From an uncultured Roseburia sp. (lineage in GTDB: Bacteria; Bacillota; Clostridia; Lachnospirales; Lachnospiraceae), in contig CAMQVP010000001.1 of assembly GCA_947038265.1 (NCBI GenBank), forward strand, positions 188,968-252,967: 64,000 nt of DNA, written 5' to 3'. How positions within the stretch are numbered: the first letter of the stretch is position 1; each line of letters starts with the position of its first letter. The notes beneath the pieces were generated by a model that searched no databases, was not told the origin of the DNA, and saw nothing but the letters and a program-made list of their open reading frames with translations. Of this stretch, positions 1 to 64,000 are shown in pieces. The position numbers were made by a program, and so were the translations under genes.

Positions 1-2691
1 CACGAAGAAATTACATATGATTTGCCGGAATTTACTTTGAATGGGGAAACAAGCCGTGTCGGCTACACACTAAAAGGGTGGGCGGCAAATCCAGACGGTT
101 CTGGCGTTGTTTACGATCTAAACAGCAAAGCGAAATTTGATAAAGACACGACGTTATATGCCTACTGGCTCCCAGAAAATGAAACGGCATATGTAGTGGA
201 GCATTATCAGCAAAACGTAACTGGGGACGGTTATACAAAAATAGAAGCGGATACACAGAATCTGACTGCCGCTACCGACTCTACAGTAGAGGCCGAAGCA
301 AAAACATACATTGGATTTACAGAAAATACGTCACACACCTCAAGGGTAGCCTCTGGCGTTGTAAGCGCCTTAAACACATTGACGCTGAAACTTTATTACG
401 ACAGAGACGCTTATGAAGTGGACTTTAACCTCAATTATAAAGACAGCGGAAACGTTCCAAACGCCCAGACAATTCTATATGGCGGACGGGCAACCCCGCC
501 GGAGGAACCGGAACGGACGGGCTACTCCTTTAAGGGCTGGCACAAAGACCAGAACGGGACAGCCGGAAGCCAATGGGATTTTGAAAACACTGTAGAAACA
601 AACACAAATTCCCGTTTCGTCACGCTGTATGCAAAATGGGCAGATGAAATCGCCCCCGTTTTAGGAGACGCCTCCTTTAACGAAGGTTTCAAAAACTTCC
701 TCAACCAGATTATCCGTAAAAAAAGCCTGATTATCACAGTTCCAGTTACGGAAGAAGGAAGCGGGATCAAAGAAGCGAATTATACATTACTGTCCGAAGA
801 TGAACCCGAAACAAATTCCAAACGCGAAACCTCATCTTCTGGCAAACAAGCCGCCATCGAAACAGATGAAAACGGCCAGACCATTGCTAAAATTGTAATA
901 GATGAAGATTTTAAAGGAAAAGTTTTCTTAACCTGTACCGACCACGCAGGAAATATATCACGGGAAAAATCCATGACGGCAGAAGACGGCAAAATCATTG
1001 TGGAAGACAATGCCCCAGAAATCCGCTTTTCCACAAAAGCTGAAAACGGAGAAGACTGGCATTATGATTCCGCCACCATCAATGTTGTCGTTGAAGATGA
1101 AGCGGCATCGACGGAAGAAAGCCGCGTTTCCGGAGGAATTGCAAGCATTGTCTACACCATTGACGAAGGAACGGAAATTGCCGCTTCAGACAAAGGCTTT
1201 GATGAAGACACCGTGACTTATTGCTGCTTTGACGTTACAATAAAAGAAGCTGGGATTCATACCTTAAGCGTCACCGCAGTAGACCATGCCGGAAACGTAA
1301 CGATCCAGCAAAAATCAGTAGAAATCCGACGGCAGCAACGAAAATATAAAGTGGAGCATTACAGACAGACCCTAAACGGAAACGCCTATGCAAGAGTAAA
1401 AACGGATTCTCAGGAACTTATGGGCGAAATTGGCGCGACAGTTACGGCAGAACCGAAAACATACACGGGATTTACAGAAAACACCTCCCATGAATTAAGA
1501 ACTGCCTCCGGAGTCATAGACGAAAACGGATCGCTGACGCTTAAATTTTATTACGACAGAAACACTTACGAAATCGGATTCGATTTAAACGGTGGAAAAG
1601 GAGAAGCCCCCGCCAAACAGACTGTACGCTATGGCGGATTATTAGAATCAGTAGAAGCGCCCAAAAGAAATGGATACGAATTTAAAGGCTGGTATCTAAA
1701 TACGGCCGGAACCGACGACAGCAAATGGGATTTTTCCCAAACAGCAGAAAACAACATCAGCCAAAATACCGCGACTCTCTATGCAAAATGGGCAGACGAG
1801 ACAGCTCCCGTTTTAGGAGACACGACGTATAACGACGGATACCGGAATGCGCTAAACTATATTATCCGCCGTCCGGAACTGTTCCTTACCATTCCAATTA
1901 TAGAAGAAGGCAGCGGCGTCAAACAGGCTGACTTCACCTTAATGCCGGAAGACGGAGAACTTTCAGAAGGAAAGGCAAAAATCGAAACGGTAAACGGAAC
2001 TGCCACAGCAAAAATTTCAATTACAGATGACTATAAGGGCGTAATCCTGCTTTCCGCAACCGACAATGCCGGAAATGTATCCGCAGAAAAAATAATTACT
2101 GCGGAAGACGGCATTATCGTCGAAGACGACGCGCCGGAAATCAGCTTTTCCACCAAAAACGGCAGTATCTCAGACTGGTTTACAAACCCTGTCACGGTAA
2201 ACGTTTCTGTAAAAGACAATGAAAACCACAGCAGAATTTCAGGAGGGCTTCAAAGCGTCATATACCAGATAGACAATGGCGCGAAAACGCCTGCGCCGGA
2301 CGAAGATTTTAGCAATGAACTAATAGAAGAATGTGATTTTTCCGTTCAAATTTCAACTAAAGGCGAACACTTCTTAAAAGTCACGGCAGTGGATAATCTC
2401 GGAAACGAAACCACCCGTCAGGTAAAAATCAAACTGAAAGAAGCGCCAAAGAAAAAACCAGCTGCAAAAATCACTAATGCCCCTGCTCCTGTCACACAGC
2501 AGGCTCAGGAAACCAATACAATCCAAACAGGAAGCGAACCGCAAACGGGAGATGCTTCCCAAATAGAGTTTTACGTCACGATCGCAATGCTCTCCGGCGT
2601 ACTCTATGTATTTTTCCTCCTTCGGGGAAAAACGCCAAATATTTCTATCTACGGCAAAAAGAAGAAACGCAAAAAGGAAGATAGTGAATGA
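1..2691 (+). CDS. Cell-wall-anchored surface protein with Listeria-Bacteroides (Flg_new) repeats. It is 5'-partial because the frame is open to the window edge. Two tandem modules of about 390 aa are followed by a sorting signal (EPQTGD, hydrophobic segment, then an RGK...KKKKRKK tail).
   Basis: The repeat motifs 'GYTLKGWAANPDGSG...YAYW', 'GYSFKGWHKDQNGT...YAKW' and 'GYEFKGWYLNTAGT...YAKW' are typical of TIGR02543-type repeats. Residues ~53-440 are duplicated at ~443-830 (YVVEHYQQNVTGDGY.. versus YKVEHYRQTLNGNAY..). The C-terminus has an LPXTG-like 'PQTG', a TM helix and a basic tail. No stop codon occurs between position 1 and the ORF start. Confidence 0.7.
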   Translation, partial: HEEITYDLPEFTLNGETSRVGYTLKGWAANPDGSGVVYDLNSKAKFDKDTTLYAYWLPENETAYVVEHYQQNVTGDGYTKIEADTQNLTAATDSTVEAEAKTYIGFTENTSHTSRVASGVVSALNTLTLKLYYDRDAYEVDFNLNYKDSGNVPNAQTILYGGRATPPEEPERTGYSFKGWHKDQNGTAGSQWDFENTVETNTNSRFVTLYAKWADEIAPVLGDASFNEGFKNFLNQIIRKKSLIITVPVTEEGSGIKEANYTLLSEDEPETNSKRETSSSGKQAAIETDENGQTIAKIVIDEDFKGKVFLTCTDHAGNISREKSMTAEDGKIIVEDNAPEIRFSTKAENGEDWHYDSATINVVVEDEAASTEESRVSGGIASIVYTIDEGTEIAASDKGFDEDTVTYCCFDVTIKEAGIHTLSVTAVDHAGNVTIQQKSVEIRRQQRKYKVEHYRQTLNGNAYARVKTDSQELMGEIGATVTAEPKTYTGFTENTSHELRTASGVIDENGSLTLKFYYDRNTYEIGFDLNGGKGEAPAKQTVRYGGLLESVEAPKRNGYEFKGWYLNTAGTDDSKWDFSQTAENNISQNTATLYAKWADETAPVLGDTTYNDGYRNALNYIIRRPELFLTIPIIEEGSGVKQADFTLMPEDGELSEGKAKIETVNGTATAKISITDDYKGVILLSATDNAGNVSAEKIITAEDGIIVEDDAPEISFSTKNGSISDWFTNPVTVNVSVKDNENHSRISGGLQSVIYQIDNGAKTPAPDEDFSNELIEECDFSVQISTKGEHFLKVTAVDNLGNETTRQVKIKLKEAPKKKPAAKITNAPAPVTQQAQETNTIQTGSEPQTGDASQIEFYVTIAMLSGVLYVFFLLRGKTPNISIYGKKKKRKKEDSE

Positions 2692-3431
2692 AAAAACATG
2701 ACAGATTCCAATTTATACGAATCATTCTTCTAGCCATCTTAATAATATGTCTGGTCAAAATCGGCCAGACATATTATTTATCCGTACAACATAAAAAACA
2801 GGCAGAAGAATTAAAGCAAGGCTTTCATACAAAAAAGCCCTCCGCCAAAACAACACGCCAAGATCATTTACAAAAACTAGCAAAAAAAAATGCCGATCTA
2901 ATCGGCTGGCTGAAAATAGAAGGAACTAAAATTGATTATCCCGTCATGCAGTGCCAAGACGACAACTACTATCTCAGCCATGACTTTTACAAAAACGAAA
3001 GCCGTTATGGCTGTCTGTATGTCAAACAAATTGCAGACGTTACCACTCCGGATACAAACTTTATCATATATGGGCATAATATGAAAGACGGTTCCATGTT
3101 TGGAGAGCTCGATCAATATAAAATCCACTCATTTTACGACACACACTCAGAAATAGAGTTTGACACACTGTCCGAAACCCGCCAATACGAAATCCTAGCG
3201 GCATTTCCAACACAAATTTCAAACCAAAAAGACAATTTTCAGTATTACGAATTTTACCATGCCGACACAGAAAAAGAATTTCAAGACTTTTATCAAAACA
3301 TAAAAAAACTTTCCTTATACGATACCGGAAAAACAGCAGAATGGACAGACACATTCCTTACACTTTCCACCTGCGACAACCACACCGAAGATGGAAGATT
3401 CGTCATAGTCGCAAAAAGGAAAAAAAACTAA
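2688..3431 (+). CDS. srtB: Class B sortase
   Basis: An N-terminal membrane anchor is followed by the catalytic-cysteine motif 'TLSTC' near the C-terminus and 'IIYGHN' (His). Its start overlaps the stop of the upstream sorting-signal protein by 4 nt. Confidence 0.8.
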   Translation: MKKHDRFQFIRIILLAILIICLVKIGQTYYLSVQHKKQAEELKQGFHTKKPSAKTTRQDHLQKLAKKNADLIGWLKIEGTKIDYPVMQCQDDNYYLSHDFYKNESRYGCLYVKQIADVTTPDTNFIIYGHNMKDGSMFGELDQYKIHSFYDTHSEIEFDTLSETRQYEILAAFPTQISNQKDNFQYYEFYHADTEKEFQDFYQNIKKLSLYDTGKTAEWTDTFLTLSTCDNHTEDGRFVIVAKRKKN

Positions 3432-3519
3432 CTCCTATATCCCCAATCAAAAAAGAACCGCCGCATTCTCCTTATGCCAAACACATATCCACCCGAATGC
3501 GGCAGTTTCTAATTCCCCA

Positions 3520-4965
3520 TTATTCTTCACGAAGCCTTACCCTCGTTCCGTCTTTAATCTCCTTATCCAATTCAGAATCCGCCACAAACTTCTCCTCCTC
3601 CGTCAAAGCCCCGTCTTCCAAAGCCACATACTCCTCATCTTGGTTTGCAACTTTCACCTTCCGTTTCCTTGCAATCAGCTCTGCGCCAAGAATTGTTTCC
3701 TGTTCCTCAACAAGCAAAACATAATCCGTCCCGCCATCGCTAAACAAAGCCGTCTTAGGAATCGTACACGCATACCGCCCGATCTCTTTGATGATCTCCA
3801 TCTTTCCAAGATCGCCAATCATAATATCCGGATCAGAAATTTTAGCCGTCACCTGACAACTCCCATCTTCCAACTCCCCCACCGCTTCAATCACCACACC
3901 ATTCAGATGCTTTGTCCCCTTCGGAAAAGAAAGGCTCATCGTATCTCCGATTGCAACATAAGACTTCTCCTCCTGTGGCAAAATTGCCTGAAACAGCTTT
4001 TCCCCAGCTGCATCACTTACCACAAGCGCCGAAGTGTCCGCCGTCCGTTCACCCGCCTGAGCCATAATCCTCCCAACAAACCCAGACAATTCGCAAAAAA
4101 CCTTCCCCTCCGCCTGCTTCAAATTCAAAAACTTCTCTTTTTTCTCTTTCAAAAGATGGATCTGATTCTGCTGTTCCAACTTCGTTCCGCTCCCACCATT
4201 ATTCTTCGCATCCTCTAATTCCCTCTGCGCCTGTTTCACCGCCTGTTCACGACTCATATTCGCCTCCCGCACTGCCGCTTCCCCCTCCGCAACCGCCGCA
4301 TCCAAAGCCTGTTTCTCTTTCGCATAACTTTCCGCCAGAGCCGCATCCAAACTTTTCTTATAAAACTCAAACGCTTCCTTCTCCTCTTTCGTCGCCTTCT
4401 TCTTACGGGAAGCTTGAAGCAGCTTCTGATATTCCGCATCCTTCTGATAAGCGCTTTCCCGATACTGTTCTTCCGAAGGAAACGAATCCCTCTCCCTTCT
4501 GGCCGCCTGATACACACCGTCCGCCTGACTAACTGCCCCCGCCGAACTATCCGAAGCATCCTTTAAATCCTGATTTGCCCGATTCACCGCAGCCGCTCCC
4601 GCCGCATTCAATTCCGCAAGCTTCGCTTCCTCCGCCCGAATCTGCAAATCCAAATCTCCAATCAGCCGATCCAAATCCTCCAAATCCAACTGCAAAAGCA
4701 AATCCCCAATCTCCACCTTCTGCCCCTCCACCACACAAACCTTCTCAACCAAAATCCCAGCCTCCACCACCACAGGCGCCTCCTCCTTCGTAAGCACAAC
4801 CCCGTCCGCCAAAATTTTACGCGTCAACGTATGCGTTTCCACCGTTTCCGTCACCACCTTCGGCATCTGCCACGCATAAATCCCCCTCGAAACAATCGTA
4901 CAAACCAACATAAACAGCAAAAACACCGCAAAATATTTCACTGCACGTTCCTTATATTTTCTCAT
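3520..4965 (-). CDS. HlyD / membrane-fusion-protein family periplasmic adaptor (N-terminal TM anchor, biotin-lipoyl-like barrel, long coiled coil)
   Basis: N-terminal TM segment 'YFAVFLLFMLVCTIV'. The 'EGQKVEIGDLLLQLD' barrel motif is followed by about 200 aa of Ala/Glu/Lys-rich coiled coil and a C-terminal beta domain. Confidence 0.5.
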   Translation of the reverse strand: MRKYKERAVKYFAVFLLFMLVCTIVSRGIYAWQMPKVVTETVETHTLTRKILADGVVLTKEEAPVVVEAGILVEKVCVVEGQKVEIGDLLLQLDLEDLDRLIGDLDLQIRAEEAKLAELNAAGAAAVNRANQDLKDASDSSAGAVSQADGVYQAARRERDSFPSEEQYRESAYQKDAEYQKLLQASRKKKATKEEKEAFEFYKKSLDAALAESYAKEKQALDAAVAEGEAAVREANMSREQAVKQAQRELEDAKNNGGSGTKLEQQNQIHLLKEKKEKFLNLKQAEGKVFCELSGFVGRIMAQAGERTADTSALVVSDAAGEKLFQAILPQEEKSYVAIGDTMSLSFPKGTKHLNGVVIEAVGELEDGSCQVTAKISDPDIMIGDLGKMEIIKEIGRYACTIPKTALFSDGGTDYVLLVEEQETILGAELIARKRKVKVANQDEEYVALEDGALTEEEKFVADSELDKEIKDGTRVRLREE

Positions 4966-5485
4966 TACCTACTCCTTATATATATTCTCGATTTTCCATT
5001 TCTTATTTTCCAACTCAAAAAACAAATTCCAACCCATACCCAAACAACCAATGTCCTCAAAAATAAACCATCAATGATCCAAACTTTCTACAACTGCAAA
5101 ACCGCCAATGCTTCACTTCTCCGCCCTTACATATCCGTTCACTTCACATTTTTCACACATAGCCTAAAATCAGTCAACACACTTTTCCATCATTTTACTG
5201 ACAATCCAGCCACAACCGCCAATTCTATTCCAGTTCCCATTTTTTCACCGCCTACATAAAGCCATACCACATCTCACCAAAATCCCTATCCCTTCACCCA
5301 TCACAAATATCAAAAATTACACACTTTACTATTACACTTCCAACCACCCAATCCATATCCACTTCCCCAAAATACCAACACTCCACTATCCACCCCCCAA
5401 CCACCTAATCCATATCCCCACTCCCCAAAATCCAGATTCCAAACTATCCACCTCCCAGCACAACACAAAACCCGCCACTCTCCCT
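4966..5485. promoter_or_regulatory. 520-bp leader/intergenic region that is G-free on the + strand (A/C/T only). It lies upstream of the HlyD-like gene and downstream of the ABC permease.
   Basis: By direct reading, G is almost absent on the + strand across about 500 bp. Spurious Pro-rich and Gly-rich ORFs are called there on opposite strands. Confidence 0.4.
5340..5452. repeat. Two tandem copies of a ~56-bp direct repeat (CCAACCACCYAATCCATATCC...AAACTATCCACC)
   Basis: Unit A is at 5340-5394 and unit B at 5397-5452, about 80% identical. They sit inside the G-free leader. Confidence 0.7.
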
Positions 5486-6325
5486 TCACTCTTTCATCCC
5501 CGAAGCCACAATCCCCTGCTCCAAATAATCCTGTCCCATAAAAAACACAAACACCGCAGGAAGCAACGTAACCACCGAGGCCGCCAGAGCCATGCCCGCC
5601 TTCGCCAGATGAATTTCCGGCAGGTAAAGCGACAACGGCCATAGGGAAGGATCTTCCAAAAACGCCAGCGGCTGTTCCACCAAATTCCAATATTCTAAAA
5701 ACCCCAACACAAGCGCCGATAAAATCCCCGGCGATCCAAGCGGAAGCCCGATTGTAAAGAAAATCTGCCACTCTCCCGCCCCGTCTATCCTCGCCGCTTC
5801 ATATAACTCCTTTGGAATTGCTTTAAACCCCCGATACATTAAAAAAACCGGAAACGTCGAAAATACTGCGGGCAATATCACCGCCCAATGCGTGTTCATC
5901 AAATTCACCCGATCCAACACCAGATAAGAAGGCAGCATCATAACGCTAAACGGCATTAACATCAAAATCACATATGCCATAAATAACGCATTTTTCCCAC
6001 GAAACGAAAACTTTGCAAATCCAAAAGCCGCCGGAACCGCCACAAATAACTGTCCCGCCAAAATACAAGCCACAATCTTCATTGAGTTCCAAAACACCGT
6101 AAAAAACTCTGGAGTATAAAACAACAATTTGATAAAATGTTTTGCCGTCGGATAAAGCGGCAGTAAATGCCATGAAATCTTCCCGCCGCCTGCCCCAATC
6201 ACAGGCAAAAGCGCCGTCATCAATTCCCTGTCGCTTTTAAGCGCCCCTAAAATTACCGCAAGAATAGGAAGGCAAAACAAAAGTCCCACTATAAATAAAA
6301 CAAACCGAAATACTTTTATCCGCAT
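5486..6325 (-). CDS. Carbohydrate ABC transporter permease (MalG-like)
   Basis: Six TM segments and the EAA loop 'EAARIDGAGEWQIFFTIGLPL'. Confidence 0.85.
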   Translation of the reverse strand: MRIKVFRFVLFIVGLLFCLPILAVILGALKSDRELMTALLPVIGAGGGKISWHLLPLYPTAKHFIKLLFYTPEFFTVFWNSMKIVACILAGQLFVAVPAAFGFAKFSFRGKNALFMAYVILMLMPFSVMMLPSYLVLDRVNLMNTHWAVILPAVFSTFPVFLMYRGFKAIPKELYEAARIDGAGEWQIFFTIGLPLGSPGILSALVLGFLEYWNLVEQPLAFLEDPSLWPLSLYLPEIHLAKAGMALAASVVTLLPAVFVFFMGQDYLEQGIVASGMKE

Positions 6326-7168
6326 TTAAGAAAACTCCTCCTTTTCCCACATATTCTGCAGCGCCAGCGAACACAGCGCAAAAAACACGGCAAGCAGCGC
6401 GGCGGCGGCGGAAATTTTATCCATATCCAGATTTGTAAACCAGTTATGAAACAAATGCTGAAGCAAATACATACTTTTTTGGGGATAGGCGCCCGCCACC
6501 AGATACGCTTCCCGAAAAACCTTAAAAGAGTTTAAAAAAGAAAGCATTGTTACCGTATAAAACACAGGCTTAAGCTGTGGCAGAATCATATAGCGGATAC
6601 ACTGCCATTCACTTGCGCCGTCCACCCGCGCCGCCTCCGTAATTGCCGTTGGGATTGCAGACATGCCTGCAAGCCAAAGGACAATCGTATACCCCAGATT
6701 TTTCCAGATATAGCTGATAATCAACACCCAAAACGCCATACCACCGGAAAGCCAGTCTGCCGCTTGTATCTGAAACAATTCCAAAATCTGATTTAAAACC
6801 CCCGCTTTGTGGAAAAAAACTTTCCAGATTAAAACGACGACAGCCGTCGGCACTGCCATTGGCAGCAGATACACAGACTTAAGCAAACGCATATATTTAC
6901 TTTTATAAATCCCAAGCGCCGCCGCAAAGGAGAAAAACAACAGCAAAGGAATCCCCACGCCTGTAAACCAGAGCGTATTTTTCACTGCCAAATGAAATGC
7001 TTCGTTTGCCAAAACCGTTTTATAATTGACAAACCCATTCGAAAACGAAGAAAAAAGCATATAGCCAAACGGGAGAATGACAAAAAGCGTCACTCCCGCT
7101 AAGCTTGGCAGTAAAAACCACCCCCTACTCTGCCAGATAGAGTTCGATTTTTTGAACAATCGCATCAC
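6326..7168 (-). CDS. Carbohydrate ABC transporter permease (MalF-like)
   Basis: TM segments and the EAA loop 'EAARVDGASEWQCIRYMILPQLKP'. The gene abuts the downstream permease. Confidence 0.85.
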   Translation of the reverse strand: MMRLFKKSNSIWQSRGWFLLPSLAGVTLFVILPFGYMLFSSFSNGFVNYKTVLANEAFHLAVKNTLWFTGVGIPLLLFFSFAAALGIYKSKYMRLLKSVYLLPMAVPTAVVVLIWKVFFHKAGVLNQILELFQIQAADWLSGGMAFWVLIISYIWKNLGYTIVLWLAGMSAIPTAITEAARVDGASEWQCIRYMILPQLKPVFYTVTMLSFLNSFKVFREAYLVAGAYPQKSMYLLQHLFHNWFTNLDMDKISAAAALLAVFFALCSLALQNMWEKEEFS

Positions 7169-9491
7169 ACCCTTCTTCGACGCCCATATCCCCTTCTAAC
7201 ACCTTAATGCCGTTTTCCATCACAGCCGAAAGAACCACGCTATCGGAAAGCGATGGAATCTCCAAACCGCTGATTTGCTCTTTCAGCGCCGCAATTTCCT
7301 CCTCACTTGGCCACTGCGCCGAAAAATGCACCGTGCCGCTTTCTTCACCATTTTCAGACACTGTAGCCGCAGAAAATCCATATGAATGGTCAGGATACAA
7401 TGTCTCCGTAAATTTATCATACGCATCTGCATTGACCGGAAACCCATTGTCCAAATCCGCCTTTTGTGTCTCCTCACTCAATAACTCCGCCAAAAACGAT
7501 AGGGCAAGTTCCTTTTCTTTCGTTTTCTCATTGATGCCTGCAATTCCATTTGGCGTAAATAATTTTCCTTCCGCGCCTCCTATAATTTTATAAGACATTC
7601 CCTTTTCCGGTTCCCCGTCCGGGCCTCCTAACGCCATCTGCACATCGGTCATTCCACTTAATTTCCCCAAGATAAACGATTGATTGCCGGAAACCACATC
7701 AAACAGGCTTCCTGTGTCCACCCTAAGCGTTTCTAAAGGCGACTGAATGCCGGATTCGCCATACCATGTCAGGCTTTTATTATGATTGTTTAATTTTTCT
7801 TCCGTAATATTCTGCTGCTCCGCCTGATAAATTTCACTTGCCTGCTCCAGAAAATGTTTCACCGCGCCTTCATCTAATTTCTTCTCTGGCGCCTCTCCAT
7901 CTGTTCCGCTATAGACTAAAAAAGAATCCGAACCTGCCAAAAATAAACGGTTCAACAGTTCTTCCGCAGTGTATGTCCCTAATACAGTAGTCGCATTTGG
8001 CAGATCTTCTCTCGCTTTTTTCACAATGCCTGTCAATGATGAAATACCAGAAATTTCATCTGCCTTCCCTTTTTGGGCAACTAAAACCGGAATTTGATAA
8101 CGGAACGGAACGGCATACAGCCCGCTGTCCGTCTGGTATGCGCGTAAAATATTTGAAAAAAATTGATTTGATTTTTCCAATTCCCCAATCACTTCCTCTA
8201 AATTTGCCAGCATTCCTTTTTCAATATAAGAATCCATCGGCATTTGATCTAACAGCAAAATATCAGGCCCTTCCCCCGCTAAAAGTTTCGTGTTCAAATT
8301 TTGGATTGCATCTTCCCTTGTCATGCCATAATCTCCGGAAATGCCGATTTCCTGTTTTACAAAAACGTCTGGATGGTTTTTGCGGAATATACTGACTGCC
8401 TTACTGATTAGCATATTCTGCTCTAAACTATAAACTGTAATCTGCTGCGTCGGAACGGAAGGAACGTCTTTATCATACTGATACAAATCAATTTCCCCAT
8501 CATCGTACGCCATCAAAAAACTGTTATCCCCGTTCTTTAAAATAGAAACAACATTTTTCGTCGGGTCGCTAAGGTTCGACATGCCACCGTCTAACAATTT
8601 CTCCATAACGCTTCCGCCCACTACATGGCTGTAAAGACCGTCTGCCGACGCAAGATACATCGTCTGATCCCCACTGTCAAAGCAAACCGCAATCCCACGA
8701 TTATCCTTAAACGCCTCCTTCAGATAATCGCAAAGCGTCAAATCCTCTACCGTGGCTTTTGCAGAAATCTGGTACAGCCACTCATCTGACATTACATAGT
8801 CCCCTGCTGTAAACATATGACCTAATCCGCTCATCGTTACATCGCCGGTTTCCACAGTTTCCGGCAGACTCATCGGCGTTATGGCATTCGTATCCAAGTC
8901 AATTTGGTACGCGTTCCCTCCATTCATAAATGCAGTCAGCTGGCGCTCTCCTATAAACTTTGCTTCAGACAAATAGAAGTTATAACTGCCCGTCTCGTCA
9001 GTCAAAGAAATTTCTGCGGCATTGCCGTCTTTGTCAATATAATAATAAATCTCACCTACGCCATCCCCCTGCGCGCTGCCCCAGTCTACATAAGAGAAAA
9101 AAATGCCGCCGTCAGGCGCAATCGCCATACTGGTGATATCAATTTTCTCATTTGACAGAAGTTCCGCCAAGACCGGAATCTCTTTCGTTTCCCATGAATC
9201 CCCATTGTCCGCCGATGTATGCAAATCCCCTGAAGAAGGATTGATAAACGCCACGCTTCCATCAGACAGCCTTACCATTTCCTCAATCGCATTCACGCCG
9301 TCGGGCGTCTCTTTTAAAATTTCCACATAACGGCCTTTTGCCGCCTCTTTGTCACTTTCATCCGCTGTGTCCAAACCGCCAGAATCCATATCCGCCAGAT
9401 CCGTTTTTCCGCCGCTTCCACAGCCGGCGGCGCCCATTACAAACGCTCCTGTAAGCAGCCATGCAGCCGCGCATTTCCATAATCTTCTCAT
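7125..9491 (-). CDS. Lipoprotein: extracellular solute-binding protein (sugar ABC, family 1) fused to a ~330-aa N-terminal domain of unknown function
   Basis: Lipoprotein signal 'LLTGAFVMGAAGCGSGG'. The C-terminal ~430 aa is SBP-like. The protein is 788 aa, against ~430 for a typical SBP. It overlaps the first permease gene. Confidence 0.6.
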   Translation of the reverse strand: MRRLWKCAAAWLLTGAFVMGAAGCGSGGKTDLADMDSGGLDTADESDKEAAKGRYVEILKETPDGVNAIEEMVRLSDGSVAFINPSSGDLHTSADNGDSWETKEIPVLAELLSNEKIDITSMAIAPDGGIFFSYVDWGSAQGDGVGEIYYYIDKDGNAAEISLTDETGSYNFYLSEAKFIGERQLTAFMNGGNAYQIDLDTNAITPMSLPETVETGDVTMSGLGHMFTAGDYVMSDEWLYQISAKATVEDLTLCDYLKEAFKDNRGIAVCFDSGDQTMYLASADGLYSHVVGGSVMEKLLDGGMSNLSDPTKNVVSILKNGDNSFLMAYDDGEIDLYQYDKDVPSVPTQQITVYSLEQNMLISKAVSIFRKNHPDVFVKQEIGISGDYGMTREDAIQNLNTKLLAGEGPDILLLDQMPMDSYIEKGMLANLEEVIGELEKSNQFFSNILRAYQTDSGLYAVPFRYQIPVLVAQKGKADEISGISSLTGIVKKAREDLPNATTVLGTYTAEELLNRLFLAGSDSFLVYSGTDGEAPEKKLDEGAVKHFLEQASEIYQAEQQNITEEKLNNHNKSLTWYGESGIQSPLETLRVDTGSLFDVVSGNQSFILGKLSGMTDVQMALGGPDGEPEKGMSYKIIGGAEGKLFTPNGIAGINEKTKEKELALSFLAELLSEETQKADLDNGFPVNADAYDKFTETLYPDHSYGFSAATVSENGEESGTVHFSAQWPSEEEIAALKEQISGLEIPSLSDSVVLSAVMENGIKVLEGDMGVEEGCDAIVQKIELYLAE

Positions 9492-9605
9492 CTTTAAATC
9501 CTCCTTTATTTTTCAAATAGAAAAGCGTGTCAGAAACATCATTTCCAACACGCCCTAGCTTAACAAAGAAATCTTTAAATTATCTCTAAAAACAACCCAT
9601 CAATC

Positions 9606-11210
9606 CTATCTTCCATTCGCCGGTTCAATATTAATCTCTTTCCCCTTAATTTTTGCATGGCTCATTGACTGAAGAACTTTTTTCCCATATTCCAATGGCA
9701 CTTCCACAAATGTAAATTTATCATACATATCAATCGCGCCGACCAAATCGCCTGAAATTCCAGATTCGCCTGCGACTGCGCCTAAAATATCTCCCGGTTT
9801 TACCTTCTGTTTCTTTCCAATATTGATAAACAGACGGACCATTCCACTCTCCGCTCCAGTATCCCCAAAGGAAAATCTGCTGTCTGCCCCATATCCCTCC
9901 GGAGCCGCAGCCGTCTCTAAACCGCCAATTGCCTGTTTTAAAAATGCGGCTGCAATGTCCATTGCTGTATAATCTGATTCATTGATCTGTTTTTCAATGA
10001 AATTAATCATCTTCTGTAAGTTTTCTTCTTCAATAATGGTCTCAATCTTATCCATCACTTTTTCCGCGCGCATCTGCGCTACGTCCTGAGACGACGGCAC
10101 CGGCTGCGCAAAAATCTTAGTCTTGCAGTAACGCATAATGTCTTTCAGCTTATACACCTCTTTGCCCCTGACAAAACTAAACGCTTTGCCTGCGCGGCCT
10201 GCGCGGCCTGTCCTGCCGATACGGTGTACATAATACTCATCGTCCTGCGGAATGTCATAGTTAAAAACAGCTTCCACATAATCAATGTCAAGCCCTCTTG
10301 CCGCAACGTCCGTCGCAATCAAAATATCCGTCTTGCCCGTCCGAAAGTTCGCCATCACGCGGTCTCTTTGCGCCTGCTTCATATCGCCATGCAGACCTTC
10401 CGCAAAATAACCGCGCATCGTCAGCTCATGGGAAAGCTCGTCCACCATACGCTTCGTATTGCAAAACACAATAGATCCCTTTGGATTATAGTAATCCAAA
10501 AGCCGCGTCAAAACTTCCGTCTTATCTTTGCGTTTCACATCATAATAATACTGCTCAATATTTGAAACAGTAAGCTCCTTTTTGACAACCTTAATCGTCA
10601 CTGCATCCTTTTGGTATTTTCTCGTGATTTCCAAAATCGGTTTCGGCATAGTCGCGGAAAACAGCACTGTCTGACGTTCTTCCGGTATATATTCCAAAAT
10701 CGTTTCAATGTCTTCACGAAAGCCCATATTCAGCATTTCATCTGCTTCGTCAAGCACAATCATTCTCACGTCCTCACAGCGGATCGTCTTTCTGCGCAAA
10801 TGATCCATCACACGGCCGGGCGTCCCAACTATCACCTGTATCCCGCCCTTTAAGGAACGGATCTGTTTCGAAATATCCTGTCCGCCGTATACAGGCAGGA
10901 TTTTCACGCCGTGCATATATTTGCTCAAATTGCGGAGTTCCTCCGCCACCTGAATCGCCAGTTCCCTTGTCGGTGACAAAATAAGAGCCTGTGTTTTCTT
11001 CAGCTCACTGTCCATATTCTGTAACATCGGGATGCCAAACGCCGCCGTCTTTCCGGTTCCCGTCTGCGCCTGCCCGATTACGTCGCTGCCGCTCATAACT
11101 ACCGGTATCGCCTGAGACTGAATCGGCGTCGCTTCCTCAAACCCCATCTCCTCTATACCGCGTAAAATTTCGGGCAAAAGCCCTAACTCCTCAAATTTCA
11201 TTGTTTCCAT
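9606..11210 (-). CDS. cshA: DEAD-box ATP-dependent RNA helicase
   Basis: Motifs: Q motif, Walker A 'AQTGTGKT', 'VLDEADEML' (DEAD), 'SAT', 'HRIGRTGRAG', plus a C-terminal DbpA-like RNA-binding extension. Confidence 0.9.
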   Translation of the reverse strand: METMKFEELGLLPEILRGIEEMGFEEATPIQSQAIPVVMSGSDVIGQAQTGTGKTAAFGIPMLQNMDSELKKTQALILSPTRELAIQVAEELRNLSKYMHGVKILPVYGGQDISKQIRSLKGGIQVIVGTPGRVMDHLRRKTIRCEDVRMIVLDEADEMLNMGFREDIETILEYIPEERQTVLFSATMPKPILEITRKYQKDAVTIKVVKKELTVSNIEQYYYDVKRKDKTEVLTRLLDYYNPKGSIVFCNTKRMVDELSHELTMRGYFAEGLHGDMKQAQRDRVMANFRTGKTDILIATDVAARGLDIDYVEAVFNYDIPQDDEYYVHRIGRTGRAGRAGKAFSFVRGKEVYKLKDIMRYCKTKIFAQPVPSSQDVAQMRAEKVMDKIETIIEEENLQKMINFIEKQINESDYTAMDIAAAFLKQAIGGLETAAAPEGYGADSRFSFGDTGAESGMVRLFINIGKKQKVKPGDILGAVAGESGISGDLVGAIDMYDKFTFVEVPLEYGKKVLQSMSHAKIKGKEINIEPANGR

Positions 11211-11511
11211 AAACTTCCTTTCTATGATCGATTAACTGTTGCTTTGCCTGCCTGCTTAACCGCTTAATCTCCGCTTCCCTTCGCATCGCCTGCTGTTTCG
11301 TCTCAGCTTCTTCCGCATATGCCAGCTTAACCGGAAGACGGGATCTTGTGTATTTAGCTCCTTTTTTAGCATTATGCTTGGCAACCCGCTTTTCCACATC
11401 CGTCGTCCAGCCCGTGTAAAAGGTGCCGTCACTACATTCTACGATATAAACGTAACTTCTCTTTTTTGGTTCGTCCATCTTATCCGCGCTTTCATCAGGC
11501 TTACTTTCCAA
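11191..11511 (-). CDS. GIY-YIG nuclease family protein (UPF0213-like)
   Basis: 'YVYIVECSDGTFYTGWTTDVEKRVAKHN' matches the GIY-YIG core. The gene overlaps the helicase start by 20 nt. Confidence 0.8.
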   Translation of the reverse strand: MESKPDESADKMDEPKKRSYVYIVECSDGTFYTGWTTDVEKRVAKHNAKKGAKYTRSRLPVKLAYAEEAETKQQAMRREAEIKRLSRQAKQQLIDHRKEVYGNNEI

Positions 11512-11748
11512 TAAAATAGAAAAAACGTTCTATGCTGTTACCGAAGGTCTTCCTGCGGCTGATAATCATACATAAAACGTCTTGTCTGCATAAATACCAA
11601 CGCCTATTATACGTTGTATAACCTGAAATATCAAGGAAAATTTTATTTTTCGTGGAAATAGGCATTATTTTGCGAAAAAACGCCAAAACAAAAAATGCGG
11701 CAAAAGCCATACATTTCTGCTTTTGCCACATTCCTCTTTAGGAAACTG

Positions 11749-12573
11749 TTACTGGAAAAATTCTACGGGATCGATAGGAACTCCGTCTTTTTCCAACGCA
11801 AAATAGACGTTGCTCCCCTCCAGAGAATAATATTTCGTCGGTTCATTCACAAAACCAATCGTATTTCCGGCTTCAATGTAGGCGCCCGTTTCATATGGCA
11901 CCTCTTTTAACTGTCCATAAACTGCCGTATAACCGTCTCCAATATCCATAGTCACCGTACAGCCCGTCACTTCATTCGTGGAAATATCCGTTATTTTCCC
12001 ACTTGCGGCCGCTTTTACCTTGTCATTGACATTTCCTGCGATAATCACAGCTGGATTGTACTTATATTGGTCAAGCGTCATAAAATGCACAGTTTGATCC
12101 ATACTGTAATCCAAAATCACAGATCCTGAAACCGGCCATAAAAGCCCTGCGGATGCATCAAAATGAATCTCTGCGGGCGGCGCGTTTTTCACCGCTGACG
12201 TTTCCGCTGTTTCTTCCGTTTTACTTGGTTCCGCTTCTTCTGCTTTCGCTGTGTTCACTTCCACCTTCCGGATCACTTCTTCCCGTTTCGGATGAATCAC
12301 GGCAGACACGCTTTTTGTTTCTTCCATGTCTTCCGATTCTGTTTCCGCCGGAAGTTCCTTCTCTGGTTCCTTTTGGCTGACAACTGTCCGTTTCGTCTCG
12401 TTTGGCTGCTCTGCCGCCACCTGCTGTTTTGGTTCTTCCTTTGTTTCCCTTCTGTTTAGCATGTACACGCCAGTTACGCCTAAAACAGCTGCTATAATAC
12501 ATACTGCCGCTATTTTATACTGGTTTCTCCGGAAAAAATTCCCTCGTCTCATTTTATCACCATCCATAGTCAT
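11749..12573 (-). CDS. M23 family metallopeptidase (membrane-anchored, LytM-like)
   Basis: N-terminal TM segment, a low-complexity Glu/Lys/Thr linker, and a C-terminal M23 fold ('GxYIEAGNTIGFV', 'GSNVYFALEKDGVPIDP'). Confidence 0.7.
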   Translation of the reverse strand: MTMDGDKMRRGNFFRRNQYKIAAVCIIAAVLGVTGVYMLNRRETKEEPKQQVAAEQPNETKRTVVSQKEPEKELPAETESEDMEETKSVSAVIHPKREEVIRKVEVNTAKAEEAEPSKTEETAETSAVKNAPPAEIHFDASAGLLWPVSGSVILDYSMDQTVHFMTLDQYKYNPAVIIAGNVNDKVKAAASGKITDISTNEVTGCTVTMDIGDGYTAVYGQLKEVPYETGAYIEAGNTIGFVNEPTKYYSLEGSNVYFALEKDGVPIDPVEFFQ

Positions 12574-12635
12574 ATTAGCTGTTACCGTTCAGTAACTCTT
12601 GCTGACTATAGTCTGTGCGTATTTTTTACTTTTAT

Positions 12636-13565
12636 TCAATCATACTGTGTAACAAATTCAATTCCTGAATAAAAATATTTCAAAATCTCTTTGTAGGAAA
12701 ATCCATCTTTCGCTAATTCATTGGCTCCATGCAGGCTCACGCCTAATCCATGCCCAAGCCCTTTCGTCGTAACGCGGATTTCCCCATCCACTTCCTTCAA
12801 AGAAAAATTAGAAGAATTCCAGCCATACAACAAACGCGCTTCCTCACCTGAATGCGGCTTTCCGTCAATCACCACTTCCGTAACATAACCGGCTTTATCC
12901 CTCTTTGATATAGAGATTTTTTCCATAAAGCCAGAAGCTGACATCTCTGCGGCCGCCGCTTTCGTCTCGTCCGTAAACAGTTCCCCTCCTTTCGCAATAA
13001 GCTCATTTGGAGTATAAAATATGACTTTTAAAAAATCTTCGCCAATTATATCCATACGGCTGTCTATGCTTTTTAAATAAGGAAAATCTTCGTTTCCATA
13101 GACTTCCGCGGCGTCTCTTGTATAGCCTGCGCTGATTTTATGAAAGTCCGCCTGAATATACGAGCCGTTATATACCATGGAAACCCCTTTTGTCGCTTCA
13201 ATGCTGCTTTCAAGCAGACTGTACCGTTCAGAAAAATTCTCCTGCCCCCAAAGCCGGACCATTTCGCCCTTTGTCAGCCCTTCCGGCAAACTTTCACCGC
13301 GTTCCATTGCCCTTAGACAGTTTGTCCTTGCAATTACTGCCTGCGCTTTTATCGCTTCCGGTTCCGTATCCATAGAAATCTCATTTGCCACAATTCCACG
13401 CAAAAAATCTTCGTTCAACTCGCCTTCCTGTTCTTCCGTTGACGGCATAAATGAGAGATTTTCCGCAGAATCCGTTCCCGTTCCCTGAATCAAAAGCGTC
13501 ACAACAATCGGGATTAGTAAAAAAAATGCAATTCCGCAAAAAATTTGATAGAAAAATCGCTTCAT
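12636..13565 (-). CDS. SpoIID/LytB domain protein
   Basis: N-terminal TM segment and the C-terminal motif 'KGLGHGLGVSLHGANELAKDGFSYKEILKYFY', the SpoIID GHGxGxSQxGA-like signature. Confidence 0.6.
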   Translation of the reverse strand: MKRFFYQIFCGIAFFLLIPIVVTLLIQGTGTDSAENLSFMPSTEEQEGELNEDFLRGIVANEISMDTEPEAIKAQAVIARTNCLRAMERGESLPEGLTKGEMVRLWGQENFSERYSLLESSIEATKGVSMVYNGSYIQADFHKISAGYTRDAAEVYGNEDFPYLKSIDSRMDIIGEDFLKVIFYTPNELIAKGGELFTDETKAAAAEMSASGFMEKISISKRDKAGYVTEVVIDGKPHSGEEARLLYGWNSSNFSLKEVDGEIRVTTKGLGHGLGVSLHGANELAKDGFSYKEILKYFYSGIEFVTQYD

Positions 13566-14132
13566 ATTATCAATATATGAAAGAACTCTTTAGATTATTC
13601 CACGCTTTTCCTTCCTTGTTTCTTTTAAATGCGACGAGTTTTACACGCAATTATCCCTAATTGAACGCGAATTAAAACACTATAAATCATATTTCCTCAA
13701 TAAAACCGTTTTATGCAACTGCGACGACCCGTTTGAAAGCAACTTTTTCAAATACTTCGCCATAAACTTCCAATCCCTCGGTCTAAAAAAACTGATTGCC
13801 ACCTGTTACGCTTCTTCCCCTATTCTTTACACCCAGCTCACTTTATTCGGCAAAGACGAGCTTTTTGGCGCACAGGAAGGCAAAAAGACGCACTCTTGAA
13901 ACGGCTCTAAGATGGATAGGAGATCGTAAGCATATTGAAACTGAAGATTAATTTCCTAAGCGTAATTAACTGGGTAAAAACCGTTTTCCCGATTTGCCGG
14001 CGGGAAATGAAAGGGCTATGAATACTTATTAGACAGAAACGAAAAACATCTGAGCATACGCGCCCAAAAAACTGCCAAATGCTCTGTGAATCCTGCAACA
14101 GACAAAAAAGCGATATTTGATCTTCCCCTTAT

Positions 14133-15002
14133 TTAAGGCAGTTCTCTTTTAAATAAATCGCTTAAACGGGCAAATTGTTCCAAAGAAAGCGTTTCCCCAC
14201 GGACTGTTTCCGAAACGCCCAGTTCTTTTATACACTCTTGTATCCGCTCTTTTGTAAGCGGAAACACACCAGAATTGGCAAGGCCATTCGCCAGCGTCTT
14301 TCTCCTCTGGTTAAAAGAAGCCCGTATCAAACGAAACATCAGTTTTTCATCTTCTGTCTGCACAACCGGCGTTTCATGCCTCATCAGGCGGATCACTGCG
14401 CTCCCCACCTTTGGCCTTGGCATAAAGCAATTTGGCGGCACATTTGCGACAATTTCCGCTTCTGCATAATACTGCACAGCAAGGGAAAGCGCGCCATACT
14501 CTTTGCCGCCCGCCTGAGCCTGCATACGTTCCGCCACTTCTTTTTGCACCATAATCGTAATGCTTTGCGCCGGAAGGCGGCTTTCGAGCAAGCCCATGAC
14601 AATCGGCGTTGTAATGTAATAGGGAAGGTTCGCCACAACTTTAAACGGACGGTTTCCATTCTTCTTTTGAACCATTTCTTTTAAATCCAGCTTCAAAACA
14701 TCTGCATGAATGACCTCCACATTATCATAGGCGCTTAAGGTGTCTTTTAACACAGGAATCAAATTCCCGTCGATTTCCACTGCCGCCACTTCTCTTGCCG
14801 CTTCACACAGATACTGTGTCATCGCGCCAATCCCCGGCCCGATTTCCAACACAAAATCTTCTTTCCCGATATGAGCGGCGCGGATAATTTTTTCCAACAC
14901 ATGGGGATCGATCAAGAAGTTTTGACCGTACTTTTTTTGGAAATGAAACTGATACTTTTGTAATACCGCGATGGTATGTTTTGGATTGCCTAAATCTGCC
15001 AT
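14133..15002 (-). CDS. rsmA: 16S rRNA (adenine1518/1519-N6)-dimethyltransferase
   Basis: 'QNFLIDPHVLEKII', SAM motif 'LEIGPGIGAMT', and a length of 289 aa. Confidence 0.9.
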   Translation of the reverse strand: MADLGNPKHTIAVLQKYQFHFQKKYGQNFLIDPHVLEKIIRAAHIGKEDFVLEIGPGIGAMTQYLCEAAREVAAVEIDGNLIPVLKDTLSAYDNVEVIHADVLKLDLKEMVQKKNGNRPFKVVANLPYYITTPIVMGLLESRLPAQSITIMVQKEVAERMQAQAGGKEYGALSLAVQYYAEAEIVANVPPNCFMPRPKVGSAVIRLMRHETPVVQTEDEKLMFRLIRASFNQRRKTLANGLANSGVFPLTKERIQECIKELGVSETVRGETLSLEQFARLSDLFKRELP

Positions 15003-15260
15003 ACTTTCCTCACTTTATGTTTTACTAAAAATATCGTAACAGATTACTTGATTTGCCGCAATAAAAATTTGGGCGCTTCAAAACGTCTGACGTCAGTGTT
15101 TTACAATATATTCTCTCTTTGTTCATACTCTATTCATATAAGATTGCTATGCTGATGACATCAAAGAAACAGTTTCTCAGTCATGTGGTATTTTTTGATT
15201 TCTTCATAATTGCCCCAGCGTTTTGATCTTCAAAACACTGGGGCGCTCCTCATTTTCCCA

Positions 15261-15509
15261 CTAATTATAGCTTCTTTTTAATGCCTGCGCAAAACAAAGC
15301 TGGCCAGTTTTGGTGTATCCAATCGTTTTTCCTTCCAAAAGGCGGTTTTCCTGTAACTGTTTCGTCTTTTCCTCTAAAACCGCCCTAAACTCCTGCTGAT
15401 TGCCAGACTGGCGTTCTTCCTGCCTGCGCTGTGAAGTCGAATCCGCCATTCCTGAAACTAACATTACCGAAGAAACTCTAAAATATCCTTCATATCCGTA
15501 TGCGGCCAA
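15261..15509 (-). CDS. Small hypothetical protein (82 aa)
   Basis: ORF only. No recognisable motif was seen, so it may be spurious. Confidence 0.2.
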   Translation of the reverse strand: MAAYGYEGYFRVSSVMLVSGMADSTSQRRQEERQSGNQQEFRAVLEEKTKQLQENRLLEGKTIGYTKTGQLCFAQALKRSYN

Positions 15510-15586
15510 TCCCTCCTTAAATTAGATTTGTTACTCTATATATCGTCTGACTATTTCTTTTTCTTAAGTAAATTATCTAAATTTAT

Positions 15587-16441
15587 TTAAAATCTTCCAT
15601 TCCAATTATCATCAATCCCATTCCATTTCCAGCCATTGGCTTCTTCCGCATAAAATGCCACCGCCAAATATTGGTACGGGCTGACTAATTTTAATGCATC
15701 GTACACATAACGGAGTGGAATCCACGTCCTGTTTTTTTCAGGGTTCCCCGGCTCTGCTAAAAGAACCAAATCGGTATCTTCCTGATAGAGCCAGATATTC
15801 ACATAATGCCCCGGCGTATTTTGCCAGTATGTGGCGTCATAATTACTGCTGACTAAGACGATTGCCGACTGCGTATGCTTCATCTGCTCCTGAAATTCCT
15901 CATACGTTGCAGGTTTTACACACAAACTACATGAAAATCCGGCAGCCGTAAGCGTCGTCTGCATATCTTCCCAGCCGATTGCGCCGCTTTCACTGCTGGG
16001 GTAGTAAAGGGAAGCCTGCGTCGCAAATTCATACATATCCCATGGAGAACATTCATAACCAGACAAAGTGCTGTAAATATTCGCCATACAGCACAGACCA
16101 CAGCCAAACGCGCCAAACGAATTTCCCTGAACCAGCCTTTCACACCAGTCGCCAGACCACGGCCACTTTTCCCGATACGCCCTTGGCCCCTGTAAAAAGG
16201 TATAAACCAGAGACGCTTTTTCCTCTACGGTCAAACGAACTATCTGTAAATCCTTCGGAATAATGCCCGCCTCAAAAATATGTTCCTGAAACGCCATGGC
16301 AACTCCGGCAGACGAATCATGAAATTCGTAAACTGCCTCCCGTTTCGTCTCCGGCTCTTTTCCGTCCTTTACGCCAAAAGTAAGACACAGCAAAAAACAT
16401 TCCAATATCAGAACGGATCTAAAGACCCTTTTTTTATACAT
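15587..16441 (-). CDS. Secreted hypothetical protein, possibly a C39-like/papain-like cysteine peptidase domain
   Basis: Signal peptide. 'GAFGCGLCCMANIYS' resembles the Peptidase_C39_2 catalytic-Cys region. This is a low-certainty call. Confidence 0.35.
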   Translation of the reverse strand: MYKKRVFRSVLILECFLLCLTFGVKDGKEPETKREAVYEFHDSSAGVAMAFQEHIFEAGIIPKDLQIVRLTVEEKASLVYTFLQGPRAYREKWPWSGDWCERLVQGNSFGAFGCGLCCMANIYSTLSGYECSPWDMYEFATQASLYYPSSESGAIGWEDMQTTLTAAGFSCSLCVKPATYEEFQEQMKHTQSAIVLVSSNYDATYWQNTPGHYVNIWLYQEDTDLVLLAEPGNPEKNRTWIPLRYVYDALKLVSPYQYLAVAFYAEEANGWKWNGIDDNWNGRF

Positions 16442-17867
16442 TTATTTCTGCCTTTACGCCCAATAACGCTTCATTTTCTTTTAGAATCGGAGAAATGACT
16501 TCTTTTAAAAACTGATCTACCTGTCTTGGCGCCCGCCCTACATATTTAGACGGATCCATAGAAGCCTTTAATTCCTCTAACGTCAGCATAAAAGACGGAT
16601 CTGCCGCAATCAGCTCCAACAGATTATTTTCTTTTCCTTCTTGTTTTACATTTGCCCCTGCTTCCATTGAAAGCTTCCTGATTTTCTCATGCAGTTCCTG
16701 ACGGTCGCCGCCTTTTTTCACTGCATCCATCATAATATTTTCTGTCGCCATAAACGGCAGTTCCGCCATCAGATGTTTCGTAATGACTTTATCATAGACC
16801 ACAAGGCCGTCCACAACGTTTAGGCATAAATCCAATATGCCGTCCGTCGCCAGAAACGCTTCCGGAATGCTTAACCGTTTATTTGCCGAATCGTCAAGCG
16901 TCCGCTCAAACCACTGCGTCGCGGAAGTAACCGCCGGATTCAGCGCATCGATCATCACATAACGCGCAAGAGAGCCAATTCTCTCACTTCTCATAGGATT
17001 GCGTTTATACGCCATGGCAGACGATCCGATTTGATTCTTTTCAAACGGTTCTTCCACCTCTTTTAAATGCTGCAATAAACGTATATCATTTGACATCTTA
17101 TAAGCGCTTGCCGCAATCCCCGCCAAAACATTCACTGCCCTTGCATCCACTTTTCTGGAATACGTCTGCCCTGACACGGCATAACAATCCCTAAATCCCA
17201 TCTTTTCAGCAATCATCGGATCGATCTTGTCCACTTTTTCATTATCCCCGTCAAACAATTCTAAAAAACTCGCCTGCGTGCCCGTCGTCCCTTTCGATCC
17301 AAGCAGTTTCAAACTGTCCATTACATACGAAAGATCCTCAAAATCCATTTGAAACTCCAAAAGCCAGAGCGTCGCGCGTTTGCCAACCGTCGTCGGCTGC
17401 GCAGGCTGGAAATGGGTAAACGCCAAAGTCGGCAGGCTCTTATATTTGTCTGCAAAACGGGATAATTTTTCCATTACATTAACCAGTTTCTTTTTAATCA
17501 AACGGAACGCTTCCGCCATCACGATAATATCCGTATTGTCCCCCACATAGCAAGACGTTGCGCCCAGATGAATAATCCCCTTCGCTTTCGGGCACTGCCG
17601 CCCATATGCGTACACATGGGACATAACGTCATGGCGGACAATCTTTTCACGTTCTTTTGCAACGTCAAAATTAATGTCATCTTTATGCGCTTTTAATTCT
17701 TCAATCTGTTCTTCACTGATCGCAATGCCAAGTTCCCTCTCCGTCTCCGCCAATGCAATCCATAATTTTCTCCATGTCCGAAACTTCATTTCCGGTGAAA
17801 AAATATACTGCATTTCCTTACTGGCATAACGCTCAGACAATGGGCTTACATATCTATCTGTACTCAT
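16434..17867 (-). CDS. purB: Adenylosuccinate lyase
   Basis: The N-terminus 'RYASKEMQYIFSPEMKFRTWRKLWIALAE', a fumarate-lyase signature, and a length of 477 aa. Confidence 0.9.
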   Translation of the reverse strand: MSTDRYVSPLSERYASKEMQYIFSPEMKFRTWRKLWIALAETERELGIAISEEQIEELKAHKDDINFDVAKEREKIVRHDVMSHVYAYGRQCPKAKGIIHLGATSCYVGDNTDIIVMAEAFRLIKKKLVNVMEKLSRFADKYKSLPTLAFTHFQPAQPTTVGKRATLWLLEFQMDFEDLSYVMDSLKLLGSKGTTGTQASFLELFDGDNEKVDKIDPMIAEKMGFRDCYAVSGQTYSRKVDARAVNVLAGIAASAYKMSNDIRLLQHLKEVEEPFEKNQIGSSAMAYKRNPMRSERIGSLARYVMIDALNPAVTSATQWFERTLDDSANKRLSIPEAFLATDGILDLCLNVVDGLVVYDKVITKHLMAELPFMATENIMMDAVKKGGDRQELHEKIRKLSMEAGANVKQEGKENNLLELIAADPSFMLTLEELKASMDPSKYVGRAPRQVDQFLKEVISPILKENEALLGVKAEINV

Positions 17868-17888
17868 GCTTTTTCTCCTTTTCCTCTG

Positions 17889-18761
17889 TTACGAAAACTT
17901 TTCTCCCGTCAACAATTCATACGCTTCCTCATACTTCTCTACAGTTTTTGCCACAATCTCCTCCGGCAGCGTATCCGCGCCGTCTTCCTGTCCTTTTAAC
18001 CAGTCTCTTACAAACTGCTTGTCAAAAGAAGGCTGCGGCCTGCCGGATTCATAACCTTTCAGCGGCCAAAAACGGGAGCTGTCCGGCGTCAGCATTTCAT
18101 CTGCAAGCATAACGGCTCCATTTTCATCAAGCCCAAATTCAAACTTCGTGTCTGCAATAATAATCCCTTTCCCCAGCGCGTATTCTGCGCACTTCTTATA
18201 TAAAGCAATCGTATAATCTCTGATTTTCTCTGCGTACTCCGCCCCTCTCTGCGGATAAAGCTTCTTTAAAATCTCCACGCTTCCTTCAAATGTAATATGC
18301 TCATCATGCAGTCCAATCTCCGCTTTCGTCGTCGGCGTATAGATAGGTTCCGGAAGCTGCGCGGATTCCTCTAAACCTTCCGGCAGGCGGATGCCGCAGA
18401 CACAGCCGTCCTTTTGGTAACTTTCCCAGCCGCTTCCTGTAATATACCCCCTCACAATACATTCCACCGGAAGCATTTCCAACTTTTTACACTTCATGCT
18501 GTTTCCATCAAACGCAGCCGTCCTAAAATGCTCCGGCATATCCGACGTATCCGTAGAAATCATATGGTTCGGCACAATATCCCTCGTAAAATCAAACCAA
18601 AATTTCGACATTTTCGTTAAAATCGCGCCCTTTTTTGTAATTTCATTTTTTAATATACGGTCAAACGCAGATATTCTGTCAGTGGCAACCATCACAATGC
18701 TGTCCCCTGTGTCATATACTTCGCGCACTTTTCCTTCTTTCATTGGTTTTAACTCTTTCAT
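17889..18761 (-). CDS. purC: Phosphoribosylaminoimidazole-succinocarboxamide (SAICAR) synthase
   Basis: 'GKVREVYDTGDSIVMVATDRISAFD'. The 290-aa length fits the long clostridial/yeast-type form. Confidence 0.9.
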   Translation of the reverse strand: MKELKPMKEGKVREVYDTGDSIVMVATDRISAFDRILKNEITKKGAILTKMSKFWFDFTRDIVPNHMISTDTSDMPEHFRTAAFDGNSMKCKKLEMLPVECIVRGYITGSGWESYQKDGCVCGIRLPEGLEESAQLPEPIYTPTTKAEIGLHDEHITFEGSVEILKKLYPQRGAEYAEKIRDYTIALYKKCAEYALGKGIIIADTKFEFGLDENGAVMLADEMLTPDSSRFWPLKGYESGRPQPSFDKQFVRDWLKGQEDGADTLPEEIVAKTVEKYEEAYELLTGEKFS

Positions 18762-18826
18762 CGTTTCACATTCCTCCTAATGTTTTTTTCAAGTATATAC
18801 TTTGCATATGTGAAAAGTCAATCCCA

Positions 18827-18855
18827 TTGTTATTCTCCCAAATATGTAATATACT
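18827..18855 (+). promoter_or_regulatory. Candidate sigma-A promoter TTGTTA-17-TATACT for the 189-aa ORF
   Basis: -35 element at 18827-18832 and -10 element at 18850-18855. A GGAGG ribosome-binding site lies at ~18910, ahead of the ATG at 18920. Confidence 0.35.
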
Positions 18856-18919
18856 TTACTTATATTTTACTGTTTTACCATAAAAGGCAAAAAAGCGAAA
18901 AAACACTTGGAGGAAAACT

Positions 18920-19489
18920 ATGCCAGAGAAATCTGTAAGAAGCATTGAAGAACAAATTCAAGATTTAGCAAAAAAACAGCTTGCAGGCGAAAAGTATTAT
19001 TTAAAAACCGAACCGATAAATTCTGAAATCGAAAATGCCTTAAAAAAAGCCCCGTCCAAAAGCGGCGGTTTCGGCGCAAATATCCCAAACATTAAAATAT
19101 TTTTAGAAACAAAACAAATGAGAATAATCCCTGTAATGATTGAAGTCAAAGGAAAAAAAGGAAACTTTATAAAATTAACTGCCGACGGCAAAGTAGACAA
19201 CAAGAAAAAAGACGGCGCAGAAAATTTCACAAACGTAAATAAATATGCAGTGAATGGAGCTGTCCACTATGCAAACGCTATCGTAGAACATAGCATTAGT
19301 TATAAAGAAGCGGTTGCTGTTGGCATAAATGGTTACTATGATGAAAGCGACATGTTGACAACTGAAATTGACTATGATTTTATTGAATCATTTATAAAAG
19401 CCCAAAACAAGTTATTAATAAAAGACGTAATAAAATACAAAAACAAAAACCTGCCCAAACTTCCTTCCGTCCCCCAACCCCCAAGATAG
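18920..19489 (+). CDS. Lys-rich hypothetical protein (189 aa), an orphan convergent with the phosphoesterase gene
   Basis: Good RBS ('ggaggaaaactATG'). A possible PD-(D/E)xK-like core 'IIPVMIEVKGKKG' is speculative. The protein ends with the Pro-rich 'KLPSVPQPPR'. Confidence 0.4.
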   Translation: MPEKSVRSIEEQIQDLAKKQLAGEKYYLKTEPINSEIENALKKAPSKSGGFGANIPNIKIFLETKQMRIIPVMIEVKGKKGNFIKLTADGKVDNKKKDGAENFTNVNKYAVNGAVHYANAIVEHSISYKEAVAVGINGYYDESDMLTTEIDYDFIESFIKAQNKLLIKDVIKYKNKNLPKLPSVPQPPR

Positions 19490-19614
19490 AAGCGAAACCA
19501 TCTTCCACACAGACCATTATAAGCCGCCGGTTCTTAGTGAGGTTTTTTACGAACTTAGAACCGCTGCGAGCTTATCTGAGCAAAAGCGGGTCTGTTTGGA
19601 AGATGATTTCGCTT
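19490..19614. repeat. Long-range inverted repeat (26-nt arms, 24/26 matching) enclosing a smaller hairpin. It lies between convergent genes and may be a bidirectional terminator or a miniature inverted-repeat element.
   Basis: 'aagcgaaaccatcttccacacagacc' at 19490-19515 pairs with 'ggtctgtttggaagatgatttcgctt' at 19589-19614. An inner GGTTCT..AGAACC hairpin sits at ~19530-19560. Confidence 0.5.
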
Positions 19615-19617
19615 CCC

Positions 19618-20244
19618 TCACGGCGCCCAAATCGTTTCCTTTGGCTCTTTCGCGTCATACTCAAACACACATCTTTCAAACGCATTGATCACATGCGTTT
19701 CCTGATACTTATCATACCGTTTCTGCTGTCTGCTGTACGTCATATGCACATGCCCATGCAAAAAAAACTTCGGTTTGTACTTCTCCATTAAAGTCCTAAA
19801 CACCTGAAAACCCTGATGCGGCAAATCCCTCCCGTCATTCAACTGATATGCGGGAGAGTGTGTCACAAGTATGTCAAACCCCCGTTTTTGAAAGAGTCTA
19901 AACCGCAGTTTCGCCGCCCTCTGGCGCATCTGCCATTCCGTATACTGATGCGTCCCTTCACTATACCGCATAGACCCGCCAAGACCCAGAATCCGTATCC
20001 CCTGATAGTCATAAATCCGTCCGTCTATACAAGTGCATCCCTCCGGCGGGATACTCTGATAACGCCCGTCATGGTTGCCATGGACATATAAAACGGGAGC
20101 CGTCGTCATCGTAACTAAAAAAGAAAGATAATACGGGTCTAAATCCCCACAGGAAATAATTAAGTCCACATCTTTCAGCTTACTCTTATCAAAATATTCC
20201 CAGAGATACTTTGACTCCACATCTGAAACCGCCAGTATTTTCAT
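19618..20244 (-). CDS. Metallophosphoesterase (YfcE/MJ0936-like)
   Basis: 'ILAVSDVE', 'GDLD', 'VHGNHD' and 'LHGHVHM' metal-binding motifs. Confidence 0.8.
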   Translation of the reverse strand: MKILAVSDVESKYLWEYFDKSKLKDVDLIISCGDLDPYYLSFLVTMTTAPVLYVHGNHDGRYQSIPPEGCTCIDGRIYDYQGIRILGLGGSMRYSEGTHQYTEWQMRQRAAKLRFRLFQKRGFDILVTHSPAYQLNDGRDLPHQGFQVFRTLMEKYKPKFFLHGHVHMTYSRQQKRYDKYQETHVINAFERCVFEYDAKEPKETIWAP

Positions 20245-20251
20245 AAGTTCA

Positions 20252-22162
20252 TTAACCTTCCTCTTTTTTTACCCCCTGCTGGTCAATCACAGGCTCTGCC
20301 TGCTCCTTTAATTCTTCTTTTGCAGGTATCCTGCCAATGATATTATCGGCAAGCCAGTCCATCGTCATAATTTCCTCAGGCGTCAGACTGCCGTCCGGAT
20401 CATCTGAAACAACGCCAGTCTGGGAATATAAGATCCCAGAAAAAGGATTAAACGTTTCCGAACAAATTGTAGTTTTTAACAGATCCACCAAACGCTTTGT
20501 CCCATTCGGCAGATATTTCGAACAGATGACGTCGACAACGCCCTCCGACATTCCCCACCAATAATTGATCGCTTTTTTTACGGAAGGATCGTCGTCATAT
20601 TTCCATGTCCCTTCCATAATCGTCCGAATTAACTGCTCATAAAACTTTCCCCAGTGCCATATCGGCATCGCTAAGTTTCTCGGATGCCATTCATCTATAT
20701 GGTAAATCCCAAAGAAACGGGACGCTTCTTCCGGAATCACCATATCCCTTCCGGACACGCAAGAAGATCCTCTTTTTCTTATTTTTTCTTCTATGTCAAT
20801 TTCTTTTTTCGTCGACCATTCCAAAAACACTTTCGCGCGTGGATTTATCATTTTCGCGCCCAGCGCAAACGCGTTAATATTGGCAATCGAACCGTAAATC
20901 GGATAGTCCGCGATATACGTCAGACGGCTGTTCTCCGCCATTGCCGCGGCAATCGCCCCCATTAAAAACTTCGCTTCATGCATCCTTGCATAATATGTCC
21001 GGATATAGCGGTGGGACGTATTTAACGAGCAATTTAGGATCTGTATTTTCGGATTTGCAATCGCCGCTTTTACGCTCGCCTGCGCAAATGGCGGCGTTGT
21101 CGTAAATATCAGGTTACACCCCTCGTCAATGGCGGCTTCCAGCAAAGAGTCAATCTGCTCCAATGTGCCATTTTCGTAAAAAACCGTCTCAATCACTTCC
21201 GGAAACGTCTGTTCTAAATGAAGCCTGCCTAATTCATGCGCATACGTCCATGCGGAAGTCCCCGCCGTCTTTTCATAGATAAATGCTATTTTCAAATGCC
21301 GCGGAGCAGAAGGATGCAGAATCTCAAGCAGCGATTTCTTTTTCTGGTTCGGCTTCATTTTTAAATCCACTACCGCATCTTCCGCCAAAAGGGCAAATTC
21401 TTCCCAGCTTTTCGTTACTAATTCCTGAATCTCACTTGTCGTCTTTTCATCAATTTCCTGATAGCCGTACAAGGTAATCAAAGATAAAAATGCATCTCCA
21501 ACTGTAATGTTTAACTTGCCGCCGCCCTTTGCCTGATATTCCGCGGCAAATCTCGAATAAACGGAACTAAACCGAAGCAATTCTTCTTCTGACCAAACCT
21601 CCCCCGGCTCTTTACCGACGGCTTTTTGCAGTTTGGCAAAACTGCCTTCTTTAGAAAACCAAATATAATTAATTGGCGCCAACTGATAAAAGTCCATATA
21701 CTCATAATATATTTTGTTCTCCCTGTCCTCCGCGCGTTTTGGAATAATGCGCGTCACATACCCAAGGATAGAAACCGCGCCAAAATATTTCATCACGCTG
21801 ACGCGTTTATTGCCTTCTTCTATGTAAAATTGATTCATATATTCATAGGCTTTCACCGGATCGCGTATCCCCTCATTCAAATGGCTTGAACTAAGCTCCG
21901 CCCATTTCACGGCAAACTCTGTGCTCTCCCTTAAAATCGGCATAAAGTTCCCTGCAAACGAACTGCTCCGCGCAAAAGTTTTCGTGCCTGCAATCTGATC
22001 AATCGGGATTTGCGTCAAACCAAGCTGTGATTCAGAGTAAGATCCTTTTTCTGGCAAAATATCGTCTAATACAAGCAGAGTAGGCTTCACCCCGCGAAGC
22101 ATTCTCGCCTGATAATCCTTCTTTCCTAACTTAAATGCTTTACTATAATCTTCTTTTCCCAT
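20252..22162 (-). CDS. Cytoplasmic fusion protein: an N-terminal ParB/Srx-like domain and a C-terminal BMP-family (PnrA/Med-like) ligand-binding domain
   Basis: N-terminal half: 'IPIDQIAGT' and 'GNKRVSVMKYFGAVSILGYV' (GxxRxxxxKxxG ParB-like box). C-terminal ~330 aa: 'KIAFIYEKTAGTSAWTYAHELG...' (BMP fold). No signal peptide. The start was re-assigned to ATG 22162 (MGKEDY..), which has a GGGAGG RBS. The longer ORF prefix is translated from a palindrome. Confidence 0.55.
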   Translation of the reverse strand: MGKEDYSKAFKLGKKDYQARMLRGVKPTLLVLDDILPEKGSYSESQLGLTQIPIDQIAGTKTFARSSSFAGNFMPILRESTEFAVKWAELSSSHLNEGIRDPVKAYEYMNQFYIEEGNKRVSVMKYFGAVSILGYVTRIIPKRAEDRENKIYYEYMDFYQLAPINYIWFSKEGSFAKLQKAVGKEPGEVWSEEELLRFSSVYSRFAAEYQAKGGGKLNITVGDAFLSLITLYGYQEIDEKTTSEIQELVTKSWEEFALLAEDAVVDLKMKPNQKKKSLLEILHPSAPRHLKIAFIYEKTAGTSAWTYAHELGRLHLEQTFPEVIETVFYENGTLEQIDSLLEAAIDEGCNLIFTTTPPFAQASVKAAIANPKIQILNCSLNTSHRYIRTYYARMHEAKFLMGAIAAAMAENSRLTYIADYPIYGSIANINAFALGAKMINPRAKVFLEWSTKKEIDIEEKIRKRGSSCVSGRDMVIPEEASRFFGIYHIDEWHPRNLAMPIWHWGKFYEQLIRTIMEGTWKYDDDPSVKKAINYWWGMSEGVVDVICSKYLPNGTKRLVDLLKTTICSETFNPFSGILYSQTGVVSDDPDGSLTPEEIMTMDWLADNIIGRIPAKEELKEQAEPVIDQQGVKKEEG

Positions 22163-22248
22163 ACTTTCCTCCCAAATATAGCGCTGCATATTTTCCTGTA
22201 TTATTATAACTGATTTTATCCATATAGAAAAGCAGTTATTACAAAAAT

Positions 22249-22285
22249 GCCGGACAGGGAACAAAATTTTTGTTTCCTGTCCGGC
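22249..22285. terminator. Near-perfect 18-bp-stem palindromic hairpin with flanking A/T runs. It is a bidirectional intrinsic terminator between the 266-aa gene and the ParB-BMP gene.
   Basis: 'gccggacagggaacaaaa / ttttgtttcctgtccggc'. Both strands translate it to the same 'FPVRH' peptide, which confirms the palindrome. Confidence 0.6.
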
Positions 22286-22298
22286 ATCTTTGTTTCTC

Positions 22299-23099
22299 TT
22301 ACAATCCGCTTAATTTTACATTCATTAAATCCATGAGGCTGTCATATGTCACTGCCGCCGCCGCAGAAGAAGGATTTTCTTTTTTCCTCAATAGCGGCAT
22401 TTCCTGTGAATCCGAAACAAGAAAACTGTGCAGCCGCTGCCTGCTCTCATAGAGCTGGCGGACGTACTCCCTTTGAATCGCTTCACTTTTTGCGCAAGCT
22501 TCTTTTCTGGCTTTGATTTCGTTTTGTTTCATTAAGGCTTTTTGACGTTTCCGCCGCTTTGTCCACCATGACTCCTCATCGTTTTTTTCTGTTTTCCCAC
22601 TCATCTTGGATTTACTGTAACCTTCTCCATGATGTTCTTCAATCGATGCGCCAAAATGCTCACGGATAAACATTCCACTCTGCCCGTTTAAGCCAAAAAA
22701 AGGATTATGCACAGCTCTGTCTTCCACAAAATAACCCAAAACCCATGCTTCATAATCCGGATCACATTTCATCTGCTCAAAGCCTTCCTCCGTAATGTCA
22801 AGAACTGTCGTGTCATTCACTCTCGTCGGATCATAGGGAATCGTATCCAAAAGAGAGTAAAAATACTTCTTATACTCTGCCAAAGTCATATTTTGCGTAG
22901 AAACATTCTGGGCATTGTTTTTTAATCTGACTGCCCTGCCCGCGCGGACTTGTTTGTCTACATGCGAAGCCTCTTTTGGATGTTTCCGTTTAAACTCCTC
23001 TACCACACTGTCCCGCTTCTTATTCTCCTTATTTTCTGTCTTCGCATAAACCGCGGTGTGGTTTGCATTTAATGTATCGTGGATACAAACAACGCCCAT
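22299..23099 (-). CDS. Hypothetical protein (266 aa). It is charged and has a Lys/Arg-rich coiled-coil C-terminal half.
   Basis: Long ORF with a purine-rich coding strand. No family motif was recognised. Confidence 0.45.
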   Translation of the reverse strand: MGVVCIHDTLNANHTAVYAKTENKENKKRDSVVEEFKRKHPKEASHVDKQVRAGRAVRLKNNAQNVSTQNMTLAEYKKYFYSLLDTIPYDPTRVNDTTVLDITEEGFEQMKCDPDYEAWVLGYFVEDRAVHNPFFGLNGQSGMFIREHFGASIEEHHGEGYSKSKMSGKTEKNDEESWWTKRRKRQKALMKQNEIKARKEACAKSEAIQREYVRQLYESRQRLHSFLVSDSQEMPLLRKKENPSSAAAAVTYDSLMDLMNVKLSGL

Positions 23100-23327
23100 A
23101 TGCTATCCCTCCATTTCCAGTACAAAAACTTCCTGCCGCTTTGTCTTTTCCAACTTTTTTCTAAATTAGATTTCGTCACTCGGGATAGAACAAATTAGAC
23201 CGATGTCACCAACAGATTATTTTTTGTTATAAACTACATCTGCCAGATAAAAATGAAAAAAACTTTTTCCTCTTCAAATAAAATAGAAATTATAGTACAA
23301 TAGAAACTAACAAGCAAGGATTGTTCT

Positions 23328-24215
23328 GTGAAAGGAAGCATAACTGGAATGAATATAATTGAGACGAAAGGCCTGACAAAATACTATGGAAAAGCAAGAG
23401 GGATTCTTGACATGAATCTAACCGTCCAAGAAGGGGATTTTTTCGGATTTATCGGTCCGAACGGGGCAGGTAAAAGTACGGCAATCCGTATTTTACTGGG
23501 ACTGATTTCCCCGACAAAAGGAAGCGCCAAAATTATGGGCAAGGACATTTTAACGCATCCAAAAGAAATCCTTTCCGAAACCGGCTATATGCCGTCCGAA
23601 TCTGCTTTTTACAACAATATGAAAGTAAAAGACCTAATCAAGCTTTCCGCGGATTTCAGGAAAAAAGACTGCGCTGCGGAATCAAACCGCCTTTGTGAAA
23701 GGCTTCTTCTTGACCGGAACAAAAAAATATGTGAACTGTCTCTTGGCAACCGCAAAAAAGTTTCGATTGTATGCGCGCTGCAGCATATGCCGCGGCTTTG
23801 TATCTTAGATGAACCAACGAATGGCTTAGACCCGCTGATCCAGAGGGAATTTTATAAGATCTTACAGGAACGCAATAAACAGGGCTCTACCATTTTTTTA
23901 TCTTCACATGCGTTGTCGGAAGTGCAGAAATATTGCAAACATGCAGCCGTGATCCGCGAAGGCAAACTACTCGTTTCCGACCAAATGGACCATCTTGGGC
24001 ATACACAGGCAAAACGCGTCGTTTTGCGAGGAGTGACGGAACTTTCAAATCAACTTTGCGGGATCAAAGATATGCAGACTGACAGTGAGGGCATACGTTT
24101 TTTGTATAGCGGAAACTTAAAAACGCTTCTATCATTTTTGGCTCCGCTTCCTATCACGGATATTTCGATTACGGAACCGGATCTAGAAGAAATTTTCATA
24201 CATTATTATGAATGA
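23328..24215 (+). CDS. ABC transporter ATP-binding protein
   Basis: Walker A 'GPNGAGKST', the signature/Walker B region 'LDEPTNGLD', and an H-loop. Confidence 0.85.
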   Translation: MKGSITGMNIIETKGLTKYYGKARGILDMNLTVQEGDFFGFIGPNGAGKSTAIRILLGLISPTKGSAKIMGKDILTHPKEILSETGYMPSESAFYNNMKVKDLIKLSADFRKKDCAAESNRLCERLLLDRNKKICELSLGNRKKVSIVCALQHMPRLCILDEPTNGLDPLIQREFYKILQERNKQGSTIFLSSHALSEVQKYCKHAAVIREGKLLVSDQMDHLGHTQAKRVVLRGVTELSNQLCGIKDMQTDSEGIRFLYSGNLKTLLSFLAPLPITDISITEPDLEEIFIHYYE

Positions 24216-24240
24216 CCGGCAGAAAAAGGAGGTTTTTTAA

Positions 24241-25026
24241 ATGGTATTATTTCGGCATGAACTTTCCTGTGGGAAACATATGTTGTGGATTTGGTCTGCA
24301 ATTATTTCCGGAATGCTTCTTATCTGCATTCTAGTATATCCGGAAATGAAACAGCAGATGACGGATATTAGCGGAATGTTTGCTGATATGGGCGCATTTT
24401 CAGCGGCATTTGGAATGGATCAACTCAATTTTGGGGAATTTATCGGATTCTTTTGTGTGGAATGCGGAAATATCCTTGGGCTTGGAGGAGCTTTTTTTGC
24501 CGCCTTGCTCGGCATTTCTTCTCTTGCAAAAGAAGAAAAAGAACAAACGGCTGAATTTCTGCTTACGCATCCAATCCGCCGCCAAAATGCCGTATTGCAG
24601 AAATTTGCCGCCATACTCACGCAGATTTTAATCCTAAACGGAGTTGTCAGCATTGTCACAATGGCGGGAATCGCATTTATTCAGGAAACGCCCGATTACG
24701 GGACGCTTGCCCTTTTGTGTTTTGCCTATTTGTTTCTTCAGATTGAAATTGCATCTATCTGTTTTGGCGTCTCCGCTTTTTTAAGCAAAGGCGGGCTTGG
24801 AATGGGGCTTGGGCTGGCGGCGGTTTTTTATTTTTTAAATATCATCTCCAATCTGTTAGACAAGATGGATTTTTTGAAATACGTCACGCCTTTTAGCTAT
24901 ACGGAAGGAACGTTTATCGTCACAGAAGGCAGGATCGACGGACCGTATTTTACCGTTGGCGTGATTCTGGCTCTTGCCGGAATTTTAACGGCTTACTATT
25001 GGTATCCCAAAAAGGATATTGCATAA
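24241..25026 (+). CDS. ABC-2 family transporter permease
   Basis: Six predicted TM helices. The gene sits immediately downstream of the ATPase. Confidence 0.6.
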   Translation: MVLFRHELSCGKHMLWIWSAIISGMLLICILVYPEMKQQMTDISGMFADMGAFSAAFGMDQLNFGEFIGFFCVECGNILGLGGAFFAALLGISSLAKEEKEQTAEFLLTHPIRRQNAVLQKFAAILTQILILNGVVSIVTMAGIAFIQETPDYGTLALLCFAYLFLQIEIASICFGVSAFLSKGGLGMGLGLAAVFYFLNIISNLLDKMDFLKYVTPFSYTEGTFIVTEGRIDGPYFTVGVILALAGILTAYYWYPKKDIA

Positions 25027-25038
25027 GGAACGGGCAGA

Positions 25039-27600
25039 CTAGCAGAAACTGCCCGCTCCATTCCGCCGCCGGTCCATTGCCAGCAAAAACCCCCACATCA
25101 AAAGTCCAGCGCACGAAATTAATTTTCCCATCGTAACTCCTGCCGCATGGTAAATAATTTCAACCCTGTGTTCCCCTTTCGTAATTGCGGCTCCTAAAAA
25201 CGCCATGTTTATCTTTTGTGGTTTTACACACACGCCGTCTATCCAAATTTCAAACCCGCTGTCATAAGGAATCGACGTAACCAGACAGCCGTCATTTTTC
25301 ACGGAAAGTTTCCCGCTAATCCGGTTCCCTTTCGTCTTGACAAAATCCGGCTGAAATTCTGACTGATACAAGCTGTCCTCCTGCAATATTTCCCCACTCC
25401 CGATAAAACACTTCAAATTAGAAATCACATAATCCCCCGCGCTAAATGAAAGCTTCACCCTGCTCTCTCCCTCCGCCAGTCTGACTGCATAGGTAAACGA
25501 CGTATTCCCATTATAATAAATATGATCTTTTGCGCTCAACTTATTGCGCTCCCCTGCCAAATCCACAAAAACATCATGCGTTTCCTTTTTATTCTCCACA
25601 TCAAACTGCGCAAACAGCAGGCGCTCCCCTCCTGTAAACTCCTCATCTTCTAAAACAATTAGATTTGCTTCCACCTCGCTTTTTGCCTGAATGTGATAAC
25701 CGTTTTCCACTTTCGTAATCCCTTTGCTTTCCGAAACGGAGACGTCTGCCTGATTCACTTGATACAGTTCCTTCTTTTTTCCTTGTTCCGTGAAATCCGT
25801 CCCGTCATTTGCCACTGCAAACTGCATAAGGGCAGTCTGGTTATAGGGAAAAGAAAGACTTTCATATGCCTTTTGCGAAATCAACTGATCTGTCGCATAA
25901 AGAACCGGAGCAGCTTGTTCCTGAATATGTACGTCATACGCTTTTTGGCCTGCTTTTTGCTCTAAAAAATATTTCACGCCCATAAATTTTTGAAACAACG
26001 GATTTTCTGACGTCCCTTGCATTAAATGATTCCGATATGGCTGTTCCACCCCAAACACGTCTTCCCGAAATTTATTATAGCTATCCGCTTCTACGGAAGA
26101 ATAAATGGAGGAACTCCACTGGCGCATATCCCAAATCCGGTTGATATTTGCCTTTTTTTCTTCAAATGAGCCGCCTTGTTCCAGCCGGAACAGCCCCTGT
26201 TCATTTGCCAAGAGATCTGAAATTTCCTTTTCCCATGCGGAATCTGTGACTTGACGGTAAAATTGTTTTTCTAAAATATGCCCGCCGGCAGCATTACAGA
26301 AAATCCCATACGCCACAAGACAAATGATAGACGGAAACGCAAGGCAGACAGTATATCTACACTTCCTGTACAGCAGCGCAAAAACGACGGAACACCCTGC
26401 TTCATACAGTAAAAACCGGCTTTCTTTCGATTCAATCCCATTTCCATGTAAAAGAAAAGAAACAAAACAAAAAAACACTGTGAGCAGGATACCCCCAACA
26501 ACATTCCAAGACGGAATCTCATTTTGCTTTAATTTCTGCAAAAACACTGCCGCAAGAAATAACAGCGCAGGCAAAAGCGGAATCAGCGCTTTGTCCCGCG
26601 CGTACAATCCCCCGTTTAACGCCCATGTAAATACTGGAAACACAAGAAGCGCAAGGCAGGCTGCCGACAAAAAACAATCCCGTCTGCATTTGTAAGTAAT
26701 TCCCACAAATAAGACAACAAGCGCCGCCGCTGTAAGCCCGATTCCATATCCACTGTATGCAAACCGCTCCACGGAAAAATCAGGAAGCAATAAATCTTTC
26801 CAATGGTATGGATTAGATGCTCCATTTCTTTTCATTAGGGCAAGTCCGGTCGGAAGCAATAACACACCCGCTGAACAAACCGCGGCAACGATTGGGACGC
26901 CAAATTTTAGGATAGGATGCTTTCCTTGCGTCTTTTGGCATCTGCTTATGCCATACAAACACACTGCCAGAATCCCTCCAATGGAAAAATAAAAACTTGT
27001 CAGAACCATAAGAAAAATGCCGGCGGCATATAAGCCGCGTCTCCCATTCTTCCAGTACCGATCCACGCCAATGAGCGACAGGCATAAAAACGGCATATAA
27101 TTCACAAACATCACTTGGCGGCAGGAATGAAACACAATCGGGCTTGCCAACGTGAAAATCATAGATACTGCAATACTGATTTCCATGGAAAATTTATGAG
27201 AATCCAGCCAGTAAAAAAATAACAACACAGAAGCCACTATCCCCAGAAATGAAACTGCAATCATATAATCGCTCATTTTAATAAATGGCAGAAGATAAGA
27301 ACATAAAATCATCGGGTTAAATAAACCGTAGTAGGAAAAATGATAGATATTCTGGCCGCCGCCAATACCTGCGGCAAACTCTGGAAAAAAATCTTTTGTT
27401 TGATAAAATTGTTTTCGGAAATAATCCGGAATGACGCTATGCTGGCTAATCCAGTCTATTGTTGACGCAAACATTCCATGCCGTCCGACAAACAGCCAGC
27501 ATATAAAACCTGTAAAAACGGTAAGGAACAAATAAGGTACGATCTGCCTTCTTCTCTGATGTGTAATTTTCATATCGAATTTCCTCCTTCGGTTACACAT
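25039..27600 (-). CDS. YfhO family membrane protein (putative glycosyl transferase for cell-envelope polymers)
   Basis: The 853-aa protein has ~12 N-terminal TM helices ('DWISQHSVIPDYFRKQFY..') and a large C-terminal extracytoplasmic domain ending in a TM segment. Confidence 0.55.
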   Translation of the reverse strand: MCNRRRKFDMKITHQRRRQIVPYLFLTVFTGFICWLFVGRHGMFASTIDWISQHSVIPDYFRKQFYQTKDFFPEFAAGIGGGQNIYHFSYYGLFNPMILCSYLLPFIKMSDYMIAVSFLGIVASVLLFFYWLDSHKFSMEISIAVSMIFTLASPIVFHSCRQVMFVNYMPFLCLSLIGVDRYWKNGRRGLYAAGIFLMVLTSFYFSIGGILAVCLYGISRCQKTQGKHPILKFGVPIVAAVCSAGVLLLPTGLALMKRNGASNPYHWKDLLLPDFSVERFAYSGYGIGLTAAALVVLFVGITYKCRRDCFLSAACLALLVFPVFTWALNGGLYARDKALIPLLPALLFLAAVFLQKLKQNEIPSWNVVGGILLTVFFCFVSFLLHGNGIESKESRFLLYEAGCSVVFALLYRKCRYTVCLAFPSIICLVAYGIFCNAAGGHILEKQFYRQVTDSAWEKEISDLLANEQGLFRLEQGGSFEEKKANINRIWDMRQWSSSIYSSVEADSYNKFREDVFGVEQPYRNHLMQGTSENPLFQKFMGVKYFLEQKAGQKAYDVHIQEQAAPVLYATDQLISQKAYESLSFPYNQTALMQFAVANDGTDFTEQGKKKELYQVNQADVSVSESKGITKVENGYHIQAKSEVEANLIVLEDEEFTGGERLLFAQFDVENKKETHDVFVDLAGERNKLSAKDHIYYNGNTSFTYAVRLAEGESRVKLSFSAGDYVISNLKCFIGSGEILQEDSLYQSEFQPDFVKTKGNRISGKLSVKNDGCLVTSIPYDSGFEIWIDGVCVKPQKINMAFLGAAITKGEHRVEIIYHAAGVTMGKLISCAGLLMWGFLLAMDRRRNGAGSFC

Positions 27601-27813
27601 TGTATCCCTTAATTCTTAAAAAACACCCAAACGAAATCTTAAGTTTTCTAAAGAATTTAAAAGAAATAAAAAGCCGGAGGGCATTTTTCATACACGCTCC
27701 GGCTTTACACCTGAAAAACGATACGTTATAATCTTTTAAACGGCAAAAAAAACAGAAAGCCGTCTGTGCGCTCAATGGCTTTCTGTTTTTTCTATAAAAA
27801 GGAGTTGACGCAA

Positions 27814-28527
27814 ATGACACAATCCGCCCCCCGTATCTTAATTGTTGATGACAACCCGGAAATCCGTGAAATCCTCCAGATCCTTCTTGGCGGCGAAGGT
27901 TTTCAAATCACGGAAGCCGCTGACGGATGCCATGCCTTAAAAGAATTGGAATCCTGTTATTTTGACTTAATTATACTAGATGTAATGATGCCTGAAATGA
28001 ATGGATATGAAACCTGCCTGAACATACGGGCAAAGAGCAACGCGCCAATTTTATTTTTAAGCGCGCGCACGACCGACAGCGATAAACTTCTTGGTTTTTC
28101 CAGCGGCGGGGACGACTATTTAGAAAAGCCATTTTCCTATCCGGAACTAATTGGCCGCGCGAAAGCCTTAATCCGCCGCTACCACGTCTATCAGGGAAAA
28201 GAGGAAACAAAGCCTTCCTCGATTCTCGAGTTTGGCTCGCTTACCATTGACATGGCTGGGGAGCTTGTTTGTCTTAGCGGCAGACAAATTGAGCTGACTA
28301 CGACAGAATACGAAATGCTTAAACTGCTTGCCCAAAACCCCCATCAGATTTTTTCCGCCCAGAGACTGTATGAAGCCATCTGGAATGAACCATATTATTA
28401 TGGCGCAAACAATACCGTTATGGTGCATATCCGGAATTTACGGTTAAAAATTGAAAAAGATCCGAAAAATCCACTTTACATTAAGACGGCATGGGGAAAG
28501 GGGTATCATTTTGAATCCGCTATGTGA
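27814..28527 (+). CDS. OmpR-family DNA-binding response regulator
   Basis: Receiver domain 'ILIVDDNPEIREIL...DLIILDVMMPEMNG' plus a winged-helix domain 'TAWGKGYHFE'. The start was refined to ATG 27814, after an AAAGGAG RBS. Confidence 0.85.
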   Translation: MTQSAPRILIVDDNPEIREILQILLGGEGFQITEAADGCHALKELESCYFDLIILDVMMPEMNGYETCLNIRAKSNAPILFLSARTTDSDKLLGFSSGGDDYLEKPFSYPELIGRAKALIRRYHVYQGKEETKPSSILEFGSLTIDMAGELVCLSGRQIELTTTEYEMLKLLAQNPHQIFSAQRLYEAIWNEPYYYGANNTVMVHIRNLRLKIEKDPKNPLYIKTAWGKGYHFESAM

Positions 28528-28784
28528 TACCTCTCTTTTATCTCCGCCATGCTCCGTCCACTTTCCCGCAGGCTTAAAATTTCTTCTATCCTATGTACCG
28601 TCCCGACCCTTTCATACCGGCGAGTCAGGTTTTCTTCTTCCTGTTTGTACAAAAGAAGCCCCTCTTGCGTATAATATTTCAGCGTACTGTAACGGCAGCC
28701 TGTAATCCTCACCAACTCGCCGATCGAAACATATTCCGATTCCAAAATTTTTTCCATTGTTCTTTGTCTTGACATTTTAGCCAC
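28506..28784 (-). CDS. MerR-family HTH transcriptional regulator (short)
   Basis: 'YVSIGELVRITGCRYSTLKYYTQEGLL' matches the MerR HTH. Confidence 0.65.
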   Translation of the reverse strand: MAKMSRQRTMEKILESEYVSIGELVRITGCRYSTLKYYTQEGLLLYKQEEENLTRRYERVGTVHRIEEILSLRESGRSMAEIKERYHIADSK

Positions 28785-29678
28785 CTATTGATATGCCGGA
28801 ACAATCGCAACGCCCTGAACCACGCCAACATGAAAACGCCGCGCCGTAGGAAAGATCCGGTAATAAACATTGTCTATTTTCAAAAGATGTTCCTCTCCAT
28901 ATTCCACCGATTCCACGGAATGCCCACGCTCCCTTAAATAATCAATGACGGCGTTTCGCCTGTCTGCCACATCTGTCCCAAAAACAACCATATCAATAAA
29001 AATTGCCTGCCTTCTTTCTAAAAATGGAAAGATTAAATTAATCCCCTGCATATAGGGATTCTGAAAAAACTTCTGTTTCTTTTTCAAAAACCCCTGATAA
29101 ATTGTTTCAAGACCATGAAACTCTGTGTTTAAGAGCGTATAAGCGAACGCATCCTCAGACATACATTTTACCAGCCTTTCCTGAAGATGCATCTGTTCTT
29201 TTACGGAAAAAAAGTCGTATAAACATCCGGTTTCCCTGAAAAGATACAATAAACAGACAGTCTCAACGCTTACTTCTCCATCTTCTAATATTTCAGCGCG
29301 GACGCATTCCGTAATCCTACGGTACTCGGATTCCAAACATTTATATACTTTTAAGGAAGCATCCATCACGTCATAATTAACGTCACAGCCAAGAATATCT
29401 GGAACTTCTGTCAACACGTCCGTCAGGCGGGCTTTCATTTGACTCTCAATTTCCCTTCTCTCAGCTTTATTCAAATTTCGGATTCTTTTTATTTCCTGAA
29501 GCAAACGATCTGAAAGTTCCTCTTTTTTGCCGGAAACTCCTTCCTCAGCCACCTTTTCCAAAAACTCTGCCATTACAATTCCTTTTAAAACAATCTTTTT
29601 TGCGACGGTATTCTGTTTACTGGACAGCCCGTTTAAGCCAACCAAAGCAAACTTCTCCGCCAAAGTATATTCCCGCAT
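28785..29678 (-). CDS. Hypothetical protein, possibly GPP34/GOLPH3-like
   Basis: The N-terminus 'YTLAEKFALVGLNGLS' resembles the GPP34 start. The start was refined to ATG 29678, which has a GGAAGGAG RBS. The family call is weak. Confidence 0.3.
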   Translation of the reverse strand: MREYTLAEKFALVGLNGLSSKQNTVAKKIVLKGIVMAEFLEKVAEEGVSGKKEELSDRLLQEIKRIRNLNKAERREIESQMKARLTDVLTEVPDILGCDVNYDVMDASLKVYKCLESEYRRITECVRAEILEDGEVSVETVCLLYLFRETGCLYDFFSVKEQMHLQERLVKCMSEDAFAYTLLNTEFHGLETIYQGFLKKKQKFFQNPYMQGINLIFPFLERRQAIFIDMVVFGTDVADRRNAVIDYLRERGHSVESVEYGEEHLLKIDNVYYRIFPTARRFHVGVVQGVAIVPAYQ

Positions 29679-29854
29679 CCTGTCATTCTCCTTCCCTAGA
29701 TTTCCCATACATTTGAAATTTATTCTTTGCTTATCACTTAATCCTTTTTGCTTATACTTTTTTGTTTATCACCTTCTATCCTCAGCTCCTCAATATCTTT
29801 TGTTTTCTTGTAAAACTGCTTTTTAATCACTCTCTTTGAGCCGAACTCATTATC

Positions 29855-30050
29855 CACTGCTTATTATTTACGATTACTGCTTACTACTCATTACTTACTG
29901 TTACCGTTTACTTCTTACTTATCTACCGCTTACTACTTACTGCTCATAGCTTACTGCTTACTGCTTACTACTTACTACTTACTACTTACTACTTACTACT
30001 TACTACTTACTACTTACTACTTACCACTTACTACTTACTACTTACTACTT
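29855..30050. repeat. Heptanucleotide microsatellite (CTTACTR)n of about 26 units. The 5' half is degenerate. The 3' units run perfectly from 29950 to 30050, with one CTTACCA variant.
   Basis: Read directly as 'cttactg cttactg cttacta cttacta ...'. The array is intergenic, between the divergent GPP34-like gene and the histidine-kinase gene. Confidence 0.9.
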
Positions 30051-30618
30051 AAAATAACATATAGAATTTTATTTGTCAACTTGATTCTCGTGTCAAAAAA
30101 AGATAAACTTTTGATTATACGCATTGACTGATACAAGATAAAGATAAATTTTAGACTGCGAAAAGCAATAAATTATAGATTGAGAAAAGCATATTGAAGA
30201 AAGTTTTTACAAATGCTATAATGCCAACAGGCAAAAAGATATGACAGTTCCATATGAACGCAGAATGAATCCCCAAACCGTAGCAGCGTACAGTCGGGGG
30301 ATTCTTCTTTTTAAGCTGATAAAGGCTCCCCCTATGCAATTTGTTGCCGCTGCCGTTCCTGTCTAGCCATTTGCTGATGAGGAGGCAGCCAAACCTGCCG
30401 CGGCTGTCACAAGAAATATAAAGAATAACGCCATGCAAACACCGTCCCCCCGTTGCGGGCTTCGGTGAGCAACATATAGATTATGGCATACGATCCGATG
30501 CTCTTTTGCATTTTTCTCAAAAATTTATTTTTAGGGCGGTTGCTGTCTTATGGGTTTTTATTCTTATCTGCTTTCACACTTAAAATATGAATGAAAAAAA
30601 TTTATAAGGATATAAATA

Positions 30619-32007
30619 ATGATAAAAAAATTAAAACATTTAAAAATACAAACCAAACTTCTCCTTCTGATCTTTATTGCCGGGGCTTTTTGTATGCTTT
30701 TATTCCGGTTTCTCTGGCTGCAAAAATGGGATGCATGGTATTTTTTCTCCACTGACGTCACCTCCAGCCCTCCGATTTTTAAAAAGCCGCAAAACGACAT
30801 TTGGCAAAAGATTTATTCAGACGCCATTCACTATAATGTGCCGGAATCCGAAAACGACAAGAAAGCCCAAGAAGCTTTAGAACCTTATTTATCACAGGCA
30901 GATGACTATACGGCTATTTATATTTACGGACTGGAAGACGGGCTCTACCGCGCCGGACAGATTCCACGGATTATGACACAAGAGAATACCTATTCCGCTC
31001 TGTTTCGAACCGGATTGGAATGGACAGACGGACTGGGGGAACAGCGGATAGAACGTCCTGTAGAATTTAAAAACGGATATGCGAATGTGATTGTCGTTTT
31101 TTACCACGCCACAAGTTTTTTTGTGCCCTATACAATATGTTCATTATTACTTTGTATTGCCCTGTTTCTGTTTTTTATACTGTTTTTTGCCAGCCGTAAA
31201 ATTAAAACGATTGCCCGTTTAAAACAGGACATTCTACAGATGGCTTCCGGTGATTTACATACCCCTGTGCGTTATGCCGGAGAAGACGAACTTGGCATTT
31301 TAGGGCAGGAACTCAATAAACTGCGCTGCGCGCTTCAAGAAAATTTTCTGCATGAGCAAGAAATCCACGCCTCTAACCGTGATTTAATTACGGCGCTTTC
31401 CCATGATCTGCGCACGCCGCTCACTATTTTAAAAGGCTATTTAGAAATCGTAAAATTAAGCCCAAAACAAGAGATGCATACAGAATATATCAGCCGCTGT
31501 ATCCAAAAAACTGATGAAATCAAAGAACTGACAGATCGAATGTTTGAATATGCTTATGTGTATGATGAGACCACGCTTACAACAGACAGCATCCATCTGG
31601 CAAGCCTTCCCTGCTCTTTTTTCCGAAACAGTATACAAGAACATACAGAATTTCTGCGTCTTACCGGATTTAATGCAGATCTTCACATATTTGAACTCCC
31701 AGACAGCCCTGTTACTGTCTTGGCTGACGAAACAATGATAAAACGGGTATTCAATAATCTGTTTTCCAATATCATAAAATATGCCGATAAAAAAGAAGCC
31801 GTTGTCATTACGGCTTCCTTAGACGCTTTCCTAACAGTTTCTCTCAAAAACAAAATAAAAACGGATCTCAAACAAATCGAGAGCACACAGATTGGAATGA
31901 AAAGCGTACAAAAAATTATGTCACGGATCGGCGGCTCTGTCTCACATCACGCAGATGGAGAATATTTTTCCGTTACATTAAATTTTCCCTTGGAGAAAAA
32001 CGGATAA
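30619..32007 (+). CDS. Sensor histidine kinase (2 TM, HAMP, HisKA, HATPase_c)
   Basis: N-terminal TM segment, a second TM 'CSLLLCIALFLFFILFF', the H-box 'LSHDLRTPLT', and N/G boxes in the C-terminus. Confidence 0.85.
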   Translation: MIKKLKHLKIQTKLLLLIFIAGAFCMLLFRFLWLQKWDAWYFFSTDVTSSPPIFKKPQNDIWQKIYSDAIHYNVPESENDKKAQEALEPYLSQADDYTAIYIYGLEDGLYRAGQIPRIMTQENTYSALFRTGLEWTDGLGEQRIERPVEFKNGYANVIVVFYHATSFFVPYTICSLLLCIALFLFFILFFASRKIKTIARLKQDILQMASGDLHTPVRYAGEDELGILGQELNKLRCALQENFLHEQEIHASNRDLITALSHDLRTPLTILKGYLEIVKLSPKQEMHTEYISRCIQKTDEIKELTDRMFEYAYVYDETTLTTDSIHLASLPCSFFRNSIQEHTEFLRLTGFNADLHIFELPDSPVTVLADETMIKRVFNNLFSNIIKYADKKEAVVITASLDAFLTVSLKNKIKTDLKQIESTQIGMKSVQKIMSRIGGSVSHHADGEYFSVTLNFPLEKNG

Positions 32008-32135
32008 TCTCCGGCGCCCAAACACATAGACAGTCATTTTTTCCCGCCCAAAATCCCCGATTTTCTTTCCACATCAGTGTCGCCATTTGCAGCAAAAAAA
32101 GCAGTCCGGCAAAAATCGGACTGCCCATATCCATC

Positions 32136-32324
32136 TTATTCTTTTGGCTTCATCGGCGTAATAAGTGGTTTTCCGTCCTGATCAACCAGAACCGTCACTC
32201 CGCGGCTTGACATGGAGCCCTCTGACACGATTAAATAATTCACTCCCGTTTCCGTATCCACTATGATTCTATGGCAATTAGTAACTCCCTGTGAATAGGT
32301 TTCCACAAAACGCTTCTTTGACAT
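32136..32324 (-). CDS. Small hypothetical protein (62 aa)
   Basis: Compact ORF followed by a T-rich tract. No motif was recognised. Confidence 0.3.
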   Translation of the reverse strand: MSKKRFVETYSQGVTNCHRIIVDTETGVNYLIVSEGSMSSRGVTVLVDQDGKPLITPMKPKE

Positions 32325-32447
32325 AATGATTCTCCTCTTTTATTTTTTATTCTATCTAAAATATAGCATACTCCCATCTGCCTGTAAAGAAGAATCTTAT
32401 GCCCTAACGCCCTGCCCTCTAACCTATCCCAAGCCCACGCAGCCGTC

Positions 32448-33395
32448 TTAATATCCATGGCTTGTTCCCGGCCAGAAATAATTGCAAAGTTCACCTGTCT
32501 CAAAATCCATGCCAAGATAAAAATTCATTTTCCCATTCTTCTGAAACTTCACTACATTACTCAGACTTATGCTGCTTTCCGGGTCCTGCTTCAGTTCGTC
32601 CATCAAAGAGCCAGCCTCATTTGTCCCATTCAAAAGCTCCACATTCTGCCAATCCAATTCTTCTCCAGACGCCAGCCCATAGTTTGCCGCCAGTTCTTTT
32701 GCCTGTTCCAAAATCTCCTCGTCCGTCCAAGAAATCTTAGAATAATCCTGATTTGCCTGATAAGGGCGAAATTTGCCAAATGAATTGATTTTCCCACTTA
32801 TCGCATCAATTTCAAAATCATACGACCGATAGGACGGATCTGCGGCATTTTCCATATTTACGATAGAACCTGTCCATGCAATATATGATAAACCGTTCAC
32901 TCCAATCTCACTTTCCAAACGCGCACTCCGAATGTAGAAACTTTCAAACTGTTCTTTTGGAAACAGCCGGTTTATCTCTTTTAGAAAAAGCAGGCCCGCA
33001 TCCGATACGCCAAGCTTAGCGGAGTCCAAAGACAATCCATACACGTCCCCATAGCCTTCTTTCACCAGTTTTTCATGCAATGCGGCTTCCGTTTCCTCCT
33101 GTTTTAATTCCTCCCGCCCCTGATCTGAAGATTCATATTCTGCATACATGCGATCCCAGATATTTTTTAACTCCCCATCTGATAACGGCCCGCTTGCCAC
33201 GGGTGTTTTGCGTTCCATACTTTCCTCCAAAACATCGGACAGCATTTGCGCCGTTTCACTATCCGATGATATAGGAATAAGCTGTTCTTTTCCTGTTTTT
33301 TCCGCATAAATCCCCATGCTCCCAACCAGCAAAAGCGCGCATGCCGCGCAAATCCCAGCCGCCGCAAACATCATACATACATTTTTTTTCTTCAT
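32448..33395 (-). CDS. Secreted or membrane-anchored hypothetical protein
   Basis: Signal/anchor 'MKKKNVCMMFAAAGICAACALLLVGS'. The start was refined to ATG 33395, which has a GAAGGA RBS. Confidence 0.45.
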   Translation of the reverse strand: MKKKNVCMMFAAAGICAACALLLVGSMGIYAEKTGKEQLIPISSDSETAQMLSDVLEESMERKTPVASGPLSDGELKNIWDRMYAEYESSDQGREELKQEETEAALHEKLVKEGYGDVYGLSLDSAKLGVSDAGLLFLKEINRLFPKEQFESFYIRSARLESEIGVNGLSYIAWTGSIVNMENAADPSYRSYDFEIDAISGKINSFGKFRPYQANQDYSKISWTDEEILEQAKELAANYGLASGEELDWQNVELLNGTNEAGSLMDELKQDPESSISLSNVVKFQKNGKMNFYLGMDFETGELCNYFWPGTSHGY

Positions 33396-33499
33396 ATTTT
33401 CCTTCTTTCCCGCGCCATTCTTTCTTGCGTCTTTATTCCGGCTTTTCTTCCGGTAAGGACACTCTATCAAAAAAATATAAGCGGCTTTTTATGCCCTTA

Positions 33500-34864
33500 T
33501 TATGAAGTTGTAAAAACAATGGTAACTTTTGTGCCCTTCTGCGGTTCAGATGAAAAAGAAAGCGTCCCGCCCATCTTTTTTACAATTAAATCCACAATAG
33601 ACAATCCAAGTCCAACGCCGCCTTCCTGTCGGGATCTCGCTTTATCAATGCGGTAAAACGCTTCCGTTATCCTGCCCAAATCCTCCTTTTGCATTCCGAT
33701 CCCAAAATCAATCACTTCAATCGTCTGTATCTTTTCTTCCTGCGTCACACTCCATATAATCAAATCGCCCTCCCTGCTTGCGCGCGCCGCATTTTCCAAA
33801 AGATTCCGAAACAATGCCAGAAATAAATCTTCTTCTCCATAGAGCGTTTCTACGGCGAACTCCTTTTTCAGCGTTAAATTTTTTTCTTTTAATTTAGGCG
33901 CCAGAATTTTCTCAAGATGTCCGGCAAGCATTTTCAAATCAACCGGAAGCATTATTCTTTCTTCTTTCTCATACAAACGCATGGAAAGCATCGTCTCGCT
34001 CATTTTTACCAGCCGCCTGCTTTCTTCCATAATATAAGCCAGCCCTTCATACTTTTCTTCGTCCGCAGCGTTTGCGAACTGCGCATATTCCGCATATCCA
34101 TAAATCGAAGTCAACGGCGTCCGAAGCTCATGCGCCAAATTGTCCATTAACTGCTGTTTCTTCTCATTTTCCTCCTCTAACCTTCCAATCTGCCTTTGAA
34201 TCATCTGTGACATTTTATTGACATTTTGTGAAAGCTCTGATATTTCATCTCTCTGCCATGCCGTATTATTTTTGAAAGGAACCCGAATCCCATATTCTCC
34301 CGATGCAATTTTCGCCACACCCTCATTTAATTCTCCAAGCGGCATTAAAATCCTGCGCATCCATACATATAAAATCACACAAAGAAAAACCGACATGACA
34401 AAGCTGATTACAGCAAACGTCCGCTTCAGATCCCGCCAGATTCCCTCAAATTCTGACAGCCGCTTCCGGTATTGGATAAAATAATCCTCATACGGCTCTT
34501 TTAAGCTCCGTTTTGCATACGTCTCAATCTGTCCCCCTCCTTTTTGAACCGTGGAACGGACTTCAAATGAATTGCTTCCACCGCTTTTTTCCAAAGTCAG
34601 CTCAATGCCTTGCGACTGATAATACCTCTGGTAACTCTCAAATAACTGAGCGGCCGTTTCTTCCGTAAAACGCGCGTTCTGCCCTAAAATAGTAAAATCA
34701 TGTCCTAAATTCTGGCAAAGAAAAAAACTGTCCGTTTCTGCCTTTTTCTGTTCCTGATCCATATTATAAGAAAAAATAAATCCGGCCGCCAAAAACAATC
34801 CGGCATTTAACATCAATAAAAACAACAACAATACTGCAAAATAGATTTTCTGCCAAATACGCAT
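33500..34864 (-). CDS. Sensor histidine kinase
   Basis: Two TM helices, the H-box 'LAHELRTPLTSIYGY', and HATPase_c ('GGVGLGLSIV'). Confidence 0.85.
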   Translation of the reverse strand: MRIWQKIYFAVLLLFLLMLNAGLFLAAGFIFSYNMDQEQKKAETDSFFLCQNLGHDFTILGQNARFTEETAAQLFESYQRYYQSQGIELTLEKSGGSNSFEVRSTVQKGGGQIETYAKRSLKEPYEDYFIQYRKRLSEFEGIWRDLKRTFAVISFVMSVFLCVILYVWMRRILMPLGELNEGVAKIASGEYGIRVPFKNNTAWQRDEISELSQNVNKMSQMIQRQIGRLEEENEKKQQLMDNLAHELRTPLTSIYGYAEYAQFANAADEEKYEGLAYIMEESRRLVKMSETMLSMRLYEKEERIMLPVDLKMLAGHLEKILAPKLKEKNLTLKKEFAVETLYGEEDLFLALFRNLLENAARASREGDLIIWSVTQEEKIQTIEVIDFGIGMQKEDLGRITEAFYRIDKARSRQEGGVGLGLSIVDLIVKKMGGTLSFSSEPQKGTKVTIVFTTS

Positions 34865-34879
34865 CTTTAAATCCCTTTT

Positions 34880-35530
34880 CTATAATTCTAGGCGGTAGCC
34901 CATTTTGTAAACTGTTTTAATATGGTTTTCAAGCTTTAATTTTTTTCTTAGTTTCGTAATATGCACATCGACTGTCCTCGTATCTCCCATAAAATCATAT
35001 CCCCAAGCCAGTTCCAATAATTTTTCTCTCGAAAGCGCAATATTCCTGTTCAAAATCAACGCTTCCAATAGATCAAACTCCTGTTTTGCAAGTTCTGTCT
35101 CCTTGCCGCAGACCGAAACTTTCCTCGCTTTCAAATCCACTTTTGTGTCCGCAATGCAAATCCGGCTGACCGCCTTTTGCGTTTTCGTAAGAACCAGATT
35201 CACGCGCGCGATCAGTTCCAGCATCTCAAACGGTTTCGTCAAATAATCCCACGCGCCGCTTGTCAGCCCCGTCAGCTTATCCGCAATCCGGCTCTTTGCC
35301 GTCAGAAAAATCACAGGCGTTTCCCCTGTATATTCCATCAGGGAAAATCCGTCAATATGCGGCAGCATCACGTCCATAATCACAAGATCATACCTGTTAT
35401 CCGATAATAAACGCTCTTTTGCCGCTAATCCGTCATATTCCTGATCGCAGCTATGCCCTGCAAGAGCCAAGTTTTGTTTGATCAGCCTGTTAATCGGCTC
35501 CTCATCTTCTATAATTAAAATGTACGCCAT
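34880..35530 (-). CDS. OmpR-family response regulator, cognate to the upstream kinase
   Basis: 'ILIIEDEEPI', 'DLVIMDVMLPHIDG', and a winged-helix domain 'VYKMGYRLE'. The start was refined to ATG 35530, which has an AAAGGAG RBS. Confidence 0.85.
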   Translation of the reverse strand: MAYILIIEDEEPINRLIKQNLALAGHSCDQEYDGLAAKERLLSDNRYDLVIMDVMLPHIDGFSLMEYTGETPVIFLTAKSRIADKLTGLTSGAWDYLTKPFEMLELIARVNLVLTKTQKAVSRICIADTKVDLKARKVSVCGKETELAKQEFDLLEALILNRNIALSREKLLELAWGYDFMGDTRTVDVHITKLRKKLKLENHIKTVYKMGYRLEL

Positions 35531-35799
35531 TTTATATTCTCCTTTTCCGCTCCGACAAATCCGGTTTTTGCCATCATCAGCCCATTCCGTCCCTACTCTG
35601 GCATCATTATACAAAAGGCAAAAGACCGCGTCAACATATCCGCCTCCCTGCTATTTCATCTCCCCTTTTAAGGAGAATGTAAAGACTTCATTATTCCAAA
35701 AATTTTCAGAACAAATATTCGATTTTCTCTTGCAATTTGAATAATGACATGATAAAATACATTATCAAGAACATTTGTTTGCAAGTAAGGAGCATTGCT

Positions 35800-37179
35800 A
35801 TGAAGAACTCTGCCAATATCACCTTAATCCCAGACCCCATTTTACAAAAAAGCTCTCCTGCCACACACCTGTCCCCCACGATTATGGAAAAACTCACCAT
35901 TCTGGCAGACGCCGCAAAATATGACGTTGCATGCACTTCCAGCGGCGTTGACAGACGCGGCGACGGCATGGGAATCGGCAATACAAAATCCTGCGGGATC
36001 TGCCATTCCTTTTCCGCAGATGGCCGCTGTGTCTCACTGCTGAAAATTCTACTTACCAATGAATGTATTTTTAACTGCTCCTACTGCCAGAATAATTGCG
36101 AAAACGACATTCCCCGCGCCACTTTTACGCCGGAAGAAATCTGCGCGCTTACTATAGAATTTTACCGCCGCAACTACATTGAAGGGTTATTTTTAAGTTC
36201 CGGAATTATCAAGTCCCCAAATTACACCATGGATCTCATCTACCAAGTTGTCTGCCGCCTGCGTTCCTTCTACCGCTTTCAAGGCTATATCCATGTGAAG
36301 GCAATCCCCGGCGCTGACCCTCTCTTAATTGAAAAAGCGGGATTTCTTGCAGACCGCATGAGCGTGAATTTAGAATTGCCCACCCACAGAGCCTTAAAAG
36401 AGCTTGCGCCCTGTAAATCCCGCCGCACAATCCTAAGACCCATGCGCCAAATCCAAAACAGCATTGCCCAGAACAAAAATGAACTTATGCTGTACCGCAA
36501 CGCCCCCAGATTTACGCCGGCCGGACAAAGCACACAGATGATCATCGGAGCCACGCCTGAAAACGATTATCAAATTATGAGCGTTGCAGAAGGTCTTTAT
36601 CAAAACTTTGACTTAAAACGCGTCTTTTATTCCGCGTTCGTCAATGTCAGCCAAAATCCAAACCTTCCCGTCCTTTCCGGCGGCCCTCCTCTCCTGCGGG
36701 AACATAGGCTTTATCAGGCGGATTGGCTTTTACGTTACTACCATTTTACCGTAGACGAGCTTCTCTCCGAAGACCGCCCGAATTTCAACGTCTATCTGGA
36801 CCCGAAATGTGACTGGGCGCTTCGCCATTTAGAGATTTTTCCAATCGAAATCCAGACTGCCGACTATAGAACCTTACTCCGCGTCCCGGGCATAGGCGCA
36901 AAATCCGCCAAACGCATTGTAGCTGCCCGCCGCGGCTCTACGCTTGATTTTTGCGACCTAAAAAAAATCGGCGTCGTCCTAAAGCGCGCCTTATATTTTA
37001 TCACCTGTTCCGGCCATATGATGTATCCGACCAAGCTGGACGAGGACTATATCTGCCGAAACCTGCTCTCCGACAAAACGCAGATCCCAAAAGAACTGCG
37101 GGAAGAAGGCTACCGGCAGCTTTCCCTATTCGACGACGTTTCATTTGGAGGCGGCAAACATGTATGTATTTCAATGTGA
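35800..37179 (+). CDS. Putative DNA modification/repair radical SAM protein (TIGR03916-like)
   Basis: CxxxCxxC cluster 'NECIFNCSYCQN' preceded by 'CGICHSFSADGRC', with a C-terminal helix-hairpin-helix-like region. The start was refined to ATG 35800, which has an AAGGAG RBS. Confidence 0.75.
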   Translation: MKNSANITLIPDPILQKSSPATHLSPTIMEKLTILADAAKYDVACTSSGVDRRGDGMGIGNTKSCGICHSFSADGRCVSLLKILLTNECIFNCSYCQNNCENDIPRATFTPEEICALTIEFYRRNYIEGLFLSSGIIKSPNYTMDLIYQVVCRLRSFYRFQGYIHVKAIPGADPLLIEKAGFLADRMSVNLELPTHRALKELAPCKSRRTILRPMRQIQNSIAQNKNELMLYRNAPRFTPAGQSTQMIIGATPENDYQIMSVAEGLYQNFDLKRVFYSAFVNVSQNPNLPVLSGGPPLLREHRLYQADWLLRYYHFTVDELLSEDRPNFNVYLDPKCDWALRHLEIFPIEIQTADYRTLLRVPGIGAKSAKRIVAARRGSTLDFCDLKKIGVVLKRALYFITCSGHMMYPTKLDEDYICRNLLSDKTQIPKELREEGYRQLSLFDDVSFGGGKHVCISM

Positions 37180-37948
37180 AGACAGTATTGACGGAATTTT
37201 AACAGGCATCTATGATGCATGGGCGTCCCGCTATGGGCACAAAAATATACAGCTTTCCTCCGACCAAAGCGGAACGCTTACGCTTTTTTCAGAATATATT
37301 CCGGTAAAAACCGATTTTGAAAAAAGCCGGAAAGTGGCGCGTACACTGACAGAACGTCTTGGCGCCCACTTCTATGAAACAATTTGCAGCAGCGCAATGG
37401 CAAACGGAAACTGCCGCGCATTGGCTATGGATAAAGCAAATGCCATTTACCAGACTGTCGTTATGGCGCTTACGCTTCCGGCTGGCGCAAAAGTCTTAGA
37501 CTATTTAGGCGAACCCTGTATCGCCTGCATCTTTGAACTGCGCCGCCAGACGCTGAATGAAGCCCACCATCTGTTAGAATTTCTTCGTTTTGCAGAATTA
37601 AAAACCGGAATTTTATTTTCACAGATTCATGCCAAAAATTATGTCCTGCCAATTTTGGCGGAGCACTTTACCGACCGTCTCCCATTAGAGAATTTTATCA
37701 TCTACGATGCCACGCGCCGGATTGCAGCCGCCCACCCGTCGGGCAAAGGTTATTTCATCACTGACGCTGCATCTTTTCCGATGGAACTTACAGAGGATTT
37801 ATCCTCAGATGAGACACGCTTAAAAAATCTCTGGCTTGCTTTTTTTGAAACGATTGCCATAGAAGCGCGGAAAAATCCAAAACTCCAAATTCAAAATATC
37901 CCAAAAAGGTTCTGGGCGGATACAGTCGAACTGAAAAATAAAGACTAG
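37160..37948 (+). CDS. Radical-SAM-linked 'probable DNA metabolism protein' (TIGR03915-like)
   Basis: The N-terminus 'MYVFQCEDSIDGILTGIYDAW' is typical of the partner of the radical SAM enzyme. The gene overlaps the radical SAM gene by 20 nt and has a GGAGG RBS. Confidence 0.6.
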   Translation: MYVFQCEDSIDGILTGIYDAWASRYGHKNIQLSSDQSGTLTLFSEYIPVKTDFEKSRKVARTLTERLGAHFYETICSSAMANGNCRALAMDKANAIYQTVVMALTLPAGAKVLDYLGEPCIACIFELRRQTLNEAHHLLEFLRFAELKTGILFSQIHAKNYVLPILAEHFTDRLPLENFIIYDATRRIAAAHPSGKGYFITDAASFPMELTEDLSSDETRLKNLWLAFFETIAIEARKNPKLQIQNIPKRFWADTVELKNKD

Positions 37949-38057
37949 AAATAAAAATTTTACCATTATTTCTAAAATCTGGTTCTATTTCCAAAATCTC
38001 TTGCATATACTAAAAGTAAGAATAACCATGGACAAGCATGGATATGGAGGGGAAGCC

Positions 38058-38918
38058 ATGAAGGAAACAGAACAAAAGGAACAGTCCAATCAAGATAAAA
38101 TAACAAGCGGAAAGCAATTTCTTCCGCTTAATGACCTAGTCTACGCGCCCATTGACGCCATTGCCTCCTCAAATGCAAGGCTTTCACTGGCAATCCTTGA
38201 CGAAATCAAAAGCATGGGCACAGTGAAACTTAGAAACGGCGAAGAAACACTGTACCTGAAAAAATTAAATCTGGCATATGAACGCTTACACCCGGCAGAA
38301 CACAATGAACCCTATATGGAAAGCGTCCAAATCGAAGTGCCTCTGTTATCAATTATAAAAATCCCAAACTTAAAAATAAAAAATGCCACGCTAGAATTTT
38401 CAACGGAAGTCCACATTTCCGAAAACGAGCAAAACGCCCCGCTCACTGTCGGAAAAATTAGTTCCCTGAAGCGGGAAAAATCCGCCGCACAGCCCGTTGT
38501 CAACTATAAAATCGATTTAAAAGCAGTAGACGAAACGGAAGGCTATATGCGGATTTTAGACATTCTAAACGCAAATCCTGTCGCAAAGCAAATCGATGCT
38601 TCACCCATTTCAAGTGACGGAATTGTGCAAAATTCTGAAAAAGATGATTTTTTACTCCAACGTTCCCTCAGACAGCAAGAAGCGGCGTTACATAAACTGC
38701 ATCAGGAAATCACAGAATATATGGAAACAAGAGAATCTTTACAAGAAGAACTAGAGCCGGAATGCCTGTCTAAAGAGTTCTCTAACGCTCCATATGACCC
38801 AAAGGAATATGAAGAATTAAGACAAACAATCTTAACAGAACTCATAAGCGTGAAAGAAGCGATGCTAGAAAATAAAGTGGAATCCTTCAAAAAAGGAGGC
38901 GCCCCAAATGAATCCTGA
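38058..38918 (+). CDS. DUF2589-like protein (paralogue 1)
   Basis: Shares with the gene at 41014 the motifs 'LxxAPIDAIASSNARLSLAILDEI', 'IEVPLLSIIKIPNLKIKNATLEFSTEVHISE', and a C-terminal coiled coil. RBS GGAGGGG. Confidence 0.55.
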   Translation: MKETEQKEQSNQDKITSGKQFLPLNDLVYAPIDAIASSNARLSLAILDEIKSMGTVKLRNGEETLYLKKLNLAYERLHPAEHNEPYMESVQIEVPLLSIIKIPNLKIKNATLEFSTEVHISENEQNAPLTVGKISSLKREKSAAQPVVNYKIDLKAVDETEGYMRILDILNANPVAKQIDASPISSDGIVQNSEKDDFLLQRSLRQQEAALHKLHQEITEYMETRESLQEELEPECLSKEFSNAPYDPKEYEELRQTILTELISVKEAMLENKVESFKKGGAPNES

Positions 38919-39180
38919 CTGCAAAACACATTATGAAGATATAAGGTTTATTAAAACAATTACACTTGGCAGCATAAACCCGAACCACCCGCTTTCTGAG
39001 GAATCCAAACAACAGCAGGCGGCCTTGTTAAACCGATGTCTAAACGAAAGCCCAAAAGGGGTCATTATCGGCAAGGATATTTCTATTGGCAGGTACGCCA
39101 TCGGGGAACATGAACTGACAATGGAGCAGACCACCTACCATATCGGCTTTCCCCGAAAACCGATATGGTTAGAATTGTAG
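38908..39180 (+). CDS. Small hypothetical protein (90 aa) embedded in the cassette
   Basis: ATG 38908 with an AAGGAGG RBS. It overlaps the stop of the upstream gene by 11 nt. No motif was recognised. Confidence 0.45.
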   Translation: MNPDCKTHYEDIRFIKTITLGSINPNHPLSEESKQQQAALLNRCLNESPKGVIIGKDISIGRYAIGEHELTMEQTTYHIGFPRKPIWLEL

Positions 39181-39284
39181 GCTTTAAAATGGATACTTTG
39201 AAAAAATGGCTGAATTTACACCTTATGCACTCCTATTTCATGGGATTAAAAACACATTTTATGTCAAACGGAGGTTTAAAAAAA

Positions 39285-41000
39285 ATGACGGTACAAACAC
39301 ATAATGGAGAAAAGCTTCCCATATATTATTATTATCTGGCAGACTACCGCCCTATATTGGCAGACGAAGCGCAATACAGCGTATTTTTGCCAGACCAAAA
39401 AATGAAACTGAAAAATGCCAAAACCCAGAAAGGAGATGCGATGATTACAGCTTCTCAGAATACAGAAGATTCGTTTGATCAGGCGGCAGCTTCGCTTTCC
39501 GAACGGTTAAATATGGACATTTCAGATGAACTTGCAGAACTAAGGGAATCCACCCTTTCCGAACCACAGTCCTGCTCCGGCGTTATCTGCTGTATGGAAG
39601 CCATACATTCCGGTGAACTGTTTCATCAGTTTATGGAACTGCTTCCTATTTTAAATCAAATGGCAGTTCCCGTTAGAATAAATGAGGGAATTGCTCCATT
39701 TGCGGAAGCCGAATTGTCATTTTGGGACATTATGGAAGTAAATCCCCTTCCGCTTATCCAAAAGTACATCGGACAAACGCATATGATCCGGCCGCTTTTA
39801 AACTCTCCGCAAAAGCTCTCTGATTTATATGCCTCCGCCATTATGGACGTCAGCATAAATCTATATGCGGAAGAACCGTCTGAAACCCGTTATGCGCTTG
39901 TACATACACGTTTTGAAAATACCGTAAACTTCCTATTAGGCGCTGTGAGCGTTGATTTAGAAGGATATGATATCCGCGTTTCCGGATCTGACCCACATAT
40001 GCTTGGCAGACAGGTACTGTTTGCGGAACGAAATTCCAGCCAATGGGCATATAAGCCGCGGAATATGAAAGCGGATTATTTATTTACAGGGCCAAACAGC
40101 TTCATCACCTATTTAAACGAACGGCTTCCCGATGAATGCCATCTGCCGTGTATGGTTATTTTTGACAATGCAAACTACGGAATGGAAGAACTTGTCACGA
40201 AAAAGCCGGATTTTACGGAAACGGAATTACACAGTTACTACAAAAAAATGGGGGTCTTAGCCTATGCGGCAAAACTTGCAGGCGTAACCGATCTTCATCA
40301 GGACAATATCATGCCCACAGAAAACGGCCCCATCGTCCTCGATGCCGAATGCGCCTTTCAGATAAACGTCATCACTTCTGCCAGCCTAAATGCCACAATG
40401 ATTCGGGACAGTCTTTGTTCACGTCAGAACGCTTTTGGGGACGACGCCGTATCATATTTCACATTTGACGGCAAAGATGGAACTTGTTATGATAATGTTC
40501 AATTTTTTTATCCAGATTTTACAAATGGTTTTTTCACTGCAAGCCAGTATTGTATGGAACACATTGAAGAACTCTCTGATTTTTTGACTTCTTTAATCCG
40601 GCAAAATCCTCTCCTGCGTCTAGTTCCTGTCCGGACTTCAGAACTTGCGCGGGCGCTTTCAATTTATGTGGATTACGAAGATAAAGATAGGATTGCTGAT
40701 GACTACTGCAATCTCATTCAGGAAAATCTAAAAACAACGTTCTTTATACAAAATATACAGGAAAATGTGTTAAAAGAAGCCCTTCATCACAGTTTCCAGC
40801 AAGGAGATATTCCTCTAATCCAACTAGACCTTTCTACAGGAAATCTCTCGAATGTACTGATAAACGGAATGGCTTTTGCCCAAACAGATCTGTATCAGGA
40901 AACTGGCGCGATATGTGAAATTTTCAAAAATACCATTCATTATTTAGCAGAATTTTCAGCAGATGAACTAATCGAAACATTTTTACCAGTAAATGAATAA
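39285..41000 (+). CDS. Stand-alone LanM-type dehydratase-like (lipid-kinase fold, DUF4135-like) domain protein with no LanC cyclase domain
   Basis: Catalytic-type residue constellation: 'DPH' (D276/H278 in ORF numbering), K297, then 'DLHQDN' (D376-x-H378-x-x-N381) and D393 exactly 12 residues after the Asn. This spacing matches the conserved residues of class II lanthipeptide synthetase dehydratase domains. The start was chosen at ATG 39285, which has a GGAGG RBS. The longer ORF begins at 39165. Confidence 0.55.
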   Translation: MTVQTHNGEKLPIYYYYLADYRPILADEAQYSVFLPDQKMKLKNAKTQKGDAMITASQNTEDSFDQAAASLSERLNMDISDELAELRESTLSEPQSCSGVICCMEAIHSGELFHQFMELLPILNQMAVPVRINEGIAPFAEAELSFWDIMEVNPLPLIQKYIGQTHMIRPLLNSPQKLSDLYASAIMDVSINLYAEEPSETRYALVHTRFENTVNFLLGAVSVDLEGYDIRVSGSDPHMLGRQVLFAERNSSQWAYKPRNMKADYLFTGPNSFITYLNERLPDECHLPCMVIFDNANYGMEELVTKKPDFTETELHSYYKKMGVLAYAAKLAGVTDLHQDNIMPTENGPIVLDAECAFQINVITSASLNATMIRDSLCSRQNAFGDDAVSYFTFDGKDGTCYDNVQFFYPDFTNGFFTASQYCMEHIEELSDFLTSLIRQNPLLRLVPVRTSELARALSIYVDYEDKDRIADDYCNLIQENLKTTFFIQNIQENVLKEALHHSFQQGDIPLIQLDLSTGNLSNVLINGMAFAQTDLYQETGAICEIFKNTIHYLAEFSADELIETFLPVNE

Positions 41001-41013
41001 GGAGGTAACGCTT

Positions 41014-42153
41014 ATGGCGATCGGAGATCAGTTTTCAGGCCTAGATATGGGAAACCTTATCGGCGGGCCTTTACGCGCGGCTGCAGATGCAAGTATGCAG
41101 CTTGCAGACAGCACAGCGTCATTTATCAATAAAGTAGGCTTTGACGAAAAAGGGAATACACGAAAAGCCTCGTTCCAATTTGAGAAAAAATCTTATAACG
41201 AAGACGGCACCACAAATCAAGACGAAATGAAAATCGACGTGCCAATGCTTGCAATTGTCCCAATTCCAAACCTTCAGGTCGATGAAGTGAATATCTTATT
41301 TGATATGGAAGTCAAGGAAAGCGAAAAAAGTGAAAAAGCAACCGATTTAAGCGCGGCTGCTTCCGGCTCTATTAATCTTGGAATTGCAAAAGTCAATATC
41401 AGCGGAAGCGTCAGCTCCCATAGCTCCAACACTAGAAGTACGGACAATTCCGCCAAATACCACGTCGATGTGCGGGCGACCAACCATGGGACGCCGGAAG
41501 GCCTTGCCAGAGTCCTTGATATGATGGCGGCTTCCGTATCCCCAGCTCTTATTGATTCGAAAATAAAAGATGCAAACGGACAGGAACTGCCGGAAGAACG
41601 AAAAGACAGAAGCGAAAGAATCAAATCGTTGAATCAGGAAATCCTGCTTTTAGAAACCCAACAGTCCGCCGCCGAAAAAGCATTAAATGAACAATTACAG
41701 CAGTTTAAACGGATTGGCAGCCAGCAGCAAAACCAATACCAGTTAAAACTTCAGGAACTTATCAACAAAAATGAAACAGAAGAAGCGGAACAACTACAGG
41801 CAAACCTTGACCAGTTAAATACATACTGGAACACTTTCCAGACCCAAATTCCAAACGCTGTAAAATCGCTCGCTTCAAAACCTGCCCAAACGGAACCTGC
41901 CGATGCGGCAGAGCTTTCCTGCTTATTTACGCTAAAAAGCGTAAGCGACACAGGCAGTTTAGATTCCTATGCCAAAGAAGAATCTAATTATTACAGCCTG
42001 CTTGCAGAAGCGCAGAACCAGTCCGTCGAAGCGCAAAAACATGCAGATGAAATTTCCAGACAATGCAGCCAGAAAAAAATAGACTATAACAAATTAATTT
42101 CAGGAATCGAACTCAAAAAAGAGGATCAAAACAATCCTCCCTCAGAAACCTAA
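41014..42153 (+). CDS. DUF2589-like protein (paralogue 2, with a Ser/Thr-rich insert)
   Basis: 'IGGPLRAAADASMQLADSTASFI', 'IDVPMLAIVPIPNLQVDEVNILFDMEVKESE', a Ser/Thr run 'SGSVSSHSSNTRSTDNS', and a long Gln-rich coiled coil. GGAGG RBS. The ORF start overlaps the stop of the upstream gene. Confidence 0.55.
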   Translation: MAIGDQFSGLDMGNLIGGPLRAAADASMQLADSTASFINKVGFDEKGNTRKASFQFEKKSYNEDGTTNQDEMKIDVPMLAIVPIPNLQVDEVNILFDMEVKESEKSEKATDLSAAASGSINLGIAKVNISGSVSSHSSNTRSTDNSAKYHVDVRATNHGTPEGLARVLDMMAASVSPALIDSKIKDANGQELPEERKDRSERIKSLNQEILLLETQQSAAEKALNEQLQQFKRIGSQQQNQYQLKLQELINKNETEEAEQLQANLDQLNTYWNTFQTQIPNAVKSLASKPAQTEPADAAELSCLFTLKSVSDTGSLDSYAKEESNYYSLLAEAQNQSVEAQKHADEISRQCSQKKIDYNKLISGIELKKEDQNNPPSET

Positions 42154-42409
42154 ACGGCAGCGGCGGCAGGGTTATGCCCTGCCGTTTTTTATTTTGCTGT
42201 TCATTATTCTGATTTCATTTGAAAAATCTTGACATTAGGAAAAACCTGTAATATACTAGTAAAGTCTGTAAACAGTATAGAAATGAACGCCAAAGCCCCG
42301 GCATTCATTTTGACTATAAACAATGGCGGCAAAGAATCACGTCCGGACATACGGGATTTACGCCTGCCGACGACAAAATGCAACAGTTTTCATTTTAGGA
42401 GGTAAACCA

Positions 42410-42838
42410 ATGAACACATTTATGGCCAGCCCTGCTACCATTGACCGAAAATGGTATGTCGTGGATGCAGATGGAATGACATTAGGACGTTTAGCATCTG
42501 AAGTCGCTAAAATATTAAGAGGAAAAAACAAACCGATCTTTACGCCGCATATCGATACCGGCGATTATGTAATCGTAGTTAATGCCGAAAAAGTAAAAGT
42601 AACCGGAAAGAAAAAAGATCAAAAGATTTACTATCATCACTCCGATTATGTAGGCGGCATGAAAGAAACTACATTAAAAGAAATGTTAGCAAAACATCCG
42701 GAACGGGTTATGGAGCGCGCAGTAAAAGGAATGCTTCCAAAAGGGCCTTTGGGAAGGCAGATGTACAAAAAATTATTTGTATACGTTGGGCCGGAACACA
42801 AACAGGCAGCTCAGAAACCAGAAGTTTTAACATTTTAA
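42410..42838 (+). CDS. rplM: 50S ribosomal protein L13
   Basis: '[39 protein letters not shown]'. AGGAGG RBS. Confidence 0.9.
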
Positions 42839-42859
42839 CCGGTAAGGAGGTAAGTGAAA

Positions 42860-43252
42860 GTGTCTAATGCAAGATATTATGGAACAGGAAGAAGAAAATC
42901 ATCTGTTGCCAGAGTATATTTAATTCCGGGAACAGGTAAAGTTACAATAAATAAAAGAGACATTGATGATTATTTAGGATTGGAAACCTTAAAAGTGATT
43001 GTACGCCAGCCATTAGTGGCTACAGAAACTGTTGATAAATTCGACGTTTTAGTAAACGTAAAAGGCGGCGGCTATACCGGTCAGGCAGGAGCAATCCGCC
43101 ACGGCATTGCAAGAGCGCTGCTTCAGGCAGATTCAGACTATCGTCCAGTTCTTAAATCGAACGGATATCTTACCAGAGATCCAAGAATGAAAGAGCGTAA
43201 GAAATACGGCCTCAAGGCGGCTCGTCGCGCTCCGCAGTTCTCAAAGAGATAG
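42860..43252 (+). CDS. rpsI: 30S ribosomal protein S9
   Basis: '[14 protein letters not shown]', the C-terminal '[14 protein letters not shown]', and a GTG start after an AAGGAGG RBS. Confidence 0.9.
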
Positions 43253-43463
43253 GAAAAGGAATATCGAGTACGGATTTTATCTCTTTTTATATAAAATCCC
43301 AGTGGATATTTATTAGAAAATGAATATAATGTAAATAAGAAGTTCAGATGAACCTCTTATTATTCTGCCGGAACTGCATATCGGCATTTATAGAAAAGGC
43401 GCAGATACAAATATTTTTCGCTACCCAGCGAGCGACTAACAAATGGCTGGGATACAAATATTT

Positions 43464-43492
43464 ACGCTCCGCTTAACAGCGGAGCGCTTTTG
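43464..43492 (+). terminator. Intrinsic terminator of rplM-rpsI
   Basis: Hairpin 'cgctccgc ttaaca gcggagcg' followed by 'cTTTTgt'. Confidence 0.6.
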
Positions 43493-44061
43493 TACATAGG
43501 AAATAATTTGAATACAGGTAACTTTTATTTTATTAAGGATGAATATTATAATGCTTTCCAAATTGTGGATTGATGGGAAATAAAGATAATGATGAAAAGG
43601 GTGTACATGGGAGACCCTGTTTTTATTGTTTTGAAATGGAAGGATATTTATGGATGGTTCCTATATCATCTAAAACGGAAAAGTATAAGATATTTATATA
43701 ATGAAAAGAAAAACGTTATAAGGAATACGATGGTTTACGATTCGGATATGTAAATGGTAAATATAGAGCTTTTTTAATTCAGAATGTTTGTCCTGTAAGT
43801 AAAGAGTATATTGACTGTCAGTATATGATTAAAAACAATACTGTGCCGGTCAAGATAAATGATAAACTGACGGCAGAAATAAATGGTATTGTGAAAAAGG
43901 TGATCAGACTAAATAAAAGAGGAATCCAGATTGTTTTGATGGACATAAATCATACATTAAACAGCCTGAATAAACCTAAGTGAGTGAATATGAATGTTTA
44001 TGATTGCCGAAAAATAAGGCTTTGAACTTATGCAGGAGATAATCATCAACATAACAAATTA

Positions 44062-44094
44062 TGGAAAACCCTTGAAAATATATTATTTTCAAGG
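44062..44094. terminator. Bidirectional intrinsic terminator (12-bp perfect stem CCCTTGAAAATA/TATTTTCAAGGG plus a T6 tract) downstream of htrA
   Basis: Read directly as 'aaaacccttgaaaatatattattttcaagggtttttt'. Confidence 0.65.
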
Positions 44095-44165
44095 GTTTTT
44101 TGCCTTTCTTATTCTAATTTGCAGTATTTGCAGTAAAAGCTAGGACTATGCCAAAAGCCAAACCA

Positions 44166-45368
44166 TCAGTCCGTCCTAGCCGTTAATGAAACGGAAACCT
44201 CCTTTTCCAAATACCCGCCGTTGTCCGCTACCTGAACTGTAACCATTACCGCATCTCCAACCTGATAATCCCTGAGCGCCTCTTTTAAATCGTCCATGGA
44301 CACGATTTCCTTATCTCCCACTTTCGTAATAATATTGCCCTCGATTATGCCGGCTGCCTCGGCTCCGCCGCCTTCAATCACCTGCGCAACATAAACGCCA
44401 CGCGGCATCTGGTACTGGCTGGAAACTTCTTCCGTTACCTCTTTTCCATAAATGCCAAGATATGGGCTGCCTGTCGTCGTCACTTTCCCGTTTGCAACCA
44501 AATCTTCCAAAATCGGGCCTGCCGTCGCGATTGGAATCGCAAAGCCCATACCCTCTACCTTCGTATCTGAATATTTTGAAGAATTAATCCCGATTACCTC
44601 GCCTTTTGTATTAATCAGCGCTCCGCCGCTGTTGCCCGGATTAATTGCCGCATCCGTCTGAATCAGACGGCTCATTACGGTCTCTCCGGTAGATTCATCC
44701 TGAAATGTCACCTCACGCCCTAATGCGCTAATCACGCCAGTTGTCACCGACTGACCGTACCCTAACGCGTTACCGATAGCGATCGCGGAATCCCCGACAG
44801 AAATCTTTTCCGAATCGCCCATAACCGCAAGTTGTATTGTTTTCAAAGTTTCCTCTGTCAAATCTGACAGCTTTATCTGGACAACCGCCAAATCATCGGC
44901 CGGATCTGTGCCGCGCACCGTTGCGGGAGCCGTCGTCTCATCGGAAAACTGCACCGTCAAAGCATTCGCGCCTTCTACCACATGATTATTCGTCGCAACA
45001 TACAAATACTCGTCATCTTTATCAATCAAAATTCCGGAACCGCTGCTCTCACTTTCAAACATTCTGTTCTGTCCAAAAAAGCTTAAAATTTCCTGCTGCG
45101 TCATGCTCGTAATAGATACAATCGATGGCATAACGTCTTTTACCACGCCTGAAATATCTGTGGAAGCGGAAGTCGCCCCTGTGCTCACCGGCTGAATCTT
45201 GTCGGAATCAATCGTCTTTCCCTCCTCAGTCACTTCTTTTCCATCTGCAAAGAGATTACTTTCCATAAAATAATTCGCTCCGGAAAACGCTGTTCCTCCA
45301 ACCACTCCAAACACCAGAGCCAGAGCCGCGCATTTCGTTACCTTACCCATAAATTTTGAACTTCCCAT
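44166..45368 (-). CDS. htrA: HtrA/DegP-family serine protease (membrane anchor, trypsin-like domain, PDZ domain)
   Basis: N-terminal TM segment, catalytic His/Asp, 'GNSGGALIN' (Ser), and a C-terminal PDZ domain. Confidence 0.85.
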   Translation of the reverse strand: MGSSKFMGKVTKCAALALVFGVVGGTAFSGANYFMESNLFADGKEVTEEGKTIDSDKIQPVSTGATSASTDISGVVKDVMPSIVSITSMTQQEILSFFGQNRMFESESSGSGILIDKDDEYLYVATNNHVVEGANALTVQFSDETTAPATVRGTDPADDLAVVQIKLSDLTEETLKTIQLAVMGDSEKISVGDSAIAIGNALGYGQSVTTGVISALGREVTFQDESTGETVMSRLIQTDAAINPGNSGGALINTKGEVIGINSSKYSDTKVEGMGFAIPIATAGPILEDLVANGKVTTTGSPYLGIYGKEVTEEVSSQYQMPRGVYVAQVIEGGGAEAAGIIEGNIITKVGDKEIVSMDDLKEALRDYQVGDAVMVTVQVADNGGYLEKEVSVSLTARTD

Positions 45369-45494
45369 ATAAAAAACGCTCCTTTCTTAAAACCCTTTAT
45401 CCTGCTTTCTTCTGTTTTCGTTTACAAAAGTAAGTATATGGCGAATTTATGTTAAGATTTTGATGAAAATATGAAAAAAGTATGTTTTCATCAG

Positions 45495-48400
45495 TTAAAT
45501 CACAACTTCCCCGCCAAGCGCAAACGAGTAAATAATTTTTTCTTTGACTTTTTTGCCCAGATTTTGTTCCAAAGCTTCCTGATAAAGTTCAAGCTGCTTT
45601 CGATACCGCCGTATCAATTCTTCTTTCGTTTTCACTCTGTCCGTTTTATAATCAATTAAAACAATGCCGTCTTTCTCGATAAAGAAAGCGTCAATAATTC
45701 CCTGAATTAACACCATGGTATTGCTTCCGTCATGCTCAATTTCATCTGCGGGCCGTCCCATAACAAAAGGCTGTTCCGTATAAAGCTCCTTTTCTTTTGC
45801 CGCTTGTTTCATACGGAAAGCCAGAGGGGACTTATAAAAACAGACTAATTTTGGCATCTGTATGTAAGACCGCGCTTCTTCATTGATTTTTCCGGATTCC
45901 GTCAGCCTGTTTAACCATTGTTCCAAGAGTTCTTCCAGATCCGGCTTTCCGGCAATCTGTTCAATTGGAAGGCATTCCACCGCGCGATGCATCGCGTTTC
46001 CATATAGCGTCCCAAAACTTCGTTCCGTTTCCCCTCCGGCAAAACGTGGGATATAAGGCGCGTATTCCTCCATTTTCTCTTGCCCTACAGGCAATTCCTC
46101 CGGTTCATACACCGCCAGAGCCGATCTGTGCTTTAATTCGGATACGGAATATTTTGTTTTACGCGTCGTTTCCACTATATCTGGATAGTTATAAGACAAC
46201 TTCCGATCAACATATGCATCAAACTTTTCGTTTGGCTTGGAAAAGTCTGACAAAAGCGCGCTTATGCCTTCAGCCTCGTCCAATTTGTCTTCCGCTTCTT
46301 CTTCCACCAAATCAGTCACGTTCCATACTTGAAGGAGATCCGTAAAACCTGCCGCCGCCACAGCCGGCAAAAGCCAGTCCAAATAAGAATTTGCGCCCGC
46401 CCGCTGAAAAAAGGATAACGGCTGCCTTTCCTGCCGTTTCATTTTTTCCAGCCGTTTCTTCATATCTTTCGATACGCCTGTTACCACCAGTTTTTCTTTG
46501 GCGCGGGTAAGCGCGACGTAAAGCGCGCGGAGCTCCTCACCAGAATTTTCCAGCTCTAACTGCTTTGCCGCCGCTTTTTTATAAAGAGTTGCGCCGCGGA
46601 TGCGAAGCTCTGGATCAATATATTCTAACGCCGCCCCTAAATCCGGATGGATAATCAAACTGCTTCTGGCATCCATACGGTTAAACATTTTTGCTGCGCC
46701 GCACAAAAAAACGACGGGAAATTCCAAACCCTTGCTTTTATGAATCGTCATAATCCTGACTGCATTGGCATTTTCAGCCACTACGTCCGCTTCCCCGTAA
46801 TCCACCTGATATTTCTGTAATCTGTCAATGTAACGGATAAAATGGAACAAACCACGGTAACTTGTTTTCTCATATGCGGCGGCTTTCTCTAACAACATTT
46901 CAATATTTGCCTTTTTTTTCGTCCCATTTGGCATAGCCGCCGCATAACGGGCGTATCCGGTTTCCTCTAAAATCCGGTACAGCAGTTCATGAATTGGAAG
47001 CGCAGGCACAAGGGCGCGGAATTTGGACAGTTCCTCTAAAAAACAGTTTAACTTGCCATATAAGCCCTCCGAAAGACTGGATGCATCGGATTCCAATACA
47101 CAGCAATGAAATGCTTTTTTCATTCCGGCTGTTTTTAAAATGGCTAGTTCTTCATCGGTAAATCCTCCAATGGGCGAACGCATCACCGCCGCAAGCGGAA
47201 TATCCTGCCTTGGATTATCCAGTATCCGAAGCAGACTTAAAATTGTCTGAATCTCCGGCGCCTGAAAATATCCGGTCTTTGACGTTGCATGGGCAGGGAT
47301 TTTCTTTTGCCCAAACACTTCTAAAAATGTGTCGGCATAATTCCCAAAACTGCGAAGCAAAATAACAATGTCGGAATAGCGGATCGGGCGGAGCTTTCCT
47401 GTCTTCTTGTCTGTTACCTGCTGCTCTTTCATCATTCTCCGGATTCTCGAAGAAACAATTTCCGCTTCAAGACGGATCGGATCAGAAAGTCCCGCTTCTG
47501 CGGCAAATTCGTCCTGACTGTCAGAAACGATAAGTTCCGCCTGCATGGAGCCGCTTTCGGGATAGACGGCTCCGCAATAGAGGGCGGCGGCATCGTTGTA
47601 TTCAATATTCCCCAGATCTTTTTTCATAATCTGATAAAAGATCCCATTCGCAAAATCAAGCGTCTCTACACGGCTCCTAAAGTTTTTATGCAATTCTATT
47701 TTCTGGCAGGAAGAAGCTTCCTCTGTGTAAGTTTCATATTTTTCCATAAACAGCTCTGGTCTTGCCAGACGGAAGCGGTAAATGCTCTGTTTCACGTCCC
47801 CGACCATAAAGCGGTTAAATTCTCCCGTCTCCTCTCTCGAAACAGCCCGCATCAGACATTCTTGGACAAGATTGCTGTCCTGATACTCATCAATCATCAC
47901 TTCTTCAAATAGTTTCCTGCATTGGATCGCGGCTTCTGTCGGCTCTTTTGTCTCCTCATCAAGCAGGATTTTTAATGCAAAATGCTCTAAATCATCAAAA
48001 TCCAAAATATTTTTTTCACGTTTCTTTTTCTCAAACGCATCGATAAATTCCGCTGTCAGACGCGTCAGTTCTCCGGCAACTGGAGCCATCTGCCACATAC
48101 GTTCCATCAATGCGTCTTCGTCTGCAAAAAAGAACTCCGTTTTCATTTTTTTCATGGCGGACTTAATCGTATCCCGCTGTTCCTTCAACAATTCTAATTT
48201 TTCAATGCTTCCTTCATACCCCCGTTTTGACGGCAGCCTGTCCAAAGAAAAGCCTGCCGCCAGCGCAGATATGCTCCGGTAATCTGAAGCGTTTGCCAAA
48301 TGCCGGATACGCAAAGCGTCCCGCTCTGCCGTCTCTTTCAAATAATCCGGCCCGTCGGGCTCGCTTGCCAGCCTGATATTGCTCTGCGCGATAGCGCTTA

Positions 48401-49073
48401 TGCTTTCTAACATTTTTTGTAAATAATCCATCAGAGCCTTCATAAATGGCTTTTGCTCCAGTTCCTCAAATGTCTGAAACTGATAGTCCGCCGATGCTTT
48501 ATCAAGCCATTCTTTTGGCCATGGGTTGCTCATGGCAAACTGATACATTTTTAACGTCATATCTTTTAATTTTTCATCTGTTTTCCCAACTGCAAAACAT
48601 TCCACAAAACGCAGAAAGGATTCGCCTGCTTCCTCATAATTTTTATTTAAAACCTCTGCCATGACGTCTTCCCGAAGCAGATTCAGCTCTCCTTCTTCCG
48701 CAATCCGAAAATTCGGCTCTAAATCAACGCGGTGGAAATAACTGCGGATTAAATACAGGCAAAAACTATGGATTGTCGTAATCTGCGCGTGATGCACAAG
48801 AGCCGCCTGCTTTTGCAGATGGCTGTCGTAAGGATTTTCCTCCAATGCAGTTTCTATCGCCGCTCCGATACGCTCCCGCATTTCCGCGGCGGCGGCGGAA
48901 GTAAATGTCACAACCAGCATACGGTCAATATCCATTGGATGCGTTTGATCTAAAATCCTGCCAATGATCCGCTCAACCAAAACGGCTGTTTTGCCGCTTC
49001 CCGCCGCGGCGGAAACCAAGATATTCCTGTCCCTTAAGGTAATTACCTGCTTTTGTTCGGTTGTCCAGTCCAT
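45495..49073 (-). CDS. addA: ATP-dependent helicase/nuclease subunit A (UvrD-like helicase plus a PD-(D/E)xK nuclease)
   Basis: 'ILVSAAAGSGKTAVLVERI' and a length of 1192 aa. The gene is co-linear with addB, with only 1 nt between them. Confidence 0.9.
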   Translation of the reverse strand: MDWTTEQKQVITLRDRNILVSAAAGSGKTAVLVERIIGRILDQTHPMDIDRMLVVTFTSAAAAEMRERIGAAIETALEENPYDSHLQKQAALVHHAQITTIHSFCLYLIRSYFHRVDLEPNFRIAEEGELNLLREDVMAEVLNKNYEEAGESFLRFVECFAVGKTDEKLKDMTLKMYQFAMSNPWPKEWLDKASADYQFQTFEELEQKPFMKALMDYLQKMLESISAIAQSNIRLASEPDGPDYLKETAERDALRIRHLANASDYRSISALAAGFSLDRLPSKRGYEGSIEKLELLKEQRDTIKSAMKKMKTEFFFADEDALMERMWQMAPVAGELTRLTAEFIDAFEKKKREKNILDFDDLEHFALKILLDEETKEPTEAAIQCRKLFEEVMIDEYQDSNLVQECLMRAVSREETGEFNRFMVGDVKQSIYRFRLARPELFMEKYETYTEEASSCQKIELHKNFRSRVETLDFANGIFYQIMKKDLGNIEYNDAAALYCGAVYPESGSMQAELIVSDSQDEFAAEAGLSDPIRLEAEIVSSRIRRMMKEQQVTDKKTGKLRPIRYSDIVILLRSFGNYADTFLEVFGQKKIPAHATSKTGYFQAPEIQTILSLLRILDNPRQDIPLAAVMRSPIGGFTDEELAILKTAGMKKAFHCCVLESDASSLSEGLYGKLNCFLEELSKFRALVPALPIHELLYRILEETGYARYAAAMPNGTKKKANIEMLLEKAAAYEKTSYRGLFHFIRYIDRLQKYQVDYGEADVVAENANAVRIMTIHKSKGLEFPVVFLCGAAKMFNRMDARSSLIIHPDLGAALEYIDPELRIRGATLYKKAAAKQLELENSGEELRALYVALTRAKEKLVVTGVSKDMKKRLEKMKRQERQPLSFFQRAGANSYLDWLLPAVAAAGFTDLLQVWNVTDLVEEEAEDKLDEAEGISALLSDFSKPNEKFDAYVDRKLSYNYPDIVETTRKTKYSVSELKHRSALAVYEPEELPVGQEKMEEYAPYIPRFAGGETERSFGTLYGNAMHRAVECLPIEQIAGKPDLEELLEQWLNRLTESGKINEEARSYIQMPKLVCFYKSPLAFRMKQAAKEKELYTEQPFVMGRPADEIEHDGSNTMVLIQGIIDAFFIEKDGIVLIDYKTDRVKTKEELIRRYRKQLELYQEALEQNLGKKVKEKIIYSFALGGEVVI

Positions 49074-49074
49074 G

Positions 49075-52000
49075 TCACTTCTCCTTTTTCTCTCTAATCC
49101 TGAATAAAAGTTCCTCCTCGGACAGCTCCTCTAATTTCCGGTACGCATATCCCGGCGCCCTTACGTCAAATTGGCAGACGCTTTTGAACTCACAGTAATC
49201 ACAGCCTGTCTTCCCGTCCAGCGAATACGGGTTTGAGCCAATATCCCCCTGAATTATGCGCTGTCCCAAATGCAGTATCGTCTCATTGACATAAGAGGAC
49301 AGCGCCCCAAAGTCTTCTGCCGTCAAAGTTTTGGAAGTCTTTTTCAAACTGCCGTCTTTGTTAATTCCAACCGGAATTACGCTGGAATTTTTGCCCTCTC
49401 CTTCTCTAAGAGAAACATCCAAACTTTCGATCACGTCCCTGTCTGCATTGACAACGCCGTTTAGCTTTAACTCACGGAATATTTTTTCATTTAATTCTTC
49501 CTCTACAAGCGTTTCATCTGCTTCAACCATCGGATCATTGACATGGTAATAGAAAATGCCTGCCGGAACGGCAGTAATTTCAGGATAGCGTTTCTCCATC
49601 AGTTCTAATGCGGCGTTCATATAGACAACTAACTGAAGCTGAAGCCCATGGTAGACGTTTAAGAACTGAAAACTGGTATTTCCCGACTTATAATCAATAA
49701 TTTTCACATATAATTTTTCGTTTTCCTTTAATGTGTCTATGCGGTCAATCCGTCCCCGCAGACGCATTCTTTCTTCTTCACTCAGACGGAAATTAACAGC
49801 ATTTAAATCTTCTGTGTACGAAAACGAAACTTCAAACTCATCCGGCGTAAACCTCCCCTGCCGGACCTGATACAAAAGGGCATGGACTGTCCGTTTTAAT
49901 ATCCGTCGCATCCGCTCTTTGGCATAGTTGCTCCTCGCATTTTCATACAACGCCAAATTGTGGTTTTTCTCCAACGCCAAAGCCATGGATTCTTCCAGAA
50001 GGCTCTCACTCTCCTCTTTCGTAATGGTATGCCAGCTATAATTGTTCTGACGGATGCCCTCAGCAAACAACTGAAGCGCGTCATGGAAAATATTCCCATA
50101 ATCCACGGCATAAAAACCGCTTTCTATGCGTTCCTTTAAATTTAACCCATAAGTAAGGAAATGGGCAAACGCGCAAGATGCAAAATTCTCCAGACGCGTC
50201 ACGCTGTTTTCCAATTCCACGCCATAGAGGGCTTTCGTCACGGAAGCGGAAATCGGCATATCGGCATAGACATACTTTGCCGCCTCAAACAGACGCTTAG
50301 CTTCCTGCCTCCATTCTTCCTTAGATAAATACCAACGGCAGAGAGCCGACCAACAGCGGATTTCATCTTCCCGCTTTTTCCGTTTCCACTCCGCCGCGGA
50401 TTGCAATCCTTCCACTAAAAGCCCACGGGAGCTTTCCGGCGTGGCAATGCGTTCCAGAAAAGGCTCGTCCTCCACTTCGCAGATGCTTAAATTTTCATAT
50501 AGCTTTAAAATCGTATGGATTAAATAGGAACTGCGCATTGCGCTTCCGTCCCCGCTCACCCTTGCATAAGAAAGGTAAAGCTTCTCTGATGGCTTTGTCA
50601 AAGTCAGGTACAAATAAAACTTCTGAATAAACGTCTGTTCCCGCACAGTCGGCGCAAGCTCAAGATTAAAACCCGCCAACTGTTCCCGCTCTGCCGCAGA
50701 AAGGATGCCGTCCGCCCCCTGAGCTTTCGGAATTATGCCATCGTTGACCCCGACGAAAAACAACGCCTTTATATGCTCAAGACGCGTCCGCTCAATGTCC
50801 CCAAAGACAAGGCGGTCATATCCCGGAGGGATAATCCCCACCTTTGCGGCTTCATATCCGGAATCCAAAATACGCGCATATTCTTCCAGCGGAATCGTCT
50901 CGCCGCCTAATAGCTCCGCCATTTTATCAAACAAATCCATGATAATCTGGTAAATCTGGGCATATTCTTTGGCATTCTTTAAATCCCCCGCTTGTTCATA
51001 CGCCAATTCCCTCTGCTTTAGCTGCCTCTCGGCGTCCCTGTCACAGATAAAACGGTAAAATGCTTTTGTCCGCTGCTCCACGGTCAGATTCTTTTCTTTC
51101 ATAATATCATAAAAATCCGCAAACTGGCCTGCTGCTTTTTCACGGATTTCATTCACCGCCATAAGAGATTCCTCGTCGTATCCTTTCGGCAGATAGCAAA
51201 ACGCTTCCTTCCATTTCCGATAACCGCGAATGCCTGCCGCCAGACAATAATTCTCTAATATGTCCACTTCCTTATCCGGAATCTGGGACAAACCGCTTCT
51301 TAAATACCGAAATATGCTCTCCATCGAAAAATCATAAAGGACTGTCTCTAACGCGGCGCGTAAAAATTCCACAAACGGGTGGAACAGCGCCGTCGATTTC
51401 TGATCGAGAAACAATGGTATCCGGTATTTTGCAAACACTTCCTTCGCATAATTGGCATACCCCGCCAAATCCCCGCAGACTACGGCTATCTCCCGATAAT
51501 GGAAGCCTTCCTGTGTCAGGCGGTTTATTTCCCTTGCCACAAAGTGAAGCTCCGCTCTTGGATTTTTAAAACTGTATAGTTTCAGATCCGGCTCGTCTGA
51601 AAGCGTAAACCGCGTTCCCTTTTGCCGGAACAAGTTCTGTTCCAAAAAAAGGAGCTCTTTGGAATGCCCAAAACGGCTCTCTTTGGAATGTGGCAGTACA
51701 ATGGGCTCTCTGACCGGAATATGTATCCTATCCGCCATTTCCCGCAATGATTTTATCATTTTCTTGCTCATTGCAAACAGTTCATGGCTGCCTGCGCACT
51801 GATAGAAACTCTCCCTAACGTCAATCGTCACTGTAACATAAACTTCCTCGGCAATGGCAAACAAACGGTTCAGCAGCAAATTTTGAATCGGCGTAAATCC
51901 GGTAAACCCGTCAAAAAAGATTACGCTTCCTTTTAAGATTTCCGACTGCCCTGCCACATCGGTTAAAAGTTCCAAAATTTCTTCCGCCGTGACAAACCGC

Positions 52001-52512
52001 CCTTCCAAAAAATCCAAAAATCCCTGATACATAATCTGCACATCATGCAGTTTATGCGAAAAACTGCCATCTAAAATATTCTCCGATGCATCCAATAACT
52101 GGGACGGCGCAACATTATACTGTGACAATTCCGAAATCAGGGATTTTAATTCTTCAATATACCCCATTTTCGTGATATTCTTTTTTAAAACAGTCAGTTC
52201 GTCCGCTTTTTCCTCCGCCACCCGCCTTAAAACCAGATTTTTCCCCGTCTCCTCTAAGACCTGCCCGCGGAAACTGCCAAGCTCGTCAAAAATACGGTAC
52301 GCCAGACGGTTAAAACTTAACACGTCAATATTTAAAATACTGTGATTTTTATGTACCGCCGCCAATTCCCTCTGCGTCTGCAATGTAAACTGTTCCGGCA
52401 CTAGAAACAAAAAATTTTTCTTTGGCGAATCTGCCGCCAATTCAACTACTTTATGAGATATAAAATGCGTTTTGCCGCTGCCGGAATTGCCAAAAATAAA
52501 TTGTAATGCCAT
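49075..52512 (-). CDS. addB: ATP-dependent helicase/nuclease subunit B
   Basis: 'MALQFIFGNSGSGKT' and the C-terminal Fe-S cysteine cluster 'CDYCEFKSVC'. The start was refined to ATG 52512. Confidence 0.85.
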   Translation of the reverse strand: MALQFIFGNSGSGKTHFISHKVVELAADSPKKNFLFLVPEQFTLQTQRELAAVHKNHSILNIDVLSFNRLAYRIFDELGSFRGQVLEETGKNLVLRRVAEEKADELTVLKKNITKMGYIEELKSLISELSQYNVAPSQLLDASENILDGSFSHKLHDVQIMYQGFLDFLEGRFVTAEEILELLTDVAGQSEILKGSVIFFDGFTGFTPIQNLLLNRLFAIAEEVYVTVTIDVRESFYQCAGSHELFAMSKKMIKSLREMADRIHIPVREPIVLPHSKESRFGHSKELLFLEQNLFRQKGTRFTLSDEPDLKLYSFKNPRAELHFVAREINRLTQEGFHYREIAVVCGDLAGYANYAKEVFAKYRIPLFLDQKSTALFHPFVEFLRAALETVLYDFSMESIFRYLRSGLSQIPDKEVDILENYCLAAGIRGYRKWKEAFCYLPKGYDEESLMAVNEIREKAAGQFADFYDIMKEKNLTVEQRTKAFYRFICDRDAERQLKQRELAYEQAGDLKNAKEYAQIYQIIMDLFDKMAELLGGETIPLEEYARILDSGYEAAKVGIIPPGYDRLVFGDIERTRLEHIKALFFVGVNDGIIPKAQGADGILSAAEREQLAGFNLELAPTVREQTFIQKFYLYLTLTKPSEKLYLSYARVSGDGSAMRSSYLIHTILKLYENLSICEVEDEPFLERIATPESSRGLLVEGLQSAAEWKRKKREDEIRCWSALCRWYLSKEEWRQEAKRLFEAAKYVYADMPISASVTKALYGVELENSVTRLENFASCAFAHFLTYGLNLKERIESGFYAVDYGNIFHDALQLFAEGIRQNNYSWHTITKEESESLLEESMALALEKNHNLALYENARSNYAKERMRRILKRTVHALLYQVRQGRFTPDEFEVSFSYTEDLNAVNFRLSEEERMRLRGRIDRIDTLKENEKLYVKIIDYKSGNTSFQFLNVYHGLQLQLVVYMNAALELMEKRYPEITAVPAGIFYYHVNDPMVEADETLVEEELNEKIFRELKLNGVVNADRDVIESLDVSLREGEGKNSSVIPVGINKDGSLKKTSKTLTAEDFGALSSYVNETILHLGQRIIQGDIGSNPYSLDGKTGCDYCEFKSVCQFDVRAPGYAYRKLEELSEEELLFRIREKKEK

Positions 52513-52600
52513 AATCGATCCCTTATCCTTTTCTGCCAGAACTGCTTGTATCCTACAATAATTATACAAAAAAGTATCTTACATTACAATAATTTCTCAT

Positions 52601-52978
52601 TTATTCAAAGCCAATCACATAACCCGCTTCATTTTCAAACAATACCGGATACTCCTCTAATGCTTCTTTATGCTTTTTTATAAAATCACTCTTTTTTAAA
52701 ATAACCGCGTACAAAATCCCTTTTTCTTTTATCCGCTTAAAGATCTCCTCTTTCGGATACCGCCACCCGTAAAACTCTCCCAAATCATAGCCGGCCACGC
52801 CTTCATAAAAACAACAGTCCGCATAATCTTCTTTTTCCGTCAAAAGCGGCGTTTCCAGTCCGTCTGTCCGGCAATTTGCCATCACCCATTCATACAACGC
52901 AAGCTGCCCTTTTGACGGATCTGACCGCCCCCCAAGATCGGTAAATCCGGTTCCACGCATAAAGCTCAAACGCCTCAC
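52601..52978 (-). CDS. Hypothetical protein (125 aa)
   Basis: ORF only. It overlaps the 3' end of the pseudogene region. Confidence 0.35.
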   Translation of the reverse strand: MRRLSFMRGTGFTDLGGRSDPSKGQLALYEWVMANCRTDGLETPLLTEKEDYADCCFYEGVAGYDLGEFYGWRYPKEEIFKRIKEKGILYAVILKKSDFIKKHKEALEEYPVLFENEAGYVIGFE

Positions 52979-54760
52979 TGTAATGCCTGTCTACGCCGTT
53001 CCTTTCGTCCATGGAAGAAACAAACCTCCCATCAATGCCGCTAAAAACCAAAATGCCGCAGAGCAAACAGCATCCTAAATTTGCCGCCGCTAATTCCCTG
53101 TTCTTTTTATATAAAATAGAAATCCCGCAAAAGAAAAAATACCAGCTAAATGCCCAAAGAGGATAATAATTCTTATAAAAATAATATTCTGAAATCCTGC
53201 CATACAGCGCGCCAAGCAGCATACACGCCGCAAAAACCAAAAATCCGGTAAAACACACTGCCTGAGGCTGTTTTTTCCTGATCCCCCGTATCCACCCATA
53301 CCCCGCCATTGGCATTAAAAGAATAAAATTTCCAAATAAATTTGAATAAATCCCGCCTTCATTTTGAATGCTTCCTAAAATACTTGTTCCCTGACCGAAG
53401 AAAAAATCAAAATAGCAGAAATAAATCCCCAATGCGCACGGCAGTAAAAACACAAAATGCGTCTCTTTACATTTGGCAGAGAAACGCCTTTTTTTCTCCC
53501 CGCCCCACATCAATTCCAGCCAGACGCAGACAAACGCCACAGGCGCAAACAACATATAGCAGACGCAAAGGGAAAAGCAGGCAAGCATAAGCTGGGCTAA
53601 AACAATTGAACGGCGCTCCATACGCTCCCTCTCCCTTTGCAGAAGTAGCAAAATATATATTAATAACAATACGCCCAATCCCCAGTAAGTGAATGAAAAA
53701 TAAAAACTATGGATCGGATACGCCAGATAATAGAAAGGCACAGTAAGACAAACAAGCGCCGTCAAAAATTTACCTGCCGCAAGCTTCTTTATCCAAACAA
53801 AAAAAATCAAAATCTCCAGCCATTGAAACGCAATATCTGCGGCAATATATCCTTTGTACCATGTTACTTCACGCAAAAAGGCTGTAAAATTTCAAACACC
53901 ATTGCAAACTGAAAATGCGAAAAAAACATTCCTTCCACCTGATTTGTCCGCAAGACCATAGTCGCTTCCCGCAAATGAAGCCCCGCATCAGAATTGGTAT
54001 AGCGGTATTCTGTAAGAAACAGCCCCTGACAGCGCAACAAACAGCAAACTGAATATTCTGGCTGAATATGCAGTCCATACGCCATTCCAATGCAAAAGCC
54101 TTGCAATAGTAATCCCACACGCAGGCGCCAAATAAACGGGAAAAGGAACTGTTTGCTCTGCTTTTTTCCTTGTATACGAAACTGTCTGGGAATCCACTTT
54201 TTCAGTTGAAAACATTTTTCGGTAATAACCCGCAAATTCTTTTTCTCCATAAGTGTATGTCTGACCCTTCCTGTCCTCCTCCCGCATGACAGTGTATCCC
54301 TTGGCATCCGTCTCTTGCTTTTTCATCATTCGATTCGACAAACGGTATGCGCTTGCAAAATGCGTATCTTCATCTGGAGCGGAAAAGGCAGGCAATACTA
54401 ATTGGTACATTATGCCAATGATCAGCAGCATCCAAAAAAGCGGACTTCCATCTTACTTTTTTTCTTTTTATCTCTATACAGTTCTACGAAACCCAAAAGA
54501 GTCATGGACAAAAACGCCAATGCCAAATAGACATTTTTTATAAGAAAGAAGTCTTGTTCTGGAATAAATTGCTTTATGCCAATATTCCAGAAAAACAGAT
54601 AGAGCAATGCCAGACCCGCTTCAAAACCCAAACATGCGAAAACTTTTTTCTTCTCCATTCCCACCTCTTTGCAGTTATTTTTCAATCCATATCCCCCAAA
54701 ATTAAACACAAAAATAGAATACCCCCACGCTATCTGAGCAAGCATTCTATCTCTCAACAA
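52890..54760 (-). pseudogene. Frameshifted GT-C family (PMT/ArnT-like) membrane glycosyltransferase. A protein of about 590 aa is split across at least three frames.
   Basis: Consecutive minus-strand ORFs at 54760-54422, 54431-53988 and 53876-52890 are all polytopic membrane segments. The middle piece carries a 'PDEDTHF' loop motif (DE-motif of GT-C enzymes). The frame breaks sit at homopolymer tracts (aaaaaag / ttttttt near 54425-54450). Confidence 0.4.
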
Positions 54761-55009
54761 AATCTACATACTTTTATATAAATTTACTCTTTCCTAACTG
54801 CCAAAAACCTTTCCTAATCTTTACAGATAAGTCCTTTGCAAAATTTATACTATAGAATATACATAATAATACCACAGAATATTATTTCTGTCAATTAGGC
54901 ATAAAAAAACACGAAAATTGTGGCTTTACATCACATAAAGTCATGCAAAGCACAATTTTCGTGTATATTATTAATATTACAATACTCAGATCATTCCGGC
55001 AAAAACTCT

Positions 55010-55684
55010 CTATTTTGCCGGAAGGTACGGAATCAGCGTTCCTGCCATCTGTCCAATCGGCATAGACTGAAGCAACACGCGTCCCGGTCCCGTCACAACT
55101 GTATTAAATACGCCTTCCCCGCCGAACAGCATATTCTTCACGCCCGGCACTTTCTGGATTTCAATAGAGCAGGTCGCATCCATTGCCGCCAAATATCCGG
55201 TGTCAATGACAATCGACTGTCCTGGAGCAAGGTTATACTCTTTGATATAACCGTCAAATTCCACAAACGCCACGCCGCTTCCCGACAGTTTCTGCATAAT
55301 AAACCCTTCTCCGCCGAACAGCCCACTTCCAACTTTTTTCTGGAAATGCACAGAAAACTCCACTTTATCCGTAGAAGCCAAAAACGCTGTTTTCTGGCAG
55401 ATCATATCACGTCCCGGTGAAATGTCAAATGCGCGGATTGCGCCCGGAAAACTAGAAGCGAACGCAATCTCTCCCGGTCCTCCCATCGCGGTATAGTGGT
55501 TGACAAACATACTCTCTCCACTGAACATTCTGCCAAACATCTTGCCAACGCCGCCGCCCACAGTCTCCATTTTCATATTCGGGGACATCCATGACATTGC
55601 CCCTTTTTCCGTAATCATTTTTTCATTTTGCTCTAACTGGCAGATAACAACTGGCAGCGGTTCTCCTTCGATTGAATATTTCAT
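55010..55684 (-). CDS. AIM24/TIGR00266 family protein
   Basis: 'MKYSIEGEPLPVVICQLEQNEKMITEKGAMSWM' and a length of 224 aa. Confidence 0.7.
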   Translation of the reverse strand: MKYSIEGEPLPVVICQLEQNEKMITEKGAMSWMSPNMKMETVGGGVGKMFGRMFSGESMFVNHYTAMGGPGEIAFASSFPGAIRAFDISPGRDMICQKTAFLASTDKVEFSVHFQKKVGSGLFGGEGFIMQKLSGSGVAFVEFDGYIKEYNLAPGQSIVIDTGYLAAMDATCSIEIQKVPGVKNMLFGGEGVFNTVVTGPGRVLLQSMPIGQMAGTLIPYLPAK

Positions 55685-55697
55685 AACTAATCCTCCT

Positions 55698-56888
55698 CTA
55701 TTTCAACAATGCAACCGTTTCCCGGCAAATTGCAAGTTCTTCATTGGTCGGCGCTAACAACACCGTCACTTTCGAATCAGGGGTCGAAAGAACAGTTTCC
55801 TCGCCGCGTTTCTTGTTCGCTTCTGAATCCAACGCAAGACCCAGATAGCCCAGATAGCTGCAAATCATTTCACGGACTTTCCCGTCATTTTCTCCGACTC
55901 CCGCCGTAAAACAAATCACGTCCACGCCATTCATCGCCGCTGCGTAAGAACCGATATATTTTGCCGCCCGGTAACAGAACATCTCCCTAGCCGTTTTCGC
56001 GCGCGCATTCCCTTCGCTTACCGCTTGATCCAAATCCCTAAAGTCGCTCGACAGTCCCGAAATGCCGTAAACTCCCGACTCTTTATTCAACACGTTTAAC
56101 ATTTCTTCTAAGCTCAAGTTTTCCTTTTTCGCCAAAAATTCTATGGCGGAAGGATCAATGTCTCCGGAACGCGTCCCCATAATCAGCCCCTCTAACGGGG
56201 AAAGCCCCATGGAAGTGTCAACAGACTTGCCATTTTTCACTGCGCAGATGCTTGAGCCGTTTCCCAGATGGCAGACAATCGTTTTTAAACTGTCATAGGG
56301 TTTTCCCAAAAACTCCGCCGCCCGTTTCGACACATAACTGTGGCTCGTGCCGTGAAAGCCGTATTTCCGCGCCTTATATTTTTCATAATATTCATATGGA
56401 ATGCCATACAGATACGCTTCTTTCGGCATTGTCTGATGAAATGCCGTGTCAAACACGCCCGCCATCGGCACATCTTTCAATACCTCCTGACAGGCTCTCA
56501 CGCCGATTAAATTCGCCGGATTATGCAAAGGCGCTAAATCCGAACATTCTTCCACTGCTGTAATGACTTCCTCATTAATTAAAACAGAAGCCGCAAACTT
56601 TTCACCGCCATGCACAAGACGATGCCCTACAGCTTCAATTTCATCTAAACTCTGAAAAATTCCTGTGTCCGGATTCACTAAGGCATCCAAAACCATACGG
56701 ACCGCCTCCGTATGCGTCGGCATCGGCGCCTCCGTAATCTCCTTTTCGCCGTCTTTCGGCTGATAAACCAATCTGCCGTCAATCCCTATCCGCTCACAAA
56801 GCCCCTTTGCAAGAACTTCTTCACTTTCTGAATTGATCACCTGATATTTCAGCGACGAACTGCCGCAGTTAATTACTAATACGTTCAT
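55698..56888 (-). CDS. ackA: Acetate kinase
   Basis: 'MNVLVINCGSSSLKYQV', 'GFHGTSH', and a length of 396 aa. Confidence 0.9.
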   Translation of the reverse strand: MNVLVINCGSSSLKYQVINSESEEVLAKGLCERIGIDGRLVYQPKDGEKEITEAPMPTHTEAVRMVLDALVNPDTGIFQSLDEIEAVGHRLVHGGEKFAASVLINEEVITAVEECSDLAPLHNPANLIGVRACQEVLKDVPMAGVFDTAFHQTMPKEAYLYGIPYEYYEKYKARKYGFHGTSHSYVSKRAAEFLGKPYDSLKTIVCHLGNGSSICAVKNGKSVDTSMGLSPLEGLIMGTRSGDIDPSAIEFLAKKENLSLEEMLNVLNKESGVYGISGLSSDFRDLDQAVSEGNARAKTAREMFCYRAAKYIGSYAAAMNGVDVICFTAGVGENDGKVREMICSYLGYLGLALDSEANKKRGEETVLSTPDSKVTVLLAPTNEELAICRETVALLK

Positions 56889-57051
56889 ATTAGCGGAATC
56901 CCTCCTTCATACAATTTCTTTATAAAAAGTATAATCCTTTTTGAAATGGGAAACAATGTCAAATAACTTTTTTCATGTATTAAATTTGAAACATCTGGCA
57001 CTCCATGTTAGAGTAGAGGAAGCATGCTAGAACAAACGGGGAGGAAACCAA

Positions 57052-58302
57052 ATGAAAGCCGTCGGAATTATCGCAGAATACAATCCATTCCACAATGGAC
57101 ACGCCTATCAGCTCACACAGGCAAAAAAACTGGCAAAAGCCGATTATGCCATTGTTGCTTTAAGCGGAAATTTTACGCAAAGGGGCGCGCCCGCCATTCT
57201 GGATAAATTCAGCCGGACCGCTATGGCGCTGCATAACGGCGCGGATTTCGTCTTTGAACTCCCTACGCTTTGGGCGGTTTCGTCCGCTGAATACTTTGCC
57301 GCGGCAGGCGTCACCCTTTTTCATCTGCTCGGCTGCATCGATACGCTCTGTTTCGGCTGTGAAACGCCGGATTTCCCGCTGATCGGCCTGACTGCAAGAC
57401 TGCTCGCCGAAGAACCGGACGCATATCAAGATTCCGTTTCCCGCTTTTTAAAACAGGGGGTTTCCTTCCCTGCCGCAAGAGAGCAGTCCCTGCTTTCCAT
57501 TCTCAAACAACAGTCCCCAAACACAAAAGAGAGCGATTTACGGGCGCTCTTACAGTCCCCAAATAATATTCTCGCCCTAGAATATCAAAAAGCCCTTATC
57601 CGGCTCCATTCCCCGATTTGCCCGCTTCCCATTTTACGGGACGGCTCCGGCTACCACGATACAAAATTAAACAAAACGCATTGTTCCGCTTCCGCCCTCC
57701 GCCGCCATCTTCTACAGCCGCGCCGCCCCCTAGCAGAAATTGCCGCCTATGCCCCGCCTGAAACAATACGCCAATTAAATGCGGCGGAAGGATATTTTTT
57801 ATCCGAACAGGATTTTTCCCAAATCCTATTTTACAAATTACTCTCAGAACGGGCGGAAGGATTTTCCGGTTATGCCGACAACTCAGAAGATCTTTCCAAC
57901 AAAATTATAAAACGCATCCGCAATTTTACGGATTTTACAGCTTTTTGCAAAGAGCTCAAAAGCAAAGACGTCACCTATACGCGTATAAGCCGAGCTCTGA
58001 CGCATATCCTGTTAAACCATCGGAAAAAAGACTATGAATCCGCCAGAAACTGCGGAACCGTCCCTTATCTGCGTTTGTTAGGCTACCGGAAAGACGCCGC
58101 GGATTTTTTCCCTGAAATCAAAAAAAATGCCGCCGTCCCAATCGTTGCAAGGCCTGCAAAAGACGCCGCGGCGCTTTCAAAAGACGCCGCGGCATTGTTT
58201 CAGCATGATGTATTTGCATCTGATTTATACTATGGCGTTTTTGCCCAAAAAAGCAACACTCCGCCCAAAAATGAATTACAGCAAAAACTGCTTATCGTTT
58301 AA
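57052..58302 (+). CDS. tmcAL: tRNA(Met) cytidine acetate ligase (UPF0348/YlbM family nucleotidyltransferase)
   Basis: The N-terminus 'GIIAEYNPFHNGHAYQL' carries the HxGH-type nucleotidyltransferase motif. RBS GGAGGAAACC. Confidence 0.8.
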   Translation: MKAVGIIAEYNPFHNGHAYQLTQAKKLAKADYAIVALSGNFTQRGAPAILDKFSRTAMALHNGADFVFELPTLWAVSSAEYFAAAGVTLFHLLGCIDTLCFGCETPDFPLIGLTARLLAEEPDAYQDSVSRFLKQGVSFPAAREQSLLSILKQQSPNTKESDLRALLQSPNNILALEYQKALIRLHSPICPLPILRDGSGYHDTKLNKTHCSASALRRHLLQPRRPLAEIAAYAPPETIRQLNAAEGYFLSEQDFSQILFYKLLSERAEGFSGYADNSEDLSNKIIKRIRNFTDFTAFCKELKSKDVTYTRISRALTHILLNHRKKDYESARNCGTVPYLRLLGYRKDAADFFPEIKKNAAVPIVARPAKDAAALSKDAAALFQHDVFASDLYYGVFAQKSNTPPKNELQQKLLIV

Positions 58303-59477
58303 TGATGGAACAAACGAAGTCCGGTAAAACTCATCACCATTTTGTATTTATTGCAAGTGGCGATCACATGGTCGTCCCGTACAGAACCGCCCGGCTGCGC
58401 CACATACTTCACGCCGCTCTTATGCGCGCGTTCAATATTGTCGCCAAACGGGAAAAACGCATCCGATCCAAGCGTGACCCCTGTCATCTGATCCAGCCAT
58501 GCCCGCTTTTCCTCTTTTGTGAAAACGTCCGGCTTTACTTTAAAAATGGTTTCCCAAACGCCGTCCGCTAACACATCTATGTATTCCTCCCCGATATAAA
58601 GATCAATCGCGTTGTCCCGATCTGCGCGGCGAATCCCCTCTACAAACTGTAGGTTCAACACCTTCGGCGACTGACGTAAAAACCAGTTGTCTGCTTTCTG
58701 CCCTGCCAGCCTTGTGCAATGGATACGGCTCTGCTGGCCCGCCCCGATGCCGATTGCCTGTCCGTCTTTGACGTAGCAGACGGAATTAGACTGTGTATAT
58801 TTTAGCGTAATCATGGAAATTGCCAAATCAATTTTTGCCTGCTCTGTCAGTTCTTTTTCTTCCGTCACAATATTTTGGAAAAATGCATCATCGATCTTTA
58901 GTTCATTTCTTCCCTGTTCAAACGTAACGCCAAATACCTGTTTCTTCTCAATCGGATCAGGTTGATAAGAAGGATCTGCTTCAATGACATTGTAAGCGCC
59001 ACTTTTCTTCGCTTTTAAAATTTCAAGCGCTTCCGGATCATACCCCGGCGCAATTACGCCGTCTGAAACTTCCCGCTTTATAATGAGCGCCGTCTCCTTG
59101 TCACAAGTATCCGAAAGCGAAATAAAATCACCAAAAGAGGACATGCGGTCCGCCCCTCTCGCCCTTGCATAAGCGTTGGCAAGCGGCGTAAATTCCATAT
59201 CCATGTCTTCCACCCAGTAAATCTTTTTCTCTACTTCCGATAATGGAAGCCCGACAGCCGCGCCGGCCGGAGAAACATGCTTAAACGAAGCCGCCGCCGC
59301 AAGTCCCGTGGCCTCTTTTAATTCTTTCACCAACTGCCAGCCGTTTAATGCATCCAAAAAATTAATATATCCCGGCTTGCCGCTCAATACCTTAATTGGC
59401 AATTCCCCATTTTCCACATAAATCCGCGATGGTTTCTGATTCGGATTGCATCCATATTTTAACTCTAATTCCTTCAT
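58299..59477 (-). CDS. purH: Phosphoribosylaminoimidazolecarboxamide formyltransferase (stand-alone AICARFT domain, without the MGS-like cyclohydrolase domain)
   Basis: 'LKYGCNPNQKPSRIY' and a length of 392 aa. Confidence 0.8.
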   Translation of the reverse strand: MKELELKYGCNPNQKPSRIYVENGELPIKVLSGKPGYINFLDALNGWQLVKELKEATGLAAAASFKHVSPAGAAVGLPLSEVEKKIYWVEDMDMEFTPLANAYARARGADRMSSFGDFISLSDTCDKETALIIKREVSDGVIAPGYDPEALEILKAKKSGAYNVIEADPSYQPDPIEKKQVFGVTFEQGRNELKIDDAFFQNIVTEEKELTEQAKIDLAISMITLKYTQSNSVCYVKDGQAIGIGAGQQSRIHCTRLAGQKADNWFLRQSPKVLNLQFVEGIRRADRDNAIDLYIGEEYIDVLADGVWETIFKVKPDVFTKEEKRAWLDQMTGVTLGSDAFFPFGDNIERAHKSGVKYVAQPGGSVRDDHVIATCNKYKMVMSFTGLRLFHH

Positions 59478-59495
59478 CGTTTTACACTCTCCTGC

Positions 59496-60209
59496 TTAAC
59501 TGTTCTTGTTGATAATTCTGGATTCATAAGCCCCTGACGCTAAGTCAATATAACGCGCAAATAAAGAGACTTTATTCTGGGCATTCAAATTCTCCCAAAT
59601 TTTGCCTGCAAACGTGTCGATGTCTCCTTCTATCGCCACCCGCTTCGGCTCTCCCTCAAAAGATGGCAGAGGGTTGCCGTCCTGTTGGTAGGTATGGATA
59701 AAATGCCCTTCCCCATTCAGCGGATTCTCATACGCAAACGTATAACGGCAGCAAGAAGCCGGATTGCCGTCACTGCTTTTTAAAATAGACATCGCATAGT
59801 TATATCCGCCGTTCTCAATATGCAAAATACCGGAAATCCTTGGCGTGAAATTTGGCGCATCCGGTTCAAATTCACGGCTTCTAAGCGCCTGTTCAAATGT
59901 CTGCTGCCTGTCCATCCCTTCGTAAATCGTATCCGTCTGGTCTCCGTTCGTGACAATCGTCTTGTTTCCAAGCACACGGACCGGAGCATAAATAATCAGG
60001 CTTGGATCGCTTAATTTCGCCGGATCAAAAGCCTGTGTGCGTATGCCCTCCCCATCTTCTACAAAGATACGGTTCCGGCTGTTTTCACTTCTCCCCATAA
60101 TAAAATATGCCATTACGGCAAACAAGCCGTCTTTGCTCTTTCCAATTATAATTCCCCTGCCCGGATAAGGATTGTTTGAAAGCTGTCCTTCTAATGATTG
60201 TAATTCCAT
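59496..60209 (-). CDS. purO: PurO-type (archaeal-type) IMP cyclohydrolase
   Basis: 'NPYPGRGIIIGKSKDGLFAVMAYFIMGRSENSRNR' matches the IMP_cyclohyd fold. The gene lies directly upstream of the AICARFT gene. Confidence 0.65.
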   Translation of the reverse strand: MELQSLEGQLSNNPYPGRGIIIGKSKDGLFAVMAYFIMGRSENSRNRIFVEDGEGIRTQAFDPAKLSDPSLIIYAPVRVLGNKTIVTNGDQTDTIYEGMDRQQTFEQALRSREFEPDAPNFTPRISGILHIENGGYNYAMSILKSSDGNPASCCRYTFAYENPLNGEGHFIHTYQQDGNPLPSFEGEPKRVAIEGDIDTFAGKIWENLNAQNKVSLFARYIDLASGAYESRIINKNS

Positions 60210-60221
60210 AAGTTCCTCCTG

Positions 60222-60524
60222 TCAATCTTCTGTTTTCTTTTCCTCAACGGCTTTTGCATCTTCTCTCGCCTGTATATCCTGTTTCCTGACTTTATTCATC
60301 ATATAAAAGCCAAACGCAATCATGCCTATCCCAATCACCAAAAACCCAATGATTGCGGCTATGACTGCCAGATATTCCCCTCCAGAGCTTTCCTCCTTAT
60401 TCCGGAACATCTGGTAGGCAAGATATAAAAGATAAATGCCGCCCATTTCATAAATTGCGCTGCGCAAATTTGTCTTTACCCTTTCATTCATAAAAAACCT
60501 CATTTCTAAGAATGGAATTGCCAT
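60222..60524 (-). CDS. Small membrane protein (100 aa, 2 TM)
   Basis: Two hydrophobic helices and a charged C-terminus. Confidence 0.35.
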   Translation of the reverse strand: MAIPFLEMRFFMNERVKTNLRSAIYEMGGIYLLYLAYQMFRNKEESSGGEYLAVIAAIIGFLVIGIGMIAFGFYMMNKVRKQDIQAREDAKAVEEKKTED

Positions 60525-60562
60525 GGAACCGGAACGATTCCATGGCAGCCCCCAAACTATAT

Positions 60563-61633
60563 TTATTTACGAACCAAATATTTTCTCATATCAATCGCGC
60601 ACGCTACAAGGATAATCACGCCCTTGATGACATACTGCCAGTTCTGGCTGATAGATAAGAAAATCAATGCGCCGAAGATAATACGAAGCACGAATACGCC
60701 TAATACAACGCCGCTGATTTTACCGGTACCGCCTACGAAAGACACGCCGCCGATAACGCAGGCTGCAATCGCATCACACTCGTAGTTCTGTCCGGTCGTC
60801 GCTGAGTTAGAGCCAACGCGGGCAGCTTCGATAAATCCGGTAATTCCATACATTGCCCCAGCAAGCGTATGCACTAAAATTGTCGTTCTGGCAACGTTTA
60901 CGCCGGATACATTTGCGGCTTCCGGATTCGATCCTACGGCAAACATATTTTTGCCGAAAGAAGTCTTATTCCAGACATACCACATAATAATGACAACAAG
61001 AACTGCAAACCATACATAATTCGGAATAGGCGTCCCTCCGATTCCAATAATGCTTCCTGTTACGAAATCTTTAAAAGACTGATCCAAACCGGAAAGCGGC
61101 TGGCCATTGTTGCCGTTAATCATAATATACATCAACAGGATACCATATACAATAAGCTGTGTCGCCAATGTTACGATAAATGGATGCAGTCCAAACTTTG
61201 CAACGAAGAAACCATTTACCCAGCCGACAACGCCGCCGACTGCAAGCACAATTAAGATAACTACCGGAATTGGAAGCGGCTTCATATCGCCAAACATTCT
61301 AGTTGCATAATCCATCGACTGAAGCAGCGATGCAGAGATACATGCGGTCAGACCAACGACACGCCCTGCCGAAAGGTCGGTTCCCGTTAATACGATACAT
61401 CCTGCAATTCCGCAGGAAATCGGTATGTATGCCGCAACAAGCGAAACAATGTTAATAATTGAGCTGACACCCAAAAATTTTGGATTTTGTATTGTCGTAT
61501 AAATTACTACAAGAATTAGAAGGATATACATCGCGTTGTTCATCAACGATTCCTTCCAAAATGTCTTTTTATCTCTGCTATCCAGCTCCTGATAAGCTGC
61601 ATATTTGTTTTTCATATTGTCAATAGCTTTCAT
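60563..61633 (-). CDS. CUT2-family monosaccharide ABC transporter permease (MglC/RbsC-like)
   Basis: About 10 TM segments, the BPD_transp_2-like 'GGTGKISGVVLG', and a single permease next to a dual-domain ATPase. Confidence 0.75.
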   Translation of the reverse strand: MKAIDNMKNKYAAYQELDSRDKKTFWKESLMNNAMYILLILVVIYTTIQNPKFLGVSSIINIVSLVAAYIPISCGIAGCIVLTGTDLSAGRVVGLTACISASLLQSMDYATRMFGDMKPLPIPVVILIVLAVGGVVGWVNGFFVAKFGLHPFIVTLATQLIVYGILLMYIMINGNNGQPLSGLDQSFKDFVTGSIIGIGGTPIPNYVWFAVLVVIIMWYVWNKTSFGKNMFAVGSNPEAANVSGVNVARTTILVHTLAGAMYGITGFIEAARVGSNSATTGQNYECDAIAACVIGGVSFVGGTGKISGVVLGVFVLRIIFGALIFLSISQNWQYVIKGVIILVACAIDMRKYLVRK

Positions 61634-61648
61634 TTTGCTCTGCCTCCT

Positions 61649-63142
61649 TTATACATATTTTGCAGCGTAAGTCATAATTTCTTCCTGCGTGGTATTCTTT
61701 GCGTCTACCTCTCCGGCAAGCCGTCCGCCGGACATTACAAGGATACGGTCACAAATTCCAAGAAGCTCCGGCATCTCGGAAGACACTACAAGGACAATTT
61801 TACCTTTATTTGCCAAATCAAGGATCAACTGGTAAATCTCATATTTCGCCCCAACGTCAATTCCTCTGGTCGGTTCATCTAAAAGAAGCACTTCCGGCTC
61901 CGTCAAAAGCCACCGGCCAAGGATAACCTTCTGTTGGTTTCCACCGGAAAGAGAACGGATCTGCGTCTCCTGAGTCGGCGTCTTGGTGCGCATGGCGTCA
62001 ATAGACCATTGCGTGTCGTCCCGCATCGTCTTACCGTTTAGGAAAAGCGCATTGTGTTTCTTTAAGCTGGAAATTACCGTGTTTTCCCGAATATTTAAAA
62101 TGCCAAAAATACCTGTCGCCCGGCGTTCCTCCGTCAGCATGGCAAACCCGTTCGCAATGGATTCTCTCGCATTGCGGTTTTTTACCTCTTTGCCGTGAAG
62201 CTTAATTACGCCGTCCCTGCGCGTCGCAATGCCGAAAATATTCTCTAAACATTCGGTCCGCCCGCTTCCGTCGAGCCCGGCAAACCCTATAATTTCACCT
62301 TGGCGCGCTTTAAAAGACACGTCTTTCAACAGAGAATACTGCGCAGTAAGCCCTTCCACTTCTAACGCCACATCCCCCGGTTTATTTGTCTTTGGCGGGA
62401 ACTGGTTGCCCAGTTCACGTCCTACCATCAAACGGATAATCTCATCCATCGTCAGCTCTTTTGCCGGTTTTGTAGCGACATACTGACCGTCGCGCATGAT
62501 GGTAACGTCATCAGATATACGCAGGATTTCAGCCATTTTATGTGATATATAAATAATCCCACAGCCCTGATCACGCAGCATATTTATAATTTTGAATAAG
62601 TGTTCCACTTCCTCTTCGGTCAAGGAGGAAGTAGGCTCATCAAATACAATTATTTTCGAATTAAAGGAAACTGCTTTTGCAATTTCTACCATCTGTCTTT
62701 GGGACACTGGCATAGTGCTCATGATCCTTCTCGGATCTACTGTAATCTCTAGTTTCTTAAAAAGCCCCATTGTATCATCATACATTTTCTTTTCATTGAT
62801 CATAACGCCGCCGATTTTGGGGTAGCGCCCAAGCCAGAGATTATCCTGAACGCTTCGTTTTAATGCCTGATTTAATTCCTGATGTACCATGGCAACGCCA
62901 TTTTCCAATGCCTGTTTTGAATTAGCGAAGTTTACTTCCTTCCCCTCAAGGAAAATCTGTCCGGCATCTTTGTTGTACATACCAAACAGACACTTCATAA
63001 GCGTAGACTTTCCGGCTCCGTTTTCACCCATCAACGCATGGACAGTCCCTCTCCTGACAGTCAGGGAAACATTATCCAACGCTTTTACGCCCGGAAACTC
63101 TTTACATATACCTGTCATCTGTAATAGAACATCATGTTCCAT
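61649..63142 (-). CDS. CUT2-family sugar ABC transporter ATP-binding protein with two fused ABC domains (MglA/RbsA-like)
   Basis: Two Walker A motifs ('GENGAGKST', 'GLDGSGRT'), two signature/Walker B sets, and a length of 497 aa. Confidence 0.8.
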
Positions 63143-63257
63143 AATCTGCCCTCCAATCTCTTGTTATGCCTTATCTACCATTCGTATAGCATAAAAGAGG
63201 CCGCCACCCTTGGACGGCCATCTTTTATGATCCTAATTCAATTTTATATTTCTGTGA

Positions 63258-64000
63258 TTATTCTCCTGTATATGGCTGATATGGAATGAAAATCTTGTTG
63301 GAAACATTTTCTGAAATATTATAGGAATCTGTTCCATCCATAACGTCTTTGCCAGTTGCGCAGTTCTCTGTCAAGAAAGCGATACAGTCTGCCATACCTT
63401 CTGCATCCTGCTTAATGGTTCCTACCATCTTGCCGTCTTTAATTAACTGTTTTGCTGCATCCGTTGCATCTACGCCGAATACCGGGATTGTCTTGGAGTT
63501 TCCGTCTCCTAAGTTATATCCCTTATCGTTTAATGCGGAGATTACGCCTTCTGCCATACCGTCATTGTTGCAGATTACAAGCTCAATCATGTTATTGCTG
63601 TTTTCATTAAACTGGGAAAGGTTTGTATTCATATAGTTGTTTGCGGCAGTTGCGCTCCAGTTACCATCTTGGTCTACCTGATATTTGTCAGGATTGGAAG
63701 AATCGAAAAATTCCAATTCCGGTTTTCCAGCTTCCGTGATGACTTTGTTCGCATCTTCTACGCCATACTGTGTACGCGCGATTGCTTCCACATTGCCCAA
63801 CTGACCCATGAACATTGCATAAGAGATTTTTCCATCGCCGTTTAAGTCAATGGATTCAAAATTATCCACTACATATTCGCCAACCATCTGGCCCTGCATA
63901 TGGCCTGCTTCCGGAGCGTCCGTTCCTACGAATGCGCACTTGTCATAGCTGCCAAGAACTTTTCCTTCATCATTCTCGCCTTCCACTGCGCGGTTAAAGA
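63258..64000 (-). CDS. Periplasmic-binding-protein-type monosaccharide-binding protein (MglB/RbsB-like). It is 5'-partial and continues past the window end.
   Basis: The PBP type I fold ('IPVFGVDATDAAKQLIKDGKMVGTIKQD') and a frame open to the window edge. Confidence 0.7.
   Translation of the reverse strand, partial: FNRAVEGENDEGKVLGSYDKCAFVGTDAPEAGHMQGQMVGEYVVDNFESIDLNGDGKISYAMFMGQLGNVEAIARTQYGVEDANKVITEAGKPELEFFDSSNPDKYQVDQDGNWSATAANNYMNTNLSQFNENSNNMIELVICNNDGMAEGVISALNDKGYNLGDGNSKTIPVFGVDATDAAKQLIKDGKMVGTIKQDAEGMADCIAFLTENCATGKDVMDGTDSYNISENVSNKIFIPYQPYTGE

Follow-up and report, generated by a model that had tools for sequence, protein, structure and literature searches.

A hypervariable heptanucleotide array at the predicted promoter of a GPP34–MerR cassette from an uncultured Roseburia sp., a candidate tandem operator

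Contingency loci driven by repeats have been studied thoroughly in a handful of pathogens (Haemophilus, Neisseria, Campylobacter); to our knowledge, they are barely documented in gut Firmicutes. Where such repeats are known from promoters, the unit is generally viewed as an arbitrary spacer. Classical regulators of the MerR family (MerR, CueR, SoxR, BmrR), which possess a long coiled coil and an effector domain, use a palindrome located in a −35/−10 spacer of 19–20 bp. The hmw1A and hmw2A genes of H. influenzae carry a 7-bp repeat, (ATCTTTC)n, which is transcribed as part of the 5′ leader and the copy number of which varies between and within strains; expression drops as the repeat number rises, in a graded rather than an on/off manner (PMC12721329). 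BldC of Streptomyces, a truncated MerR-like protein, binds head-to-tail to variable numbers of direct repeats, on which it forms cooperative filaments (PMC5859096). HutP recognizes three XAG triplets separated by 4-nt spacers, that is, with a period of 7 nt (PMC2425495).

The locus described here consists of tandem copies of a heptamer, GTAAGTA in gene orientation, at the predicted promoter of a cassette encoding a GPP34-fold protein and a small MerR-type winged-HTH (wHTH) protein. As in hmw, the array is placed between the promoter, which is a predicted one here, and the coding region. The hmw leader, however, forms a long 5′-UTR hairpin (repeats plus a G-rich arm) that is cut by RNase III, whereas the leader here is less structured than its shuffled versions (minimum free energy −28.9 kcal/mol versus a shuffle mean of −37.2, z = +2.39; 100 of 100 shuffles fold at least as well), which rules out an hmw-style leader hairpin. 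Also unlike in hmw, the unit is conserved across genera, is tied to the gene of a DNA-binding protein, and abuts the −10 box in a fixed register. With BldC, the locus shares a small MerR-type wHTH protein devoid of coiled-coil and effector domains, and direct repeats (4–28 units) at the cassette promoters. However, the BldC repeats are AATTxxxx(C) with ∼9 bp, compared with the 7-bp GTAAGTA here, and the N terminus of the protein encoded here forms a conserved basic arm (MSRQR..K). BldC was absent from the top 50 Foldseek matches in the PDB and from the phmmer PDB matches, and the 89-aa protein is not a demonstrable member of the BldC family. The wHTH DNA-binding fold is the same as in classical MerR regulators, but the −35/−10 spacer has an optimal length of 16–18 bp, the direct-repeat array, as the candidate operator, lies downstream of the −10 box, and the protein ends at about residue 85–89. 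The resemblance to HutP and TRAP targets lies in an unstructured leader along which a purine-rich triplet (UAG/AAG) is repeated with a short, constant period; the differences are that no HutP or TRAP homolog is encoded among the flanking genes, no terminator or antiterminator follows, and the register is tied to promoter DNA. Two phenomena that are each known, SSR contingency variation and direct-repeat sites associated with a MerR-like protein, come together at the locus, a combination that appears to be undescribed. A literature search for the literal sequences GTAAGTAGTAAGTA and TAAGTAGTAAGT returned only unrelated papers, none of which was found to hold the motif, and papers retrieved with GPP34 plus MerR or operon concern Bt pesticidal proteins named Gpp34, which are unrelated.

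Anatomy and copy-number polymorphism of the array

In the window, that is, the whole 64-kb stretch of DNA that was analyzed, Tandem Repeats Finder returned one outstanding array, at 29856–30051 (period 7, 28.1 copies, 76% matches, score 206), which confirmed the heptanucleotide tract that an initial annotation had placed at 29855–30050. Its hypervariable, in-register core (29950–30051, minus strand) reads (GTAAGTA)n in gene orientation, with GTAAGTG and GTAAGCA variants. Parsed unit by unit, positions 29950–30047 contain two CTTACTG, eight CTTACTA, one CTTACCA, and three CTTACTA units, followed by a partial CTTA. The core had been described as about 14 perfect heptamers; 14 are indeed in register, but only 11 of these are exact CTTACTA, and the longest perfect run in the window comprises 8 units (29964–30019). 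The gene-proximal part (29856–29949, minus strand) is degenerate, carrying substitutions and indels, and its ∼12–13 decayed units (29860–29949 by unit parse) agree with the about 12 copies initially proposed to precede the core. Chance can be excluded as the origin of the array, because a two-unit probe, with up to two mismatches allowed, matched 15 times, always inside the array, versus 0.19 matches expected from shuffled sequence; a single CTTACTA occurs only twice outside the array in 64 kb. The repeat strand is devoid of C; the array, therefore, lacks dyad symmetry, and any protein bound to it must use direct repeats. A coding role was considered and rejected: the gene strand contains stop codons in all three frames, and the opposite strand is open, without start codon or ORF, so that the non-coding placement assumed initially was borne out.

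The locus was retrieved from seven independent public assemblies by looking up the flanking proteins. At least six core alleles (14, 15, 16, 18, and >22 units) were present, a number to be read as a lower bound because exact-protein look-ups merge similar places and return few alleles; scanning metagenomes with the right flank yielded two contigs, one of them a duplicate. The flanks were identical in all retrieved copies and the degenerate half of the array did not differ among any of the strain copies, whereas the in-register core did. Written as blocks of CTTACTG (G), CTTACTA (A), and CTTACCA (C) units, the allele of the window is G2-A8-C1-A3 (14 units), that of L005 is G2-A8-C1-A4 (15 units), that of L001/L006 is G2-A12-C1-A3 (18 units), and that of L002/L009 and, independently, of L010 is G8-CTCACTA-A7 (16 units). 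Two alleles are incomplete, L003 (G8-A7..., the contig ending inside the array) and L008 (...G≥8-A6, the contig starting inside it), and in L007 (>22 units) a scaffold gap interrupts the array. L005 could be aligned with the window over 9.4 kb and L001/L006 over 8.9 kb, in both cases with 0 mismatches and with a single gap, located in the array. At least two length changes, therefore, occurred while less than one substitution accumulated over these ∼9 kb, and such whole 7-bp differences within identical flanks identify the tract as the hypermutable microsatellite it had been taken for. The idea that it grows and shrinks at one end, however, does not hold, as three blocks vary between strains, the promoter-proximal one (3 versus 4 units), the central one (8 versus 12, the latter being the pure run of L001), and the distal G-type one (2 versus 8).

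Short-read assemblers may mis-size perfect runs, and some single unit counts may be wrong. It is, nevertheless, highly improbable that the copy-number differences as such are artefacts of short-read metagenome assembly. Such a view could draw on the two contigs ending inside the array and the scaffold with an N-gap there, and on perfect runs of 56–84 bp, longer than common k-mer sizes. Yet the alleles differ in block architecture (G2 versus G8; CTCACTA and CTTACCA as marker units) and not in run length alone, and two different samples (L002/L009 and L010) yielded one and the same complex allele. Furthermore, two complete plasmid records of Priestia megaterium, pBM500 (L164) and punamed9 of strain H2 (L166), have identical flanks at the locus (positions ∼1750–1800) and carry 5 and 8 units, respectively. 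Judged from the two records, this second strain-level case is independent evidence of the element slipping. The contig breaks and the N-gap at the array are only suggestive of length heterogeneity within the population; in practical terms, the array causes metagenome assemblies to break or to be mis-scaffolded here.

Position of the array between promoter, leader, and neighboring genes

A consensus scan placed a predicted σ70-type promoter of the operon at 30051–30079 on the minus strand (10 of 12 matches plus TG), composed of a −35 box TTGACA (30079–30074), a 17-nt spacer, a TG element (30059–30058), and a −10 box TATTTT (30056–30051), the last T of which overlaps the first TAAGT core of the array. 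It is the only strong minus-strand promoter match, and the same scan revealed no promoter-like site on this strand between array and gene. The array is, thus, situated where the initial annotation had seen it, in the regulatory region of the GPP34-like/MerR operon, but outside ORFs, outside the −35/−10 spacer, and between the predicted −10 box and the RBS. Since it lies downstream of the predicted −10 box, it would occupy the discriminator, the transcription start, and ∼200 nt of the 5′ leader; that it is a transcribed part of the 5′-UTR is predicted from the position of the promoter.

The distances to the flanking genes given initially were reproduced, with 148–343 bp to the annotated ATG (29708) and 568 bp to the start of the kinase gene. 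The true start codon of the GPP34-like gene, however, is probably the ATG at 29678 (178–373 bp from the array), because the RBS GAAGGAG is 9 nt upstream of it, because other assemblies call a 297-aa product, and because homologs begin at the equivalent position. The remainder of the predicted leader (29679–29855, minus strand), with the RBS at 29688–29694, holds further relic-like ATAAGCA/GATAAGC motifs; a 39-aa ORF predicted by the gene caller (29738–29857) is probably spurious. No terminator was found between array and RBS, and Rfam produced only chance-level matches, both with the whole window at gathering thresholds and with 29600–30650 at E ≤ 10.

The array had initially been viewed as a phase-variation switch in which the unit number alters promoter spacing or helical phasing for the operon and/or the kinase. 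Despite the hypervariability of the array in whole units and its intergenic location between divergently oriented genes, which would suit such a switch, it is very unlikely. The one strong minus-strand promoter has its two hexamers on the far side of the array, with no further promoter-like site toward the gene, and the unit number, therefore, cannot alter the −35/−10 spacing; the alleles of 14, 15, 16, and 18 units show no helical-phase constraint either. On the kinase side, the 568 bp that separate the kinase start from the array comprise a plus-strand promoter of its own, a terminator hairpin, and a small ORF, and a kinase gene does not adjoin the cassette in most other species. A link of the array to the kinase is, thus, unlikely.

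The genes of the OmpR-type response regulator (27766–28527, plus strand) and of the HAMP/HisKA kinase (30619–32007, plus strand) are on the same strand and split by the oppositely oriented cassette, with a 22-bp overlap between the response regulator gene and the 3′ end of the gene for the MerR protein. This split layout, kept beside a YfhO-family gene in the species with 59% identity (L136–L139), is common only to the closest species. Elsewhere, the cassette sits in unrelated neighborhoods and on plasmids, and is, therefore, autonomous. The plus-strand promoter in the interval is a strong, TG-extended consensus match (TTGAAG-N17-TATAAT, 30194–30222), and the hairpin with its U-tract (30262–30308) has a folding energy of −23.3 kcal/mol (z = −2.66); transcription from there would give an RNA of ∼80 nt ending in the stable hairpin plus U-tract. 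The small ORF (30363–30434, minus strand) has a G-rich RBS upstream, encodes a hydrophobic 23-aa peptide (MALFFIFLVTAAAGLAASSSANG), and is convergent with the plus-strand promoter; the layout of the ORF and the ∼80-nt RNA resembles a type I toxin–antitoxin pair with 3′ overlap. Directly upstream of the promoter at 30194, a 24-bp direct repeat (ATAAATTATAGACTGAGAAAAGCA) is present twice (30144–30191, 87% match) and may be a binding site for a regulator. The array–kinase segment of ∼560 bp is absent in the closest orthologous species, where the spacer between kinase and operon is 182 bp, and positions 30080–30618 had no match among plasmids.

The cassette and its heptamers in other genomes

The gene of the GPP34-fold protein (28785–29678, minus strand) encodes 297 aa from the RBS-supported start, and 307 aa if the ORF, which is open to 29708, is taken in full. 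The window protein had no match to Pfam PF05719 at E ≤ 0.01, but 8 of 31 homologs did match this family (best 1.2e-6), the Priestia homolog, encoded downstream of the heptamers in P. megaterium, bears the PGAP name “GPP34 family phosphoprotein,” and the GOLPH3/Vps74 fold was found for the gene product; the GPP34-like label holds at the fold level and, by way of the homologs, at the family level. NCBIfam contained no family for it, and its family profile retrieved no match among PDB sequences. The cluster of the window protein includes variants of 358 aa (P0103, P0107), the N-terminal extension of which would reach into the leader.

The second gene (28506–28775, minus strand) encodes the candidate binder of the heptamers, a minimal wHTH protein of the MerR family with 89 aa, which covers only positions 2–71 of the classical MerR profiles of ∼127 aa and lacks the coiled-coil dimerization and effector domains. 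Its AF2 model (pLDDT 91.5) has the MerR wHTH fold and ends in two short helices (56–71 and 76–88); the best whole-target structural matches by Foldseek were the minimal MerR proteins TnrA and GlnR. The stretch that spans the basic arm MSRQR..K, the HTH, and the wing (residues 1–55) hardly varies among 46 family members, which parallels the near-invariant DNA unit. In distant cassettes, the MerR protein is 47–65% identical, compared with 22–43% for the GPP34-like protein. The ∼85-aa MerR family is large (>800 clusters at 90% identity). For this regulator, NCBIfam returned only sub-threshold matches to classical MerR families, no functional name was found for either protein family, and PADLOC gave no meaningful defense-system match. 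No member of this MerR family was confirmed in viral contigs, and phage records yielded a single, unverified contig.

Orthologous cassettes, made up of a GPP34-fold protein and a ∼85-aa minimal MerR protein, were found to contain 4–11 copies of GTAAGTA starting within ∼1 nt of the −10 box. The common layout is a TTGACA-N16–18-TATAAT-like promoter, then the heptamers, then the RBS, and heptamers after the −10 box occur in Lachnospiraceae, Clostridium, Paenibacillus, Priestia plasmids, and Erysipelotrichaceae. When the cassettes were reached by protein alone, heptamers were present in eight of nine MerR-containing species or replicons. These included P0003 (59% identity to the 307-aa protein, 4 units), P0008 (52%, 5–6 units), P0012 (48%, 5 units), P0033 (45%, 4 units), and P0067 (42%, 4 degenerate units), and, starting from the small MerR protein, Hungatella hathewayi (5–6 units) and the P. 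megaterium plasmids (5 and 8 units). In the P0067 species (L143/L144, 2275–2496/1481–1702), the heptamers are separated from the GPP34-like gene by an extra 73-aa ORF without Pfam match. The exception was L165 (MT836688.1, an unverified “Bacteriophage sp.” from human feces), which encodes a GPP34-like protein and a small MerR protein (60% identical) without heptamers, and in which the promoter runs straight into the RBS. Scanning GTDB genomes with the DNA pattern (CTTACTA)4 disclosed 10 further cassettes of the same layout, from Clostridium boliviensis, Ca. Galacturonibacter, [Ruminococcus] faecis (L106, the cassette of another species, without match to the window), Ca. Cryptoclostridium, an Erysipelotrichaceae MAG, four Paenibacillus, and one MAG labeled Anaerolineales. 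Two more cassettes (L034 and L062) are truncated by contig ends ahead of the MerR gene; the array of L062 has at least 15 perfect units and runs off the contig. Larger arrays are found in L052 (∼11 units) and L022 (∼10). Pure runs have independently outgrown the slippage threshold, as in the window species, in Ca. Anaerobutyricum stercoris (at least 15 units) and on the Priestia plasmids.

Across 20 loci, GTAAGTA accounted for 100 of 144 units, the core TAAGT was invariant, and the −35/−10 spacers measured 16–18 bp. The first TAAGT core started 28–30 nt after the start of the −35 box and within ∼1 nt of the end of the −10 box in ∼20 of 22 loci, a figure for which four −35 boxes were reassigned by eye. 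Promoter adjacency was orientation-specific (8 of 112 arrays versus 0 of 115 in the control orientation), the heptamers of the cassettes were always on the sense strand, and the gap between array and RBS was 19–80 nt in most species. In the P0033 species, the four units were invariant in 10 strain copies that differed from the reference copy at up to 482 of 2,736 bases, with SNPs in nearby leader bases while the block of four remained unchanged; purifying selection is, therefore, indicated. An interrupted pattern, RTAAGTA-GTAAGTG-ATAAGTA-GTAAGTA, is common to three species, which hints at a functional unit that could span 14 bp. Homologs of the GPP34-like protein lacking an adjacent MerR gene had either ∼2 relic units (P0080) or none (P0085). 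On these comparative grounds, the heptamers track the MerR gene, and the heptamer is a conserved cis-element of the cassette across several Firmicutes families rather than an arbitrary unit.

Heptamer arrays also occur without the cassette. (TAGTAAG)n arrays without a MerR gene nearby, which count against an operator reading, were found in Oscillospirales MAGs after the consensus promoter of ybaB-recR (L043, 674–722) and after the promoter of an rfbB-like dehydratase gene (L091, 1282–1309). In L014 (5038–5065) and L122 (4369–4396), the array occupies a 3′-UTR position, after a stop codon and ahead of a terminator hairpin. The 8-kb stretches of these four loci contained no MerR homolog. A second, GGCCAAGGGC-like repeat adjoins the heptamer array in L091 and L122. 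Some genomes of Bacteroidota, Cyanobacteria, and CPR also contain heptamer arrays in large numbers, and a part of these arrays falls within open frames. The Bacteroidetes MAG JADKIH01 (L018, L030, L060, L067, L100, L130) and Calothrix parasitica (L023, L038, L076, L089, L117) each carry many separate (CTTACTA)n arrays of 4–12 units, some of which, as in L030 and L067, are found where long open frames on the CTTACTA strand have their 5′ end. The arrays of these genomes could be a separate contingency-locus set using the same heptamer.

A candidate operator of variable length

The reading that was favored, to which a probability of roughly 55% was assigned, is that the tract is an expanded, slippage-prone version of a conserved tandem direct-repeat operator for a co-transcribed MerR-like repressor, with graded rather than on/off tuning. 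The operator unit would be (G/A)TAAGT(A/G), starting at the −10 end of a strong σA-type promoter predicted to drive a mobile two-gene cassette, the GPP34-fold protein first, the ∼85-aa MerR-type wHTH protein second. The small MerR protein would bind the direct repeats as a multimer, cover the discriminator, the transcription start, and early transcribed DNA, and thereby repress its own operon. Most species carry 4–11 units, often interrupted and stable between strains. In the window species, pure runs have outgrown the slippage threshold, reaching 8–12 units, and, as comparison of the assemblies shows, gain or lose whole units much faster than point substitutions arise; with such rapid change, both the operator number and the length of the leader would be heritable but unstable. 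With a unit that is itself a conserved cis-element, slippage would affect how many regulator sites are present and leave the promoter geometry unchanged, and the predicted outcome would be a graded tuning of operon expression instead of a promoter-spacing switch. Besides the arrays lacking a MerR gene and the heptamer-free cassette of L165, further points count against an operator: the promoter is a consensus match only, a period of 7 bp is short for one wHTH per unit, and the structural neighbors of the small protein are dimeric MerR proteins binding inverted repeats. A more specific proposal, which must be regarded as tentative, is that the MerR-type protein polymerizes on the 7-bp direct-repeat operator at the −10 box, so that the number of repressor sites would itself be inherited and mutate at a high rate (“operator-dosage” contingency variation).

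In every cassette, the heptamers are on the sense strand, and this constancy would fit a role at the level of RNA equally well. The functional form would then be a (GUAAGUA)n leader, the copy number acting via leader length, stability, or translation, be it as a single-stranded platform for a HutP-like protein reading a triplet every 7 nt, or for a protein blocking the RBS. Most of the array is downstream of the predicted start in a leader predicted to be unstructured, UAG every 7 nt corresponds to the spacing recognized by HutP (PMC2425495), the hmw repeat is part of the transcript and exerts its effect post-transcriptionally (PMC12721329), and for the Oscillospirales arrays in 3′-UTRs before terminators, an RNA role alone makes sense. 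Nevertheless, such an element is unlikely to be the explanation here, because the repeats keep their register relative to the −10 hexamer to within ∼1 nt, because the first unit lies upstream of any plausible start, and because the sole co-varying partner is a DNA-binding wHTH protein. Neither a HutP nor a TRAP homolog is encoded at the locus, the short stretch from array to RBS contains no terminator, and the leader has neither an hmw-like hairpin nor an Rfam match.

The remaining alternative has the operator premise in common with the favored reading and differs only on whether the variation matters. It holds that only the first few promoter-proximal units constitute the operator, the other 10–25 being a mutational by-product of neutral runaway expansion. 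This would be in line with the 4–6 units, stable between strains, of other species, the decay (degenerate units and indels) of the gene-proximal half of the array, the lack of any visible constraint on unit number, and the sporadic expansions in unrelated lineages (L062, L052, L022, and the P. megaterium pair). On the other hand, up to ∼200 nt of extra leader and many copies of the motif are unlikely to be silent if bound by a cooperative protein, and pure neutrality, although deserving of some weight, is considered doubtful.

Regarded as a tandem operator for the small MerR protein, the array offers a testable pairing of a DNA motif with a protein for a large, uncharacterized MerR family, a way into the function of bacterial GPP34-fold proteins, and a natural allelic series, from 4 to >22 units, for how the number of tandem operators sets repression. 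If the more specific operator-dosage proposal is true, the cassette would represent an undescribed regulatory module widespread in Firmicutes, and gut commensals would have stochastic, graded control over a protein of the GPP34/GOLPH3 fold.

Follow-up and report, generated by a model that had tools for sequence, protein, structure and literature searches.

A cyclase-less LanM-type protein as a predicted accessory of a widespread DUF2589 cassette

The phosphothreonine-lyase effectors OspF, SpvC and HopAI1 irreversibly convert Ser/Thr of a target protein into a dehydro-amino acid. They need a host kinase to pre-phosphorylate the target, whereas a LanM-type domain performs both steps. In the class II synthetase CylM, the catalytic residues have been assigned roles in phosphorylation and in phosphate elimination (PMC4550811). 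Stand-alone or cyclase-inactive DUF4135 enzymes are also known, namely HomMD (hominicin; PMC12749797) and CcaM (PMC10676384), and these belong to evident RiPP clusters that also encode precursor peptides and tailoring enzymes. In a different setting, the domain DUF4157 is a mark of eCIS toxins (Geller et al. 2021, PMC8213781).

Here we analyse a cassette within a 64,000-nucleotide (nt) stretch of DNA from an uncultured Roseburia sp. (the window), in which a LanM-type protein is encoded among DUF2589 genes. Comparison with other genomes indicates that the cassette is one form of an operon that is widespread and uncharacterised. We tentatively propose, at a probability of roughly 45%, that its enzyme is a modular protein Ser/Thr kinase–lyase head, docked by a small N-terminal module (C′) onto a DUF2589 assembly.

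Cassette organization

Four co-directional genes, A, B, C and D, read as open reading frames (ORFs), span positions 38058–42153 of the plus strand. The features of the locus are as follows.

35737..37179, TIGR03916 (radical SAM), upstream of the cassette
37145..37948, TIGR03915/DUF4130, upstream of the cassette
38058..38918, plus strand, gene A, DUF2589 paralogue, 286 aa; GGAGG at 38046–38050
38908..39180, plus strand, gene B, 90 aa, no family assignment; GGAGG at 38895
39165..41000, plus strand, gene C ORF, 611 aa: C′ module, linker and predicted cyclase-less LanM-type kinase/phosphate-lyase domain
39165..39389, plus strand, C′ module, the N-terminal ~75 aa of ORF C (alignment and HMM)
39270..39287, plus strand, internal GGAGG and ATG (39285), start of the NCBI-called 571-aa version of C
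41014..42153, plus strand, gene D, DUF2589 paralogue, 379 aa; GGAGG at 41001
42162..42186, plus strand, intrinsic terminator closing the operon: 11-bp stem with 7 GC pairs, T-run
42229..42257, rplM promoter-like site, 3′ of the terminator

The ATG of B lies inside the end of A, giving an 11-nt overlap; a start of C at 39165 would place its first 16 nt within B. After the stop codon of C (40998–41000), a GGAGG stands at 41001 and D has its ATG at 41014 (the ORF track for D opens at 40993), leaving a 13-nt gap. The stop/start overlaps described in an earlier, sequence-only reading of this DNA thus exist at A/B, but not at C/D. Its assignment of a separate GGAGG ribosome-binding site to each gene is borne out in four of four cases, counting the ATG at 39285 for C: the plus strand between 37900 and 42400 contains exactly four GGAGG motifs (38046, 38895, 39270 and 41001), each 7–10 nt 5′ of an ATG (38058, 38908, 39285 and 41014).

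The cassette is surrounded by the radical SAM/DUF4130 pair, two-component systems, rplM/rpsI and an HtrA-like protease. The upstream pair had been read as a DNA-modification radical SAM pair, and its members match TIGR03916 and TIGR03915/DUF4130. No transmembrane segment is predicted in A, B, C or D, and the window contains no peptidoglycan hydrolase.

DUF2589 proteins and their small partner

Both A (E 7e-17, 62.6 bits) and D (E 1e-40, 139.6 bits) match DUF2589 (PF11655) well above the cut-off of 23 bits and are 25% identical to each other (E 4e-12), confirming that they are paralogues of this family, as had been proposed. In A, the DUF2589 domain (residues 23–172, nt 38124–38573) is followed by a helical/coiled-coil tail; in D, the domain (nt 41047–41529) is followed by a C-terminal coiled coil predicted with high confidence by AF2 (nt 41593–42102). 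The domain is β-rich in both paralogues; its AF2 models have a pLDDT below 50 over most of its length, and fold searches gave no informative match. A has 35 homologues, with 31–46% identity. The DUF2589 proteins have neither a signal peptide nor a transmembrane segment, and a delivery role is not indicated.

B has no match in Pfam, NCBIfam, PADLOC or PHROGs. A local HMM places it beside DUF2589 pairs at loci L011, L013, L023 (E 3e-26), L033 (E 3e-24) and L032, and by these matches B appears to be the third universal partner of such pairs. It is ~70% identical end to end between lineages and also occurs in enzyme-less cassettes and in Proteobacteria.

Catalytic residues of C

C matches DUF4135 (PF13575) with an E value of 2.4e-25 and 90 bits against a cut-off of 29, over profile positions 48–183 of 378 only (Pfam), and its sequence matches in the PDB are LicM2 and CylM. 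The C family profile matches CylM with an E value of 7e-30, and a second aligned stretch takes in R506, T512 and the GDIP motif. In the numbering of the 611-aa ORF, the kinase core comprises residues 264–411 (nt 39954–40397), R485 and T491 lie at nt 40617–40637, and GDIP lies at nt 40803–40814. The core contains D276, H278, K297 (21 residues after D276), D376-L-H-Q-D-N381 (beginning 100 residues after D276) and D393 (12 residues after N381), which is exactly the DxH/K...DxHxxN...D spacing pointed out previously.

In phmmer and profile alignments, D276, H278, K297, D376 and H378 of C align with D252, H254, K274, D347 and H349 of CylM, and N381, D393, R485 and T491 align with N352, D364, R506 and T512. 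All of the CylM kinase residues (K274, D347, H349, N352 and D364) and phosphate-elimination residues (D252, H254, R506 and T512) are therefore matched in C. Family alignments comprised 42 and 79 sequences; in the latter, seven of the nine residues are invariant, including K297, D376, N381 and D393 of the kinase set, while D276 and H378 are nearly so (at least 90%). The profile match and residue alignment that had been suggested as a check both support the identification of C as a cyclase-less, kinase-fold protein of the LanM dehydratase type. C appears to be catalytically intact, keeping every residue that CylM needs for ATP-dependent Ser/Thr phosphorylation and phosphate elimination.

A LanC-like cyclase is absent from C, which ends at residue 611, and LANC_like is found in none of the 79 family members; against the full-length LanM model TIGR03897, C scores 67.9 bits, below the cut-off of 304. 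No candidate ORF for a LanA precursor, a LanT exporter or immunity genes was found in or around the cassette. With no precursor, LanC or LanT beside it, C does not belong to a canonical lantibiotic locus, in agreement with the sequence-only reading.

The C′ module and the start of C

The ORF of C runs from 39165 to 41000, with 39285 as the start of the shorter, 571-aa version. Related cassettes that lack the enzyme encode a small stand-alone protein (C′, 74–86 aa) that is homologous to the first ~75 residues of the 611-aa ORF, which shows that the DNA 5′ of 39285 is coding. The 571-aa protein and its ATG described earlier do exist, but C is probably longer, extending 5′ through the region of C′ homology. 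C′ has a gene of its own in L005, L008, L026, L029 and L030 (alignment and HMM); in the window, as in L008, its first 16 nt fall within B. It is fused to the enzyme in the window and in L001, whereas in L005 the enzyme gene directly follows C′. Apart from these two fusions, C′ is absent from all other DUF4135 family members. A shorter isoform of C could start at the ATG at 39285; the GGAGG at 39270 is particular to the window lineage, which has NGG codons where relatives have DGS. A start at 39285, if real, would split the C′ module in half.

The cassette in other genomes

The conserved unit consists of DUF2589-A, DUF2589-D and B, and occurs in Clostridia, Delta- and Gammaproteobacteria and one high-GC contig (L011, L013, L023, L032, L033 and L035–L037). 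The nearest relatives of the window cassette carry C′ as an extra ~75-aa protein, and A, B, C′ and D are kept without the enzyme in L008–L010 and L026–L031. The gene order recurs in further genomes, a point that the sequence-only reading had put forward as a check; the independent distribution that would weigh against a four-gene unit is nonetheless seen for the enzyme. Its close homologues form 3 clusters (3 lineages), whereas the homologues of D form more than 2,130. From this distribution, the enzyme appears to be an optional accessory of the DUF2589 cassette. The more distant relatives of the enzyme are all encoded apart from DUF2589 genes and often occur with eCIS genes.

The genomic neighbourhood of the cassette differs between genomes. 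Larger DUF2589 loci contain endolysin-like Amidase_2 and lysozyme/muramidase genes, whose products lack a signal peptide, and no holin-like transmembrane protein. In Clostridia, larger loci are flanked by amidase/lysozyme genes and a STAS/PP2C/anti-sigma-kinase switch; partner-switch genes at related loci encode STAS and a SpoIIE-HATPase_c_2 protein. Judged by this gene neighbourhood, in which the larger clostridial loci combine amidase/lysozyme genes with a partner switch and no holin, the DUF2589 assembly probably has a connection with the cell envelope or with lysis.

Relatives of the enzyme in eCIS loci

The clade of C consists of cyclase-less proteins of 410–850 aa. The family profile matches sequences of LanM length (~900–1,090 aa, classed by length only) with E values of ~1e-13 to 1e-15, and cyclase-less relatives with 1e-30 to 1e-57. 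An N-terminal eCIS_core (DUF4157, PF13699) is present in 17 of the 78 nearest representatives and LANC_like in none; the nearest relatives of the enzyme are not lanthipeptide synthetases. Fusions of eCIS_core to DUF4135 occur in L016, L017, L018 and L021; L017 is also in an eCIS context, and two further relatives, L006 and L007, are encoded within eCIS loci. Proteins with eCIS_core also adjoin the DUF2589 loci L011 and L037. In the window itself, PF13699/eCIS_core is absent from C (Pfam) and from the full 64 kb (jackhmmer), and the ORFs scanned within ~15 kb of the cassette include no eCIS operon genes (sheath, tube, baseplate or AAA ATPase). DUF4135 is not in the lists of eCIS toxin domains in the literature examined, supplements included.

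Proposed function and alternatives

In the model that we favour, the N-terminal module would choose the partner machine, eCIS_core directing the enzyme to an eCIS and C′ docking it on the DUF2589 assembly. The docked enzyme would phosphorylate Ser/Thr of a protein, and the phosphate would then probably be β-eliminated to leave dehydroalanine or dehydrobutyrine. Since its closest relatives often carry the eCIS cargo tag, C probably acts on proteins and makes no lantibiotic. As its target, we somewhat favour a protein outside the cassette, in an effector-like use, over a subunit of the cassette. No immunity-like gene, which could be expected for a toxin, is evident at the cassette. The sharing of an operon with A, B and D agrees equally with cassette proteins as the targets of the enzyme.

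Such a target in cis is a possible, though rather unlikely, alternative: the enzyme would phosphorylate or dehydrate Ser/Thr on A, D or B, switching the DUF2589 assembly and replacing the STAS/PP2C/kinase partner switch of the larger loci. LanM enzymes normally have their substrates encoded alongside them. The genes form one translationally coupled operon, and fusion to C′, a cassette subunit, would keep the enzyme attached to the rest of the cassette proteins; related DUF2589 loci hold the Ser-phosphorylation regulators STAS and SpoIIE-HATPase_c_2, and the Ser/Thr-rich segment of D is conserved. However, this run (SGSVSSHSSNTRSTDNS, S130–S146, residues 130–146 in a strand region; nt 41401–41451) is near-invariant in the D-type proteins of enzyme-less cassettes, that of a deltaproteobacterial plasmid included, which argues against an enzyme-specific substrate motif and against the earlier proposal that the enzyme acts there. 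Comparing cassettes with and without the enzyme revealed no enzyme-specific Ser/Thr sites in A, B or D, which are essentially alike in both groups and across phyla. Nearly all cassettes do without the enzyme, and its relatives without DUF2589 bear eCIS cargo tags.

It is more doubtful that C is solely a kinase of proteins, lipids or small molecules, with a PI3K/PI4K-like fold and no lyase step, or a pseudo-enzyme scaffold. The CylM dehydratase domain does have a lipid-kinase fold (PMC4550811), one member of the enzyme family matches PI3_PI4_kinase, and C covers only part of the DUF4135 profile. Nevertheless, the clade conserves D276 and H278 of the P-loop as well as R485 and T491, which lie on CylM D252, H254, R506 and T512; because conserved elimination and P-loop residues are hard to explain otherwise, the lyase step is favoured. 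The CylM mutant T512A is known to lose product and to build up phospho-intermediate.

A function in phage defence or abortive infection, C serving as sensor or effector, would fit a mobile cassette with differing neighbourhoods and variable accessory genes, larger versions of which lie near integrases and lysis enzymes, yet it is improbable: PADLOC gives no match for A, B or C and a sub-threshold DruG match for D (E 0.03, 10.9 bits), IMG/VR holds one locus for D and none for C, and the neighbours in the window are housekeeping genes rather than a defence island. A cryptic RiPP cluster, in which a stand-alone LanMD-type enzyme like HomMD or CcaM would dehydrate one of the two small proteins encoded beside it (B or C′) as a precursor, is very improbable, because B is highly identical throughout, occurs without the enzyme and in Proteobacteria and has no hypervariable Ser/Thr/Cys-rich core, protease, exporter, cyclase and other tailoring genes are absent nearby, and the gaps between the cassette genes are too short for a missed peptide gene.

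Comparison with known systems

C shares DUF4135, the nine catalytic residues and GDIP with class II LanM dehydratases (CylM, PDB 5DZT; LicM2, PDB 6ST5), and ends at about the end of the LanM dehydratase domain. It departs from LanM in its N-terminal ~260 aa, which show no relationship to LanM and contain the C′ module; it also has no LanC-like cyclase, falls short of the TIGR03897 cut-off and is accompanied by no LanA, LanT or immunity gene. Its domain content also fits LanMD/HomMD (hominicin daptide) and the LanMbC enzyme CcaM (dehydrazoles), in which DUF4135 functions without lanthionine cyclisation, but the DUF2589 operon has no RiPP-cluster features.

Larger DUF2589 loci resemble phage holin–endolysin cassettes in having Amidase_2 and lysozyme/muramidase genes whose products lack signal peptides; they differ in having no holin-type transmembrane protein, and the window cassette has no hydrolase. 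A membrane-breaching role of DUF2589 is purely hypothetical. In placing an adaptor at the N terminus and an enzymatic domain at the C terminus, C has the layout of eCIS toxins (PMC8213781), and its clade includes eCIS_core–DUF4135 members, although C carries C′ where they carry eCIS_core. With OspF, SpvC and HopAI1, C would share the chemical outcome, reached through an unrelated fold.

Organization of the cassette

The four open reading frames (ORFs) lie on one strand, as the sequence-only reading had described, and comprise the following features:

38058–38918, + strand: gene A, 286 aa; DUF2589 (Pfam E 7e-17)
38908–39180, + strand: gene B, 90 aa; no Pfam family
39165–41000 (open frame), + strand: gene C, 611 aa; DUF4135 (Pfam E 2e-25)
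39270–39287, within C: internal GGAGG and in-frame ATG (39285), the GGAGG 10 nt upstream of the ATG
41014–42153, + strand: gene D, 379 aa; DUF2589 (Pfam E 1e-40)
42162–42186: strong intrinsic terminator, 3′ of D

The DUF2589 assignment proposed for both flanking proteins was recovered, and the two proteins, which share 25% identity (E 4e-12), are paralogues. Between 37900 and 42400, the + strand contains only four GGAGG motifs, each 7–10 nt 5′ of an ATG (38058, 38908, 39285 and 41014), in agreement with the suggestion that every gene has its own ribosome-binding site, although that of C precedes the ATG at 39285. The predicted stop/start overlaps are present for A/B (11 nt) and for B/C (16 nt, given a C start at 39165), whereas C and D are separated by a 13-nt gap, with the ribosome-binding site of D immediately after the stop codon of C. 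Neither a + strand terminator nor a clear promoter was found between the upstream genes and the cassette, and an Rfam scan of 35000–44500 detected no RNA families. Public records of a Eubacterium sp. metagenome-assembled genome (MAG) name the cassette proteins "DUF2589/DUF4135 domain-containing" or "hypothetical".

As previously noted, the cassette directly follows a gene pair (35737–37948, 35-nt overlap) whose products are a radical SAM protein (TIGR03916) containing HhH motifs and a DUF4130 protein (TIGR03915), a known putative DNA-repair pair linked to uracil-DNA glycosylase; rplM and rpsI lie downstream. Related cassettes are flanked by other genes, so the proximity of the radical SAM pair is incidental. 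Between rpsI and an HtrA-like protease gene, an AT-rich stretch of 913 nt (43253–44165) has the appearance of a decayed gene, with short out-of-frame ORF fragments and no ORF of at least 60 aa, tRNA or Rfam match. Pfam gave no support for a possible ToxN/AbiQ resemblance of the fragments at 43490–43990. A 116-aa antisense ORF inside D (41274–41624, − strand) is apparently conserved in two related loci (L001 and L005), but this merely mirrors conservation of the D coding sequence on the opposite strand and is no evidence of a gene.

Catalytic residues and possible roles of C

A phmmer search of PDB sequences with C retrieved the class II lanthipeptide synthetases LicM2 (E 1.8e-8) and CylM (E 1.9e-5). 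C residues D276, H278, K297, D376, H378, N381 and D393 align on CylM D252, H254, K274, D347, H349, N352 and D364, and the spacings originally read from the sequence (+21, +100 and +12) hold exactly. A profile built from 42 family members aligned with CylM at E 7e-30, including a second stretch in which the invariant R485 and T491 fall on R506 and T512, and the family GDIP motif falls on CylM 561–564. In CylM, K274, D347, H349, N352 and D364 participate in phosphorylation, and D252, H254, R506 and T512 in phosphate elimination, which is abolished by T512A (PMC4550811). Across a 79-sequence alignment, seven of the nine catalytic residues are invariant, and D276 and H378 are nearly so. Thus, on the basis of sequence and profile alignment with CylM, C retains the full kinase and lyase residue set, and all the residues first matched to LanM dehydratase catalytic positions fall into place.

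The enzyme shares an operon with the DUF2589 proteins, and the Ser/Thr run of D had been proposed as its substrate. However, the corresponding segment (ISGSVSSHSSNTRSxDNSAKYHV) is equally conserved in loci with and without the enzyme, which argues against an enzyme-specific substrate motif. We tentatively favour a target outside the cassette, reflecting an effector-like use, at somewhat below even odds, and regard a cassette subunit as a somewhat less likely target. With the elimination residues aligned as well, a kinase-only role of C is less likely.

A RiPP role of the locus is likewise less likely, although stand-alone LanM dehydratase domains are already known in RiPP pathways. C has no cyclase domain and scores 68 bits against TIGR03897, below the cut-off of 304, and a search near the cassette for a precursor peptide, LanT or LanC gene found none. 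C is not a lanthipeptide synthetase, and the earlier doubt about a canonical lantibiotic locus is borne out; the idea of a RiPP precursor within the cassette was also rejected. Accordingly, C-like proteins should not be annotated as lanthipeptide synthetases, nor such loci counted as lanthipeptide clusters. A defence role of the cassette is also less likely, and PADLOC and PHROGs scans of A–D gave no significant match.

The C′ module and the optional enzyme

The NCBI version of C has 571 aa. In cassettes lacking the enzyme, the small ORF C′ corresponds in alignment to the N-terminal ~75 residues of the window ORF C, and one of these cassettes (L008) keeps the 16-nt B/C′ overlap, so the stretch upstream of 39285 is coding. 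The GGAGG at 39270 is unique to the window lineage, in which codons for NGG stand in place of the DGS of its relatives, and a second, shorter 571-aa isoform without half of C′ may therefore exist. The window and L001 carry C′ and the enzyme as one fused gene, whereas in L005 C′ has its own gene, immediately 5′ of one encoding a 533-aa DUF4135 protein; C′ was absent from all other DUF4135 family members checked. Its presence in related cassettes with and without the enzyme suggests that C′ is a core subunit of the cassette in this clade. Homology between C′ and X, a ~100-aa protein that other clostridial loci encode between their A and D genes, was not established (hhalign probability 2%), as the LNxRLL motif alone is common to both.

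A word-indexed search found close C homologues in only three clusters (100%, 42% and 40% identity), all in the same gene order with differing flanking genes (L004, L001/L002 and L003/L005), so the anticipated conservation of gene order extends across genomes. D homologues form more than 2,130 clusters; among the matches listed, full-length identity is 50–73%, and every named source is a Lachnospiraceae, Clostridium or Acetatifactor MAG. Loci L008–10 and L026–31 have the order A, B, a 74–83-aa ORF (C′) and D, without the enzyme. Given these enzyme-less cassettes, and the position of C′ within or just upstream of the enzyme where it is present, the enzyme is an optional addition tied to C′ physically or by position. 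Phage carriage was rejected, since viral contigs contained a single D-type locus and lacked relatives of the enzyme.

A DUF4303 protein is encoded upstream of the enzyme-less cassettes L008–10 and L028–29 (L008:5785–6390 and L028:3714–4265), and a FlxA-like coiled-coil protein downstream in L008–10, L026–27 and L028, on the strand opposite to the cassette:

L008, 9340–10173: FlxA-like coiled-coil gene
L026, 8383–9285: FlxA-like coiled-coil gene
L028, 7106–7960: FlxA-like coiled-coil gene

Both linkages may be inherited rather than functional, because these genomes have wider synteny in common.

A DUF2589 core shared across phyla

A local HMM of B placed B immediately 3′ of the second DUF2589 gene in two clostridial loci (L011 and L013), on plasmids from a deltaproteobacterium (L023, E 3e-26) and Vibrio tubiashii (L033, E 3e-24), and in a high-GC contig (L032). 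A, D and B therefore form a conserved unit across phyla; the DUF2589 domain of D is highly conserved among B-containing loci. AlphaFold2 models of full-length D and of its domain (73-sequence alignment) stayed below pLDDT 50 across the greater part of the DUF2589 domain, so fold searches are meaningless and no fold was assigned; Foldseek against the PDB with the low-pLDDT domain model gave no match at E <= 0.001.

The larger clostridial loci (L013, L035, L036 and L037; clusters at L035:2477–11520, L037:4905–12559 and L013:5995–13928) have a largely common layout, in which elements vary by locus:

Integrase: L035, L036 and L037
Amidase_2: next in the layout
Phage_lysozyme: adjacent in L035, fused to the amidase in L037, farther downstream in L013, absent from L036
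A, then X, D and B: X (~100 aa) is a called gene in L013, L035 and L036, whereas in L037 its ORF was left uncalled
STAS: after B; absent from L036
360–380-aa protein of unknown function: after STAS in L035 and L037
Cache–HAMP–SpoIIE–HATPase_c_2 protein: end of the layout; absent from L036

The hydrolases have no signal peptides, and no protein in the clusters except the sensor has transmembrane segments, indicating that these clusters contain no holin. The deltaproteobacterial locus encodes a GerE regulator and an N-acetylmuramidase.

Relatives of the enzyme in injection-system loci

An exhaustive HMMER search with a three-sequence profile of the enzyme matched 3,424 representatives at E <= 1e-3, of which 45 reached E <= 1e-30. 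Proteins of 410–850 aa give the strongest matches, whereas those of LanM length (~900–1,090 aa) score no better than E ~1e-13 to 1e-15. Among the 78 nearest representatives, none has a LanC-like domain and 17 carry eCIS_core (DUF4157, PF13699), which at the N terminus marks toxins associated with extracellular contractile injection systems (eCISs; PMC8213781). Two relatives (L006 and L007) reside inside eCIS operons, next to a Pvc15-like AAA ATPase and together with Tail_P2_I, eCIS_core, Pvc16_N and a PAAR-like DUF4280 protein, and four loci encode cyclase-less eCIS_core–DUF4135 fusions:

L016, 3382–6060: fusion gene; AAA ATPase immediately upstream
L017, 7041–9134: fusion gene; Pvc16-like and DUF4280-like neighbours
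L018, 2348–4894: fusion gene; AAA ATPase immediately upstream
L021, 2–2101: fusion gene

The enzyme's clade is thus associated with eCISs, this and the hydrolase association being drawn from a few dozen loci. None of these six loci contains DUF2589, and eCIS_core proteins adjoin two DUF2589 loci (L011 and L037). Neither PMC8213781 nor its 2024 successor (main text and supplements) lists DUF4135 as an eCIS toxin.

Upstream of the L037 cluster lie an integrase and the terminal part of an eCIS_core protein of 1,231 aa. In L006 (4603–4848) and L007 (4514–4759), the genes for eCIS_core and the AAA ATPase have between them one for an 81-aa Cys-rich CPCC protein (PF14206), located two genes ahead of the DUF4135 gene. 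In hhalign, the DUF2589 profile showed no relationship to the two proteins of the L007 eCIS locus that carry no annotation. A 556-aa protein of a Cardinium endosymbiont is reported to be distantly similar to a type 2 lanthipeptide synthetase (PMC12560110), in a paper that also cites contractile injection system work; a protein of this length would fit the cyclase-less clade.

Discussion

The enzyme may be a modular head, whose N-terminal module, eCIS_core or C′, would select the host machine. It would phosphorylate protein Ser/Thr and then eliminate the phosphate, and the DUF2589 assembly would have an envelope- or lysis-related function. More broadly, LanM-type kinase-lyases could have been repurposed as protein-dehydrating effectors, loaded onto eCIS particles via eCIS_core and here tethered through C′ to a hitherto unrecognized, holin-independent, phospho-regulated DUF2589 system for envelope breaching or release, with cytoplasmic endolysins in its larger forms; we assign this reading a probability of about 0.2.

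If true, a protein-acting clade, tagged for injection systems or tethered to a machine, would bring lanthipeptide chemistry into effector biology, with one domain performing both kinase and phospholyase steps and yielding irreversible Ser/Thr dehydration. The DUF2589 family, which comprises >2,000 protein clusters in gut Clostridia and extends to several phyla, has no published function; a testable multi-component system is now defined, comprising A, D and B, plus C′ in the closest relatives of the window. Its recurrence beside endolysin-like enzymes without a holin makes a possible lysis or release role worth experiments.

Literature searches on DUF2589, PF11655, DUF4135 and eCIS with lanthipeptide returned no description of the cassette or of the eCIS–DUF4135 link; the non-RiPP DUF2589 placement and the eCIS-tagged clade are thus undescribed in the literature searched. 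To our knowledge, LanM-type dehydratases are known solely as peptide natural-product enzymes. The stand-alone LanM dehydratases known from RiPP pathways differ in setting from the window enzyme, which resides in a non-RiPP DUF2589 operon.
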